DNA of 39,875 bases, from UHGV virus genome UHGV-0200725. The stretch is one strand, 5' to 3'. Made by a program: the position numbers and the translations under genes. The stretch is from a virus. Shown here in pieces: positions 1 through 39,875 of this stretch. The notes below the pieces were generated by a model. The model was not told the origin of the DNA. It saw only the letters and a list, made by a program, of their open reading frames with translations, and did not search any database. Position 1 is the stretch's first letter, and every line of letters starts with the position of its first letter.

Positions 1-309
1 TTGGGTAGGATGAAAATGGATATAACACCCTTACTTCATGCACTTTGTGCTGTGGCTGCGCAGCTACTGATTGGTCTTTTTACCGGGAACTGGGCTTACG
101 GAGCGATAGCCGGTTGTACGTTCTTCATTGCGCGTGAACACACCCAGGCAGAATATCGCTGGATTGAAATGTTCGGACATGGCAAGCGTATGAATATGCC
201 GTGGTGGGGCGGTTTTGATCCGCGCGTGTGGGATTTGGCAAGCCTTATGGATTTTTCTGTGCCAGTGGTGGCGTGTCTGCTGGTCTGGCTGTTGATCCGT
301 TCAACATAA
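1..309 (+). CDS. 3' part of a gene for a small hydrophobic (probable inner-membrane) protein; likely host flank or boundary gene, 5' end outside window
   Basis: Frame open from position 1 to TAA at 307-309; translation has two hydrophobic helices; no family recognised. Confidence 0.3.
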   Translation: MGRMKMDITPLLHALCAVAAQLLIGLFTGNWAYGAIAGCTFFIAREHTQAEYRWIEMFGHGKRMNMPWWGGFDPRVWDLASLMDFSVPVVACLLVWLLIRST

Positions 310-498
310 AAGCCGCAGCAACTTGTCATGGCAGAATACTGCGGCTGGCTGGTGAACTTCCGATAGTGCGAGTATTGAATGATTTCCAGCCGTTACCGAT
401 TTTACTATGTTTTCAGTAGAATGCTTAGACAAAACTGAGGCGCACAAAGCTTTGCACTGGATTGCAAGACTTTGTGCTATTCGATAGTTTAAGGTCGC

Positions 499-1692
499 TC
501 ACTCTACCTTTTCATCAAGCCAGTCCGCCCACCATTGCATCATTTCTCTGCGCTTATCGAGATACTGAGCATGGTTGTAAATTCCACGTACAGATCCGCC
601 GTTGGCATGTGCCAGTTGCACTTCAATGGCGTCGGCAGGCCATTCGTGCTCGTTCATAATCGTGCTGAATTCATGCCTGAATCCGTGACCGCTTTCCAGA
701 CCTTCATAGCCGATTTGTTTGATCACAAGTAGCACCGCGTTCTCGCAGATTGGCTTCTTCTTATCGTTGCGCCCGGAAAAAACAAACTCTGATACTGGTT
801 TAGTGATTGAGCTTAGTGTAGTGAGAAGTTCAACCACCTGGTCTGACATCGGGACAACATGAATTTTGCGTCCCTTCATCACACTGGCGTCGATGGTGAT
901 AATCCTGTTTTCAAAATCGACGTTCTTCCATAGCATGGAACGAAGCTCTTTTGTTCTTAGGGCTGTGTAGCGTAAAACTTTGGTCGCAATGAGCGATACG
1001 ATACTTCCTGAAAATGTTGCAAGTGCTTTGTTGAATGCCGGGATCTGGTCGGCAGGTAAAAATGGGAAGTTCTTCTTGCGGTATCCCTTCATGGCGTCAG
1101 CAAGGTCAGGTGCCGGGTTATATTTAGCCCTACCAGTGACAATAGCGTAACGGAAAACCTCGCCGCATCTTCTGCGGGCTTTGTTGGCTCGCTCCATTGC
1201 ACCGCGATCTTCAAATCTACGGATTACTTCCAGCAGTTGCATCGGCTCAATATCCTGAATTTCAAGGCCGCCGATGATAGGTAAAATGTCGTCATCAAAC
1301 ATTTTTGCAAGTTCAGTCGCATACCCTACTGACCAGACTTGCTTCTTGTGCTCGTACCATTCCTTGTAAATCGCACTAAAGGAATTGTTGTTAGACGAAG
1401 CCTTTTTCGCTTTTACCGGATCGATGCCAACCGAGATGTCTTTCCTCGCGGTCCATGCTTTATCTCTTGCCTCCTGCAAAGTCATAAGCGGATATTTTCC
1501 GACGGTCAGGATTTTCTCCTTACCGTCAATCTTGTAGCGAAGCTGCCATACCTTTTTCCCGGATACAGGAACATAAAGGTACAGGCCATTACCATCGAGA
1601 AGGCGGTATGGTTTTTCTTTCGGCTTTGCTGCTTCAATCTGCTTAACGGTGAGCATGGGTAAAAATCCGGTGGGTAAAATTATTTTATCCAC
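499..1692 (-). CDS. int: Tyrosine site-specific integrase (P4/CP4-57-like family)
   Basis: 397-aa ORF; N-terminal arm-binding-like region (KQIEAAKPKEKPYRLLDGNGLYLYV) and C-terminal catalytic region with conserved R...H..R..Y spacing (HGFRHEF...RGIYNHAQY); track start at 1692 is GTG, Met13 at 1656 is an alternative start. Confidence 0.9.
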   Translation of the reverse strand: MDKIILPTGFLPMLTVKQIEAAKPKEKPYRLLDGNGLYLYVPVSGKKVWQLRYKIDGKEKILTVGKYPLMTLQEARDKAWTARKDISVGIDPVKAKKASSNNNSFSAIYKEWYEHKKQVWSVGYATELAKMFDDDILPIIGGLEIQDIEPMQLLEVIRRFEDRGAMERANKARRRCGEVFRYAIVTGRAKYNPAPDLADAMKGYRKKNFPFLPADQIPAFNKALATFSGSIVSLIATKVLRYTALRTKELRSMLWKNVDFENRIITIDASVMKGRKIHVVPMSDQVVELLTTLSSITKPVSEFVFSGRNDKKKPICENAVLLVIKQIGYEGLESGHGFRHEFSTIMNEHEWPADAIEVQLAHANGGSVRGIYNHAQYLDKRREMMQWWADWLDEKVE

Positions 1693-1911
1693 TTTTTACC
1701 CGTCATGGAGTGCGGCTGTCAACGATCTGACGCGAACCATTACGAACTGTGAATCTACGGAAGGCTTGATATTCAGGGGATTTTGCGGACTGGTACGGAT
1801 GGGAGCGAACTGATAAATGGTGTCCCCTGCAGACATCTACTTGAAGCGGCAGGGGATTGATTGGAATGGTGTTTTTTAGGTGTGAGAAATATTTTACCCG
1901 CTATTTTACCC
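1657..1911. promoter_or_regulatory. Five copies of a 9-mer (A/T)TTTTACCC / GGGTAAAA(A/T) bracketing the int start and alpA 3' end; candidate Int arm-type or AlpA binding sites
   Basis: GGGTAAAAA 1657-1665, GGGTAAAAT 1672-1680, TTTTTACCC 1693-1701, ATTTTACCC 1891-1899 and 1903-1911, read directly. Confidence 0.3.
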
Positions 1912-2106
1912 ATTGGCGCGGCTTAAGAGCTTATTTTTGAATTCACAATGGTCACGATATAACCATCTTGCTCGCCCGTGGATAACTTTGGCTTTAGGCA
2001 GGTCGCCGGACTTAATCCGGTCATAGATGAAGGTTTTACCGAAGCCAGTATCGGCCATGATGAATTTCAAATCAACCAGTGAATCAGGTTGTAGTTCGTG
2101 TTGCAT
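1906..2106 (-). CDS. AlpA-family phage transcriptional regulator / excisionase
   Basis: 66-aa ORF directly upstream of int on same strand; small helix-turn-helix protein of AlpA/Xis type (LPKAKVIHGRARWLYRDHCEF). Confidence 0.7.
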   Translation of the reverse strand: MQHELQPDSLVDLKFIMADTGFGKTFIYDRIKSGDLPKAKVIHGRARWLYRDHCEFKNKLLSRANG

Positions 2107-2150
2107 GAGTGCTATCTCCGAATAGGGAATCGAACCTGCAAATCAGGCAA

Positions 2151-2171
2151 TAAAAAACCGCCATCAGGCGG
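2151..2171 (-). terminator. Rho-independent terminator ending the leftward early operon
   Basis: Minus strand reads CCGCC-TGAT-GGCGG followed by TTTTTT; hairpin 2158-2171, A-run on plus strand 2152-2157. Confidence 0.6.
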
Positions 2172-2331
2172 CTTGATGTTCTTTCAGTTCTTCAATTCGA
2201 ATATTGGTTACGTCTGCATGTGCTATCTGCGCCCACAGCATCCAGTGGTCATAGCAGTCATTGATGTTCTCTGCTTCGATAACTCTGTTGAATGGTTCTC
2301 CATTCCATTCACCTGTAACTCGGAAGTGCAT
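2164..2331 (-). CDS. Hypothetical small protein (55 aa), not in the supplied track
   Basis: ATG 2331-2329 preceded by GGAG; translation MHFRVTGEWNGEPFNRVIEAENINDCYDHWMLWAQIAHADVTNIRIEELKEHQAA; stop lies inside the terminator hairpin; more protein-like than track ORF 2223..2411. Confidence 0.4.
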   Translation of the reverse strand: MHFRVTGEWNGEPFNRVIEAENINDCYDHWMLWAQIAHADVTNIRIEELKEHQAA

Positions 2332-2403
2332 TTATCATCTCCATAAAACAAAACTCGCAGTAGCGAGTTCAGATAAAAGAAATCCCCGCGAGTGCGAGGA
2401 TTG

Positions 2404-2688
2404 TTATTCATTGCCGATATTTACCTTTATCGCGAACACCTTTACCGGTTTATCACCGAAGTGCGGATGCGTGATTATCTTGATTTCATATCCGTCATAC
2501 GGAACATCAATTCTTCGGCTGGAATCGTCGCGCTTCGGATATCCCTTTGTGATAATCAGGCGGTCATACTCCCGGAACATAATTCGCTTATTCCAGTAGT
2601 CATTACACAAGCGATACTCTTCCGTTTTCTCTCCGCGAATCATGGCATCGAAGTATTCACCTTTGACGGCAAGTTGCAGGTTAGCCAC
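2404..2688 (-). CDS. Hypothetical protein, possible ASCH/DUF3850-like fold
   Basis: 94-aa ORF overlapping the upstream gene by 8 nt; N-terminal GEYFDAMIRGEKTEEYR resembles ASCH-type proteins (from memory). Confidence 0.5.
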   Translation of the reverse strand: MANLQLAVKGEYFDAMIRGEKTEEYRLCNDYWNKRIMFREYDRLIITKGYPKRDDSSRRIDVPYDGYEIKIITHPHFGDKPVKVFAIKVNIGNE

Positions 2689-2983
2689 GGTTAACCTCCT
2701 GCGGAGTAGCTTTTACAAGCACTGGTGTAAATCCATCTTCATTAAGGTTATGAATATAGACTTCTGTTCTCCTGCGCTCTTCAACGTTTAATATTGTTTC
2801 TGGATCATAAACCCATACTTTCATTCGACTATTCCATGAAGAAATCGCTTCAGATCTAGTTCGTTTTTCTGGTCCTTGGGCACCACATTTGCATGACACA
2901 TAGCGCATTTTCCCTCTGATACTGAATGAGTATCCGATGTTAAGCACAGTGGAACCACAGAATGGGCAGCGATATAGATTCAT
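2681..2983 (-). CDS. Lar-family restriction-alleviation protein (zinc-ribbon)
   Basis: 100-aa ORF with CPFCG...CKCG pairs typical of the Lar family; 4-nt overlap with upstream gene. Confidence 0.6.
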   Translation of the reverse strand: MNLYRCPFCGSTVLNIGYSFSIRGKMRYVSCKCGAQGPEKRTRSEAISSWNSRMKVWVYDPETILNVEERRRTEVYIHNLNEDGFTPVLVKATPQEVNRG

Positions 2984-3819
2984 AAATCACCCACCTTAGG
3001 CGCAGCTGAGACAGCAACATTCCAGAACTCAGAAAACATATTGTATGCACCAGATAGATTGGAAGTGGCATACCCTCCAAGCTCACTTCTAATCTGAACG
3101 GCTCTCATCATTTCCGGTGTTAACTCCTTCGGCACCATAACCCAACCATCCGGAGTTACCGGATAGTTGCCAGCCAGTCTACGCAAAACAGCCTTAATCG
3201 CATCAATACGGTCATCATCGCAACTTTCCAGCGTATCTATGCGGTCGAGCATGATGATTGCGTTATCAATATCAGGATTGCCGGTCCACTCATTACCGCG
3301 ATTGGATTCGACAGCCAGGTTGCCGTATACTGTTTGATTCTCGGCTTTACCCAGTCTGTCGTCGCTGCATGAATGCCCTTCCAGCCAGGCCAGTGCTTGT
3401 CGCATGAAATACGCAATATGCTTGCCGTGGTAATCGTCTTCATCGATGTGAAAAGCGATACTGCGGATGTATTCAATTGCGTTTTCAATGGCCTCTAACG
3501 CTATCGGCGCTGGCGGAGTGGTATATAGTTTTCGACATTTGTATATCCAACCGGCATGGTCAGGCGTGTCTGTAAAGCGCAAATCGTCTTCGTAGCAATC
3601 ACGACTTCGTTCTTTCCATTCCGTCCACGGAACACCGCTATTCCAGGTGGGGCGAGTGCAGGACTGATACAGAACAGGCTCTGCTTCCAGCGATGCCAGT
3701 GCAATTCGTGCCAGTTCCCTAAGATTTTCGCTATATGGTGAAGTATTATCACGATGGATTATGTGATTAGCTGTATCTATGAGAACTTGCTTTTGTTCTT
3801 CTCTGTTCATAGTGGTCAT
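2980..3819 (-). CDS. Hypothetical protein (279 aa), acidic, unknown function
   Basis: Long ORF in the coupled early-left chain; no family recognised. Confidence 0.7.
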   Translation of the reverse strand: MTTMNREEQKQVLIDTANHIIHRDNTSPYSENLRELARIALASLEAEPVLYQSCTRPTWNSGVPWTEWKERSRDCYEDDLRFTDTPDHAGWIYKCRKLYTTPPAPIALEAIENAIEYIRSIAFHIDEDDYHGKHIAYFMRQALAWLEGHSCSDDRLGKAENQTVYGNLAVESNRGNEWTGNPDIDNAIIMLDRIDTLESCDDDRIDAIKAVLRRLAGNYPVTPDGWVMVPKELTPEMMRAVQIRSELGGYATSNLSGAYNMFSEFWNVAVSAAPKVGDL

Positions 3820-3820
3820 C

Positions 3821-4636
3821 TCACTCTCCTTTGATGCGAATGCCAGCGGCGCGGATTGCAGCGATGACTTCAGAAACTTTGTATGCCATTACCGTTTGGT
3901 AATCATCGTGAAAATCTGTTCGATGAAGCATGCTGCTACGTTCCGGGAGCGATATTTCCCGAGCATCCAGTTCCTTAACGCGTTCCTCCAGTTCGTAGAC
4001 CCTGCATTGTTCTCTATCATCAATCAGATATAACCCAAGACATTCGCTTTCTACCCAACCGCCAAAATCATGATCGTAACGCTCACATGAAAACTCACCG
4101 TCACCGTCCTTTGTTGGAATGGTGTAACTATCTAATGGGCCACCATATGTCGGCACATTCCCCAATGTTGGATGCTCAATCCACATGAAAAATGCACGTC
4201 CGGTTATTGGGCAAATATCTGGCCGCCATTGGTTACGAACAGCCTTGGTTTCGGATAATTCTTCAGCGTGTTGTTTTACTTCCTCAAGCTCAACTCTCAG
4301 CTTCCCAACCGTAAGAGCAATATCCTCGTTCTCCTGGTCACGGCGTTTGATGTATTGCTGGTTTCTTTCCCGTTCATCCAGAAGCGCCAGCACAGTAGCC
4401 GGATTGGCGGCGGCGATGAATTCAGCATTGGCCTGCTGTTCCATTTGGAAATCTTCATCGAAACCGCTTTCTGGATGCGCTCCTTCAATTCTGCAAATGG
4501 GAATATATCCAGCAACTTCACGATGAATTAGCGCATCATCACCATCAAATCGGCTCTCTCCATATTCGAGCGACCACACGCCACACGTTGCTTTCTCTGC
4601 CTTTTCACGCAGTGCCTGATAGTCAATCTTGCTCAT
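3821..4636 (-). CDS. Ea22-like early-region protein
   Basis: 271-aa ORF with central coiled-coil-like segment, resembling lambdoid ead/Ea22 proteins; start overlaps upstream stop. Confidence 0.55.
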   Translation of the reverse strand: MSKIDYQALREKAEKATCGVWSLEYGESRFDGDDALIHREVAGYIPICRIEGAHPESGFDEDFQMEQQANAEFIAAANPATVLALLDERERNQQYIKRRDQENEDIALTVGKLRVELEEVKQHAEELSETKAVRNQWRPDICPITGRAFFMWIEHPTLGNVPTYGGPLDSYTIPTKDGDGEFSCERYDHDFGGWVESECLGLYLIDDREQCRVYELEERVKELDAREISLPERSSMLHRTDFHDDYQTVMAYKVSEVIAAIRAAGIRIKGE

Positions 4637-5208
4637 TGGATGACTCCTTTACGAAGCTGTTCGGCGATATCTTCGAGAACGCCATCAGAGAATGAGCGAT
4701 CAAAATCGCCTTCCGGCGCATTAGCCATAAACTCAGTAGAGGTAAGAATCATCCTGGCAATATCCGCGGCGTTCTTCGCAGTATCATCAATAAAACCAGC
4801 TTCCCAGGCAGCCAGCATTCTGTTCGCCACAAAGTAAGCTCCCTCCTTGCGTGCTTCAGTCTTCCCTTCAGCCAGAAAAGCATCGGTGGCTGGGGTTTCA
4901 GTAATATCATCTTCCCATTCGCTAAACTCCTCACGACAAAAGTCATTAAATTCCTTCTCAGATTGCTTAAGCGAGGAATTTTCAGCAGCCATCTTCGCGC
5001 ATTTAGCCTCAAGGTTATCAATCGTGATTCCAGCAGAACGACACTCCCGCAACGCCGTTTCTAGTTTTGATTCAAGCTCACCGAACTTACGGACAAGATA
5101 TTCAGCGTTTGTTTCGTCAACCTTTAAATCACTTGGGATGCATTTACCTTTCAGAAAACCATCCATCTCAATTAGTGACATTTGTTTCATTTCTTCCCAC
5201 TCCGCCAC
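4633..5208 (-). CDS. Hypothetical protein (191 aa from GTG 5208; 185 aa from ATG 5190)
   Basis: ORF in the coupled chain; ATG at 5190 overlaps the stop of the upstream 54-aa ORF. Confidence 0.65.
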
Positions 5209-5351
5209 ATCGCATTCAGATATTTGTTTTGATTCACTGATGGAAAAGAATTTCTCTTAAGCAATTCCTCTCTCGATGGCATTGGTTTTACGCGTTGGCG
5301 AATAATCATTTCTGCCGGAAGAATGCCGGGATTGTATGCAAGTCCTCTCAT
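5187..5351 (-). CDS. Small hypothetical protein (54 aa), not in the supplied track
   Basis: ATG 5351-5349 overlaps the TGA of the upstream gene; own TGA overlaps ATG 5190 of the next gene; translation [54 protein letters not shown]. Confidence 0.35.
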
Positions 5352-5629
5352 GATTTACTCTCCACGAACTGGTCAACGGCCATGCTAAGTGACACACCTA
5401 AAGTCTCGATATGCTGCTGAATATCCTGTAGCGTCCGCGCCTGAGATAACAGAATTTCACGGTTGCATAACTCTTTAACCAGATGCTCAAACTTGCTGTA
5501 ATAACCGATACGGCTTAGTGTTTCTTTCCCTGCATTCTCACCTTCTTTGATAATTCCTCTTTCGCTAAGAATCAGATCGTGTTTGGTTCCGGTAATAACG
5601 TATTTTCCGAGGTCGATGTTTAGCTTCAT
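5348..5629 (-). CDS. Hypothetical protein (93 aa)
   Basis: ORF in coupled early-left chain. Confidence 0.65.
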
Positions 5630-5645
5630 TGTTAATTACTCCATG

Positions 5646-5960
5646 TTAATTTATTTGTATGCCTGCTCTTTTTTCATCGAGTTTTTTTAGCTTGTATCGC
5701 ATAGCTCTTACCGAATAAATTGAGCGGCAGGTTGCAATTGCTATTTCTTCTGCGGAGAACTTACCGAAAAGTGATACTTCGGCTCTTGTCCATCGTCTTC
5801 CACGAAGTCGGCTAACAATGTCAGCGCCAATCCTTGTTGCTTTCGCCATTACTGCTTTCTCAGTCCTTTCCAGTTTTTCAGCGATAACTTCAACTGGCAT
5901 TGTCGCCGCTACTTCGCGCAAGAAATCGACTTCCCATTTCTCCCATGGAGTCTTTTTCAT
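5646..5960 (-). CDS. Hypothetical protein (104 aa), basic
   Basis: ORF in early-left operon, 16 nt upstream of next gene. Confidence 0.65.
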   Translation of the reverse strand: MKKTPWEKWEVDFLREVAATMPVEVIAEKLERTEKAVMAKATRIGADIVSRLRGRRWTRAEVSLFGKFSAEEIAIATCRSIYSVRAMRYKLKKLDEKRAGIQIN

Positions 5961-5971
5961 AGGCGATACCG

Positions 5972-6460
5972 TTATTTGATAAGAAGTGAAGGTTTCCCAA
6001 CTTTGAGTTGAGCGCCGGGGATATTTATTCCTGCTTTTAGTTGGTGTTTGATTGCCAGTTTGTCGGCTTTAATTGTCGTTTCAAACTCAACGTATTCAGG
6101 AGGAAGGGCGCTTGAGTCGATGATTTCTACAGTTTCTGACGGTTTGCGGATTGTTACCTGGTGAATACCTGCTCGAATCTTTTTCTTGCCAACCATTTCA
6201 AGCGATGACGCTATATACGCCATAATGCTGTCAATCTTATTTTGAATTACTGCAGCTCGTTCATTCAGTGACTTTGCCTCTTCCTTGAGGCGTTCAGCAT
6301 AACCAGATTCATTTTTAATAATGGCAAGAAGTTGCTCTATTTTATCGGTAAATTCTCCTTCCATGCCTTCTATTGTGTCAGCAATCATCTCTGGCTCTAA
6401 ATCTGAATCCATCAATTTTGCGTATTCATTGGCAATTTCATATAGTTTGCTCACTGGCAA
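5972..6460 (-). CDS. Siphovirus Gp157-family protein
   Basis: 162-aa ORF immediately downstream of RecT, overlapping it by 23 nt; sequence character matches Gp157-like proteins (from memory). Confidence 0.55.
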   Translation of the reverse strand: MPVSKLYEIANEYAKLMDSDLEPEMIADTIEGMEGEFTDKIEQLLAIIKNESGYAERLKEEAKSLNERAAVIQNKIDSIMAYIASSLEMVGKKKIRAGIHQVTIRKPSETVEIIDSSALPPEYVEFETTIKADKLAIKHQLKAGINIPGAQLKVGKPSLLIK

Positions 6461-7349
6461 CCTCCAGTTTCTCTTTGCATTCTGCGTAAATGGCTTGTAC
6501 GTTCTGCTGCAATTTCATTCCAGATGTCAGGCGATATGCTTCTGCAAAATATCGCTTCAAATCATCCATGTTTTCAGCCTGAGCCATTTCATCACAAAGA
6601 AGTTGTGCTTTATCCGTTATTTCCTGCTGGCGTTTCCGTTCATCTTCGCGGATATCTTCCTCTGATTTGTGCGGCATAACTGGTTCAGTCCACACACCTT
6701 CTTCTTCGTTTAGTACGTGAATAGCACTATCAAGACGTGATGCCTTAGGCCAATACTTGCTTGCACGCTTTACGACCGTCTTTCGCGCCATCTCATTCCA
6801 GTGATTTACCCATGGTCCTTTATCGCTGAATGCCGCCTTGCTTGTTTTCCTTACAGCCTCAATTTCAGCCAGACTCATCTCTTCCGTTAGATAATCACCT
6901 GCTGGCGTCTTAACTGTGCAGTAAACGCCAACGATATCACCACGATCACCGAAGGCGTTGTATTTATGGGTTGGTGCTTTATCAAGCCCGTTTGACTCAT
7001 AGGTATCGTTAGCATGAACAAGTTTTGCCTGACCCCATGAGATAACACCAGACTCCATTGCAATATGGAGCAATCCCATATAACTGATATCAAGGCACAC
7101 CATGCCGTCGCGCGGAACTAGATAAGCAAGTTTGCTGGCCGGGTTTAAGGTGATGCCGATCGCCGCAACATTGATGATGGCGTTCTGTGCGCTGGTTGGA
7201 TTTGCCAGTGCCGTTTTAGCCAGGTAATCATTTTTCTGGAAATACTGAATTGCAAACTGGCTTTCCTTAGCCCATGTCACCGTCTGTTCAGTCAATGCTC
7301 CGCAGAATAACTGCTCCTGCTGTTTAACGAATTCAACGATATTGCTCAT
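6438..7349 (-). CDS. recT: RecT-family single-strand annealing recombinase
   Basis: 303-aa ORF; motifs LAYLVPRDGMVCLDISYMGL and GPWVNHWNEMARKTVVKRASKYWP match RecT-family core. Confidence 0.85.
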   Translation of the reverse strand: MSNIVEFVKQQEQLFCGALTEQTVTWAKESQFAIQYFQKNDYLAKTALANPTSAQNAIINVAAIGITLNPASKLAYLVPRDGMVCLDISYMGLLHIAMESGVISWGQAKLVHANDTYESNGLDKAPTHKYNAFGDRGDIVGVYCTVKTPAGDYLTEEMSLAEIEAVRKTSKAAFSDKGPWVNHWNEMARKTVVKRASKYWPKASRLDSAIHVLNEEEGVWTEPVMPHKSEEDIREDERKRQQEITDKAQLLCDEMAQAENMDDLKRYFAEAYRLTSGMKLQQNVQAIYAECKEKLEVASEQTI

Positions 7350-7657
7350 GCTGCTTCTCCATAAATGTGTCTGCGTTTGAATATTGCGAAGGCATATTCA
7401 GCCTTAACTCTTTCGGTTATTGCATCCCAGAACCATTCAGCGGCTTTTTCCTGATAGTCACAGTCATCATCTTCCAGCCAGTCGATAGCGTCCTTAGTGT
7501 GTTCATCTGGTTTATATGAGCGAAGCATTTCGCTTATTGGGTCGCAACGTTTGCAGAGGCGATCAACTTCACTGTTGATTCGTTCGTAATCTTCATCAGT
7601 AAAACTTGCGATTATTTGCGATATTTCACGCTTATCATTCAGAGTCAGAATCATCAT
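7346..7657 (-). CDS. Hypothetical protein (103 aa)
   Basis: ORF with 4-nt overlap to recT. Confidence 0.65.
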   Translation of the reverse strand: MMILTLNDKREISQIIASFTDEDYERINSEVDRLCKRCDPISEMLRSYKPDEHTKDAIDWLEDDDCDYQEKAAEWFWDAITERVKAEYAFAIFKRRHIYGEAA

Positions 7658-7742
7658 CTTTCTCCTGTTCTTTGTGCTGATTGAGCATTTTGTTCATCTG
7701 ACGAATGAATTCTTCGTCTGACCAGTTATCTGTAAAACTCAT
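7635..7742 (-). CDS. Micro-ORF (35 aa), not in the supplied track
   Basis: ATG 7742-7740 overlaps the TGA of the kil-like ORF; translation MSFTDNWSDEEFIRQMNKMLNQHKEQEKDDDSDSE. Confidence 0.3.
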   Translation of the reverse strand: MSFTDNWSDEEFIRQMNKMLNQHKEQEKDDDSDSE

Positions 7743-7891
7743 TTCCTGCGATACCACGGAAGGTTGATAGCTGATTTCATCGTTTTATTTGCTTCAAGCC
7801 ACATTTTTGAATCACCAATAAATCTGGCTATTACTGCTTTGTTCTGTGCAGCACGAAGCATCTGGTGATTGATGGCTATTTCATTGCGCAT
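7739..7891 (-). CDS. kil: Kil-like host-killing / division-inhibitor protein (50 aa)
   Basis: Translation MRNEIAINHQMLRAAQNKAVIARFIGDSKMWLEANKTMKSAINLPWYRRK; core IARFIGDSKMW matches my recollection of lambda Kil; sits directly after the cIII-like gene as in lambda. Confidence 0.5.
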   Translation of the reverse strand: MRNEIAINHQMLRAAQNKAVIARFIGDSKMWLEANKTMKSAINLPWYRRK

Positions 7892-8010
7892 AACGCCTCC
7901 AGTTGTTTCTTTGCTGCTCTGATTAATTGTTTAACTCGGCGTGATAATTCAGATTCGTGCGGGTAGAAAGCGGACATGACGCCGCTACCCGCGAGCTGAA
8001 AGTGCATCAT
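7876..8010 (-). CDS. cIII: cIII-like small regulator (44 aa)
   Basis: ATG at 8010 preceded by AAGGAG (8017-8022); translation MMHFQLAGSGVMSAFYPHESELSRRVKQLIRAAKKQLEALCAMK follows the lambda cIII pattern; track ORF 7876..8115 is an over-extended version. Confidence 0.6.
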   Translation of the reverse strand: MMHFQLAGSGVMSAFYPHESELSRRVKQLIRAAKKQLEALCAMK

Positions 8011-8075
8011 GGGTAACTCCTTATATTTGATTGCATAACGAAAACGCCTCGAGTGAAGCGTTATTGGTATGCATA

Positions 8076-8100
8076 TAAAAAAGCCCTCACATAGGAGGGC
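8076..8100 (-). terminator. Rho-independent terminator inside the pL operon (tL-like, expected to be overridden by N)
   Basis: Minus strand reads GCCCTC-CTATGT-GAGGGC followed by TTTTTT. Confidence 0.55.
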
Positions 8101-8195
8101 AAAGAAGATTTCCAATAATCAGAACAAGTCGGCTCCTGTTTAGTTACGAGCGACATTGCTCCGTGTATTCACTCGTTGGAATGAATACACAGTGC

Positions 8196-8399
8196 TTATT
8201 CGCGAGCTTTGAGCATTGCGTCTGCAAACTTATATGCAGCGCTTGCTGCATAATTAACAGCTCCATCAGAATCATTATCGATAATCGATGGATTGCTAAT
8301 CATTGCTTGCATAGCCTTTGCCGCGAAGTAATCACGTAATGTCGCATCACTTGCCATTTCTGGGCGTTTGATATCTGCTTCATAAAACTCGCACATCAC
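8196..8399 (-). CDS. Hypothetical protein (about 66 aa)
   Basis: ORF in pL operon between the Ral-like and cIII-like genes; track start is GTG, ATG follows at 8396. Confidence 0.6.
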   Translation of the reverse strand: MMCEFYEADIKRPEMASDATLRDYFAAKAMQAMISNPSIIDNDSDGAVNYAASAAYKFADAMLKARE

Positions 8400-8530
8400 T
8401 CACCTCCAAGAGCATTTGCAGCCTCTTTTGCTTTGTGAATCCATAGCAGAGCCATGTAGTACACAGCCTTTTCGTCGGCTCCTGTGATATCTTGCTCTGC
8501 CATCCATTTTGTGAATTCAACTGCGTTCAT
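8396..8530 (-). CDS. Small hypothetical protein (44 aa), not in the supplied track
   Basis: ATG at 8530 preceded by AGAGGTG; translation MNAVEFTKWMAEQDITGADEKAVYYMALLWIHKAKEAANALGGE; stop overlaps next start. Confidence 0.35.
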   Translation of the reverse strand: MNAVEFTKWMAEQDITGADEKAVYYMALLWIHKAKEAANALGGE

Positions 8531-8569
8531 CTTCACCTCTATTGTTTACGCCAAAAATAAAGGCCACCA

Positions 8570-8770
8570 TCAGGCAGCCTTGTTGTTCTGTTTACCAAGT
8601 TCTCTGGCAATCATTGCCGTCGTTCGCATTGCCCATTTATCGACATATTTCCCATCTTCCATCACAGGAAACATTTCTTCAGGCTTAACCATGCATTCCG
8701 ATTGCAGCTTGCATCCATTGCATCGCTTGAATTGTCCACACCATTGATTCTTATCAATAGTCGTAGTCAT
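8570..8770 (-). CDS. ral: Ral-like restriction-alleviation protein
   Basis: 66-aa Cys-rich ORF (MTTTIDKNQWCGQFKRCNGCKLQSEC...) downstream of N in the pL operon, matching lambda Ral position and sequence as recalled. Confidence 0.6.
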   Translation of the reverse strand: MTTTIDKNQWCGQFKRCNGCKLQSECMVKPEEMFPVMEDGKYVDKWAMRTTAMIARELGKQNNKAA

Positions 8771-8848
8771 AAGGGTAGTCCTGGTATTGTTCCATCACAT
8801 CCTGAGGATGCTCTTCGAACTCTTCAAATTCTTCTTCCATATATCACC

Positions 8849-9148
8849 TCAAATAAGTGGTTTGCTGCCTAATTTCATTTTCTGGCGACCAACACAAGTC
8901 ACACCCATTTCACTGCGTGGCTTGCGGTAGTAAATACGATTCTGTTTACTCTCGACTTCTTCTGCCTTCTTGCAGCGAAGGCTTCCGAGTGATGCTGCTT
9001 TATCTGCTCTGACGCAACCAGAGAGCTTTAGCGCAATTTTTCGCGCCAGTCGCTGTTCTTGCATTGCCTGCTCACGTTGAGCCTGTCTGCGTGCTCTGCG
9101 GCGATTTCTGGCGTTATCGTCAGCCAGATATGTAATGACGACTGTCAT
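8849..9148 (-). CDS. N: N-type transcription antiterminator
   Basis: 99-aa ORF with N-terminal arginine-rich motif (NARNRRRARRQAQ) and C-terminal YYRKPRSEMGVTCVGRQKMKLGSKPLI resembling lambda N C-terminus; preceded by GGAGGT. Confidence 0.8.
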   Translation of the reverse strand: MTVVITYLADDNARNRRRARRQAQREQAMQEQRLARKIALKLSGCVRADKAASLGSLRCKKAEEVESKQNRIYYRKPRSEMGVTCVGRQKMKLGSKPLI

Positions 9149-9462
9149 GTTGACCTCCGATGAAACAACTTTGGAATTTTTTTTATTACAAAGTGGTTTC
9201 CTTCCCCGCCAATTAGACGGGGATGGAAGAGCATTTATGAGCCTTCATGGACTCTGCTCGATCAGTTCTATTTAATTAATCTCTCAACTGAATGTAAGTA
9301 TTCACATAAATCCTCCTACCTCTTGTGCAGCTTTCTTGAATATGGTGGCGGCTGCATAACGCCTATGGAATTGACTTTGGCGGTGACGCGCCGGGTGCTT
9401 ATCTTCCGGTTGCCGTCGTGCAGCTGCACTTCACGTCACCCCAAAGCCAACTACTCTTTGGT

Positions 9463-9504
9463 TCCCGCATTTCGGCGGGACAATCCCATCAATGTTAAAG
9501 AGCC
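9463..9504 (-). promoter_or_regulatory. nutL (boxA and boxB)
   Basis: Minus strand: boxA GGCTCTTTAACAT (9504-9492), then boxB hairpin TCCCGC-CGAAAT-GCGGGA (9480-9463), identical to the boxB downstream of cro. Confidence 0.6.
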
Positions 9505-9548
9505 TGCCAATCTGTTCCGTTTGGCTTCCAGCGTCCTGCTGATGGCTT

Positions 9549-9640
9549 AAATTTAAGATCTCTTTAATTAATGGTCAAGAGTATTTTTGAAGAAAACTTA
9601 AATTTTCTTTCGTAACTTAAGTTTGGCTTTGATTTTTAAA
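9549..9640 (-). promoter_or_regulatory. pL promoter with OL operators
   Basis: Minus strand -35 TTGACC (9577-9572), 17-nt spacer, -10 TAAATT (9554-9549); overlapping operator-like palindromes ATTTAAGATCTCTTTAAT (9551-9568) and TTGAAGAAAACTTAAAT (9587-9603). Confidence 0.55.
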
Positions 9641-9644
9641 GGAA

Positions 9645-9669
9645 ATAAAAAAAAGGGGCGAATGCCCCC
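9645..9669 (-). terminator. Rho-independent terminator immediately after c2
   Basis: Minus strand reads GGGGGCATTCGCCCC followed by a 9-T run; starts right after the c2 stop at 9670-9672. Confidence 0.65.
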
Positions 9670-10320
9670 TTATGGAAGGTTTGCTAGTTTTGCATCGACA
9701 ACTACGCCGATGATTTTGCAGTTTCCGTTGATCTCGATCATCGGATATTGTGGGTTAAGTGGTTTTAGAAACTTCCTGCCTGCATCAATAACTAACTTCT
9801 TGAAAGTTGCCTCGTTTTCTCCTTCGAGCTTTGCAACTACCAGTTTCCCGTTACGCGGCTCTACTTCAGGATCGACGAGTATTATCATTCCTTCAGGGAT
9901 ACTGAGACCGGCCGGAGCCGTCATTGAGTCTCCCTTCACGTCCAACCAAAACGAATCTTCTGAACAGTCTACGGTTGTATCGTACCAGTTATCTATTGCA
10001 CGCTTATGATATGGTTCTACAGCTTCCATCCAGCATCCTGCGCTCACCCAGCTAATCAGAGGGAATGACCCTCTTGGATCATGCCTACTGTGATAGGCAA
10101 TGTTTGAAAGACTTTCCTCTCCTTTCATCAGATAGTCAGGGGAACACTTCAACGCATTAGCCAGGGCGAGAAGATTCTCTCCATTTGGCTCTGTCTCAGA
10201 GCGTTCCCACTGAGATATGGCAACATTAGACACGCCGACCATCTTTCCAAGTGCGGCCTGCCTGATCTTGAGTTCTTTTCTCCGAGCGCGAATGCGCTCT
10301 CCCATCAATTGAGTTTTCAT
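9670..10320 (-). CDS. c2: CI-type repressor (P22 C2-like), HTH plus S24 LexA-like autocleavage domain
   Basis: 216-aa ORF; N-terminal HTH (QAALGKMVGVSNVAISQWERSE), C-terminal Ser/Lys autoprotease region (GDSMTAPAGLSIPEGMIILVD...KLVVAKL); matches P22 C2 as recalled. Confidence 0.9.
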   Translation of the reverse strand: MKTQLMGERIRARRKELKIRQAALGKMVGVSNVAISQWERSETEPNGENLLALANALKCSPDYLMKGEESLSNIAYHSRHDPRGSFPLISWVSAGCWMEAVEPYHKRAIDNWYDTTVDCSEDSFWLDVKGDSMTAPAGLSIPEGMIILVDPEVEPRNGKLVVAKLEGENEATFKKLVIDAGRKFLKPLNPQYPMIEINGNCKIIGVVVDAKLANLP

Positions 10321-10400
10321 AGTTAAGACATCTTAAATAAACTTGACTTAAGATTCCTTTAGTGGATAATTTAAGTGTTCTTTAATTTCGGAGCGAGTCT
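10321..10400. promoter_or_regulatory. OR operator region with divergent pRM/pR
   Basis: Three operator-like sites (AGTTAAGACATCTTAAAT, ACTTAAGATTCCTTTAGT, ATTTAAGTGTTCTTTAAT) between c2 and cro starts; pR -35 TTGACT at 10344-10349. Confidence 0.7.
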
Positions 10401-10586
10401 ATGTACAAGAAAGATGTTATCGACCACTTCGGAACCCAGCGTGCTGTAGCTAAAGCGTTAGGCATTAGCGACGCAGCAGTCTCTCAGTGGAAGGAAGTCA
10501 TCCCAGAGAAAGACGCCTATCGACTGGAAGTCGTTACAGCTGGCGCCCTGAAGTATCAAGAAAGCGCTTACCGCAAAGCGGCATAA
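10401..10586 (+). CDS. cro: Cro-type repressor
   Basis: 61-aa HTH protein (GTQRAVAKALGISDAAVSQW) transcribed divergently from c2 across the operator region. Confidence 0.85.
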   Translation: MYKKDVIDHFGTQRAVAKALGISDAAVSQWKEVIPEKDAYRLEVVTAGALKYQESAYRKAA

Positions 10587-10592
10587 GCAAAT

Positions 10593-10637
10593 TGCTCTTT
10601 AACAGTCATGGTCCTCATTCCCGCCGAAATGCGGGAA
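10593..10637 (+). promoter_or_regulatory. nutR (boxA and boxB)
   Basis: boxA TGCTCTTTAACAG (10593-10605), boxB hairpin TTCCCGC-CGAAAT-GCGGGAA (10618-10637). Confidence 0.6.
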
Positions 10638-10694
10638 TACAACGCGCATAAGTTGATGCGCATAACTTCTTATTTGTTAAGGAAATACTTACAT

Positions 10695-10988
10695 ATGGTT
10701 CGTGCAAACAAACGCAACGAGGCTCTACGAATCGAGAGTGCGTTGCTTAACAAAATCGCAATGCTTGGAACTGAGAAGACAGCGGAAGCTGTGGGAGTTG
10801 ATAAGTCGCAGATCAGCAGGTGGAAGAGGGACTGGATTCCAAAGTTCTCAATGCTGCTTGCTGTTCTTGAATGGGGCGTCGTTGACGACGACATGGCTCG
10901 ATTGGCACGACAAGTTGCTTCGATTCTCACCAATAAAAAACGCCCGGCGGCAACCGAGCGTTCTGATCAAATACAAATGGAATTTTAA
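10695..10988 (+). CDS. c1: CII-type transcriptional activator (P22 C1-like)
   Basis: ATG at 10695 preceded by AAGGA; translation MVRANKRNEALRIESALLNKIAMLGTEKTAEAVGVDKSQISRWKRDW...; the track ORF from 10608 is an upstream over-extension. Confidence 0.8.
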   Translation: MVRANKRNEALRIESALLNKIAMLGTEKTAEAVGVDKSQISRWKRDWIPKFSMLLAVLEWGVVDDDMARLARQVASILTNKKRPAATERSDQIQMEF

Positions 10989-11010
10989 CAACATCCAACG
11001 AGGTAATTAT

Positions 11011-11283
11011 ATGCGAAACAAAGGCTTTAATCCACCTGATACACACAAAGAAGCTAAGCGTTTGCGCTTCCTTCGTTCCATTGATGAAAGAACTCAAATC
11101 TCTTTTGTGAAAGTTGCCAGAACTGAGCTTCTGAAGGCTGAGGCGAGGGCGTTGCTCCCGTCTCTACCAAAAGAGGAGGGATATACGTTCATTCCAAACG
11201 CATTTCTGGAAAAGCTGCTCAAAGAAGACATATCCGTAAGTCAGTTTAACGATGTTCTTAAGGTCTTTCGTCAAGGCAGGTAG
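11011..11283 (+). CDS. Hypothetical protein (90 aa) between c1 and the replication genes
   Basis: ATG 11011 preceded by AGGT; translation starts MRNKGFNPPDTHKEAKRLRF; the 193-aa track ORF is an over-extension. Confidence 0.6.
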   Translation: MRNKGFNPPDTHKEAKRLRFLRSIDERTQISFVKVARTELLKAEARALLPSLPKEEGYTFIPNAFLEKLLKEDISVSQFNDVLKVFRQGR

Positions 11284-11285
11284 TT

Positions 11286-12233
11286 ATGAGCAATACAGCA
11301 AAAATCTACGATTTCAGCGCCGCACACGAGCGCAGGAGCAACAGGATGGAGAACCAGAAAACTGGTTACATTCCGTTGTACCGGAGCATTCTGAAACAGT
11401 CATGGGCGAAAGATGTTTATCTTCGCACCCTGTGGGAAAACCTTCTCCTGAATGCCGCCAGAAAGCCATACAAAGCGAATTTCAAAGGTCATGAATGGCA
11501 TCTGCAACCCGGTCAACTGGTTGTGACAGCAGCTGATTTAGGTCTTCAGTTATGCGACAGGCATGGCAAGCCGGCAAGCCGTGATCAGGTTGAGCGGATG
11601 CTTCAGGTTTTTGTGAAAGAGGGGATGATCTCCATTGATGGAGAGAAGCAAAAAGGTCGTGTGATCACCATCACAAATTACCATGAATACGCTCAAAAAA
11701 TGGACAATTCACCCGCACATGATGCCGCACAAACAACCGCACATGATGCCGCACATGACGAAGACAGTAATGGCGCGGCTTTCAGCGCACATGCCGCACA
11801 TGAAAGCGCACATGATGCCGCACAAAAAACCGCACATCATGAACAAGAAGGTATTAACAAGAATATAAATAATACCCCCCTACCCCCCAATGGGGGAGGC
11901 GATGGGCAGGTTAAACCTGAACGTCGCAAGGCAGAACGAATCGACTACGAATCCTTCCTGAACGCCTACAACACCGAAGTCGGTGACAGACTGCCACACG
12001 CTGTTGCAGTCAACGAGAAACGCAAACGCCGCCTGAAGAAAATCATCCCGCAACTGAAAACGCCAAACGTGGACGGTTTCAGAGCGTATGTCAGGGCGTT
12101 TGTACATCAGGCCAAGCCGTTTTACTTCGGAGACAACGACACGGGATGGACGGCAGATTTTGATTACCTGCTGAGGGAAGATTCGTTAACGGGAGTTCGG
12201 GAAGGGAAGTTTGCAGACAGGGGGATTGCATGA
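11286..12233 (+). CDS. O-like replication initiator (P22 gene 18 equivalent)
   Basis: 315-aa ORF upstream of the helicase gene; contains the iteron cluster (encoding His/Ala-rich repeats) in its middle, as in lambda O. Confidence 0.8.
11711..11875. repeat. Replication origin: iterons plus AT-rich segment inside the O-like gene
   Basis: At least four direct copies of roughly CCGCACATGATGCCGCACA between 11711 and 11842, followed by AT-rich AACAAGAATATAAATAATA. Confidence 0.6.
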
Positions 12234-13606
12234 GACAGGATATCGAAGCGAGCGTTATCGGTGGCCTGCTGATTGGTGGATTAACTCCAACCGCCAGCGA
12301 CGTTCTGGCAACACTGGAGCCGGAAGCGTTTTCAATTCCGCTCTACCGGAAAGCCTTCGAGGTTATCCGCAAGCAGGCGAGAAACAGAAACCTAATCGAC
12401 GCGCTGATGGTTGCCGAGGCGTGCGGAGAGGAGCATTTCACGTCAATCCTGATGACCAGCAAAAACTGCCCGAGTGCCGCAAACCTGAAAGGATATGCCG
12501 GAATGGTCGCGGATAACTATCACCGCCGTCTGGTGCTGGAAATCATGGATGAAATGCGTGAACCAATTCAGAGCGGGACAATCGACGCATCGAGTCAGGC
12601 GATGGATGAGCTTGTAAAGCGTCTTTCAGCCATCAGAAAGCCCCGTGACGAAGTAAAACCTGTACGGTTAGGGGAAATCATTACTGACTACACTGACACG
12701 CTTGACAGGCGTCTGAGGAACGGAGAAGAGTCAGATACCCTGAAGACCGGAATCGAAGAACTTGATGCCATCACCGGAGGGATGAACGCGGAAGACCTGG
12801 TGATAATCGCTGCTCGTCCTGGTATGGGGAAAACCGAACTGGCGCTGAAGATTGCCGAAGGCGTTGCAAGCCGCGTTATTCCTGGTTCTGACGTCCGGCG
12901 CGGAGTGTTGATTTTCTCGATGGAAATGAGCGCATTGCAGATTGCAGAGCGAAGCATTGCCAACGCCGGGAGGATGTCGGTTAGCGTACTGCGAAATCCT
13001 GCATCGATGGATGACGAAGGCTGGGCGCGTGTTGCTAACGGCATGAGTCAGCTTGCAGATTTGGATGTATGGGTAGTCGATGCCTCGCGGTTATCGGTCG
13101 AAGAAATTCGCTCAATCGCAGAACGGCACAAACAGGAAAATCCAAACCTGTCACTCATCATGGCGGATTATCTTGGCCTGATTGAGAAGCCGAAAGCAGA
13201 TCGCAACGACCTCGCAATTGCTCACATCTCCGGAAGCCTGAAGGCGATGGCGAAAGACCTGAAAACGCCTGTTATCTCCCTGAGTCAGCTTTCGCGCGAT
13301 GTTGAGAAGCGACCAAACAAACGCCCGACAAACGCAGATTTGCGTGATTCAGGAAGCATTGAACAGGACGCAGACTCAATCATCATGCTCTATCGGGAAG
13401 CGGTATATGACGAGAACAGTAGCGCCGCACCATTTGCTGAAATCATCGTGACGAAAAACCGTTTTGGCTCACTTGGTACGGTTTACCAGCGGTTCTGTAA
13501 CGGACACTTTGTTGCATGTGACCAGGATGAAGCCAGACAGATTTGCACAGCATCAAATGCACCTGCTGCGCGTGGCAGACGATATGCACAAGGGGCGGAC
13601 GTATGA
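12230..13606 (+). CDS. DnaB-like replicative helicase (P22 gene 12 equivalent)
   Basis: 458-aa ORF with Walker A (GMGKT) and DnaB-type C-terminal motifs; 4-nt overlap with the O-like gene. Confidence 0.9.
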
Positions 13607-13631
13607 CCATCTACATCACTGAGCTAATAAC

Positions 13632-13664
13632 AGGCCTGCTGGTAATCGCAGGCCTTTTTATTTG
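13632..13664 (+). terminator. Rho-independent terminator after the helicase gene
   Basis: AGGCCTGC-TGGTAATC-GCAGGCCT followed by TTTTTATTTG. Confidence 0.6.
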
Positions 13665-13678
13665 GGGGAGAGGGAAGT

Positions 13679-14005
13679 GTGGCTGACTGGCAAATTCCAA
13701 TCATCATTCTTTCCGGAGCTTCGCTGGTTGCTGGCTTTATCCTGCTGAAAAAGCATAAAGACCGTGATCAAAAAGTCGAAGTTCTCTATGGGTATCCAGC
13801 GAACAGCACAACATGGCTGACCATTTACCACTACCGAAAATCAGGCCGCTGGGTATTCGAATGGGATGATCTGTTCGCTGAAAAGCGACCAAAGTCATGG
13901 GGAGACATCAGCGAATGCATGATGTTTGAAGAAAGAAAATCCGGCGCAACCCGAGAAGAGTTTAACGAAGCGTGGGCGCGATTAAGTGAGAGAGGGTATT
14001 TGTGA
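13679..14005 (+). CDS. Hypothetical membrane-anchored protein (108 aa, GTG start)
   Basis: GTG start after GGGAGAGGG; N-terminal hydrophobic helix (IPIIILSGASLVAGFILL) then soluble domain. Confidence 0.55.
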   Translation: MADWQIPIIILSGASLVAGFILLKKHKDRDQKVEVLYGYPANSTTWLTIYHYRKSGRWVFEWDDLFAEKRPKSWGDISECMMFEERKSGATREEFNEAWARLSERGYL

Positions 14006-14199
14006 GCAAGTACGAAAAATTAGATCAAAACATTCTTTCAATGCTGAGTGAAAGACCAACACCTGTTTTTGATATCTGGCTTAAATGGCGGAGCAATGGA
14101 ATGTATATCGAAACCATCGATCGCCGTATGCAATACCTGAGAAAGAAAGGGCTTGTTGCAAATGTGCGTGGGAAGGGTTGGGTGAAAATTAACCTGTAA
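14002..14199 (+). CDS. Hypothetical small protein (65 aa)
   Basis: ORF with 4-nt overlap to upstream gene. Confidence 0.55.
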   Translation: MSKYEKLDQNILSMLSERPTPVFDIWLKWRSNGMYIETIDRRMQYLRKKGLVANVRGKGWVKINL

Positions 14200-14213
14200 T
14201 AACGGGGATTGAT

Positions 14214-14570
14214 ATGGACGAATCAAGAAAGCAGTTTGAGGAATACGTTGCCAAAAAATTGAGATTACCATTCGAGATGATAACCGAGGCAAGAAATGGT
14301 GATAGGTACTTTGCATTTTCAAGCATGGATATTCGTCACTCCTTAAATGAGTGGTGGGCTTTATGGCAGGCATCGCGAGCAGCTATTGAACTGGATATCG
14401 ACTGGCCAGAATCGAATGACGACTTTTGGAAAGATGGTGAAGAAGGTGCTTATGCGATGGGTTATGAGGATGGGAGAGACAAAACGGTAATTGCAGTAAT
14501 GAAAGCTATCAGAGCCGCTGGAATTAAAGAGAAGAATTTCGATGAAGCAAACAATCTTCCTCCGAACTAA
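14214..14570 (+). CDS. Hypothetical protein (118 aa)
   Basis: ORF preceded by GGGGA; C-terminus VIAVMKAIRAAGI shares a motif with the Ea22-like protein. Confidence 0.6.
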   Translation: MDESRKQFEEYVAKKLRLPFEMITEARNGDRYFAFSSMDIRHSLNEWWALWQASRAAIELDIDWPESNDDFWKDGEEGAYAMGYEDGRDKTVIAVMKAIRAAGIKEKNFDEANNLPPN

Positions 14571-14952
14571 GCAACAACAGCAAGCTGCAATAAATGCCAT
14601 CCTCGCAACACCACTCGATAAAGACAAGCCAGTCACCATCCGCATTACTGACTACAAGCGCAACCTTGACCAGAACGCAAAATTTCACGCGATGGTCGCA
14701 GATATCGCTAGGCAAGTTCAGTGGCGCGATAAATGGTTAAAACCAGAACAATGGAAGGTTTTGTTGATCAGCGGTCATGCAGTGGCAACAAAGCAGGAAG
14801 CTGATGTTTTGCCCGGCCTTGAAGGTGAATACGTCAACATTCGCGAAAGCAGCGCGCAGATGAGCGTGAAGCGCATGGCAAGTCTGATCGAGTACACAAC
14901 AGCCTGGGCTATTGGTCAGGGTGTCAGATTTACCGACAGGAGGTACGAATGA
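14542..14952 (+). CDS. ninB: NinB (Orf-family recombination mediator)
   Basis: 136-aa ORF; motifs [22 protein letters not shown] match lambda NinB as recalled. Confidence 0.8.
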
Positions 14953-15131
14953 GACGACAGCGACGAAGTTTCACCGACATCATCTGCGAAAACTGCAAAT
15001 ACCTTCCAACGAAACGCTCCAGAAATAAACGCAAGCCAATCCCAAAAGAATCTGACGTAAAAACCTTCAACTACACGGCTCACCTGTGGGATATCCGGTG
15101 GCTTAGAGAACGTGCGAGGAAAACAAGGTGA
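14949..15131 (+). CDS. ninE: NinE-like protein
   Basis: 60-aa basic [63 protein letters not shown] in the lambda ninE position. Confidence 0.6.
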
Positions 15132-15298
15132 TTGACCAAAATCGAAGTTACGAACAAGGAAGTGTCGAGCGAGCTTTAACGTGCGCTAACTGCGGTCAGA
15201 AGCTGCATGTGCTGGAAGTTCACGTGTGCTCCGATTGCTGCGCAGAACTGATGAGCGATCCGAATAGCTCAATGTACGAGGAAGAAGGCGATGAATGA
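15128..15298 (+). CDS. ninF: NinF-like protein (56 aa, GTG start), not in the supplied track
   Basis: GTG 15128 overlaps ninE stop; translation ...[45 protein letters not shown] matches lambda NinF as recalled; stop overlaps next ATG. Confidence 0.55.
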
Positions 15299-16013
15299 GT
15301 TAATAAATGGCAATGCCATCAAAATGACAAGCATTGAAATCGCTGAGTTGGTGGGTAAGCGTCATGACAATGTGAAACGTACCATCGAAACGCTGGCTAA
15401 AAATGGTGTTATCCGGCTTCCTCAAATTGAGGATTGTGGAAGAATCAATGGGTTAGGCTTAAATCAAAGTTTTTGTGTGTATGTATTCGAAGGCGAACAA
15501 GGAAAGCGAGACAGTATTGTCGTTGTAGCCCAGTTGTCGCCGGAATTCACCGCTCGTCTTGTTGACCGTTGGCGAGAGCTTGAAGAAACTGCGGTTAATA
15601 TCCCCAAAACGCTACCAGAAGCGTTGCGCCTTGCTGCTGATCTTGCTGAGCAGAAAATGCAACTGGAAAACCAGCTCGCAATTGCCGCACCTAAAGTTGA
15701 GTTTGCCGATCGAGTTGGCGAAGCCAGCGGAATTTTGATTGGAAACTTTGCAAAGGTTGTCGGTATTGGTCCAAACAAACTGTTTGCGTGGATGCGCGAT
15801 CACAAAATCCTTATTGCTTCAGGTTCCCGGCGCAATGTGCCAATGCAGGAATATATGGATCGCGGCTATTTCACAGTGAAAGAAACAGCGGTCAACACAA
15901 ATCACGGAATACAGATATCGTTCACCACAAAAATCACCGGGCGTGGTCAACAGTGGCTGACCAGAAAGCTGCTCGATAACGGAATGCTGAAAGTAACAGG
16001 GGAGGCTGCTTAA
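15291..16013 (+). CDS. Phage regulatory protein, Rha-type N-terminus with KilAC-type antirepressor C-terminal domain
   Basis: 240-aa ORF; N-terminal [30 protein letters not shown] is Rha/ORF6N-like; inserted between ninF and ybcO-like. Confidence 0.7.
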   Translation: MNELINGNAIKMTSIEIAELVGKRHDNVKRTIETLAKNGVIRLPQIEDCGRINGLGLNQSFCVYVFEGEQGKRDSIVVVAQLSPEFTARLVDRWRELEETAVNIPKTLPEALRLAADLAEQKMQLENQLAIAAPKVEFADRVGEASGILIGNFAKVVGIGPNKLFAWMRDHKILIASGSRRNVPMQEYMDRGYFTVKETAVNTNHGIQISFTTKITGRGQQWLTRKLLDNGMLKVTGEAA

Positions 16014-16303
16014 TGGCTAATCTACGCAAAGAAGCGCGCGGCAGAGAATGCCAGGTACGTATTTACGGCGTATGCAATGGCAATCCTGAAACTACAGTTC
16101 TGGCACATTACCGGATGGCTGGAATTTGCGGAACGGGGATGAAGCCTGACGACCTGATCGGCGCATGGGCTTGTAGCGCGTGTCACGATGAAATCGACCG
16201 ACGCACCCATAATCTCGACAACAAAGACGCCAGACTTTACCACCTCGAAGGCGTGATCAGGACGCAGGCGATACTGCTGAAGGAGGGAAAGATTAAGCCA
16301 TGA
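16013..16303 (+). CDS. YbcO-like (DUF1364) putative nuclease
   Basis: 96-aa Cys/His-rich ORF (CQVRIYGVCNG...CSACHDEIDRR) upstream of rusA, as in lambdoid nin regions. Confidence 0.55.
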   Translation: MANLRKEARGRECQVRIYGVCNGNPETTVLAHYRMAGICGTGMKPDDLIGAWACSACHDEIDRRTHNLDNKDARLYHLEGVIRTQAILLKEGKIKP

Positions 16304-16662
16304 ACGAATATCAGTTTGTGCTTCCTTACCCGCCGTCGGTGAATACCTACTGGCGAAGACGGGGAAGCCAATACTACATCAGCGATAAAGGCCAGAAATA
16401 CCGAAAAGACGTTCAGCAAATCATCCGCCAACTTAAGTTAGACATTTTCACCAAATCACGACTCCGCATCAAAGTCATCGCAGACGTTCCAGACTCCCGC
16501 CGCCGCGACCTCGACAACATCCTGAAAGGTTTACTCGACTCCCTTATCCACGCCGGATTTGCGGAAGACGACGAGCAATTCGATGACATTCGCGTAATTC
16601 GTGGTGTGAAAGTACCAGGCGGAAGGCTTGGAATAAAAATCACCGAACTGGAGAACGTATGA
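16300..16662 (+). CDS. rusA: RusA Holliday-junction resolvase
   Basis: 120-aa ORF with RusA-type motifs (PPSVNTYWRRRG...DLDNILKGLLDSL). Confidence 0.85.
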   Translation: MNEYQFVLPYPPSVNTYWRRRGSQYYISDKGQKYRKDVQQIIRQLKLDIFTKSRLRIKVIADVPDSRRRDLDNILKGLLDSLIHAGFAEDDEQFDDIRVIRGVKVPGGRLGIKITELENV

Positions 16663-16847
16663 ACGCCACAATTCAAACGATACCAGAGCTTCTTATCCAG
16701 ACACGAGGCAATCAGACCGAAGTGGCGAGGATGCTTTCCTGCGCAAGAGGAACAGTGCTCAAGTACAACCGAGACAGCAAAGGCGAGCGTCACGTAATAG
16801 TTAACGGCGTCCTGATGGTCAAACAGGGCAAGAGGGGTAGACCATGA
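16659..16847 (+). CDS. ninH: NinH-like DNA-binding protein
   Basis: 62-aa ORF; GNQTEVARMLSCARGTVLKY matches lambda NinH HTH region as recalled. Confidence 0.7.
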   Translation: MNATIQTIPELLIQTRGNQTEVARMLSCARGTVLKYNRDSKGERHVIVNGVLMVKQGKRGRP

Positions 16848-17467
16848 GACTCGAAAGTGTAGCTAAATTTCATTCGCCAAAAAGCCCGATGATGAGCGAC
16901 TCACCACGGGCTACGGCTTCTGACTCTCTTTCCGGTACTGATGTGATGGCTGCTATGGGGATGGCGCAATCACAAGCCGGATTCGGAATGGCTGCATTCT
17001 GCGGTAAGCATGAACTCAGCCAGAACGACAAACAAAAGGCTATCAACTATCTGATGCAATTTGCACACAAGGTATCGGGGAAATACCGTGGTGTGGCAAA
17101 GCTCGAAGGAAATACTAAGGCAAAGGTACTGCAAGTGCTCGCAACATTCGCTTATGCGGATTATTGCCGTAGTGCCGCGACGCCGGGCGCAAGATGCAGA
17201 GATTGCCACGGTACAGGCCGTGCGGTTGATATAGCCAAAACAGAACTGTGGGGGAGAGTTGTTGAGAAAGAATGCGGAAGATGCAAAGGTGTCGGCTATT
17301 CAAGAATGCCAGCAAGCGCCGCATATCGCGCTGTAACGATGCTAATCCCAAACCTTACCCAACCCACCTGGTCACGCACTGTTAAGCCGCTGTATGACGC
17401 TCTGGTGGTGCAATGCCACAAGGAAGAGTCAATCGCAGACAACATTTTGAATGCGGTCACACGTTAG
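16844..17467 (+). CDS. Q: Late-gene antiterminator Q (lambda-type)
   Basis: 207-aa ORF with zinc-binding Cys cluster (CRDCHGTGR...CGRCKGVGY); followed by a pR'/qut/tR' region that I recall as lambda-like. Confidence 0.9.
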   Translation: MRLESVAKFHSPKSPMMSDSPRATASDSLSGTDVMAAMGMAQSQAGFGMAAFCGKHELSQNDKQKAINYLMQFAHKVSGKYRGVAKLEGNTKAKVLQVLATFAYADYCRSAATPGARCRDCHGTGRAVDIAKTELWGRVVEKECGRCKGVGYSRMPASAAYRAVTMLIPNLTQPTWSRTVKPLYDALVVQCHKEESIADNILNAVTR

Positions 17468-17509
17468 CAGCATAATTGCCACGGATGGCAACATATTAAC
17501 GGCATGATA

Positions 17510-17560
17510 TTGACTTTTTGAATAAAGTTGGGTAAATTTGACCCAACGATGGGGTAATTC
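17510..17560 (+). promoter_or_regulatory. Late promoter pR' with qut site
   Basis: -35 TTGACT (17510-17515), 17-nt spacer, -10 TAAATT (17533-17538). Confidence 0.7.
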
Positions 17561-17737
17561 GCTCGTTGTGGTAGTGAGATAAAAAGAGGCGGCGCTTACT
17601 ACCGATTCCGCCTAGTTGGTCACTTCGACGCATCGTCTGGAACTCCAACCATCGCAGGCTGAGAGGTCTGTAAAATGCAATCCCGAAACAGTTCGCAGGT
17701 AATAGTTAGAGCCTGCATAACGGTTTCGGGATTTTTT
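17545..17737 (+). ncRNA. Short terminated late leader transcript (6S-like RNA) from pR' to tR'
   Basis: Promoter at 17510-17538 and terminator at 17679-17737 define a transcript of about 190 nt, as known for lambda. Confidence 0.5.
17679..17737 (+). terminator. tR' rho-independent terminator
   Basis: Long hairpin AATCCCGAAAC...GTTTCGGGATT followed by TTTTTT. Confidence 0.75.
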
Positions 17738-18250
17738 ATATCTGTGTAACAGGTAAGAGCATTCTCCCTTATGGGGCTTGGCTTAAATGCACCGAGTGCT
17801 CTTACCGTTGTGATGAATGCACAGGCTGATGTGCCGCAACTACAGTAGTGCGCGCTTTGCGGGGCTTGCTACAACCCTGAGTCGGAGTTCAGCACCGACC
17901 ATCACAACGCAACGTTAAGAGTATTTGGCTAATTAAGCGAATGCCGGAAGCAGAACCGGATCACCAAATGCGTACAGGCGTCATCGCCGACCAGCAACAG
18001 CACAACCCAAACTGAGCCGTAGCCACTGGCTATCCTGGATTCATCAGTGATAGTTATGCTGCGGCCTTCTACACATGATCTTCGTGAAAGCGGGTGACAG
18101 GAGGTCGCGCTAACAACCTCCTGCCGTTTTGCCCGTGCATATCGGTCACGAACAAATCTGATTACTAAACACAGTAGCCTGGATTTGTTCTATCAGAAAT
18201 CGACCTTATTCCTAATTAAATAGAGCAAATCCCCTTATTGGGGGTAAGAC

Positions 18251-18574
18251 ATGAAGATGCCAGAAAAACATGACCTGTTAGCCGCTATTCTCGCGGCAAA
18301 GGAACAAGGCATCGGGGCAATCCTTGCGTTTGCAATGGCGTACCTTCGCGGCAGATATAATGGCGGTGCGTTTACAAAAACAGTAATCGACGCAACGATG
18401 TGCGCCATTATCGCCTGGTTCATTCGTGACCTTCTCGACTTCGCCGGACTAAGTAGCAATCTCGCTTATATAACGAGCGTGTTCATCGGCTACATCGGTA
18501 CTGACTCGATTGGTTCGCTTATCAAACGCTTCGCTGCTAAAAAAGCCGGAGTAGAAGATGGTGGAAATCAATAA
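18251..18574 (+). CDS. S: Class I holin (lambda S-type) with dual-start motif
   Basis: 107-aa ORF starting MKM, three transmembrane segments, charged C-terminus; matches lambda S as recalled. Confidence 0.9.
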
Positions 18575-19034
18575 TCAACGTAAGGCGTTCCTCGATATGC
18601 TGGCGTGGTCAGAGGGAACTGATAACGGACGGCAGAAAACCAGAAATCATGGTTATGACGTCATTGTTGGCGGAGAGCTATTCACTGATTACTCCGATCA
18701 CCCTCGCAAACTTGTCACGCTAAACCCCAAACTCAAATCAACAGCAGCCGGACGTTACCAGCTTCTTTCCCGTTGGTGGGATGCCTACCGTAAGCAGCTT
18801 GGACTGAAAGATTTCTCTCCGAAAAGTCAGGACGCTGTGGCATTGCAGCAGATTAAGGAGCGTGGCGCTTTACCGATGATTGATCGCGGTGATATTCGTC
18901 AGGCTATCGACCGTTGCAGCAATATCTGGGCTTCACTGCCGGGTGCTGGTTATGGTCAGTTCGAGCATAAGGCTGACAGCCTGATTGCAAAATTCAAAGA
19001 AGCAGGCGGAACGGTCAGAGAGATTGAGGTATGA
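18558..19034 (+). CDS. R: Endolysin (lambda R-type lytic transglycosylase)
   Basis: 158-aa ORF overlapping holin 3' end; catalytic region [11 protein letters not shown]. Confidence 0.9.
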
Positions 19035-19468
19035 GCAGAGTAGCCGCGATTATCTCCGCTCTGGTTATCTGCATCATCGTTTGCCTGTCATGGGCGGTCA
19101 ATCATTACCGTGATAATGCAATCGCCTACAAAGAGCAGCGCGATAAGGCCGCATCCACAATTGCTGACATGCAGAAGCGTCAACGTGATGTAGCAGTACT
19201 TGACGCCAGATACACAAAGGAGCTTGCTGATGCTAACGCGACTATCGAAAGCCTCCGTGCTGATGTTTCTGCTGGGCGTAAGCGCCTGCAAGTCGCCGCC
19301 ACCTGTGCAAAGTCAACGACCGGAGCCAGCAGCATGGGCGATGGAGAAAGCCCAAGACTTACAGCAGATGCTGAACTCAATTATTACCGTCTCCGAAGTG
19401 GAATCGACAGGATAACCGCGCAGGTTAACTACCTGCAGGAGTACATCAGGACGCAATGCCTTCGATGA
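19031..19468 (+). CDS. Rz: Rz i-spanin
   Basis: 145-aa ORF with N-terminal TM anchor and coiled-coil periplasmic domain. Confidence 0.85.
19230..19415 (+). CDS. Rz1: Rz1 o-spanin lipoprotein embedded in Rz in the +1 frame
   Basis: ATG 19230 preceded by AAAGGAG; signal peptide with lipobox LGVSAC and proline-rich mature region. Confidence 0.7.
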
Positions 19469-19642
19469 TAGCGATAATTTTACTCATCATCCTTCACATC
19501 TGGCTCTGTAGGCAGGGTGGTGATCACTTCTGGAGTAAATCCAGATTAAACATCTCATTGCTGATGCTTGATATTGAGCATCTGGCGCGCAGTAAGGGGC
19601 TGCGTTGAGATAAGAGCCAGTTCATTACAAATACCAGGATTT

Positions 19643-19668
19643 AGCCTCGCATTCGCGGGGCTTTTTAT
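19643..19668 (+). terminator. Probable rho-independent terminator downstream of the lysis cassette
   Basis: AGCCTCGC-ATTC-GCGGGGCT (one mismatch) followed by TTTTATAT. Confidence 0.45.
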
Positions 19669-19810
19669 ATCTGAATTTCACAGCGCATCTCACGCGCATA
19701 TTAACGAGAGCCTTTCAGTAAGCGAGCCTGAGAAATGCCGTTATAGGTGGCGACCTCTCTCGGGCGGCTTTTCTGTGAGACAGGTTCACTTTCTAAAAGG
19801 TAAAGACGCT

Positions 19811-20329
19811 ATGAATCATCAATTGGCTAATCTCGATTTCCGGGACATGGTGGTTGTTTCTGGTGATCGCGTGATCACAACCTCCCGCAAGGTAGCAGCT
19901 TACTTCGACAAGCAGCATCACCACATCATTCAGAAAATCGAAAAGCTAGACTGTTCGGATGAATTTCTAACCAGCAACTTTTCGCGGGTTACCTATGAAC
20001 ACAAGGGTAATCAGTATGTTGAATATGAAATTTCCAAAGACGGTGCGATGTACATCATCATGTCGTTTACCGGCAAAAAAGCTGCCGCCATCAAAGAGGC
20101 GTTTATCAAAGCATTTAATTGGATGCGTGACAGGCTGATGGAGATGGCTCACTCATACCAAAGAGAGCACAACGAGTTAATGCTGGAGTTCATGAAGGAA
20201 AAGGATGTTGCCAGTATGTCAGGACGCTTGCTGAACCGCTGGGGCAGGATCAAAAAACCGCAACTCATAGCAAGAATCAAAAGGCTTGAGCAGCAGGCGC
20301 AAATATCGATCCCCGGACTGCCAAAGTGA
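19811..20329 (+). CDS. rha: Rha-family phage regulatory protein
   Basis: 172 aa from ATG 19811; N-terminal MNHQLANLDFRDMVVVSGDRVITTSRKVAAYFDKQHHHIIQKIEKL typical of Rha proteins; track ORF from 19568 is an over-extension. Confidence 0.75.
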   Translation: MNHQLANLDFRDMVVVSGDRVITTSRKVAAYFDKQHHHIIQKIEKLDCSDEFLTSNFSRVTYEHKGNQYVEYEISKDGAMYIIMSFTGKKAAAIKEAFIKAFNWMRDRLMEMAHSYQREHNELMLEFMKEKDVASMSGRLLNRWGRIKKPQLIARIKRLEQQAQISIPGLPK

Positions 20330-20681
20330 CCATTCCAAAGCCCATCTACGGGTGGGCTTGATAATGAAACCGTGATTTACATCCCCACAATCCGGGTATG
20401 TAAAAGATAGTTCAGGCGAGAACAGATTTAACTAAATCTGTGCACCACCAGTTGCGGCAGTACAGCGAAACAACACAAGCCAGTAAGTGGGGAAATAACA
20501 CTGGCAGCCACTGAAAGATGAACCTCCTGCCTTATGGCAAAAAAGATTCTTTGTGGTGGCGGACTGATGGAAAGACATCGGTTATTGCAGAGGCCATTCA
20601 ATGAATGGTCTCGACAATGGCTTATACCCTACACGGGATAACTTAACTGATATCCCTTTTAACGGATAAACGGAGCCAACA

Positions 20682-20924
20682 ATGGCAGAGATTATTCCCA
20701 TGACTGAAGAACAGAAATTCCAGTTAGAGATTTACAAACTGGTCATGAACCAGAACGCAGCCGCAGAGGAAGCATTTCAGTTCATTGGCACTGACGAGCT
20801 GAAGCTTGAGCTATTCAAAATTCACTTCCAGTCAGGCGGCGCTAATTCGGATATCACGATCCGCACATTTGAAGCGGTGCGTAAATCGAAGGAAGCGTTA
20901 GACCTGTTCACTACCGGAGCATAA
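20682..20924 (+). CDS. Hypothetical protein (80 aa)
   Basis: ORF preceded by ACGGAG; precedes the packaging module. Confidence 0.6.
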   Translation: MAEIIPMTEEQKFQLEIYKLVMNQNAAAEEAFQFIGTDELKLELFKIHFQSGGANSDITIRTFEAVRKSKEALDLFTTGA

Positions 20925-21003
20925 ACATGGCAACTCAAGGTTTCGACAACCCATCCAAATTCCGCGATGAATGGGATAAGCAAGCAGAAGGGAAATAATC
21001 AAT

Positions 21004-21492
21004 ATGGCAGCACCAAAGGGCAACCGATTTTGGGAGGCCCGCAGTAGTCATGGGCGAAACCCTAAATTCGAATCGCCTGAGGAGCTGTGGGCTGCTTGTT
21101 GTGAATACTTCGAGTGGGTGGAAGCTAACCCGCTATGGGAGATGAAGGCGTTCTCGTATCAGGGTGAAGTGATACAAGAGCCTATCGCCAAGATGCGAGC
21201 GATGACCATTACCGGCCTCACTCTGTTCATTGATGTGACGCTTGAAACATGGCGCACATATCGCCTGCGAGAAGATTTATCTGAAGTCGTTACGCGAGCA
21301 GAGCAGGTCATCTACGACCAGAAATTCTCTGGCGCAGCCGCTGACCTTCTCAACGCTAACATCATCGCCCGTGATTTGGGCCTCAAAGAGCAGTCGCAAG
21401 TTGAAGACGTGACACCTGATAAGGGAGATCGCGATAAGCGGCGCTCTCGTATCAAGGAGCTATTCAACCGTGGAACTGGACGCGATTCTTGA
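21004..21492 (+). CDS. 3: Terminase small subunit (P22 gp3-type)
   Basis: 162-aa ORF immediately upstream of and overlapping the large terminase; matches P22 gp3 as recalled. Confidence 0.85.
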
Positions 21493-22969
21493 TAACTTGA
21501 GCGACGAAGAGCAAATCGAATTGCTCGAGCTACTCGAAGAAGAAGAGAACTACCGGAACACACACCTGCTATATGAATTTACGCCATACAGCAAACAGCG
21601 TGAGTTCATCGACGCCGGACATGACTACCCAGAGCGATGTTTTATGGCTGGTAACCAGCTTGGTAAGTCATTTACTGGTGCTGCTGAAGTCGCGTTTCAC
21701 CTTACAGGTCGTTATCCGGGCACAAAAGGCTATCCTGCTGATGGTAAATATGGCGGTGAGTGGAAAGGTAAGCGTTTCTATGAGCCTGTTGTCTTCTGGA
21801 TTGGTGGCGAGACAAACGAGACTGTAACCAAAACGACTCAACGCATCCTGTGCGGTCGTATCGAAGAGAATGATGAGCCAGGCTACGGTTCCATACCGAA
21901 AGAGGACATCATTAGCTGGAAGAAGTCTCCTTTCTTTCCGAACCTTGTTGATCATCTTCTGGTTAAGCATCACACGGCTGATGGCGTTGAAGATGGCATT
22001 TCAATCTGCTACTTCAAACCATACTCGCAAGGCCGCGCTCGCTGGCAGGGTGACACAATCCACGGCGTGTGGTTTGACGAAGAGCCACCATACAGCATTT
22101 ATGGCGAAGGTCTTACCCGTACCAACAAATACGGGCAATTCTCAATTCTGACGTTTACCCCGCTGATGGGGATGTCTGACGTTGTTACCAAGTTCCTGAA
22201 GAATCCCAGCAAGTCGCAGAAAGTGGTCAACATGACCATCTATGACGCTGAGCACTATACCGACGAGCAGAAAGAGCAAATCATCGCATCCTATCCAGAG
22301 CATGAGAGAGAGGCGCGTGCTCGCGGTATTCCTACGATGGGTAGTGGTCGAATCTTCCAGATACCGGAAGAGACGATTAAGTGTCAGCCGTTCGAGTGTC
22401 CTGATCACTTCTACGTAATTGGCGGGATGGATTTCGGATGGGATCACCCGCAGGCGCAGGTTCAGCTTTGGTGGGATAAGGACGCAGACACAATCTACGT
22501 TTCACGCGTGTGGAAGGCGAAAGAAAAAACAGCCGTTCAGGCATGGGGAGCTGTTAAATCATGGGCGCATAAAGTGCCAACAGCATGGCCTCATGACGGA
22601 AACCAGCATGAGAAGGGCGGCGGTGAGCAGCTCAAAGGGCAGTATGCAGATGCTGGTTTTATGATGTTGCAGGAGCATGCGACATGGCCTGATGGCGGTA
22701 ATGCTGTTGAGCCTGGCATCACTGAATTGCGAGACATGATGCTTGATGGTCGCTTCAAAGTATTCAACACCTGTGAGCCATTCTTTGAGGAGTTTCGCCT
22801 CTATCACCGTGATGAAAACGGGAAGATCGTCAAGCTTAACGATGACGTTCTCTCCGCCGTTCGCTATGCATACATGATGCGCCGCTTCGCCAAAATGATG
22901 CGCGACATCAAAAAACCAAAAGAGAAAAAGATACCAGCCCCAATCAGGCCCATCGCACGGAGAACTTAA
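21470..22969 (+). CDS. 2: Terminase large subunit (P22 gp2-type)
   Basis: 499-aa ORF with ATPase region (AGNQLGKS Walker A-like) and C-terminal nuclease; overlaps small subunit by 23 nt. Confidence 0.9.
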
Positions 22970-25135
22970 ATGGCCGACGAAAACAGACTCAATTCCATTC
23001 TGTGTAAGTTTGACGCAGACTGGATGGCGAGCGATGAAGCCAGAACCGAGGCGACAAATGACCTGTATTTTAGCCGAGTGTCGCAATGGGATGACTGGCT
23101 ATCAAACTACACCACCCTGCAATATCGCGGACAATTCGATGTTGTTCGCCCGGTGGTCAGGAAACTGGTCGCAGAGATGCGCCGGAACCCTATCGACGTT
23201 CTCTTCCGACCCAAAGACGGCGCTAATCCTGATGCAGCCGATGTGTTGATGGGGATGTATCGTACTGATATGCGCCATAACACGGCAAAGATTGCCGTTA
23301 ACGTTGGCGTTCGTGAGCAGATAGAGTCCGGCGTTGGTGCATGGCGTCTGGTCACACAGTACGAAGACAACGACCCAACAAGCAACAATCAGGTAATCAG
23401 ACGCCTGCCAATTCATGAAGCCTGCTCACACGTCATATGGGACGCCAACAGCAAGCAGATGGATAAGAGCGACGCTAAGCACTGCACGGTGATTAACGCC
23501 TTGTCGCGCAATGGCTGGAAAGAGTTCGCAGAGGATTACGGTATTGATCCGGACACCTTGCCATCTTTCCAGAATCCAAACGATACATGGCTGTTTCCGT
23601 GGGTATCGAATGATGTCGTCTACGTCGCTGAGTATTACGAGGTCGAAGAGAAGAAAGAGAAAGTCTTCATCTACCGCGACCCGCTGACAGGTGAGCCGGT
23701 CAGCTATTACCAGCAGGATATCAAAGACGTCATCGACGACCTGGCTAATCGTGGATTCATTAAGGTAGCAGAGCGTAAGGTCAAGCGTCGGCGTGTGTAT
23801 AAGTCGATCATCACCTGCACGCAGATACTGAAAGACCGCGAGAAGATAGCCGGAGAGCATATCCCAATCGTTCCTGTGTACGGCGAATGGTCATTCGCTG
23901 GTGACAAGGAGTGCTACGAGGGCGTGGTAAGGCTGACGAAAGACGGTCAACGCCTTCGTAACATGATCATGTCATTCAACGCCGATATTGTTGCTCGTTC
24001 ACCGAAGAAGAAACCTACCTTCTTCCCTGAGCAAATCGAAGGCTACGAATACATGTACGGTGGAAATGATGACTATCCGTACTATCTCCAGAACAGGACT
24101 GATGAAAACGGTAACGACCTGCCGATTGGTCCAATCTCCTACATGGAAAACCCTGAAGTGCCGCAAGCCAACGCTTACATGCTTGAGGCAGCCACCAACG
24201 CAGTGAAAGAGGTGGCTAGTCTTGGAGTTGATGCGCAGGCGGCAAATGGTCAGGTCGCTTTCGATACCGTCAATCAACTGAACATGCGGGCAGACCTTGA
24301 GACATACGTGTTTCAGGATAACCTGGCTACCGCAATGCGACGTGATGGCGAGATTTATGCCTCAATGGTCAACGATATTTATGACGTTCCTCGCCATGTA
24401 ACGCTGACTCTTGAAGACGGAAGCGAGAAAGACGTTCAACTCTATGCGCAAGTTGTCGATTACCAGTCCGGCAATGTGGTCACACTCAACGACATTCGCG
24501 GTCGCTATGAGTGCTATACAGACGTAGGACCATCCTTCCAGAGTATGAAGGAACAGAACCGCGCAGAGATTCAGGAGTTGCTCACCAAGGTTCCGCAAGG
24601 TACTCCAGAGTTCCAGATGCTGATGCTGCAATACTTCACGCTGCTTGACGGTAAAGGCGTCGAGATGATGCGAGAGTACGCGAACAAGCAACTGGTGATG
24701 ATGGGGCTGAAGAAGCCAGAAACACCTGAAGAGATGGAGATGGTACAGCAGGCTCAACAGCAGCCGCAGCAGCCATCAGCAGAGCAAATTCAGGCGCAGG
24801 GTATCCTTCTGCAAGGTCAGGCTGAATTGCTCAAGGCAGAGAACCAACAGGCGCAGATTCAGGTTGAAGCCGCCAAGGTTGAAGCCCAAAACCAACTCAA
24901 CGCCGCGAAGATTGCGGAAATCTTCAACAATATGGACCTCGACAAGCAGGCAGAACTGCGTGAGTACCTCAAGCTCGTAGGTCAATTCCAGCAACAGCGC
25001 AGCAAAGATGCTCGTGCTAACGCTGAGCTGCTTCTTAAAGATGCAGACCAGACTCATTCACAACGCATGGATTTCGCGAATCTTATGCGTCAAGTTCAAA
25101 TCCCCTCCGGCGGAGTAGCCGAGACACCTCAATAA
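22970..25135 (+). CDS. 1: Portal protein (P22 gp1-type) with long C-terminal helical barrel
   Basis: 721-aa ORF; Gln-rich coiled-coil C-terminus; collinear with P22 gp1 as recalled. Confidence 0.9.
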
Positions 25136-25148
25136 GAGAGAGTTAATC

Positions 25149-26060
25149 ATGGACCAAACCACCGACATTCAGGCTTCTGAAGAATTAACCCTGCCCGGCA
25201 ATCATGCAGCGGCATCTGCTGATGGCTTAGTTGTCGATAATGCCAACGACAACGCAGGTCAGGAAGAAGGCTTCGAGATTGTCCTGAAAGACGATGAGAA
25301 ACCAAAACAAGACCCGGCAACTAATGCTGAATTTGCCCGTCGCCGCATCGAACGCAAACGCCAGCGTGAGCTTGAGCAGCAGATGGAAGCGGTTAAGCGT
25401 GGAGAGTTGCCGGAGCACCTGCGGGTGAACCCTGAGTTACCAAAACAACCAGACCCTAACGATTATCTTTCCGAAGATGCACTGGCTAAGTACGACTATG
25501 ACCAGAGCCGCGCACTGGCTGCCTTCCAGCAGGCAAACAGTGAATGGCAGATCAAGGCTATGGACGCACGAAGCCAGGCTGTCGCCGAGCAGGGTCGCAA
25601 AACTCAGGAGTTCACCCAGCAATCAGCGCAATACGTCGAGGCAGCCCGTAAGCACTACGACGCAGCGGAAAAGCTCAATATCCCTGACTATCAGGAGAAA
25701 GAGGATGCATTCATGCAACTGGTGCCGCCAGCAGTCGGTGCCGACATCATGCGCCTCTTCCCGGAGAAATCCGCTGCTCTCATGTATCACCTTGGTGCTA
25801 ATCCTGAGAAAACACGCCAGTTGCTGGCGATGGACGGGCAATCCGCGCTGATTGAACTCACTCGACTGTCAGAACGTTTAACTCTCAAGCCTCGAGCCAA
25901 GCCTGTTTCAGAAGCCCCGTTACCTGATGAACCCATTCAGGGACACGCTGTTGCTGCAAATATCTCTGCGATTGAAAAGCAGATGGAAGCGGCAGCAAAC
26001 AAAGGGGATGTAGAGACATACCGCAAGCTCAAGGCGCAACTGAATAAAGGAATTCGATAA
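25149..26060 (+). CDS. 8: Scaffolding protein (P22 gp8-type)
   Basis: 303-aa acidic helical ORF between portal and coat. Confidence 0.9.
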
Positions 26061-27355
26061 TGGCATTAAATGAAGGTCAACTGGTCACGTATGCTCTGGA
26101 TGAAATCATCGAAACCGTCCAGAACCTGACGCCAATGGCGTCTAAAGTGACAAAATACACCCCTCCGGCAGAATCCATGCAGCGTTCAAGCAACACCGTG
26201 TGGATGCCTGTTGAGCAGGAAGCGCCAACCCAGACTGGCTGGGATTTAACTGGCAACGCAACCGGGATTCTGGAACTCTCCGTGAAATGCAACATGGGCG
26301 ATCCGGATAACGATTTCTTCGAGCTTCGTGCAGATGACCTGCGTGATGAGCGTTCTTACCGTCGCCGCATCCAGGCATCCGCCAAAAAACTGGCGAATAA
26401 CATTGAGTCAGCGATTGCCAAACAGGCAACTGAAATGGGCTCGCTTGTTGTTCACGATACCCGCGCAATTGGTCCATCTACTGGCCTGTCTGGCTGGGAT
26501 TTTGTTTCTGATGCAGAGCGCCTGATGTTCTCCCGTGAGCTAAACCGCGATATGGGCATCAGTTACTTCCTGAACCCTGACGATTACCGCAAAGCAGGCC
26601 GCAACCTGGTAGATGGTGACATCTTCGGGCGCGTTCCTGAAGAAGCGTATCGCAACGGTACTATTCAGCGTCAGATTGCTGGCTTTGATGAAATTCTTCG
26701 CTCACCGAAACTTCCGGCAGTTACCAAGTCAACCGCTACTGGTGTAACTGTTTCTGGTGCGCAGAAGTTTAAGCCGCAGGCATACACCCTTGATACCGAT
26801 GGTAACAAAGAGAACGTCGACAACCGTGTTGCAACGGTGACCGTATCCTCCACCACCGGATTTAAGCGCGGCGACAAAATCAGTTTCACTGGTGTGAAAT
26901 TCCTGTCTCAGATGGCGAAGAACGTGCTAACTGATGATGCGACTTTCTCAATCACCCGTGTGATCGATGGTACTCACATCGAAATCACGCCGAAACCGAT
27001 TGCACTGGATGACGCGTCACTGACAAAAGAAGAGAAGGCTTACGCTAACGTAAACACCTCTCTTGCTGATACCACTCCGGTAAACGTTCTGAACGTGGCA
27101 ACAACCACCGCTAACGTGTTCTGGGCTGATGACTCAATCCGTCTGCTGTCTCAGCCGATCCCGGTAACCCATGAACTGTTTGCTGGCATGAAAACGTCTT
27201 CCTTCAGCATTCCTGGTATTGGTGTTAACGGCATCTTCGCAACGCAGGGTGATATCAACACTCTGTCTGGTAAGTGCCGTATTGCTGTGTGGTATTCAGC
27301 ATGTGCTGTACGACCAGAGGCAATTGGTGTTGGTCTGCCTAACCAGACCGCGTGA
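26060..27355 (+). CDS. 5: Major coat protein (P22 gp5-type)
   Basis: 431-aa ORF; collinear with P22 coat protein as recalled. Confidence 0.9.
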
Positions 27356-27363
27356 TAACCAGA

Positions 27364-27386
27364 GGGAGCTTCGGCTCCCTTTTTTA
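27364..27386 (+). terminator. Strong rho-independent terminator after the coat gene
   Basis: GGGAGC-TTCG-GCTCCC followed by TTTTTTA. Confidence 0.8.
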
Positions 27387-27399
27387 TCTGGAGACAAGC

Positions 27400-27660
27400 A
27401 TGACACACATGATCTTTCGTCATGGCGACATGAAGAAGTGGAAAGGCGTTGGCTACGACTTTGAAATCGTGAAAGCCGAAGAGCTTCAGGAATATCTGGA
27501 TGCTGGCTGGTTTGCACATCCTGATGATCTTCTGAAGGATGTTGCAGAGCCAGATCCAGAGCCAGAGCCAGAGCCAGATCCAGAGCCAGAAGAAAAACAG
27601 CGTAAAAAGCCTGGTCGAAAACCTAAGGCGGCAGCAGATGAACCTGACAACGAAGGGTGA
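27400..27660 (+). CDS. Small acidic protein with (PE/PD) dipeptide repeat and basic tail (86 aa)
   Basis: ATG 27400 preceded by GGAGA; translation [86 protein letters not shown]. Confidence 0.55.
27547..27588 (+). repeat. Seven tandem hexamers (GAGCCA/GATCCA) encoding the PE/PD repeat
   Basis: GAGCCA GATCCA GAGCCA GAGCCA GAGCCA GATCCA GAGCCA read directly at 27547-27588. Confidence 0.9.
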
Positions 27661-28138
27661 TTTAGTTCTTGCGGCATTACGTAAGCTCGGTGTGGCATCA
27701 AATGCCACGTTAACCGATGTCGAACCGCAGTCTATGGAAGACGGCGTCAACGACCTTGAAATGATGATGGCTGAATGGCTTGGCGGTGATGTGTCACCTG
27801 GTATCAACGTTGGTTACATTTTCGCTGATGCAGATGTCGCTCCAGATCCGGGCGATGAGCACGGTTTATCAAATAACGCTATCAATGCTGTCATTTTCAA
27901 CCTTGCCTGCCGCATTGCACCGGATTATGCGCTGGAAGCGCCTGCAAAACTTATAACCACTGCCAGATACGGGAAAGAGCGACTCGTCAAACTGTCTGCA
28001 ATGGACAGAGCAAAAGCCGCTAAATGTAAGTCCGGTTATCCAAACCGTATGCCTGTTGGTAGCGGTAACCAGTTGGCGAAGTGGAACGGTTGGAATTACT
28101 TCCACCGAAAGGAACCTTGCGATAACGGGAGCGAATAA
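27638..28138 (+). CDS. 4: Head-completion / tail accessory protein (P22 gp4-type)
   Basis: 166 aa from ATG 27638 ([33 protein letters not shown]...); track ORF from 27539 is an over-extension. Confidence 0.8.
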
Positions 28139-29556
28139 TGCCGATTCAGCAACTTCCGCTTATGAAAGGTGTCGGCAAAGACTTCCGAAACGCCGACTAT
28201 ATCGACTATCTGCCAGTGAATATGTTGGCTACACCAAAAGAAATCCTTAACAGCAGCGGATATCTTCGCTCATTCCCGGGCATTGCCAAACGTTCTGATG
28301 TGAACGGCGTATCGCGTGGCGTCGAGTACAACATGGCGCAGAATGCTGTTTATCGCGTGTGTGGTGGCAAGCTGTACAAAGGCGAAAGTGAAGTCGGTGA
28401 TGTTGCCGGAAGTGGTCGCGTATCAATGGCACATGGTCGGACATCACAGGCGGTAGGTGTTAACGGGCAACTGGTCGAATACCGCTATGATGGCACGGTT
28501 AAAACCGTCTCAAACTGGCCTACAGACAGCGGATTCACGCAGTATGAGTTAGGTTCTGTTCGTGACATTACTCGCTTACGTGGGCGTTATGCGTGGTCAA
28601 AAGACGGCACTGATTCATGGTTTATTACTGACCCTGAAGATGAATCGCACCCTGACCGCTACAGCGCACAATATCGCGCAGAATCGCAGCCGGACGGAAT
28701 CATCGGCATCGGAACATGGCGAGACTTCATCGTCTGCTTTGGTTCATCGACGATTGAGTATTTCTCCCTGACTGGCGCAACCACAGTTGGTGCTGCTTTG
28801 TATGTCGCACAGCCATCACTGATGGTGCAAAAAGGCATCGCCGGGACTTACTGCAAAACTCCATTCGCTGATTCTTATGCGTTCATCAGCAATCCGGCAA
28901 CAGGTGCGCCGTCTGTGTATATCATCGGCTCCGGGCAGGTGTCACCAATCGCCAGCGCGAGCATTGAGAAAATCCTCCGCTCCTACACTGCTGATGAACT
29001 GGCTGATGGCGTGATGGAATCGTTGCGCTTTGATGCTCATGAGCTGCTGATTATCCATCTTCCGCGCCATGTTCTGGTGTACGACGCATCTTCAAGCGCC
29101 AATGGTCCGCAATGGTGTGTACTGAAAACAGGCCTGTATGACGATGTGTACCGCGCTATCGACTTCATTTACGAAGGCAATCAGATAACGTGCGGCGATA
29201 AGCTGGAATCGGTGACCGGGAAATTGCAGTTCGATATCAGTAGTCAGTATGGGCTACAGCAAGAACACCTGCTGTTTACTCCGTTGTTCAAAGCGGATAA
29301 CGCCAGAGTTTTCGACCTTGAAGTTGAATCGTCAACTGGCGTTGCGCAGTACGCCGACCGCCTGTTCCTCTCTGCAACCACTGACGGCATCAATTACGGG
29401 CGTGAGCAGATGATTGAGCAGAATGAACCGTTCGTTTACGACAAACGCGTTTTGTGGAAGCGAGTAGGGCGCATCAGGAAAAATGTTGGCTTCAAATTGC
29501 GCGTTATCACGAAGTCACCTGTAACTCTGTCTGGCTGCCAGATAAGGATTGAGTAA
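28138..29556 (+). CDS. 10: Tail accessory protein (P22 gp10-type)
   Basis: 472-aa ORF, same length and position as P22 gp10. Confidence 0.85.
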
Positions 29557-30509
29557 TGGCTGATTCGAATCTCAATGAGCCAGTAATCATCCAGGCTACG
29601 CGGCTCGATACATCAGTCCTTCCACGCAATATCTTCTCTCAGTCGTATCTGCTTTACGTTATTGCACAGGGTACTGATGTTGGTAATGTGGCTAACAAGG
29701 CCAACGAAGCAGGGAAGGGGGCTTATGATGCACAGGTGAAGAATGATGAGCAGGATGTCACCCTTGCAGACCATGAATCCAGAATTGAAACTGCTGAAGC
29801 AACTCTCATCAATCATGAACATAGAATCTCAGCAGCGGAAAGCACTCTTGCAGATCATGAAACAAGGATTACGGCTGCCGAAACAGAGCTGGCTGATCAC
29901 GAGACGCGAATTGCTGCCAATGAATCTGAGTTAGCAAACCATGATGCGCGAATAACTCAGAATACAACCGATATCAACGCACTTGATACCAGGCTCACAG
30001 CGGCAGAGGGAAGTATTTCGACGCTACAAAGCACAGTTGGTGATCACTCAACAAGAATATCTGCGCTTGAGTATGCCACCACGCGCAAGAAATCAGAGGT
30101 TGTTTACTCAGGAGTATCGGTAACCATTCCAACAGCGCCTACCAACCTTGTTAGCCTGCTGAAAACGCTCACGCCGTCATCAGGCACGTTGGCACCATTC
30201 TTCGACACCGTTAACAACAAGATGGTTGTGTTCAACGAGAACAAAACCCTGTTCTTCAAGCTGTCGATTGTCGGGACGTGGCCCAGCGGAACCTCCAACA
30301 GGTCAATGCAGCTAACATTTTCCGGTTCTGTACCTGACACACTGGTAAGCAGTCGTAACTCGGCGACAACAACCGATAACATCCTGTTAGCTACGTTCTT
30401 CAGCGTGGATAAAGACGGCTTTCTTGCCACAAATGGCAGCACGTTAACCATTCAGTCAAATGGGGCGGCGTTTACTGCCACAACCATCAAGATAATCGCG
30501 GAGCAGTGA
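29556..30509 (+). CDS. 26: Tail needle (P22 gp26-type) with extended coiled coil and C-terminal knob
   Basis: 317-aa ORF; N-terminus matches gp26; five tandem 14-residue heptad-pair repeats ([14 protein letters not shown] / [13 protein letters not shown] / [14 protein letters not shown] / [14 protein letters not shown] / [14 protein letters not shown]); about 150-residue beta-rich C-terminal domain. Confidence 0.8.
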
Positions 30510-30964
30510 TGATTCAGTTCAAACCAACGCGAAACATCGACCTGATCGAAGCAGTCGGAAATCACCCTGACATTATTGCCGGGAGCAACAACGGTGATGG
30601 ATACGACTACAAGCCTGAATGCCGTTACTTTGAGGTTAACGTGCACGGTCAGTTTGGCGGCATTGTTTACTATCAGGAGATTCAGCCGCTGACATTCGAT
30701 TGCCACGCCATGTACCTGCCAGAGGTTCGTGGCTTCAGCAAGGAAATCGGGCTGGCGTTCTGGCGATACATTCTGACTAACACCACTGTTCAGTGCGTCA
30801 CATCGTTCGCTGCACGCAAATTCCGCCACGGTCAGATGTACTGCGCAATGATTGGCCTTAAGCGTGTAGGAACCATCAAGAAATACTTCAAAGGCGTTGA
30901 TGACGTGACGTTTTACAGCGCCACACGCGAAGAACTAATCGACTTCCTGAATCACGGGAGATAG
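30506..30964 (+). CDS. 14: Tail accessory protein (P22 gp14-type)
   Basis: 152-aa ORF in conserved position after the needle gene. Confidence 0.75.
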
Positions 30965-30966
30965 CC

Positions 30967-31659
30967 ATGTTATATGCATTTAAGCTGGGCAGAAAACTGC
31001 GCGGCGAGGAACCTTATTGCCCTGAAAAAGGCGGGAAAGGTGGCAGCTCTGATAAAAGCGCAAAGTATGCAGCAGAAGCTCAGAAGTATGCCGCAGACCT
31101 GCAAAATCAGCAGTTCAACACCATCATGAACAACCTGAAGCCGTTTACTCCTCTGGCTGATAAGTATGTCGGCAGCCTCGAGAACTTATCGTCTCTGGAA
31201 GGGCAAGGTCAGGCACTTAACCAGTATTACAACTCTCAGCAGTACAAAGATCTTGCTGGTCAGGCTCGTTATCAGAGTCTGGCGGCAGCGGAAGCAACAG
31301 GTGGATTAGGTTCCACCGCAACCAGTAATCAGTTAGCAACAATCGCACCAACGCTAGGTCAGCAATGGCTATCTGGACAAATGAACAATTACAACAACCT
31401 GGCAAATATCGGTCTTGGCGCTCTTCAGGGGCAGGCAAACGCCGGGCAAACATATGCCAACAACATGAGTCAGATTTCTCAGCAAAGTGCGGCTCTTGCA
31501 GCGGCAAATGCCAACAGACCATCAGCAATGCAATCTGCTATTGGCGGAGGTGCGTCTGGTGCTATTGCTGGGGCCGGACTTGCGAAATTAATTGGTTCAT
31601 CAACTCCGTGGGGGGCTGCGATCGGCGGCGGTCTTGGTCTGCTTGGCTCGTTGTTTTAA
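30967..31659 (+). CDS. 7: Ejection protein (P22 gp7-type)
   Basis: 230-aa Gln/Ala/Gly-rich ORF with Gly-rich hydrophobic C-terminus. Confidence 0.8.
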   Translation: MLYAFKLGRKLRGEEPYCPEKGGKGGSSDKSAKYAAEAQKYAADLQNQQFNTIMNNLKPFTPLADKYVGSLENLSSLEGQGQALNQYYNSQQYKDLAGQARYQSLAAAEATGGLGSTATSNQLATIAPTLGQQWLSGQMNNYNNLANIGLGALQGQANAGQTYANNMSQISQQSAALAAANANRPSAMQSAIGGGASGAIAGAGLAKLIGSSTPWGAAIGGGLGLLGSLF

Positions 31660-31669
31660 GGGGTAATCA

Positions 31670-33085
31670 ATGGCTACGTGGCAACAGGGTATTAATTCTG
31701 GTGGTTTTCTGGCTGGCATCGGTACGCAAAATGAGAATGCGCCAAAGGCAAGCGACATTAACGCAACGCTTGGTCTGATCCGCGAAAACAATGAACTGGC
31801 TCGCTCAGGTGCAAATAACATTGGTCTGACCGCGTTACGTGGTCTGGCTGGAGTTGCTGATATTTACAATCAGGAACAGCAACAGAAAGCTATTAGTGCG
31901 TTCAATAAGGTTCACGCTGATGCATGGGCTTCTGGTGATCCATCTGGACTATTTAAGTTTGCCCAGGAAAATCCAGCGTTTGTTGCACAGGCACAACAGG
32001 CGTTTTCCGGTCTTAATGAGCAGCAACGCAACGATATGGGCGATTTAGCCATGAGGGCTAACGTCGCTCTTTCTCAGGGACCGGAAGCCTACAGTAAATT
32101 CATTACTGACAACAAGGACAGGTTAAATCGCGTTGGTGCTAATGCTGACTGGATGATTCAGACAGGTATCCAGAATCCAGAGCAGCTATCACACATGCTG
32201 ACTACTATGTCTCTCGGTGCGCTTGGACCAGAAAAGGCGTTTGCTGTTCAGGACAAGATGGCTGGTCGTGAGATTGACCGAGGCAGGCTGGCAGAGACAA
32301 TCCGCAGCAATCAGGCTGGTGAAGCACTTCAGGCGAGAGGGCAAAACCTTTCCTATCAGTCAGCAATGACTGGGCACAATATCGCAGCACAACGCTTGGC
32401 TCTGGATCAGCAAGAGTTCGGGTTTAAGATGCAGCAAGCGCAGGAAAAGGCTCAGCAGTTGATTAGCGAAGCACCTAAGCTGTCAGTAAACATGGAAAAA
32501 GGCATCGAGACGGCTGTAAACAATGCTACAGCATCATCAAACTCAGCCAATTCTATGAGTGCGCTTGCTCAACAGTTCAGAGCAGAAAAACCAACGACAG
32601 GTTTGTTCGGTAACGCACAGAACATGTTCGCAAAACTTACCGGAAGCGATACAACATTGCGTGATTTGCGCATTCGCCAAAATGCCCTTGTTAACAGTCA
32701 GGTTCTTAAATTCCTACCTCCCGGCCCAGCAACGGATAAAGACGTTGAGATCGTTCGACAGGGTGCGCCAACTGACATGGATAACCCTGAGACGGTCGCA
32801 AGATGGCTTGATGCAATGGCAAACCTTGAGCGACGAAACGCGCAGTTTAATGAGTTTAAAGCCGAGTGGATGAGCGCGAATGGCAACCCTGGACAATCGC
32901 GTAATGGCGGTCAGATATTGGGGTTGGATGTTAAAAAAGGTGAATCATTGGGGAGTGCCGTTAAGCGGTATATGTCAATGAATACTGACGCAGCGCCAGC
33001 ACAAGATTCGACACCTTCAGGAGAACCACGGAATCAGGTTGGATCATATACCTCAAAATCAGGCATTCAATTTACGGTGGAATGA
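31670..33085 (+). CDS. 20: Ejection protein (P22 gp20-type)
   Basis: 471-aa ORF in conserved order. Confidence 0.8.
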
Positions 33086-34923
33086 TGAAAGTAACTGCAA
33101 ACGGTAAGACATTTACCTTTCCTGATGGTACGAGCACCGAAGATATTGGCACCGCCATTGATGAGTATTTTGCTGGTCAGGCTGTTCAGCAACAAATAGT
33201 TAATCAGGCCAATAATGCACCAACACGGGAAGAACCATCATTGATGCAACAAGCTGGCGATTGGCTCACTGGTGGTCAAAGTGCAGGGCAAATTGCAGAA
33301 CAGGCTGGTCGTGGTCTGGTAAACATACCATTTGACGTATTGCAGGGCGGCGCAAGTCTGATTAATGCAATCAGTCAGGGGCTTGGTGGACCCAAGGTTT
33401 TGGATGATGTTTATCGTCCAGTAGACAGACCGACAGACCCCTACGCGCAAGCCGGTGAAACAATTGGTGGGTATTTAGTTCCAGGAGTTGGAACGGCAGG
33501 AAGCATGGCTATTGGATCACTGGCAGAGGCCGCAAATCAGAAAGGCGATTTCGCACAAAATGCAGCTAAAAATGCCGGAGTTAACCTTGCCACTCAGGGT
33601 GTTCTTTCCGCAGCAGCAAAGGGAATAGGGCGTGGAATAACGGCTATAAAAGGTGATATTGCGCCAGAAGTGGCGAAGAAAATTGCCACATCAGAATCGA
33701 TGGGCGTGACACCAATGACATCTGATGTTATCCCGCCGAAAAATGCTTTCACTCGCGGCCTAACTCAGGATGCCGAGGGGGCTTTGCTCGGGACAGGCTC
33801 AAAGCGAGCGGAGCAATATGCAACGCGTAGTAAGCTGGTAAGTAATTATTTTGACCGTTTTGGTGAGTACAACCCTGATGATGTGGTGAAATCTCTTACC
33901 ACCACGTTAAGGGGGCGGAAGGATGCCGCTGGCGCTGTTATCAATGACGTCACCAATAAAATGGGTAATGCCGCAGTTGATACCACAAATACCATGAATG
34001 CTCTGAATACAGCGATCGCAAGACAGGAACGGCTTGGGACGTCTGCCAATCAAAGCCTGCTTACATCCTTGCGTAACCTACGTGAAGAATTAGCAAACCC
34101 TGCAACTGATTTGGATGTTACGTTTGATCTCTTGCGTCAGCACAGAACAGCATTTAGATCTAATGTTCAGGGAGATGCTATGGTCTTCCCCAACCAGGCA
34201 AAAGCAGCTACCAATATGGTAGAGAATGCAATGTCAAAAGACCTTCGTAACGCAGTTGCTAAAAACCTCGGTGCATCAGACGCAGCAAAATACCTTAAAG
34301 CAAATTCCGATTATGCAAACGTTTATAATAAGGTGCTTAATAAAAACATTGCTAACAAGCTCAACAAGGCAAGCAGTGAAGCCAGTCCTGAACTTATAAA
34401 TACCGTTGTATTAAGCAGAAAACCATCTGACGTGAAACGAATATGGAGCGCCCTGGATGATAAAGGGAAAGATGCTATGCGTGCAGCTTACGTCAGCAAA
34501 ATAGCGGAAAAGGCCGGTGACTCTCCAGCCAAGTTCATCACTGAAGTTAATAAGCTGAAATCTCAGTCAGGCGGTGAAATTTACAACACTATTTTTTCTG
34601 GAAAGCACATGAAAGAGCTTGATGCTCTTCATGAAGTTCTACAGCAAACAGCAAGGTCAGACACCGCAAATGTAGTAACTCAGACGGGGCAATCACAAGC
34701 CAACAGGATAAGGACGATTGGCGCAACTGCGACTCTTGGTGTATCAATGGGGCTTGAGGCTGGCTTTGGTGCAATGATGCGTTTGTATGAGTCCAAAGCA
34801 GCAAGGAATGCTCTCTTACGTCTGGCAAACACTAAAGCTGGAACGCCAGCCTATGAAAGAGCGTTGAGTAACGCTGCAAATGCCATCAGGCCGCTGCTTG
34901 CTACTGAGGCAACACAGCAGTAA
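33082..34923 (+). CDS. 16: Ejection protein (P22 gp16-type)
   Basis: 613-aa ORF, last of the ejection-protein trio. Confidence 0.8.
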
Positions 34924-34947
34924 CGTATGGGGAATTGGATTCAATCG

Positions 34948-35337
34948 TTAACATTTTCTTTTTACTTTTCCAACAAAAGCTTTGGTTGAATCCATATTCC
35001 CATAACCAGAAATGGTTTTCGACATTAAAACTGTTCCATTAGGATGTATTACCCATGAGTCGATAACTCGTTGAGTTTCGCCATTCGCGCCGATTCCAAT
35101 GATGGAGTTTTTAGACAATGCTTTGTAAGCCATGCCGCCCGCATCCGTCCCAGAATATGTGATACTGGCATCTTCACCGTTTGTCTTAATGATGAATGTT
35201 CCACTAAAACCATCTTCTTCCGGTTGAAAATTATTTCGTTCTGAATAGCTTATTCCGTGCATATCTCCAACGACCCAGCACTCTGCTGAGACAGAAAACG
35301 AGAAGACAAGGAAAGCCATTGCTATAATCAATTTCAT
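34948..35337 (-). CDS. Secreted hypothetical protein (129 aa) with signal peptide, distal gene of the mnt operon
   Basis: N-terminal MKLIIAMAFLVFSFSVSA then ECWVV; Cys near both ends of the mature protein; beta-rich; convergent with gene 16 (24-nt gap). Confidence 0.65.
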   Translation of the reverse strand: MKLIIAMAFLVFSFSVSAECWVVGDMHGISYSERNNFQPEEDGFSGTFIIKTNGEDASITYSGTDAGGMAYKALSKNSIIGIGANGETQRVIDSWVIHPNGTVLMSKTISGYGNMDSTKAFVGKVKRKC

Positions 35338-35352
35338 TTTAAGCCCTTATTG

Positions 35353-35688
35353 TTATTGATTCTTTTTGCACGGAAATGTTTTTCCTACTGCTAGGGCGGT
35401 TAGTATAACTGCACTCTCATTTCTTGATTCTGGGTTTTTGTTTAGATATTTCTCAACGATATCGGTGTATTGATACATGTCAACGCCATCAGGAGGACAT
35501 AGAGAACCAATTAGTATCAATGAGTCAGTTACTCCGCGCAAATATCCAGTAATGTAAAGCGATGAAAAATCATCACCCTTTTTACCTTGTTGAATGTTGT
35601 AAAGAAGGTCATTACCCGTTTGAAGCTCGCGCAGCTCAGCACTGGAAGAAGAGACAACTGCTAACAAGAACAGTGATAGAAATCTCAT
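35353..35688 (-). CDS. Secreted hypothetical protein (111 aa) with signal peptide, translationally coupled to mnt
   Basis: ATG 35688-35686 overlaps the mnt TGA; N-terminal MRFLSLFLLAVVSSSSA; two Cys in mature protein; helical character. Confidence 0.65.
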   Translation of the reverse strand: MRFLSLFLLAVVSSSSAELRELQTGNDLLYNIQQGKKGDDFSSLYITGYLRGVTDSLILIGSLCPPDGVDMYQYTDIVEKYLNKNPESRNESAVILTALAVGKTFPCKKNQ

Positions 35689-35939
35689 TTCAAATCCTTT
35701 TCATAAATCTTTTTAAGTGTCTCAAACACTATAGCCTTGAACTGCTCAGCCTGCTGATCAGCCAAGCGTTCAGCTTCGTCGCGATATCCTGTAATCGGTG
35801 ATGGTTTTGATAGTGCATCCTGAACGATTTGTAATAACTCAGAGTTCATTGACCTTCCGTTAGCCTCGGCTCTTAATTTCAATTTTTCTCTTACTTCCAA
35901 AGGCATACGGAAGTTAAAGTGCGGATCATCTCTAGCCAT
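35685..35939 (-). CDS. mnt: Mnt repressor (ribbon-helix-helix)
   Basis: 84-aa ORF MARDDPHFNFRMPLEVREKLKLRAEANGRSMNSELLQIVQDAL... matching P22 Mnt as recalled; divergent from arc across an operator region. Confidence 0.85.
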   Translation of the reverse strand: MARDDPHFNFRMPLEVREKLKLRAEANGRSMNSELLQIVQDALSKPSPITGYRDEAERLADQQAEQFKAIVFETLKKIYEKDLK

Positions 35940-35961
35940 GCCATCACTCCAAGTTAGTGTA

Positions 35962-36013
35962 TTGACATGATAGAAGCACTCTACTATATTCTCAATAGGT
36001 CCACTGTGGACCT
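35962..36013. promoter_or_regulatory. Pant promoter with Arc operator and Mnt operator
   Basis: -35 TTGACA (35962-35967), -10 TATATT (35985-35990); Arc operator ATGATAGAAGCACTCTACTAT (35967-35987); palindrome AGGTCCACTGTGGACCT (35997-36013). Confidence 0.75.
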
Positions 36014-36029
36014 ATATTGTGAGGTGAAC

Positions 36030-36191
36030 ATGAAAGGAATGAGCAAAATGCCACAGTTCAATTTGCGGTGGCCTAAAGAAGTATTGGATTTGGTACGCAA
36101 GGTGGCGGAAGAAAATGGTCGGTCTGTTAATTCTGAGATTTATCAGCGAGTAATGGAAAGCTTTAAGAAGGAAGGGCGCATTGGTGCGTAA
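36030..36191 (+). CDS. arc: Arc repressor (ribbon-helix-helix)
   Basis: 53 aa from ATG 36030: MKGMSKMPQFNLRWPKEVLDLVRKVAEENGRSVNSEIYQRVMESFKKEGRIGA, matching P22 Arc as recalled. Confidence 0.85.
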   Translation: MKGMSKMPQFNLRWPKEVLDLVRKVAEENGRSVNSEIYQRVMESFKKEGRIGA

Positions 36192-36259
36192 AGTTGAAGC
36201 CCCAACTGCTGTAACAGTCAGGGCTTCGGCATCAACAAATCGGATTAGGAAATATTGAC

Positions 36260-37138
36260 ATGAAAAGTATAGCAAAGGCACAAAACGATTTCACCATCTT
36301 CAAATTCGGCGACAGTGAAATCCGCGTCATCAACAAGTGCGGTGAGCTGTGGTTTGTAGCTAAAGATGTTTGTGATGCTTTAGATTTGACTAACTCACGC
36401 AAGGCGCTTACTGCACTTGATGACGATGAAAAGGGAGTAACTTTAAGTTACACCCTTGGTGGTGAGCAGAATCTAAGCATTGTGAGCGAATCAGGTATGT
36501 ATACATTGGTTCTGCGCTGCCGCGATGCAGTCAATAAAGGTTCAGTCCCGCACAAATTCCGCAAGTGGGTAACAGCAGAAGTTCTGCCTTCAATTCGCAA
36601 ACATGGCGAGTATGTAAAAGGAAAGAAAACCACTGTTGAGGAAAGAACACCGCTACGCGATGCAGTAAACATGCTGGTAGGAAAGAAAGGACTTCGCTAT
36701 GACGATGCATACAATATGGTTCATCAGCGTTTTGGTATTGACAACATTGATGAACTTTCAATTGAACAAATCCCGCTGGCCGTAGAGTACATCCACAGGG
36801 TAGTGCTTGAAGGCGAGTTTATCGGCAAACAAGAGAAGAAAACCAACGAGCTTTCTGAAAAAGAAGCAAACAGCCTTGTATGGCTATGGGATTATGCCAA
36901 CCGCTCACAAGCATTATTCCGCGAACTGTATCCGGCGCTGAAACAAATTCAATCGAACTATTCCGGCAGATGTCATGACTGCGGTTATGAGTTCTCCCGT
37001 ATTATCGATATAGCGAGAGACGTTTTAATCAATCACTCACGAGATGTTGATATCAATGAGCCAGACGGACCAACGAATCTTTCCGCATGGATGAGACTTA
37101 AGAATAAAGAATTACCTCCTTCAGTACATAACTACTGA
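36260..37138 (+). CDS. ant: Antirepressor (Ant-like, Bro-N/KilA-N type N-terminal domain)
   Basis: 292-aa ORF downstream of arc; N-terminal region typical of phage antirepressor domains. Confidence 0.7.
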
Positions 37139-37157
37139 CAGATAACCAACGCAACGA

Positions 37158-37180
37158 CCCAGCTTCGGCTGGGTTTTTTT
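37158..37180 (+). terminator. Rho-independent terminator after ant
   Basis: CCCAGC-TTCG-GCTGGG followed by TTTTTTT. Confidence 0.8.
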
Positions 37181-37238
37181 ATGCCCAAAATTCACCGTAG
37201 CCACGCTGCGGCGATTCCTTGTATCTGGAGCAAATTAA

Positions 37239-39311
37239 ATGACAGACATTACAGCCAATGTTGTAGTGAGCATGCCTTCGCAACTCTTCACTATGGCTCG
37301 TTCTTTTAAAGCCGTAGCCAATGGCAAAATCTATATCGGTAAAATTGACACTGACCCGGTAAATCCTGAAAACCAGATTCAGGTTTATATAGAGAACGAA
37401 GACGGTTCTCACGTTCCTGTTTCGCAACCAATCATCATTAATGCGGCTGGTTACCCGGTATATAACGGACAGATTGCCAAGTTCGTAACTGTGCAAGGCC
37501 ATTCGATGGCTGTTTATGATGCATACGGTGTGCAGCAGTTCTATTTTCCTAATGTGCTGAAGTATGACCCGGATCAGTTGCGACAGCAATTATTAAACCC
37601 TGACACTGGCCTAGGAGATGCGCTTGTTATTGTTAAACAGCCATATGCTGATTCTGTACCTATTACTCAACATCAGCACAACACCTATCTCCTTACCCCT
37701 TACCACTTCGGAGCAAAGGGAGATGGTATTGCAGATGACACTCTTGCCCTAAACCGCTGGTCCAATTGCGGAGCTAAGGTACTCTATTGGCCAGCAGGAA
37801 AATATCTGGTGAGCCCTACAAATGGTGTTTCTCTGGATATGGATAACTACCATACAGGGGATTCCGCACTAACGGCGTGCGTAACCGTTCCCTATGGCGT
37901 GAAAATTTATACGGCTGGGACAGAAACCCAGTTATGCGTGAAGGATGCTGACTCAGCATCGACCGTAGGTCTGGCCGTTAGCTACCCGGAGTCAAGTTAT
38001 TCCCAGGGAGAAACCGACATCGGAAAATTCATGATTCGCCTGGAAAACGGAAATGGTCGGTACGGTATTCTTACTCCACTCAGGGAGGAAATGTTCACTG
38101 CGCACCGGGCGAAGTTCAAATTAGGAGCGCATTTCGGTCCTCAACAGGGGCGTGATGACCTGACGGTGCTACAGTATTCGTGGGTAAATGGCATGCTGAT
38201 TGGCGACGCTTTTAGCGGCTCAGTGCATGTCACTGGATACGGCAGCTATAACGTGCAGCAGGTTGAAGGTACGCAATTCCAGTGCGTGGCCGTTAAGATG
38301 AAGTCCGTTCGAGGTAACGTAGGTGTAGACATCAGATTCAACACAAACAACTGGTGGAAGTTTGTCGAACTGAGTGACGGCGTTGAAGGGTTTGTTGTCA
38401 AGGACAGCGAAGGGCTTGGGGCATTTGTTGGAATCGACCTAACCAACCCAGCCAGCGAGCCAGGTGGATTTATCGATAACGTACACGTCAACGTTAAGCA
38501 AAACGGAGTACGAGCCAGAAACAGGCCATCCCTGCAAATCGGAAACATTGAAGTCTATAAAAGTGATGGATTTGCCACTGACCTTGTTTACGATGCGGTG
38601 CTTCTGGTTGACTGCCAGGAAGTGACTATCAACTCTATTCACGCAATCGTCGGCAACTCAATCACAAATGCTCAGTCAGTAGTTAACTCGACAAACAGCA
38701 CATTCCGCCTGAACTCATACTTTGCGCAAAACATCAGGTTCGTCGATTTTGTGGTTAATAGCCCTGACTGCTATGTCGGAGAGGGGACAATTAACCAGGT
38801 CGAGGCAGTTCACTCACTTTCTGGATCACAAAGCAACGACTTCCACGGTAGTGATGTTCTGGTTAGATCCTACAGAAACAACGTTCGCCCACTTTACGCA
38901 GTGATGGATTCCGCTTTCAACAGGGCAAGGGCGAGGTTTCCACAAAATACAAGCCTCCAGGTGAGAACCTTTCTCGACTACACTGTGGCAGCAGCTGGGA
39001 CTTTAACAATAGAACCAAGGCTTGACCCCTCCAGGTACTACATCATCATGAGTGCTGGTACAGGTGCCTTCACCTATTCAATTGAGCTGGATAAAGTGTC
39101 TGCCGTAGTTGGTGATATTGTTTACATAAAGATAGCCGGGTCATCATCTGCTAACCCAACAGTTTTGGTTAAAAATGGTATTGGTGGGACAACGCTCAGC
39201 ACATTCAATAATATCGGTCCGATTCGTTTGAATTGTGCTTACAGATTTAATGAGTCAGGTAACTGGGTGGCCTACTACATTACCCAAAGCGTTGAAACCA
39301 CTTATGGCTAA
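37239..39311 (+). CDS. 9: Tailspike: P22 gp9-type head-binding N-terminal domain with a divergent receptor-binding body
   Basis: 690-aa ORF; first roughly 115 residues ([11 protein letters not shown]...VLKYDPDQ) match the P22 tailspike head-binding domain; remainder is Gly/Asn/Val-rich beta-helix-like sequence unlike P22. Confidence 0.85.
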
Positions 39312-39490
39312 TAGTCATTATCAATATCCTGCAGAAGTGACCTAACGACAAGCGTCGCCACGATGACAACCACGGAAAGGATGCCGATAACCCACCACAT
39401 AACTTACCCGCGCAAAATGAATGGACAAAAATCATCCGCCGATTAACCCTAAGCTTTGCATATTTTTTGAAGATGTGACTGTTGTGTGGC

Positions 39491-39531
39491 AAAAAATTAG
39501 CGCAAGAGGACAAAAAATCACCTTGCGCTAA
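39491..39531 (-). terminator. Possible rho-independent terminator on the minus strand
   Basis: 10-bp inverted repeat TTAGCGCAAG / CTTGCGCTAA with 15-nt loop; T-run follows on the minus strand (A-run 39491-39496 on plus). Confidence 0.35.
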
Positions 39532-39668
39532 TGCTCTGTCTCAGGTCACTAATACCATCTAAGTAGTTGATTCATAGTGACTGGATATGTTGTGTTTTGT
39601 CGCGTTTTGCAGTCTATTATTTAATCATTAAGTAATCTAATGCTATGATTTTTAAATTATTTATGTGA

Positions 39669-39848
39669 TTTTGTCATCCTTTAGGTAAAGAAGGTGAACG
39701 GTATTACACTGTAGATTATTCTGGTGTTACTGGCTTGCTTGTTCAGGTAGCCAGAGAGTCAGACGACAGAATAACAGCACTGGAAGAAGAAAACGCAGAA
39801 TTAAGACAAATGTTATCTGCAATTGAGGCGGCGCTTGCGTCTAAATAA
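39669..39848 (+). pseudogene. 3' remnant of a tail-fibre/tailspike gene: C-terminal part of an intramolecular-chaperone (peptidase S74-like) domain, no start codon
   Basis: 59 in-frame codons after a TGA with no initiator; translation ...GERYYTVDYSGVTGLLVQVARESDDRITALEEENAELRQMLSAIEAALASK resembles chaperone-domain C-termini as I recall them. Confidence 0.35.
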
Positions 39849-39854
39849 TATTAA

Positions 39855-39875
39855 GGGGCCGAGCGCCCCGTTTTA
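39855..39875 (+). terminator. Rho-independent terminator after the remnant (cut by window end)
   Basis: GGGGC-CGAGC-GCCCC followed by GTTTTA. Confidence 0.5.

Follow-up and report, generated by a model that had tools for sequence, protein, structure and literature searches.

A probable orthologue of the P22 sar antisense RNA in the arc-ant spacer of a P22-like Escherichia coli prophage

The sar RNA of phage P22 (Liao et al. 1987, Wu et al. 1987, Schaefer & McClure 1997, as cited in PMC2629481) is a 69-nt RNA that represses Ant (PMC3134472) and blocks the ribosome-binding site of ant (PMC7968456). It lies within the immI region of P22-like phages, is annotated in epsilon34 (PMC2629481) and has been seen by small-RNA sequencing during P22 infection (PMC13397905). 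The question raised here is whether the corresponding spacer of a P22-like E. coli prophage, contained in a stretch of 39,875 nucleotides of the virus genome UHGV-0200725 (hereafter the window), holds such an RNA and, if so, how it is built. A sequence-only reading of the window had noticed a hairpin between arc and ant and had proposed a sar-like antisense locus at this junction. The analysis presented below supports that proposal by a match to the sar family of Rfam, by alignment with P22 and by a promoter on the minus strand, and we consider it very probable that the minus strand of the spacer encodes an orthologue of P22 sar. An antisense RNA gene of this type is already known and belongs to a curated family, found here in its canonical context.

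The spacer extends from 36192 to 36259 and is 68 nt in length, as had been read earlier, since the arc stop codon TAA occupies 36189–36191 and the ant ATG begins at 36260. Open reading frames together with Pfam and promoter scans reveal a complete immI module (mnt, Pmnt/Pant, arc and ant), with the gene order mnt (minus strand), arc, spacer, ant, a plus-strand terminator and the tailspike gene. The mnt gene (35685–35939, minus strand) encodes an 84-aa repressor of Pant with Pfam matches to Arc and Repressor_Mnt, and arc (36030–36191, plus strand), the first gene of the Pant operon, encodes a 53-aa repressor (Pfam Arc PF03869, 105.8 bits) and is 93.6% identical to P22 at the DNA level. The antirepressor gene ant (36260–37138, plus strand; phrog_245, anti-repressor Ant) encodes 292 aa, and its Shine-Dalgarno sequence AGGA is located at 36247–36250 on the plus strand, ahead of the start codon at 36260–36262. 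Ant consists of an N-terminal Bro-N domain (PF02498, 71.9 bits) and a C-terminal P22_AR_C domain (PF10548, 98 bits). Identity with P22 Ant is 82% over the C-terminal 171 aa, whereas BLASTP of the N-terminal 121 aa gave no significant match to P22 Ant; between the Bro-N part and the N-terminal part of the P22 protein no similarity is detectable.

The promoter scan placed Pant at 35962–35990 on the plus strand (TTGACA-17-TATATT, 11 of 12 consensus matches) and Pmnt at 35995–35967 on the minus strand (TTGAGA-17-TATCAT, 10 of 12). The two promoters are divergent and overlap within 35962–35995, a region that also takes in the Arc and Mnt operators and is positionally homologous to the annotated promoters and operators of P22. 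The arc-ant operon ends at an intrinsic terminator predicted by the terminator scan at 37156–37175 on the plus strand (8-bp stem followed by TTTTTAT), and the ant terminator of P22 is annotated at the same relative position. Two small genes are found on the other side of mnt. A 111-aa protein of the Rap1a/Tai family is encoded at 35353–35688 on the minus strand (PF18602, 55 bits; phrog_3870); RefSeq names it 'Rap1a/Tai family immunity protein' and its N-terminus resembles a signal peptide. It sits where P22 has orf59a/sieA and is possibly a moron of the type VI effector-immunity kind. Because its ATG and the mnt stop codon overlap (ATGA), the gene is likely to share the Pmnt transcript with mnt and to be expressed in the lysogen. 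A 129-aa open reading frame with a hydrophobic N-terminus at 34948–35337 (minus strand), flanked by the DNA-transfer gene and the Rap1a-like gene, appears as a further small 'ant moron' gene; it matches phrog_2651, a family of unknown function, and gave no Pfam match.

We scanned 35500–37400 against all Rfam families, and the whole window at the gathering threshold. The sar RNA family RF00262 matched at 36258..36192 on the minus strand with 65.6 bits (gathering score 43, E 7e-13), covering the full model from position 1 to 68 of 68, and it was the only Rfam family found in the whole window at the gathering threshold. The same model scored 97.8 bits on P22, 95.6 on epsilon34, 94 on N7, 87.7 on 611R6, 84.6 on CUS-3, 72.4 on Kapi1, 69.4 on PhiR12_1, 61.7 on Emek and 48 on SPN3UB. 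The lower score of the window compared with P22 is explained by its 5' half, which is only distantly P22-like.

Megablast of 35900–36400 against phage records retrieved P22 and about 50 relatives, with 93.6% identity over 35901–36275. In the alignment with the P22 record BK000583 the spacer falls exactly on the annotated sar misc_RNA (15021–15090, minus strand), sar terminator (15021–15058) and sar promoter (15097–15125, minus strand), where arc ends at 15022 and ant starts at 15091. The likeness is close: the predicted RNA occupies the same 68-nt arc-ant spacer of immI on the same strand, has the same length, two-hairpin architecture and 3' tail (AACUUUAC), begins at the base before the ant start codon and is complementary to the ant ribosome-binding site. 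Its promoter, Psar, likewise occupies the same place in ant with the same extended -10, TGcTATACT. About 30 nt over stem-loop I and the ant ribosome-binding site have diverged, the 5' 30 nt being GUCAAUAUUUCCUAAUCCGAUUUGUUGAU in the window and GUUGGUUUUUCUCCAAGGAUUUACUGAC in P22. After this diverged stretch an island (ACATGAAnAGTATAGCAA) is conserved, beyond which the ant genes are unrelated; the part of this region that bears the -10 (ATGAAnAGTATAGCAA) thus stands conserved between diverged flanks. The -35 is GTGAAA in the window and GTGTTA in P22, and the hosts differ as well (E. coli and Salmonella, respectively).

Combining the Rfam match, the P22 alignment and a covariance model built in this work (R1, described below), the predicted sar RNA spans 36190..36259 on the minus strand and is about 68–70 nt long. 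R1 matches the window at 36259..36188 with 89.2 bits. By homology with P22 we infer that the RNA begins at G 36259, directly ahead of the ant ATG, and that its 3' end lies in the UUU at 36192–36190, where it would overlap the arc stop codon by 1–2 nt. Stem-loop I (36231..36259, minus strand) has a 7-bp stem, GUCAAUA/UGUUGAU, with two G.U pairs in both the MFE and the centroid fold. Directly after its 5' arm, at the base of a 15-nt loop region, is the anti-Shine-Dalgarno sequence UUUCCU, complementary to AGGAAA at 36247–36252. Stem-loop II, the terminator hairpin (36196..36227, minus strand), has a 14-bp stem and a UACA loop and is followed by AACUUU (36195–36190).

The divergence of the 5' half could also be taken to mean that the locus is a decayed remnant, that is, a sar homologue made non-functional by its recombined 5' half or promoter or by a defective ant module. 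In keeping with this, the 5' half has moved away from P22, the Rfam score of the window is the third lowest of the ten, and the locus is mosaic with the junction inside sar. We nevertheless regard decay as extremely unlikely. The 5' hairpin, the anti-Shine-Dalgarno, the extended -10 and the spacing to +1 are all intact, the ant frame is full-length with both domains, and stem I, with 7 bp in the window and 6 in P22, differs from that of P22 by compensatory changes. Moreover, the same variant recurs elsewhere: PhiR12_1, vB_EcoP_Kapi1 and E. coli prophages such as NZ_AP042564.1 are 96–100% identical in DNA across sar and the start of ant, and PhiR12_1 and Kapi1 have a 5' hairpin of the same type as the window. 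They differ to the left of the terminator hairpin, where PhiR12_1 and Kapi1 have another gene and the window has a P22-type arc. Of 5426 complete E. coli genomes, 47 contain the 501-bp stretch 35950–36450 with at least 80% coverage, and 645 contain at least part of it.

The chromosome of E. coli OkiPb01694 carries this 501-bp stretch with 100% identity. The linker between the two sar hairpins (36230) reads GAUGCC in the window and GAUACC or GAUAAC in close relatives with the same 5' type; the window's base at 36230 is shared by the OkiPb01694 prophage, and the difference is probably neutral. In the records of Kapi1, PhiR12_1 and NZ_AP042564.1 only proteins are annotated and sar RNA is not, and the RefSeq annotation of the identical E. 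coli prophages likewise holds proteins only, without the RNA.

With an intact sar orthologue as the preferred reading, the hairpin itself can be considered on both strands. GAAGCCC (36196–36202) and GGGCTTC (36221–36227) are 18 nt apart, and the sequence-only reading had described them as a 7-bp stem with an 18-nt loop. The positions hold; the extent was understated, as the stem is 14 bp long on the minus strand. On the plus strand two stems of 10 and 4 bp are separated by a 2x2 internal loop and capped by a hexaloop, with -22.5 kcal/mol over 88 nt (z -2.95). Three C.A mismatches of the plus strand turn into G.U pairs on the minus strand, where the stem therefore runs unbroken over 14 bp up to the 4-nt UACA loop. 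The minus-strand fold with both hairpins reaches -29.9 kcal/mol over 75 nt (z -5.98) and none of 200 shuffles was as good; a fold of this quality is far outside what chance would give, and it is the minus strand that folds better. A chance hairpin was rejected on these z-scores together with the covariation described below. It had also been suggested that the hairpin overlaps the approach to the ant ribosome-binding site. The hairpin itself stops short of that site, ending 20 nt upstream of the AGGA; it is the 5' hairpin of the antisense RNA (36259..36231, minus strand) that covers the ribosome-binding site.

Since the plus strand folds too, the hairpin might be thought to act in the arc-ant mRNA, as an attenuator or partial terminator, as a 3' stabiliser for a processed arc mRNA or as an RNase III site. 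It begins 2–5 nt past the arc stop codon, and the target of a cis-antisense RNA bears a mirror-image structure that is expected to matter for pairing. Nonetheless, a role in the mRNA appears highly unlikely as the explanation of the structure. No T-run follows the hairpin on the plus strand (GGCATCAACAAATCGG) and the terminator scan gave no plus-strand terminator there. The three positions that are C.A mismatches on the plus strand are kept as G.U pairs on the minus strand (UG in all 74 distinct homologous sequences, UG in 54 and GU in 51), the minus-strand fold is much the stronger, and a role on the plus strand would leave the conserved minus-strand promoter unexplained. A plus-strand attenuator or terminator was thus rejected on the missing T-run and on the conservation of its C.A mismatches as G.U pairs.

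For the sar orthologue, in turn, the hairpin provides the terminator. The sequence-only reading had not been able to identify one, although it had described the element itself: on the minus strand this same hairpin, with AACUUUAC after it, is the terminator. Compared with the terminator annotated for P22 sar, only one loop base is different, G in P22 and T in the window. The U-run after the hairpin is short (CUUUAC), as is the identical tail in P22, and for this reason the sar terminator was absent from the output of a generic terminator scan requiring at least 5 T in 8 bases. We accept the terminator because of its near-identity with the annotated P22 element and not from the scan. In P22, small-RNA reads run about 30 nt past the terminator tail (table in PMC13397905), suggesting that termination may be leaky.

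Both hairpins were compared across many related loci. A degenerate stem II pattern, which fixes 9 of the 14 pairs on both sides and 3 more on one side and leaves 2 free, returned 120 IMG/VR stretches. Covariation is seen at four stem II pairs that the pattern leaves open on one side or on both (two of them on both): pair 12-21 alternates between UA (30 sequences) and GC (11 sequences) and is 100% paired, pair 11-22 occurs as CG, UA, GC or AU, and pair 9-24 as GU, GC or AU. For stem I, 55 unique 5' parts were compared. A hairpin starting from +1 is formed in nearly all of them, and the loop regions carry a pyrimidine-rich anti-Shine-Dalgarno (UCC, CUCC or CCU). In 53 of the 55 variants the sar strand forms the more stable hairpin of the two strands (mean -6.9 kcal/mol, against -2.85 for the mRNA strand), an asymmetry due to G.U pairs.

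A MAFFT alignment of the RNAs was rejected for counting pairs, as it set the 3' arm of the P22-type stem I one column out of register. We therefore built the covariance model R1 from 12 phages and re-aligned the 99 matches that it gave in 100 sources, which comprise 74 distinct sequences. In the R1 alignment 92.9% of the cells are paired, compared with 83.2% in shuffles and 40–43% in registers slid by 1–3 columns. Among the 74 distinct sequences 12 of the 21 pairs are changed on both sides, and doubly changed cells number 141 against 27.7 expected, figures to be read with the caveats that the alignment was fitted to the model, that stem II is partly fixed by the pattern and that many of the sequences are close relatives. 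None of 500 shuffles reached the observed value on any covariation measure. In stem I double compensatory changes occur in all seven pairs across the 74 homologues; in stem II 98.6% of the cells are paired and double changes occur in 5 pairs. Both helices of sar covary across about 100 related loci.

Sar-like RNAs that fall below the Rfam threshold were observed in the Edwardsiella phages Edno5 and GF-2 (Gofduovirus) and in the Klebsiella phage ST101-KPC2phi6.1, at 400–470, 392–462 and 367–437 of the respective analysed stretches, in each case on the minus strand. They have the same promoter and two-hairpin layout and score 62–70 bits with R1, for which Edno5 and GF-2 belong to the training set and ST101-KPC2phi6.1 lies outside it. 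The match in ST101-KPC2phi6.1 falls inside a CDS annotated as a 543-aa 'hypothetical protein', a gene call that may be too long.

The promoter expected for such an RNA had escaped the sequence-only reading, which had suggested that the minus strand be searched for one. A consensus scan combined with the P22 position places the predicted Psar at 36294..36266 on the minus strand, within ant codons 3–12. It consists of a -35 GTGAAA (36294–36289), a 17-nt spacer and an extended -10 TGcTATACT (36274–36266), giving 9 of 12 consensus matches in addition to the TG. The predicted start at 36259 is 7 nt downstream of the -10 (six bases between), immediately upstream of the ant start codon, and corresponds to the 5' end annotated in P22. 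Promoter-like sites are frequent in this AT-rich stretch, where 6 were found against 2.5 expected, which makes the scan weak when taken alone, and we therefore rely on positional homology and conservation. In an alignment of 12 phages the site aligns column for column with the annotated P22 Psar (15097–15125).

Among 52 unique upstream sequences drawn from IMG/VR and GenBank, the -12 T is conserved in 81% and the -11 A, the -9 A and the -7 T in 85% each; the -15 T and -14 G of the extended element are conserved in 65% and 77%, respectively, and the -33 G in 87%. The -10 hexamers themselves vary (TATACT, TACAAT, TACACT, TAAACT, TAAGCT and others), the overlapping ant codons 3–4 encode differing residues, and -9 and -12 are at third codon positions. 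This combination suggests that the constraint acts on the DNA and not on the protein. The swap of the Ant N-terminal domain starts right after the codons that bear the -10. Psar lies inside the 5' end of ant and faces Pant. In P22, Psar is reportedly stimulated by convergent transcription from Pant.

The best-supported mechanism for the sar of the window, by analogy with P22, is pairing that blocks the ribosome-binding site; transcription, the exact ends and the repression of ant are carried over from the P22 work. A sigma-70 Psar with an extended -10 in the first ant codons would fire leftwards from the G at 36259, and transcription would end where the short U-run behind the GC-rich 14-bp hairpin (36227..36196) overlaps the arc stop codon, yielding an RNA of about 68–70 nt with two hairpins. 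The duplex with the mRNA would span ant positions -68 to -1, including the Shine-Dalgarno sequence, and complementarity to the ant leader is perfect because the two form a cis-antisense pair. As the anti-Shine-Dalgarno adjoins the stem at the loop base of the 5' hairpin, pairing may start there. On the mRNA side the mirror of stem I reaches only about -0.6 kcal/mol and is not in the centroid structure. With C.A mismatches in place of the G.U pairs of sar, this region is nearly unstructured, and so the ribosome-binding site is expected to be open unless sar binds. Pairing would then occlude it and switch off Ant synthesis, leaving arc unaffected, and sar together with the protein repressors Arc and Mnt would jointly limit production of the antirepressor. 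The lambda OOP/cII and IS10 RNA-OUT/RNA-IN pairs (reviews PMC5415839 and PMC7968456) also involve small, structured, constitutively terminated antisense RNAs that overlap the 5' end or ribosome-binding site of their target and block expression; their sequences and structures are unrelated, which makes them analogues of sar and not relatives.

The mosaic joint mentioned above lies inside the sar terminator hairpin (36190–36230 and flanks). To its left the mnt-arc side is P22-like (93.6%), and to its right the 5' half of sar and the N-terminus of Ant are like those of PhiR12_1 and Kapi1 (99 and 96%, respectively). Among unique IMG/VR and GenBank sequences one arc-side flank is found with four types of sar 5' half and ant, and vice versa, so reassortment of arc-side and ant-side modules is observed. 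The record of CUS-3 labels this stretch 'bsq2 boundary sequence'. The 5' hairpin and the anti-ribosome-binding-site region differ among window/Kapi1, P22, CUS-3, Emek and other types, and the terminator hairpin is nearly invariant. This pattern tempts one to think of sar 'specificity classes', in which the invariant hairpin serves as the joint for recombination between the arc side and the ant side and the class of the 5' hairpin decides whether relatives' antirepressors are cross-silenced. We put this forward tentatively, as an idea that is rather doubtful at present; cross-talk of sar between co-resident or superinfecting phages is speculation by analogy.

The finding concerns a textbook regulator, the antisense RNA of P22 immI, and has little importance beyond annotation. 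Precise annotation of the RNA, promoter and terminator is now possible in the window and in its identical or near-identical counterparts among E. coli prophages and phages (Kapi1, PhiR12_1, NZ_AP042564.1). The comparative data add covariation support for the two hairpins and reveal a sar promoter kept within very different ant N-termini, and relatives of sar extend past the Rfam threshold to phages of Edwardsiella and Klebsiella. The invariant terminator hairpin at the mosaic joint between arc side and ant side is a mildly interesting by-product. If the idea of specificity classes were true, the classes of sar would work as incompatibility groups do for plasmid antisense RNAs.

What the first reader, a model, noticed from the sequence alone, without database searches (positions are those of the whole stretch)
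37239..39311. Chimeric tailspike: P22-type head-binding domain on an unrecognised receptor-binding body
The first roughly 115 residues closely follow the P22 tailspike head-binding domain, but the rest does not resemble the P22 endorhamnosidase body as I recall it. It is rich in short beta-strand-like Gly/Asn/Val segments typical of a right-handed beta-helix. This is the signature of receptor-module swapping and implies a different surface-polysaccharide specificity and possibly a different enzymatic activity.
Basis: partly seen in the sequence, partly recalled or inferred. Interest (0 to 1): 0.5.

Follow-up and report, generated by a model that had tools for sequence, protein, structure and literature searches.

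The report
Chimeric P22-type tailspike, probably O139-specific
This is the tailspike of a P22-like E. coli phage: a standard P22-type attachment domain is joined to an uncharacterised beta-helix sugar-cutting module that other phage types also carry and that occurs almost only in pig-pathogenic O139 E. coli, so it is a new example of a well-known kind of module swapping, not a new kind of system.

Summary
ORF 37239..39311 (+) encodes 690 aa. Residues 1-113 are a P22-type head-binding domain (Pfam E 4e-67; 77% identical to P22, 92% to Sf6). The rest has no sequence match to the P22 body.

The body models confidently (pLDDT 87.6) as a right-handed parallel beta-helix with a C-terminal beta-sandwich. 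Its nearest solved folds share only 8-15% identity: AlgE4 epimerase, K5 and K1 lyases, and the HK620 tailspike. Sequence similarity to solved structures is limited to the helix's N-terminal cap.

Module swapping is shown directly:
- P22-type homology ends at nt 365 of the gene, and 99%-identical homology to an epsilon15-type tailspike starts at nt 376.
- The same body (66-99% identical) sits on at least five anchor types.

The body belongs to a small family (55 representatives at E<=1e-10 among 1.84 billion). Residues E383, E391, H416, N418, R429 and Y440 are invariant or nearly so.

Among 5,426 complete E. coli genomes, 18 of the 20 with O139 wzy carry the body, against 3 others. The most likely target is the Rha/GalA-rich O139 O-antigen.

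Hydrolase versus lyase chemistry is unresolved. This is a new member of a known kind, of modest interest.

The parts
37156..37185 (+). Terminator-like hairpin plus T-run between the antirepressor gene and the tailspike gene (context, as upstream of P22 gene 9)
   Evidence: Consensus scan; sequence read. Function not tested.
37228..37231 (+). GGAG ribosome-binding site 7 nt upstream of the ATG
   Evidence: Sequence read directly.
37239..39311 (+). Complete tailspike gene, 690 codons plus stop
   Evidence: ORF list. The exact protein is found in 47 blocks of public contigs (24 contigs read, 10 places shown).
37239..37577 (+). P22-type head-binding (particle-anchoring) domain, aa 1-113
   Evidence: PF09008 E 4.3e-67. 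PDB P22, Sf6 and HK620-type N-termini. 77% identity to P22 and 92% to Sf6.
37578..37613 (+). Linker holding the recombination junction, aa 114-125. P22-type homology ends at gene nt 365 (window 37603). Body homology to the epsilon15-type gene starts at gene nt 376 (window 37614).
   Evidence: blastn of the gene against L022 (F11) and L002 (EC5654).
37614..37694 (+). Neck, aa 126-152, beginning with the conserved [11 protein letters not shown] motif shared by all anchor variants and by Sf6
   Evidence: Alignments. The model has low confidence here (pLDDT 40-53).
37695..38906 (+). Right-handed parallel beta-helix, aa 153-556, starting with the N-cap motif [14 protein letters not shown] (weak PF12708 match, below the gathering cut-off)
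38376..38561 (+). Most conserved block of the family, aa 380-441 ([27 protein letters not shown]). It holds the candidate catalytic and substrate-binding residues E383, E391, H416, N418, R429, Y440.
   Evidence: Conservation over 52 family representatives: E383 and H416 52/52, E391 and Y440 50/52, N418 48/52, R429 46/52. The catalytic role is inferred, not tested.
38961..39308 (+). C-terminal nine-strand beta-sandwich domain, aa 575-690. It also occurs in stand-alone proteins of 130-230 aa.

Best explanation
The gene encodes the functional tailspike (receptor-binding and receptor-destroying protein) of a complete P22-like temperate podovirus of E. coli.

Domain roles:
- Its N-terminal 113 residues are the standard P22-type head-binding domain. 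They plug the presumed homotrimer onto the gp4/gp10/gp26 tail hub encoded in the same window.
- From residue ~126 onward it carries a horizontally mobile receptor-binding module: a neck, a ~400-residue right-handed beta-helix and a C-terminal beta-sandwich. This module was joined to the anchor by recombination at the conserved GDALV.VKQPY neck motif.

Proposed action (inferred):
- The beta-helix binds long O-antigen chains in a groove and cleaves them endolytically, so the virion can work down to the outer membrane.
- The most likely substrate is the E. coli O139 O-antigen, a branched heptasaccharide unit of 4 L-Rha, GalA, GlcNAc and Glc.
- The family-invariant E383 and E391 most likely act as the catalytic carboxylates of a glycoside hydrolase, i.e. 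an endorhamnosidase-like activity.
- H416, N418, R429 and Y440 would line the groove on the following rungs.

Shown here: domain identities, the junction, module mobility, the fold, family conservation and the host association. Inferred: trimer state, O139 substrate, catalytic residues and chemistry.
For: Gene and particle context:
- The ORF is intact and has a PF09008 domain.
- P22-type portal, coat, gp4, gp10, an Sf6-type needle and gp20 lie in the same window.

Module mobility:
- The junction maps to gene nt 365-376.
- The same body is found on five anchor types.

Fold and family:
- Small, coherent family with invariant E383/H416 and near-invariant E391/N418/R429/Y440, spaced about one rung (24-25 aa) apart.

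Host association:
- 18 of 20 complete genomes with O139 wzy carry the body, against 3 of 5,406 others (Fisher p 1e-46).
- In O139 hosts the body occurs on two different phage types: P22-like, at the ybhB or sbcB/dacD sites, and epsilon15-like, at yfgI.
- The identical 690-aa protein is flanked by at least five different immI gene arrangements.

Substrate chemistry and precedent:
- The O139 unit is Glc:GlcNAc:Rha:GalA 1:1:4:1 (PMC4906484).
- Tailspikes for Rha-rich O-antigens (P22, Sf6, epsilon15) are endorhamnosidases (established knowledge; Sf6 annotation).
Against: Limits of the host association:
- Most O139 carriers belong to one porcine O139:H1 lineage, so the association is partly clonal.
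- Three carriers are not O139. PEC41 is O132, though there the gene sits in a remnant without virion genes. CFSAN018748 has an O139-type galF/rfbB/rfbD backbone with different O-unit genes. EC5654 is O4 with a frameshifted rfbA.

Limits of the mechanism:
- No catalytic-region homology to any characterised hydrolase. hhalign to Sf6 covers only the N-cap, and the profile search of the PDB likewise.
- Model coordinates could not be inspected, so the spatial clustering of the conserved residues is inferred from rung periodicity only.
Confidence: 0.55

Rival explanations
1. Same tailspike and same O139 target, but the enzyme is a polysaccharide lyase. It would cleave the alpha-L-Rha-(1->4)-alpha-D-GalA bond of the O139 unit by beta-elimination. 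H416, Y440 or R429 would act as base/acid, and N418/R429 (or a Ca2+ ion held by E383/E391) would neutralise the carboxylate.
For: - The O139 unit contains GalA. The published synthesis attaches Rha to O4 of the Gal(A) residue, so the bond is eliminable (PMC4906484).
- The O139 strain has an NAD-dependent epimerase gene next to ugd, consistent with GalA synthesis.
- His, Tyr, Arg and Asn are invariant or nearly so in the family.
Against: - Identity to these enzymes is only 10-15%.
- The AlgE motif YG(F/I)DPH(D/E), recalled from memory, is absent from the protein and from all 52 family members.
- Two invariant glutamates are equally typical of hydrolases.
- The Rha-(1->4)-GalA linkage was deduced from a synthesis paper. 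The primary structural paper (Marie et al. 1998) was not read.
Confidence: 0.3
2. The module does not target the O139 O-antigen. It recognises another surface glycan, such as colanic acid, a K antigen or a core-linked structure. On this reading the O139 association is clonal hitch-hiking of prophages in one porcine lineage.
For: - Three non-O139 carriers exist: O132, O4 and an unnamed type.
- Most O139 carriers are related porcine strains.
- There is a weak PHROG match to 'tail spike protein with colanic acid degradation activity' (phrog_8280, E 1.4e-3).
- The Phi92 colanidase is among the Foldseek hits.
Against: - Two unrelated phage types carry the same module in O139 hosts.
- The identical protein sits in mosaically different prophages.
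- Only 1 of 8 O132 genomes has the module, and that copy is in a remnant.
- A colanic-acid-specific sole tailspike would not be restricted to 21 of 5,426 genomes.
- RBD-serogroup clustering is the established rule for these phage genera (PMC10408124).
Confidence: 0.12
3. The body is a non-catalytic adhesin or a decaying prophage gene with no current function.
For: - Beta-helix adhesins (PfbA, Vag8) are among the structural neighbours.
- Three Japanese O139 genomes carry a frameshifted copy (2,072-nt match split into two CDS).
- PEC41 and P0123 are deletion remnants.
Against: - The window's ORF is intact and sits in a complete virion module.
- The exact protein recurs in 47 blocks of public contigs.
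- A constellation of charged and polar residues is invariant down to ~25% identity across 52 family representatives. This is typical of an active site, not of a purely structural helix.
Confidence: 0.05

Closest known systems
Shigella phage Sf6 tailspike gp14 (endorhamnosidase; PDB 2VBK, 4URR, 7SG7)
   Same: - Head-binding domain 92% identical.
- Same GDA(L/M).VKQP neck motif.
- The N-terminal cap of the beta-helix is weakly homologous (E 4e-6; hhalign probability 94% over Sf6 149-239).
- Overall architecture of helix plus C-terminal beta-sandwich.
- Both target (or probably target) Rha-rich O-antigens.
   Different: - Beyond the cap, neither phmmer nor hhalign aligns the helices.
- The Sf6 catalytic pair (E366/D399, from memory) has no aligned counterpart.
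Salmonella phage P22 tailspike gp9 (endorhamnosidase)
   Same: - Head-binding domain 77% identical over 113 aa.
- Same gene position after the immI (arc/ant) region at the right end of the prophage.
- Same tail-hub partner genes in the window.
   Different: No sequence similarity after residue 114, so the receptor module is different.
Epsilon15/phiV10-type tailspikes of E. coli prophages carrying the same body (P0001; EC5654, ETEC1748, ETEC4069; IMG/VR L027)
   Same: The body from residue ~126 to the C-terminus is 97-99% identical.
   Different: The N-terminal ~220 residues are the epsilon15/phiV10 anchor (59-83% identical to those phages), and the prophage integrates at yfgI.
AlgE4 mannuronan C5-epimerase A-module (2PYG) and coliphage K5A lyase KflA (2X3H)
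   Same: - The N-cap motif FGA.GDG..DD is shared with AlgE4/AlgE6.
   Different: - 13-15% identity.
- The YG(F/I)DPH motif is absent.
- AlgE4 is a secreted bacterial enzyme, not a virion protein.
- Chemistry for the present protein is not established.
E. coli phage HK620 tailspike (endo-N-acetylglucosaminidase, O18A1-specific)
   Different: 10% identity in the body, with a different O-antigen and different catalytic residues.
Serogroup-specific RBD swapping among Lederbergvirus, Uetakevirus and other genera (Pas et al. 2023, PMC10408124)
   Same: The same principle applies. Anchors follow phage genus, RBDs follow host O-serogroup, and exchange occurs across genera.
   Different: O139 and this RBD family are not mentioned in that paper's main text (0 occurrences of 'O139').

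Membership tests
P22-type tailspike head-binding domain (Pfam PF09008) | Full-length match to the Head_binding profile above the gathering score | tested here: met
   223.9 bits against a cut-off of 24, profile positions 1-113 of 113.
P22-type tailspike head-binding domain (Pfam PF09008) | Encoded together with the P22-type tail hub it docks on (gp4, gp10, gp26 homologues) | tested here: met
   PF11650 P22_Tail-4, PF11134 Phage_stabilise (990 bits) and an Sf6-type needle knob PF16532 lie in the same window.
P22 gp9 endorhamnosidase body | Sequence homology of the beta-helix and C-terminal domain to P22 gp9 | tested here: not met
   Full-length P22 chains (8tvr_A, 2xc1_A) match only query residues 1-114.
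Sf6 gp14 endorhamnosidase body | Homology across the catalytic part of the helix, including the E366/D399 pair (residue numbers from memory) | tested here: not met
   phmmer aligns only body residues 2-129 to Sf6. hhalign of the family profile aligns only Sf6 149-239.
Right-handed parallel beta-helix (pectate-lyase-like) carbohydrate-active fold | Predicted structure superposes on solved beta-helix enzymes and tailspikes | tested here: met
   [not shown]
AlgE/AlgG-type mannuronan C5-epimerase/lyase | Catalytic YG(F/I)DPH(D/E) motif (recalled from the literature, not re-read here) | tested here: not met
   No DPH tripeptide in the protein and no G[FIVL]DPH in any of 52 family members.
Phage polysaccharide depolymerase (hydrolase or lyase) | Demonstrated cleavage of a surface polysaccharide | not testable with these tools
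   Only indirect evidence: the fold, the invariant E/E/H/N/R/Y constellation and the position in a tailspike.
O139-serogroup-specific receptor-binding domain | Consistent co-occurrence with the O139 O-antigen gene cluster across independent phages and hosts | tested here: inconclusive
   18 of 20 O139-wzy genomes against 3 of 5,406 others carry it, on two phage types. However, the carriers are largely one lineage, and O132, O4 and one unnamed O-type are exceptions.
Homotrimeric tailspike | Trimer assembly | not tested
   Only monomer models could be built. Trimer state is inferred from the P22, Sf6 and HK620 head-binding domains.

The most novel reading that the evidence does not exclude
The body founds a new beta-helix polysaccharide lyase family with a metal-independent His/Tyr/Arg/Asn (or Glu-held Ca2+) active site. 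It would cut the alpha-L-Rha-(1->4)-alpha-D-GalA bond of an O-antigen, which is a rhamnogalacturonan-lyase-like specificity in a phage tailspike. O139 strains may escape it by O-antigen switching, as possibly seen in CFSAN018748.
Probability: 0.25. Interest if true: 0.55.

Novelty: new member of a known kind. Interest (0 to 1): 0.35.

Why it matters
- **Practical use.** O139:H1 E. coli causes porcine edema disease. A tailspike module specific for O139 would be a ready-made reagent for serogroup detection, for engineering phages or tailocins against this pathogen, and for making defined O139 oligosaccharides for vaccines.
- **Family definition.** The module defines a small beta-helix family with no Pfam, NCBIfam or PDB representative for its catalytic part. 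One biochemical characterisation would therefore annotate the whole family.
- **Example of exchange.** It is an unusually clean case of RBD exchange, with a ~10-nt junction and five anchor types.
- **Conceptually expected.** Chimeric tailspikes in P22-like phages are textbook.

Tried and rejected
1. **Sf6-like endorhamnosidase membership.** hhalign of the family profile against Sf6 gp14 aligned only the N-cap. Rejected as a family assignment.
2. **Profile search of the PDB** with a 36-sequence alignment, to find catalytic-region relatives. All significant matches were to the FGAKGDG..DD cap motif of GH55, AlgE, Sf6 and others.
3. **Downstream ORF fragment (window 39683-39875) as a scar of module replacement.** It looked like one. 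It is actually the 3' end of a lambdoid side-tail-fibre gene next to an HK022-type attP, shared with other phages. It continues across the window start because the contig is circularly permuted. It is not evidence for the swap.
4. **O132 as an alternative host serogroup.** Only PEC41 among 8 O132 genomes has the gene, and there it lies in a remnant.
5. **Scan of one genome per GTDB species.** This found a single distant relative (Paenibacillus oceani, 33% identity), so it gave no useful host-range information. The IMG/VR scan found only five loci.
6. **KflA structure paper (PMC2911314).** I tried to read it to map the lyase catalytic residues, but it is not held.
7. **NCBIfam and Pfam naming of the body.** No NCBIfam hit. 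Pfam gave only a sub-threshold PF12708 cap match.
8. **Literature search for a characterised O139 coliphage tailspike.** None found. Phage SU7 (Kuravirus) infects O139 but has a different RBP.

Full report
**1. Observation**

The ORF list shows one long ORF at exactly 37239..39311 (+), 690 aa. A GGAG lies 7 nt before the ATG, and a terminator-like hairpin (37156-37175) separates it from the upstream antirepressor gene.

Residues 1-113 match Pfam PF09008 (Head_binding) end to end (E 4.3e-67, 223.9 bits against a cut-off of 24). They also match the N-termini of the P22, Sf6 and related tailspikes in the PDB (P22 8tvr_A residues 1-114, E 3e-50; Sf6 7sg7_A E 6.5e-75). Identity is 77% to P22 and 92% to Sf6 over 113 aa.

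Full-length P22 chains match nothing beyond residue 114.

**2. Genomic context**

The window is a complete P22-like genome:
- terminase, P22 portal, P22 coat, gp4 and gp10 (990 bits), an Sf6-type needle with knob, and gp20;
- then gp16, an immI-like region (Rap1a-like gene, arc/mnt-type genes, a 292-aa Bro-N/P22_AR_C antirepressor);
- then the tailspike at the right end.

An ENA metagenome scaffold of 39,930 bp (L019) carries the identical protein followed by the window's first ORF and the integrase. The window is therefore a circularly permuted phage contig.

**3. What the body is**

*Sequence level.*
- The body (residues 121-690) hits only the first ~130 residues of the Sf6 receptor-binding fragment (E 4e-6).
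- It gives a sub-threshold PF12708 match to the helix cap and weak PHROG tail-protein matches to the same cap.
- NCBIfam has nothing.
- In 50,697 phage records no place covers 80% of the protein. The only body match is 26.5% identity to an unverified faecal contig.

*Family size.*
- An exhaustive HMMER scan of 1.84 billion representative proteins found 277 hits at E<=1e-3, 55 at <=1e-10 and 19 at <=1e-30. The family is small.
- One genome per GTDB species yielded a single distant relative, Paenibacillus oceani at 33% identity. IMG/VR yielded five loci.

*Structure.*
- An AlphaFold2 model built on an 11-sequence alignment is confident (pLDDT 87.6, pTM 0.84). It shows a poorly defined neck, a long run of short strands (the beta-helix, about aa 153-556) and a nine-strand C-terminal domain.
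- Foldseek agrees, with alginate epimerase/lyases on top and Sf6 and HK620 lower.
- I read this domain as a trimer-capping or accessory binding domain, like the C-terminal domains of Sf6 and HK620. That reading is an inference.

**4. Module swapping shown directly**

- blastn of the gene against a P22-type tailspike with a different body (E. coli F11) aligns nt 1-365 at 94%.
- Against the epsilon15-type gene of E. coli EC5654 it aligns nt 376-2073 at 99%.
- The two homologies abut within ~10 nt, at aa 122-126, just before [11 protein letters not shown]. All variants and Sf6 share this neck motif.

The same body occurs on:
- the epsilon15/phiV10 anchor (P0001, 97-99%; the anchor is 59-83% identical to epsilon15, phiV10 and TL-2011b);
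- a PF18668 TSP1/Gp66-type anchor (P0003, 82%);
- an MFHIDNKSG-type fibre anchor (P0004, 66%);
- an Ala-rich coiled-coil anchor in a 49-kb IMG/VR contig (L028, 88%).

More distant members (33-42%) carry T7-fibre-type, DUF2793 and other anchors.

**5. Likely substrate**

*Carriers.* megablast of the gene against 5,426 complete E. coli genomes finds the body in 21 of them. Eighteen have the P22-type gene and three only nt 394-2073, i.e. the epsilon15-type.

*O139 overlap.* The O139 wzy gene, taken from the O139:H1 strain W13-16, occurs in 20 genomes. Eighteen of those 20 carry the body, 16 as P22-type and 2 as epsilon15-type. Only 3 of the other 5,406 genomes do (Fisher p about 1e-46).

*Why this is not independent sampling.* Most carriers are porcine O139:H1-type strains.

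*Two observations that argue against pure hitch-hiking.*
- In O139 hosts the module is carried by two unrelated phage types at different loci. The P22-like type sits at ybhB/bioA, and a window-like P22 variant sits at sbcB/dacD in the non-O139 strain CFSAN018748. The epsilon15-like type sits at yfgI.
- The identical 690-aa protein is flanked by at least five different immI arrangements.

*The three exceptions, each with a possible explanation.*
- PEC41 (O132): the gene sits in a remnant with no virion genes, and the other seven O132 genomes lack it.
- CFSAN018748: its galF, rfbB and rfbD proteins are identical to the O139:H1 strain but its O-unit genes differ, suggesting an O-antigen switch after lysogeny.
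- EC5654: O4 with a frameshifted rfbA.

*O139 chemistry.*
- The repeating unit is a branched heptasaccharide, Glc:GlcNAc:Rha:GalA 1:1:4:1 (Marie et al. 1998, as cited in PMC4906484).
- It has a six-residue backbone (PMC11267873) and a Rha branch point (PMC3394015).
- In the published synthesis Rha is attached to O4 of the Gal(A) residue.

**6. Mechanism**

*Conserved residues.* Conservation over 52 representatives, down to ~25% identity, singles out one block, aa 380-441:
- E383 and H416: 52/52
- E391 and Y440: 50/52
- N418: 48/52
- R429: 46/52 (plus 3 Lys)
- D323 and Q346, further upstream: 44-45/52

E391, H416 and Y440 are 24-25 residues apart, about one helix rung by the strand pattern of the model. 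They probably stack along one face, but I could not inspect coordinates.

*Hydrolase or lyase.*
- Two invariant glutamates fit a glycoside hydrolase, and Rha-rich O-antigens are classically cut by endorhamnosidase tailspikes. I take this as the leading mechanism.
- The His/Tyr/Arg/Asn set, the eliminable Rha-(1->4)-GalA bond and the structural neighbours (epimerases and lyases) keep a lyase as a serious rival, at about 0.3.
- The AlgE catalytic motif is absent.
- The Sf6 catalytic region does not align.
- No PDB sequence matches the conserved block.

The protein cannot be filed under any characterised catalytic family.

**7. Comparison, novelty and verdict**

It works like the P22, Sf6, HK620 and epsilon15 tailspikes. 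It is a member of the PF09008 anchor family, and it is not a member of the P22 or Sf6 body families.

RBD exchange across Lederbergvirus, Uetakevirus and other genera, with RBDs tracking O-serogroup, is established (PMC10408124). 'O139' does not occur in that paper's main text. My literature searches found no characterised O139 coliphage tailspike.

It is a new member of a known kind: an uncharacterised beta-helix RBD family, probably O139-specific.

Interest is modest (0.35). It would be higher if the lyase reading proved true.

Noticed in passing
window 35353..35688 (-) and 34948..35337 (-): A 111-aa ORF in the immI region, between gp16 and the mnt/arc genes, matches Pfam PF18602 Rap1a (type VI secretion immunity protein; E 1e-14). 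It lies next to a 129-aa ORF with no family match. It may be a moron protecting the lysogen from T6SS effectors.
   Followed up: partly
window 39487-39696: About 210 bp downstream of the tailspike are 88.6% identical to the HK022-type attP site. This is the phage attachment site of this P22-like genome. Related prophages with the same tailspike sit at sbcB/dacD, while others use the lambda site next to ybhB/bioA.
   Followed up: partly
window 39683-39875, continuing at window 1-309: This is the 3' end of a lambdoid side-tail-fibre gene (96-98% identical to phages Tritos and 2G7b; it ends ...AELRQMLSAIEAALASK*). A 97-aa membrane-like ORF at the window start follows it. The fragment is out of context in a podovirus and is not part of the tailspike.
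   Followed up: partly
window 29556..30509 (+): The tail needle (gp26 homologue, 317 aa) carries an Sf6-type C-terminal knob (PF16532, E 3e-107) rather than the short P22 tip.
   Followed up: no
L009 (E. coli CFSAN018748, NZ_CP028192.1 2346000-2372000): This carrier has galF, rfbB and rfbD proteins identical to the O139:H1 strain W13-16. From rfbA onward it has a different O-unit cluster (wecB, EpsG-type polymerase, no O139 wzx/wzy). That looks like an O-antigen switch in an O139 backbone lying ~55 kb from the prophage.
   Followed up: partly
L003 (E. coli PEC41, NZ_CM168023.1) 29800-40652; protein P0123: Decay products of such prophages. PEC41 keeps the integrase, the early-left genes and the intact tailspike but has no virion genes. 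P0123 is a fusion of the gp16 N-terminus to the last ~190 residues of the tailspike. In EC556, EC571 and EC581 the gene is split by a 1-nt deletion.
   Followed up: no
proteins P0177, P0181, P0186, P0188, P0193, P0194, P0196: The C-terminal beta-sandwich of the tailspike (motif AG.GAYTYNIDLD...GD...I....SsNPT..(I/V)R.GSGG) also exists in stand-alone proteins of 130-275 aa of unknown function.
   Followed up: partly
L021 (E. coli EC5654, NZ_CP095086.1 1911000-1935000): The human vaginal isolate that carries the epsilon15-type version is O4 (pks-positive) and has a frameshifted rfbA. Its O-antigen may be altered. This is the clearest exception to the O139 association.
   Followed up: no

Follow-up and report, generated by a model that had tools for sequence, protein, structure and literature searches.

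A probable fossil attR and a conserved 30-codon gene between the tailspike and integrase genes of a P22-like phage

Four dissimilar features lie together downstream of the tailspike gene in the virus genome UHGV-0200725, a sequence of 39,875 nt referred to here in its entirety as the window, and raise the question of what assembled them. A preliminary description, made from the sequence alone, listed an AT-rich segment, a start-less frame (39669-39848) likened to the C-terminal end of a tail-fibre chaperone domain, a possible minus-strand terminator (39491-39531) and a minus-strand micro-ORF (39400-39308) encoding a hydrophobic peptide, and attributed them to a past module replacement at the right end of a prophage. 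All four are present at these coordinates; the start-less frame does resemble a fibre C-terminus, and the micro-ORF is conserved. The homology of the interval to the attP of lambda and HK022, and the circular closure of the genome, had been overlooked. Taken together, the evidence makes it quite probable that the interval combines a fossil attR, produced by an Int crossover with a tail-fibre gene, with a real 30-aa gene linked to receptor-binding genes.

A closed genome with an argW integration module

The window is the closed genome of a P22-like phage, in which position 39875 joins position 1. An integrated prophage, with a right-end attR lying in a resident prophage, was the first idea considered, and was ruled out when a wrap-around test found the genome to be closed. 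Of the replacement event originally proposed, the exchange of modules is retained, but not its location at a prophage right end, as the interval lies within a closed genome, with approximately 1 kb separating it from the integrase gene's 3' end.

This phage has a working integration module, comprising argW as the target, an IntS-type integrase and the attP core at 1817-1832, a 16-mer for which the number of matches expected by chance is 0. The same att core has been reported for Kapi1, Sf6, HK620 and KplE1 (PMC8787464). The integrase gene, which probably starts at the ATG at 1662, is 96% identical at the DNA level to that of phage 611R6, which adjoins tRNA-Arg and yfdC, and the homology between the window and the 611R6 prophage ends 12 nt into tRNA-Arg. 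The hairpin 3' of intS is homologous to lambda 27472-27511 and to the corresponding sequence of Gally. On the far side of the 39875/1 junction, the phrog_1443 gene follows a complete fibre gene both in Tritos and at argW in E. coli PEC41, and follows a fibre fragment in 611R6, E10 and SB0258h1. The features of the interval and its surroundings are listed in Table 1.

Table 1. Coordinates of features in and around the tailspike-integrase interval of the window
Feature	Coordinates	Strand	Basis or remark
98-aa hypothetical membrane protein, phrog_1443	13..309	+	PHROG E 1e-57
Strong hairpin directly 3' of intS, probable int terminator	441..485	-	fold dG -34.7 kcal/mol, z -4.8
IntS-type tyrosine integrase, the phage's working integrase	499..1692	-	Pfam Arm-DNA-bind_3, Phage_int_M, Phage_integrase
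Working attP core ATGGTGTCCCCTGCAG, equal to the 3' end of tRNA-Arg argW	1817..1832	+	exact 16-mer match
Tailspike, 690 aa	37239..39311	+	N-terminal P22-type head-binding domain, Pfam Head_binding E 4e-67
Micro-ORF, gene for a predicted 30-aa single-helix membrane peptide	39308..39400	-	convergent with tailspike, 4-nt overlap with tailspike stop
Spacer from micro-ORF start to sib, part of the tailspike/micro-ORF module	39401..39486		contiguous with tailspike in ETEC prophages
sib/tI intrinsic terminator hairpin with extended outer stem	39487..39543	-	homologous to lambda/HK022 retroregulator
Arm-type Int site P1, putative fossil P arm	39537..39556	+	18/20 identity to lambda misc_binding 'int 1' (27583-27602), via alignment
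IHF site, presumed H1, AATCAACTACTTA	39560..39572	-	regex scan; exact WATCAANNNNTTR consensus
Arm-type Int site P2, putative fossil P arm	39569..39588	+	19/20 identity to lambda misc_binding 'int 2' (27615-27634)
IHF-like site at H2 position, AATCATAGCATTA	39638..39650	-	regex scan; 1 mismatch to consensus
Core-type Int site C, ATCCTTT, last attP-derived bases	39676..39682	+	identical in HK022 and Gally attP
7-bp overlap (crossover) region	39683..39689	+	alignment and junction table
Start-less fibre-gene 3' end, last 54 codons and stop	39683..39848	+	S74 intramolecular-chaperone tail fibre of lambda-like siphovirus
B'-type core site GAAGGTG, fibre-gene-derived	39690..39696	+	5/7 identity to attP C' (TAAGTTG)
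GC hairpin GGGGCCGAGCGCCCC, then GTTTTATT across the 39875/1 junction	39855..39869	+	terminator scan

The junction between attP and fibre-gene sequence

Alignment indicates that the AT-rich segment and the minus-strand terminator are parts of a single unit, namely the half of an HK022-type attP that comprises sib/tI, the P arm and the core. Positions 39487-39696 are 97.2% identical to the sib-attP of the P22-like phage Gally, in which int and xis follow directly, 88.6% identical to the annotated sib and attP of HK022, and 83.5% identical to the lambda sequence. The elements of this half (tI/sib, P1, P2, the IHF sites, C and the 7-bp overlap) have the order and spacing found in HK022 and lambda, and the retained P arm is complete up to the core. 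The IHF site at 39560-39572, which we take to be the H1 of lambda attP, is identical in the aligned lambda sequence. The terminator consists of a 12-bp stem (39497-39532) followed by six U residues (39496-39491), with a folding energy of -29.6 kcal/mol (z -4.1), and in alignment it corresponds to the HK022 feature annotated as 'sib transcription processing site' (X51962 190-239), in keeping with its earlier identification; the neighbouring segment (39541-39675) is likewise as AT-rich as described, having a GC content of 0.289 against 0.477 window-wide. A P' arm was not found in the window, nor did tblastn detect an HK022 Int or Xis there at better than E 0.5, and Rfam returned no family at E <= 1 for 39000-39875.

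From 39683 onwards, the window is instead 97% identical at the DNA level to the 3' end of the Tritos gene TRITO_21 and to related fibre genes. Residues 6-59 of the frame at 39669-39848 correspond to positions 293-346 of the 346-aa phrog_4563 (E 2e-28), and C-terminal positions of four other tail-fibre PHROGs are matched as well, which agrees with the first assignment of this frame to the end of a fibre chaperone. The fragment has no match to Pfam S74 (PF13884), a domain lying upstream of the breakpoint in the full-length protein: in TRITO_21, Peptidase_S74 is found at aa 227-278, just before the stretch that matches the remnant. No start codon precedes 39735 in the remnant frame and, being without both a start codon and a fibre shaft, the remnant would be non-functional as a protein. 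The GC hairpin that follows is kept across the 39875/1 junction in Tritos, 611R6 and PEC41, and is probably the fibre gene's own terminator, now forming the end of the late operon.

The preliminary description derived this remnant from a displaced fibre or spike gene of the P22-like phage itself, its former 3' end having been left at the right end when the present tailspike module arrived. In its favour, exchange of tailspike modules has taken place on the left side of sib, as three different tailspikes precede the same fossil. However, the region belongs to the interior of a closed genome and is not a prophage end, and a near-complete attP half (sib, P1, H1, P2 and core) separates the tailspike from the remnant. 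Moreover, it is lambda-like siphoviruses, possessing J and stf genes, and not P22-like phages that have the intact S74 fibre gene. Such an origin is extremely unlikely, and the remnant is better read as the B' side of an Int crossover within the fibre gene of a lambda-like siphovirus.

In the alignments, the switch from attP-type to fibre-type sequence occurs between 39682 and 39690, and so spans exactly the 7-bp overlap common to both parents. This reads AGGTGAA in HK022, Gally, 611R6, E10, SB0258h1 and the intact fibre genes, and AGGTAAA in the window and in the PEC41 junction, the latter two matching the cognate attP at 6/7 positions. Matches to intact fibre genes begin exactly at 39683 in approximately 680 E. 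coli genomes. To the right of the overlap, GAAGGTG resembles C' more closely than does the flank of any other AGGTGAA site in the loci examined; to the left, the fibre genes of Tritos and PEC41 have GATCGGA where the window has C, a B-side core site that equals C at only 1/7 positions. Phage 611R6 has the same junction, as do 7 of 5,426 E. coli genomes, and three different tailspikes are found in front of it; carriers of the identical junction include 611R6, E10, SB0258h1, PEC41 and one IMG/VR contig, which between them have three different tailspike modules. The partner layout, stf-hyp-fibre-hyp-intS-tRNA-Arg-yfdC, is intact at the argW locus of PEC41. The reciprocal, attL-type junction is absent from the 5,426 E. 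coli genomes, IMG/VR and a metagenome collection, so that the event is reconstructed from one product only and, since all carriers have one and the same junction, from no independent replicate.

These observations suggest an ancestor that was a P22-like phage with an HK022-type sib-attP-int-xis module, as in present-day Gally. Its own Int would have recombined attP, inside the overlap AGGTGAA, with a look-alike site, AGGTGAA-GAAGGTG, within an S74 tail-fibre gene belonging to a lambda-like phage or prophage having the layout fibre-hyp-intS-attP(argW). Such a crossover would join tailspike-sib-P arm-C-overlap to B'-fibre 3' end-hyp-intS-attP, exchanging the HK022-type integrase module for one of argW type, while completion of a viable hybrid would have taken a further crossover, hypothetical and of the homologous kind, in the early region. 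In the resulting phage, the tI hairpin probably still acts as a leftward terminator, shielding the micro-ORF and tailspike from intS read-through, just as the terminator brought in with the fibre gene probably still ends the late operon.

The same junction might have arisen with no involvement of Int, through ordinary illegitimate recombination at a microhomology or a module swap at a mosaic boundary, its coincidence with the att core then being due to chance. Lambdoid phages are highly mosaic (an 86-nt intS 3' fossil, for example, adjoins the sib of Gally), the B-side core likeness of 1/7 is poor, and one product of one event is seen, the reciprocal junction being absent. However, the switch falls within the 7-bp overlap of an attP of approximately 230 bp, both parents have the exact 7-mer together with a 5/7 C'-like flank, and the P arm was kept whole up to the core. 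Microhomologies of 7 nt are also plentiful, two 8-kb stretches sharing them at approximately 5,700 position pairs; given these thousands of alternatives, microhomology by itself does not explain why the attP overlap should have been hit. Recombination of this kind is accordingly considered unlikely, and an Int-promoted crossover remains the preferred reading of the junction.

Whatever its past activity, the fossil attR now appears to be recombinationally dead, as it is without a P' arm and a cognate Int and Xis, and the overlap of the window copy has a G-to-A change. It has the alternative of remaining usable when an HK022-type Int and Xis are supplied in trans by a co-resident phage, and so of acting as a hotspot for the exchange of tailspike and integrase modules. 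In favour of this, P1, H1, P2 and C are intact, the overlap is still AGGTGAA in most carriers, and different tailspike modules have been joined at or near sib. Furthermore, ETEC prophages at lambda attB (ybhB-bioA) have a true attR of HK022/lambda type with the same tailspike/micro-ORF/sib block, and their sequence changes to lambda-type att at 39623, a position within the P arm. Boundaries located in sib or the P arm nevertheless point to homologous exchange rather than exchange at the core, and no core recombinants other than the founding one have been seen. Lambda-family Int also requires overlap identity, which the mutated AGGTAAA of the window does not offer. Continuing use of the site is thus decidedly unlikely, and the reading of a dead attR is favoured.

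The 30-codon gene and its receptor-binding neighbours

A lone ORF of 30 codons is unremarkable in the window, where dozens are listed, and it is family conservation that sets the micro-ORF (ATG at 39400-39398) apart. The family, a small one of enterobacterial phages, was found through degenerate DNA pattern scans and an exhaustive HMMER search of 1.84e9 proteins, the latter giving seven clusters, N-terminal variants included, of which six are exactly 30 aa in length. Members with exactly 30 codons occur in nine IMG/VR contigs, Phytobacter massiliensis and E. coli 746, and the family follows the pattern MWWVIGIL...RS...D-DDY, with an acidic tail of the form ...R-S-x-h-x-D-x-D-[DN]-D-Y. Every enterobacterial or phage match to the N-terminal pattern was a 30-codon ORF ending D-[DN]-D-Y, whereas 14 chance matches in other taxa, which served as a control, lay in ORFs of 22-100 aa without this ending. 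The length is held without indels through approximately 40% divergence, while TAG, TAA and TGA are all used as stops; between subtypes, DNA similarity is limited to the ORF, from ATG to stop, and the flanks are unrelated. Values of pN/pS are 0.35-0.45 at pS 0.6-0.8 (pN 0.25-0.34), and approach 0.9-1.0 in certain closer pairs, in which changes are few. This retention of frame, length and amino acid pattern through divergence, amid unrelated flanks, indicates that the micro-ORF is a real gene for a predicted small membrane peptide, as had been suspected, with the sequence originally given for it.

The family has no annotation in Pfam, NCBIfam or PHROGs, nor at the RefSeq copies examined. Among deposited phages (50,697 records), no match was found by tblastn with the peptide or blastn with 39305-39490, and the L016-type copy had no match in complete E. 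coli genomes. A likeness to CydX/AppX, noted in the MW...IL N-terminus, was dropped as there was no Pfam match. In strain CFSAN018748, homology breaks inside the micro-ORF.

The conservation could alternatively be that of an untranslated DNA or RNA element at the 3' ends of receptor-binding (RBP) genes, such as the 3' UTR or the terminator of a late operon. Consistent with this, the first eight codons (24 nt) are near-invariant even at wobble positions, although this could reflect recent spread rather than selection. The window copy also has a weak Shine-Dalgarno sequence (GGGTAAGTT-ATG) and no promoter: none of consensus type was detected in a minus-strand scan of 39401-39486, and the surroundings of the micro-ORF, scanned for promoters and terminators in the window and in four relatives, showed chance-level counts and no consistent promoter. 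Against it, no hairpin with a T-run exists on the RBP strand, several relatives have good Shine-Dalgarno sequences (GAGGAA, GAGGTGAGGG, GGGGG), and neither the strictly fixed codon number with three different stops, nor the persistence of the R-S...D-x-D-D-Y pattern alongside synonymous variation, suits an untranslated element. This explanation is very unlikely, and a translated gene is preferred.

The gene is situated downstream of tI, and in ETEC prophages at lambda attB the spacer and tailspike are contiguous, with 98.8-99.5% identity to the window. In all loci with phage context, the neighbour of the micro-ORF is a convergent, abutting RBP gene, belonging to one of several unrelated PHROG families and overlapping it by 4-7 nt; in an epsilon15-like prophage, the micro-ORF lies between the tail protein gene and holin. 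The receptor-binding part of the window tailspike, aa 117-690, travels between phage types together with the micro-ORF: it shares 98% identity with the C-terminal part of the epsilon15-like tail protein found in E. coli EC5654, and 86% with a third RBP, encoded by IMG/VR contig L014, while the N-terminal domains of the three proteins are unrelated. Receptor-binding domain and micro-ORF hence move together across three virion-adaptor types, and the family is coupled to receptor-binding domains in podovirus, epsilon15-like and siphovirus backgrounds.

The peptide had been likened to small membrane toxins, and it might be a type I toxin-like product under antisense control, possibly exerted by the convergent tailspike transcript extending over its 3' end. 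It is small, with a single hydrophobic helix, and since its gene converges on the RBP gene and overlaps it, read-through transcripts are bound to overlap in antisense. Yet it shows no likeness to the Hok, Ldr, Ibs, ShoB, TisB, Zor or DinQ-type families in Pfam or NCBIfam, has no PHROG match, and is accompanied by no Rfam antitoxin RNA (E <= 1). Its C-terminal tail is strongly acidic, whereas those of type I membrane toxins are usually polar or basic, and the fixed synteny with RBP genes suits an accessory function better than an addiction module. The absence of homology to known toxin families and the acidic tail both tell against the proposed toxin character, which is improbable.

An accessory function is preferred. 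The product would be a single-helix inner-membrane peptide with an acidic tail and, at a guess drawn from its position only, may be a moron-type accessory with the cell envelope as its target, where it would either alter or block the pathway of the receptor used by the adjacent tailspike, or else exclude superinfecting phage, in analogy to the 31-aa Iap peptide of phage D3. Tentatively, the MWW...DDDY peptides might represent a new class of receptor-linked accessory, forming a two-gene cassette with a receptor-binding domain and interfering either with the biosynthesis or export (for instance at Wzy, Wzz or WaaL) of the same polysaccharide to which the adjacent tailspike binds, or with DNA entry; this is possible, if doubtful. 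A lysogen or infected cell would in that case be refractory to phages using the same receptor. No wzy-type (wzy-beta) partner gene was found beside the micro-ORF in the loci examined. The family was ruled out as the cause of the O-antigen modification associated with Kapi1, which is without a member, and the small ORF between tailspike and int in that phage, 'hyp24' (Kapi1_068), proved unrelated.

Implications and comparison with known systems

If the preferred reading is correct, the scar is a natural, base-pair-resolved record of an integration-module exchange between temperate phages, in which one step gave both a new integrase and a new chromosomal target, argW in place of the HK022-type site. 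It would provide a mechanistic case for a type of mosaic boundary usually ascribed to unspecified illegitimate recombination, and account for the orphan 'tail fiber domain-containing protein' pseudogenes annotated in P22-like prophages. The micro-ORF family is rated as more important for the future, its members being conserved, unannotated small membrane peptides that are cheap to test (30 aa, with defined cognate tailspikes) and could bring to light a new route to lysogenic conversion or to the exclusion of superinfecting phages.

Among small membrane peptides, the type I toxins (Hok, Ldr, Ibs, ShoB, TisB, ZorO and DinQ) share with the micro-ORF product a small hydrophobic single helix and potential antisense overlap, but have a dedicated antisense sRNA locus, whereas the micro-ORF is distinguished by its acidic tail and fixed RBP synteny. 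The parallel suggested above is Iap of Pseudomonas phage D3, likewise a single-helix temperate-phage peptide of approximately 30 aa in a receptor or O-antigen accessory slot (PMC12004945, PMC4815439), a characterization that the micro-ORF fits. Iap, of 31 aa, blocks Wzy by mimicking TM2 of Wzz (PMC12004945). It is an inhibitor of the Wzy alpha-polymerase, whereas the role suggested for the micro-ORF is a position-based guess, and the host clades differ.

Homology between the remnant and Peptidase_S74 fibres (phrog_4563; PF13884) covers their last 54 residues, C-terminal to the Pfam match, but the remnant differs from them in having neither start codon nor fibre shaft. With the Sf6/HK620/KplE1/Kapi1-type module (intS, attP between int and xis, argW), the window shares an identical att core at the 3' end of argW, an adjacent IntS-type integrase, and an int gene convergent with the end of the tailspike. 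The gap between tailspike and int contains only an unrelated 34-aa ORF in Kapi1, but the putative fossil attR, fibre fragment, hypothetical gene and micro-ORF in the window.

In an HK022 or lambda attR (P-O-B'), B' is bacterial attB sequence, whereas here it would be the interior of the tail-fibre gene of another phage; the junction lies inside a phage genome, adjoining an unrelated integrase, and a cognate Int, Xis, P' arm and attL partner were not found. Both lambda secondary attachment sites and Int-promoted recombination between phages are known from classical genetics. In these, too, crossover takes place in the overlap, with the overlap sequence shared and the core-type sites only partly so. 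Compared with a laboratory lysogen at such a site, the junction described here would be a natural product, inherited in circulating phages, of an event that swapped one integrase module for another.

The tailspike region in a closed genome

When the last 275 and first 2,400 bases of the window were joined and aligned to three relatives, vB_EcoP-611R6 (611R6), E. coli PEC41 and Tritos, the alignments ran unbroken over 39875|1 at 97-99% identity. The window is therefore the full genome of a P22-like phage, circularly closed at 39,875 bp, so the region 3' of the tailspike gene is no prophage end. The 'prophage right end' of the preliminary description instead joins the window start, and gene order has to be read through 39875|1, from tailspike to integrase: tailspike, micro-ORF (minus strand), hairpin, AT-rich stretch, fibre gene fragment, GC hairpin, hypothetical gene, strong hairpin and integrase (minus strand). 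All of the features named in that description were found in the window sequence, confirming its observation of a scar; its interpretation, a past module replacement, was partly right and incomplete. The start-less frame had been read as the C-terminus of a fibre chaperone domain, correctly: the fragment corresponds to positions 293-346 of phrog_4563 (E 2e-28), and the full-length Tritos fibre protein has Peptidase_S74 at aa 227-278.

Features of the tailspike-integrase region (window positions)
Feature	Position	Strand	Remarks
Hypothetical gene	13-309		98 aa, hydrophobic; phrog_1443, function unknown
Strong hairpin 3' of intS	441-485		dG -34.7 kcal/mol, z -4.8
IntS-type integrase	499-1692	minus	
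Working attP core	1817-1832		ATGGTGTCCCCTGCAG; exact match, 0 expected by chance
Tailspike gene	37239-39311		stop TAA
Micro-ORF	39400-39308	minus	30 codons; 4-nt overlap with tailspike stop
Hairpin and U-tract	39491-39532	minus	dG -29.6 kcal/mol, z -4.1
Lambda 'int 1' site	39537-39556		18/20 identical; mapped via alignment to lambda annotation
AT-rich stretch	39541-39675		GC 0.289 vs 0.477 in window
IHF site	39560-39572		exact consensus
Lambda 'int 2' site	39569-39588		19/20 identical; mapped via alignment to lambda annotation
IHF-like site	39638-39650		one mismatch
Start-less frame	39669-39848		last frame of window
GC hairpin, presumed terminator of the fibre gene	39855-39869		plus GTTTTATT across 39875|1

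The core of the working integration module is the same argW core reported for Kapi1, Sf6, HK620 and KplE1, phages whose attP is flanked by int and xis (PMC8787464). The phrog_1443 gene is always found 3' of an S74 fibre gene or fragment (Tritos, PEC41, 611R6, E10, SB0258h1), and in Gally comes after the tailspike; its product may be another accessory membrane protein.

A putative fossil attR joined to a fibre gene

By blastn, positions 39487-39696 share 88.6% identity with a region of HK022 annotated as 'sib transcription processing site' and 'attP site'. Identity rises to 97.2% with Gally, a P22-like phage in which integrase and excisionase directly follow the matching stretch, and is about 83.5% with lambda, whose 'int 1' and 'int 2' sites are P1 and P2 in the usual nomenclature. 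The hairpin, comprising a 12-bp stem, U6 and an extended outer stem, has the same architecture as tI/sib; it matches no Rfam family. Together, the terminator and AT-rich segment make up one half of an attP of HK022 type, while Int, Xis and P' arm of that type were not found in the window.

Over the junction, the window and 611R6 track Gally and HK022 through …TTTTGTC ATCCTTT AGGTGAA, and past this overlap read as the Tritos fibre gene (AGGTGAA GAAGGTG AACG…). The AGGTGAA heptamer is flanked by ATCCTTT and TAAGTTG in attP (HK022, Gally), by GATCGGA and GAAGGTG in the fibre gene (Tritos, PEC41 argW locus), and by ATCCTTT and GAAGGTG in the junction carriers. As attP-specific bases end at 39682 and fibre-specific bases begin at 39690, the exchange falls inside the 7-bp overlap common to both parents; in ~680 E. 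coli genomes where the fibre gene is intact, similarity to the window begins exactly at 39683. Integrases of the lambda family exchange strands exactly in the overlap, where sequence identity is required. Simple microhomology does not account for where the switch lies, since ~5,700 exact 7-mer position pairs are already shared by two 8-kb parental stretches. The AGGTGAA site used has the best C'-like flank (5/7) among all such sites in the loci examined, and a G→A change in the overlap (AGGTAAA), common to the window and PEC41, arose later. The scar is hence best read as the fossil attR of an HK022-type site joined to a foreign fibre gene. The Tritos fibre gene contains the heptamer twice, 9 nt apart (AGGTGAAGAAGGTGAA; locus L005 4001-4016, corresponding to window 39683-39698), and the crossover used only the first copy.

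An intact partner layout is present at the PEC41 argW locus, consisting of stf, a hypothetical gene, a full 1041-bp fibre gene and a further hypothetical gene, then intS, tRNA-Arg and yfdC on the opposite strand; right of the crossover, the window shares this layout (fibre 3' end, hypothetical gene, hairpin, intS, att core). The simplest history would be that Int of a Gally-like P22-like phage recombined its attP with the site in the fibre gene of a lambda-like (pro)phage of this layout, a crossover that gave the P22-like phage the argW integration module. A viable hybrid would need a second, homologous exchange in the early region, which we infer to have occurred.

Direct reading showed an identical junction in 611R6, E10, SB0258h1 and PEC41; of 5,426 complete E. 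coli genomes, only 7 matched a junction-spanning query without interruption, and one IMG/VR contig contained the exact junction pattern. Because its carriers have three different tailspike modules ahead of it, the junction predates the present tailspikes. Searches of E. coli genomes, IMG/VR and metagenomes did not recover the reciprocal junction, an absence that fits a rare, probably single, event. PEC41 is the only complete E. coli genome to match the whole finding (99.7%; L001, sbcB-dacD locus). Its prophage there is heavily deleted: hardly anything separates the cIII/DUF2528 genes from the tailspike, and after the fossil come the hypothetical gene, a HumD pseudogene and dacD; one strain carries both the fossil and, at argW, the intact fibre-hypothetical gene-intS layout. 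The 441-485 hairpin is homologous to sequence immediately left of lambda sib (NC_001416 27472-27511). Gally has the same hairpin and about 86 nt of the intS 3' coding end (L003 3830-3984), a fossil lying between its hypothetical gene and its own sib-attP-int; each type of integrase module has thus left relics in the other's lineage. The scar would represent a base-pair-resolved record of an Int-mediated integrase-module swap.

The terminators may still have roles. Leftward transcripts out of intS would meet the 441-485 hairpin, the GC hairpin and then tI, which would halt residual read-through before antisense entry into the micro-ORF and tailspike. The plus strand of sib has no T-run, and the late transcript probably ends at the presumed terminator of the fibre gene itself.

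Up to 39623, the block of tailspike, micro-ORF and sib shares 98.8% identity with the right end of porcine ETEC prophages. Beyond this point their P arm is of lambda type, leading into a textbook lambda attR (CAGCTTT TTTATAC TAACTTG) and then the ybhB-bioA flank. This argues that homologous recombination within the common sib-P-arm sequence exchanged the tailspike/micro-ORF module now present. Another joint, distinct from the first, lies within these 200 bp in E. coli CFSAN018748 (L009), where homology to the window breaks within the micro-ORF after codon 3 (equivalent to window 39390); this prophage ends beside dacD, and the micro-ORF of this strain has no start of its own.

A small gene beside receptor-binding proteins

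Of 5,426 E. coli genomes, just 21 contain the DNA at 39290-39500, which was found in none of the deposited phages. The E. coli copies of the micro-ORF carry little information because they are nearly identical, differing solely by L22H, of which the window has the rarer L. This exact variant was seen in short contigs (metagenome CDZM01008284.1, L037; Logan contigs L010 and L011), whereas H22 is found in every complete E. coli genome examined and in the remaining contigs with a window-type copy.

Relatives were sought by degenerate pattern scans, which gave the decisive data. All nine IMG/VR matches, one in Phytobacter massiliensis and two from metagenomes are exactly 30 codons long and end D-[DN]-D-Y; 14 matches in unrelated taxa, approximately the number expected by chance, act as a built-in control, and are ORFs of 22-100 aa without this ending. 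When 1.84 billion representative proteins were searched with HMMER in an unbiased way, seven clusters emerged, including the N-terminal variants MWWFIG, MWWIVG and MWWVLG. Six are exactly 30 aa; the seventh (P0010), 45 aa long, has lost the stop after …DDDY and has 15 extra residues, the only length variant seen. Subtypes have unrelated sequence on both flanks, use all three stops (TAG, TAA, TGA) and in several copies have a good Shine-Dalgarno; blastn detects similarity between them only from ATG to stop. Across subtypes, codons 9-30 have pS of 0.6-0.8 vs pN of 0.25-0.34 (ratio 0.35-0.45), values near 1 being confined to close pairs with few changes. A family member of 30 codons with a TTG start (…WWIIGLLIIVVIFAVLVIRSRMQDMDDDY) occurs in E. 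coli 746 (L033, ~3501-3592). Taken together, these sequence comparisons argue strongly for a real, conserved, unannotated small membrane-peptide gene.

The first eight codons (ATG TGG TGG GTT ATC GGC ATC CTT; 39400-39377) are almost invariant, wobble included, in subtypes otherwise about 40% diverged, hinting at extra nucleotide-level constraint, such as a translation initiation region, or at recombination within the stretch. The E. coli 746 copy lies between yghD/gsp genes and an IS3 element, outside any recognisable prophage and about 0.7 kb from an 85-aa acyltransferase fragment, and may be the remnant of a conversion island. The peptide has no match in Pfam, NCBIfam or PHROG, RefSeq annotates nothing at the copies examined, the protein goes unnamed in all sources, and no paper containing its sequence was found.

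At every phage or prophage locus, the micro-ORF is convergent with the 3' end of a receptor-binding protein gene, overlapping it by 4-7 nt or lying within about 70 nt. Partners include siphovirus tail fibres (phrog_1980), several unrelated tailspikes, an epsilon15-like tail protein, with the micro-ORF between its gene and the holin, and, in Phytobacter, a short ORF after a truncated fibre gene. Residues 117-690 of the window tailspike, its receptor-binding portion, match the epsilon15-like protein (C-terminal part) at 98% identity and a third receptor-binding protein at 86%. The N-terminal adaptor of this third protein differs again, and the peptide beside it has diverged in step (8/30 positions), suggesting that receptor-binding domain and micro-ORF move as a cassette.

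The slot occupied by the micro-ORF usually holds conversion genes: 611R6 has an O-acetylase in the equivalent slot, and gtr and oac are known from P22/Sf6-type phages (PMC8787464). The 31-aa phage peptide Iap of D3 is known to block the O-antigen polymerase by mimicking Wzz TM2 (PMC12004945, PMC4815439). From positional analogy alone, it might tentatively be proposed that the product is an envelope-directed accessory peptide involved in conversion or exclusion. A toxin, to which the peptide had been likened, is also conceivable, although nothing found in this analysis supports such a role. It is the peptide family that merits experimental attention. Scar and micro-ORF are both of known kinds, the scar resembling other att-site relics and mosaic joints and the micro-ORF other phage accessory morons, and each is a new instance.
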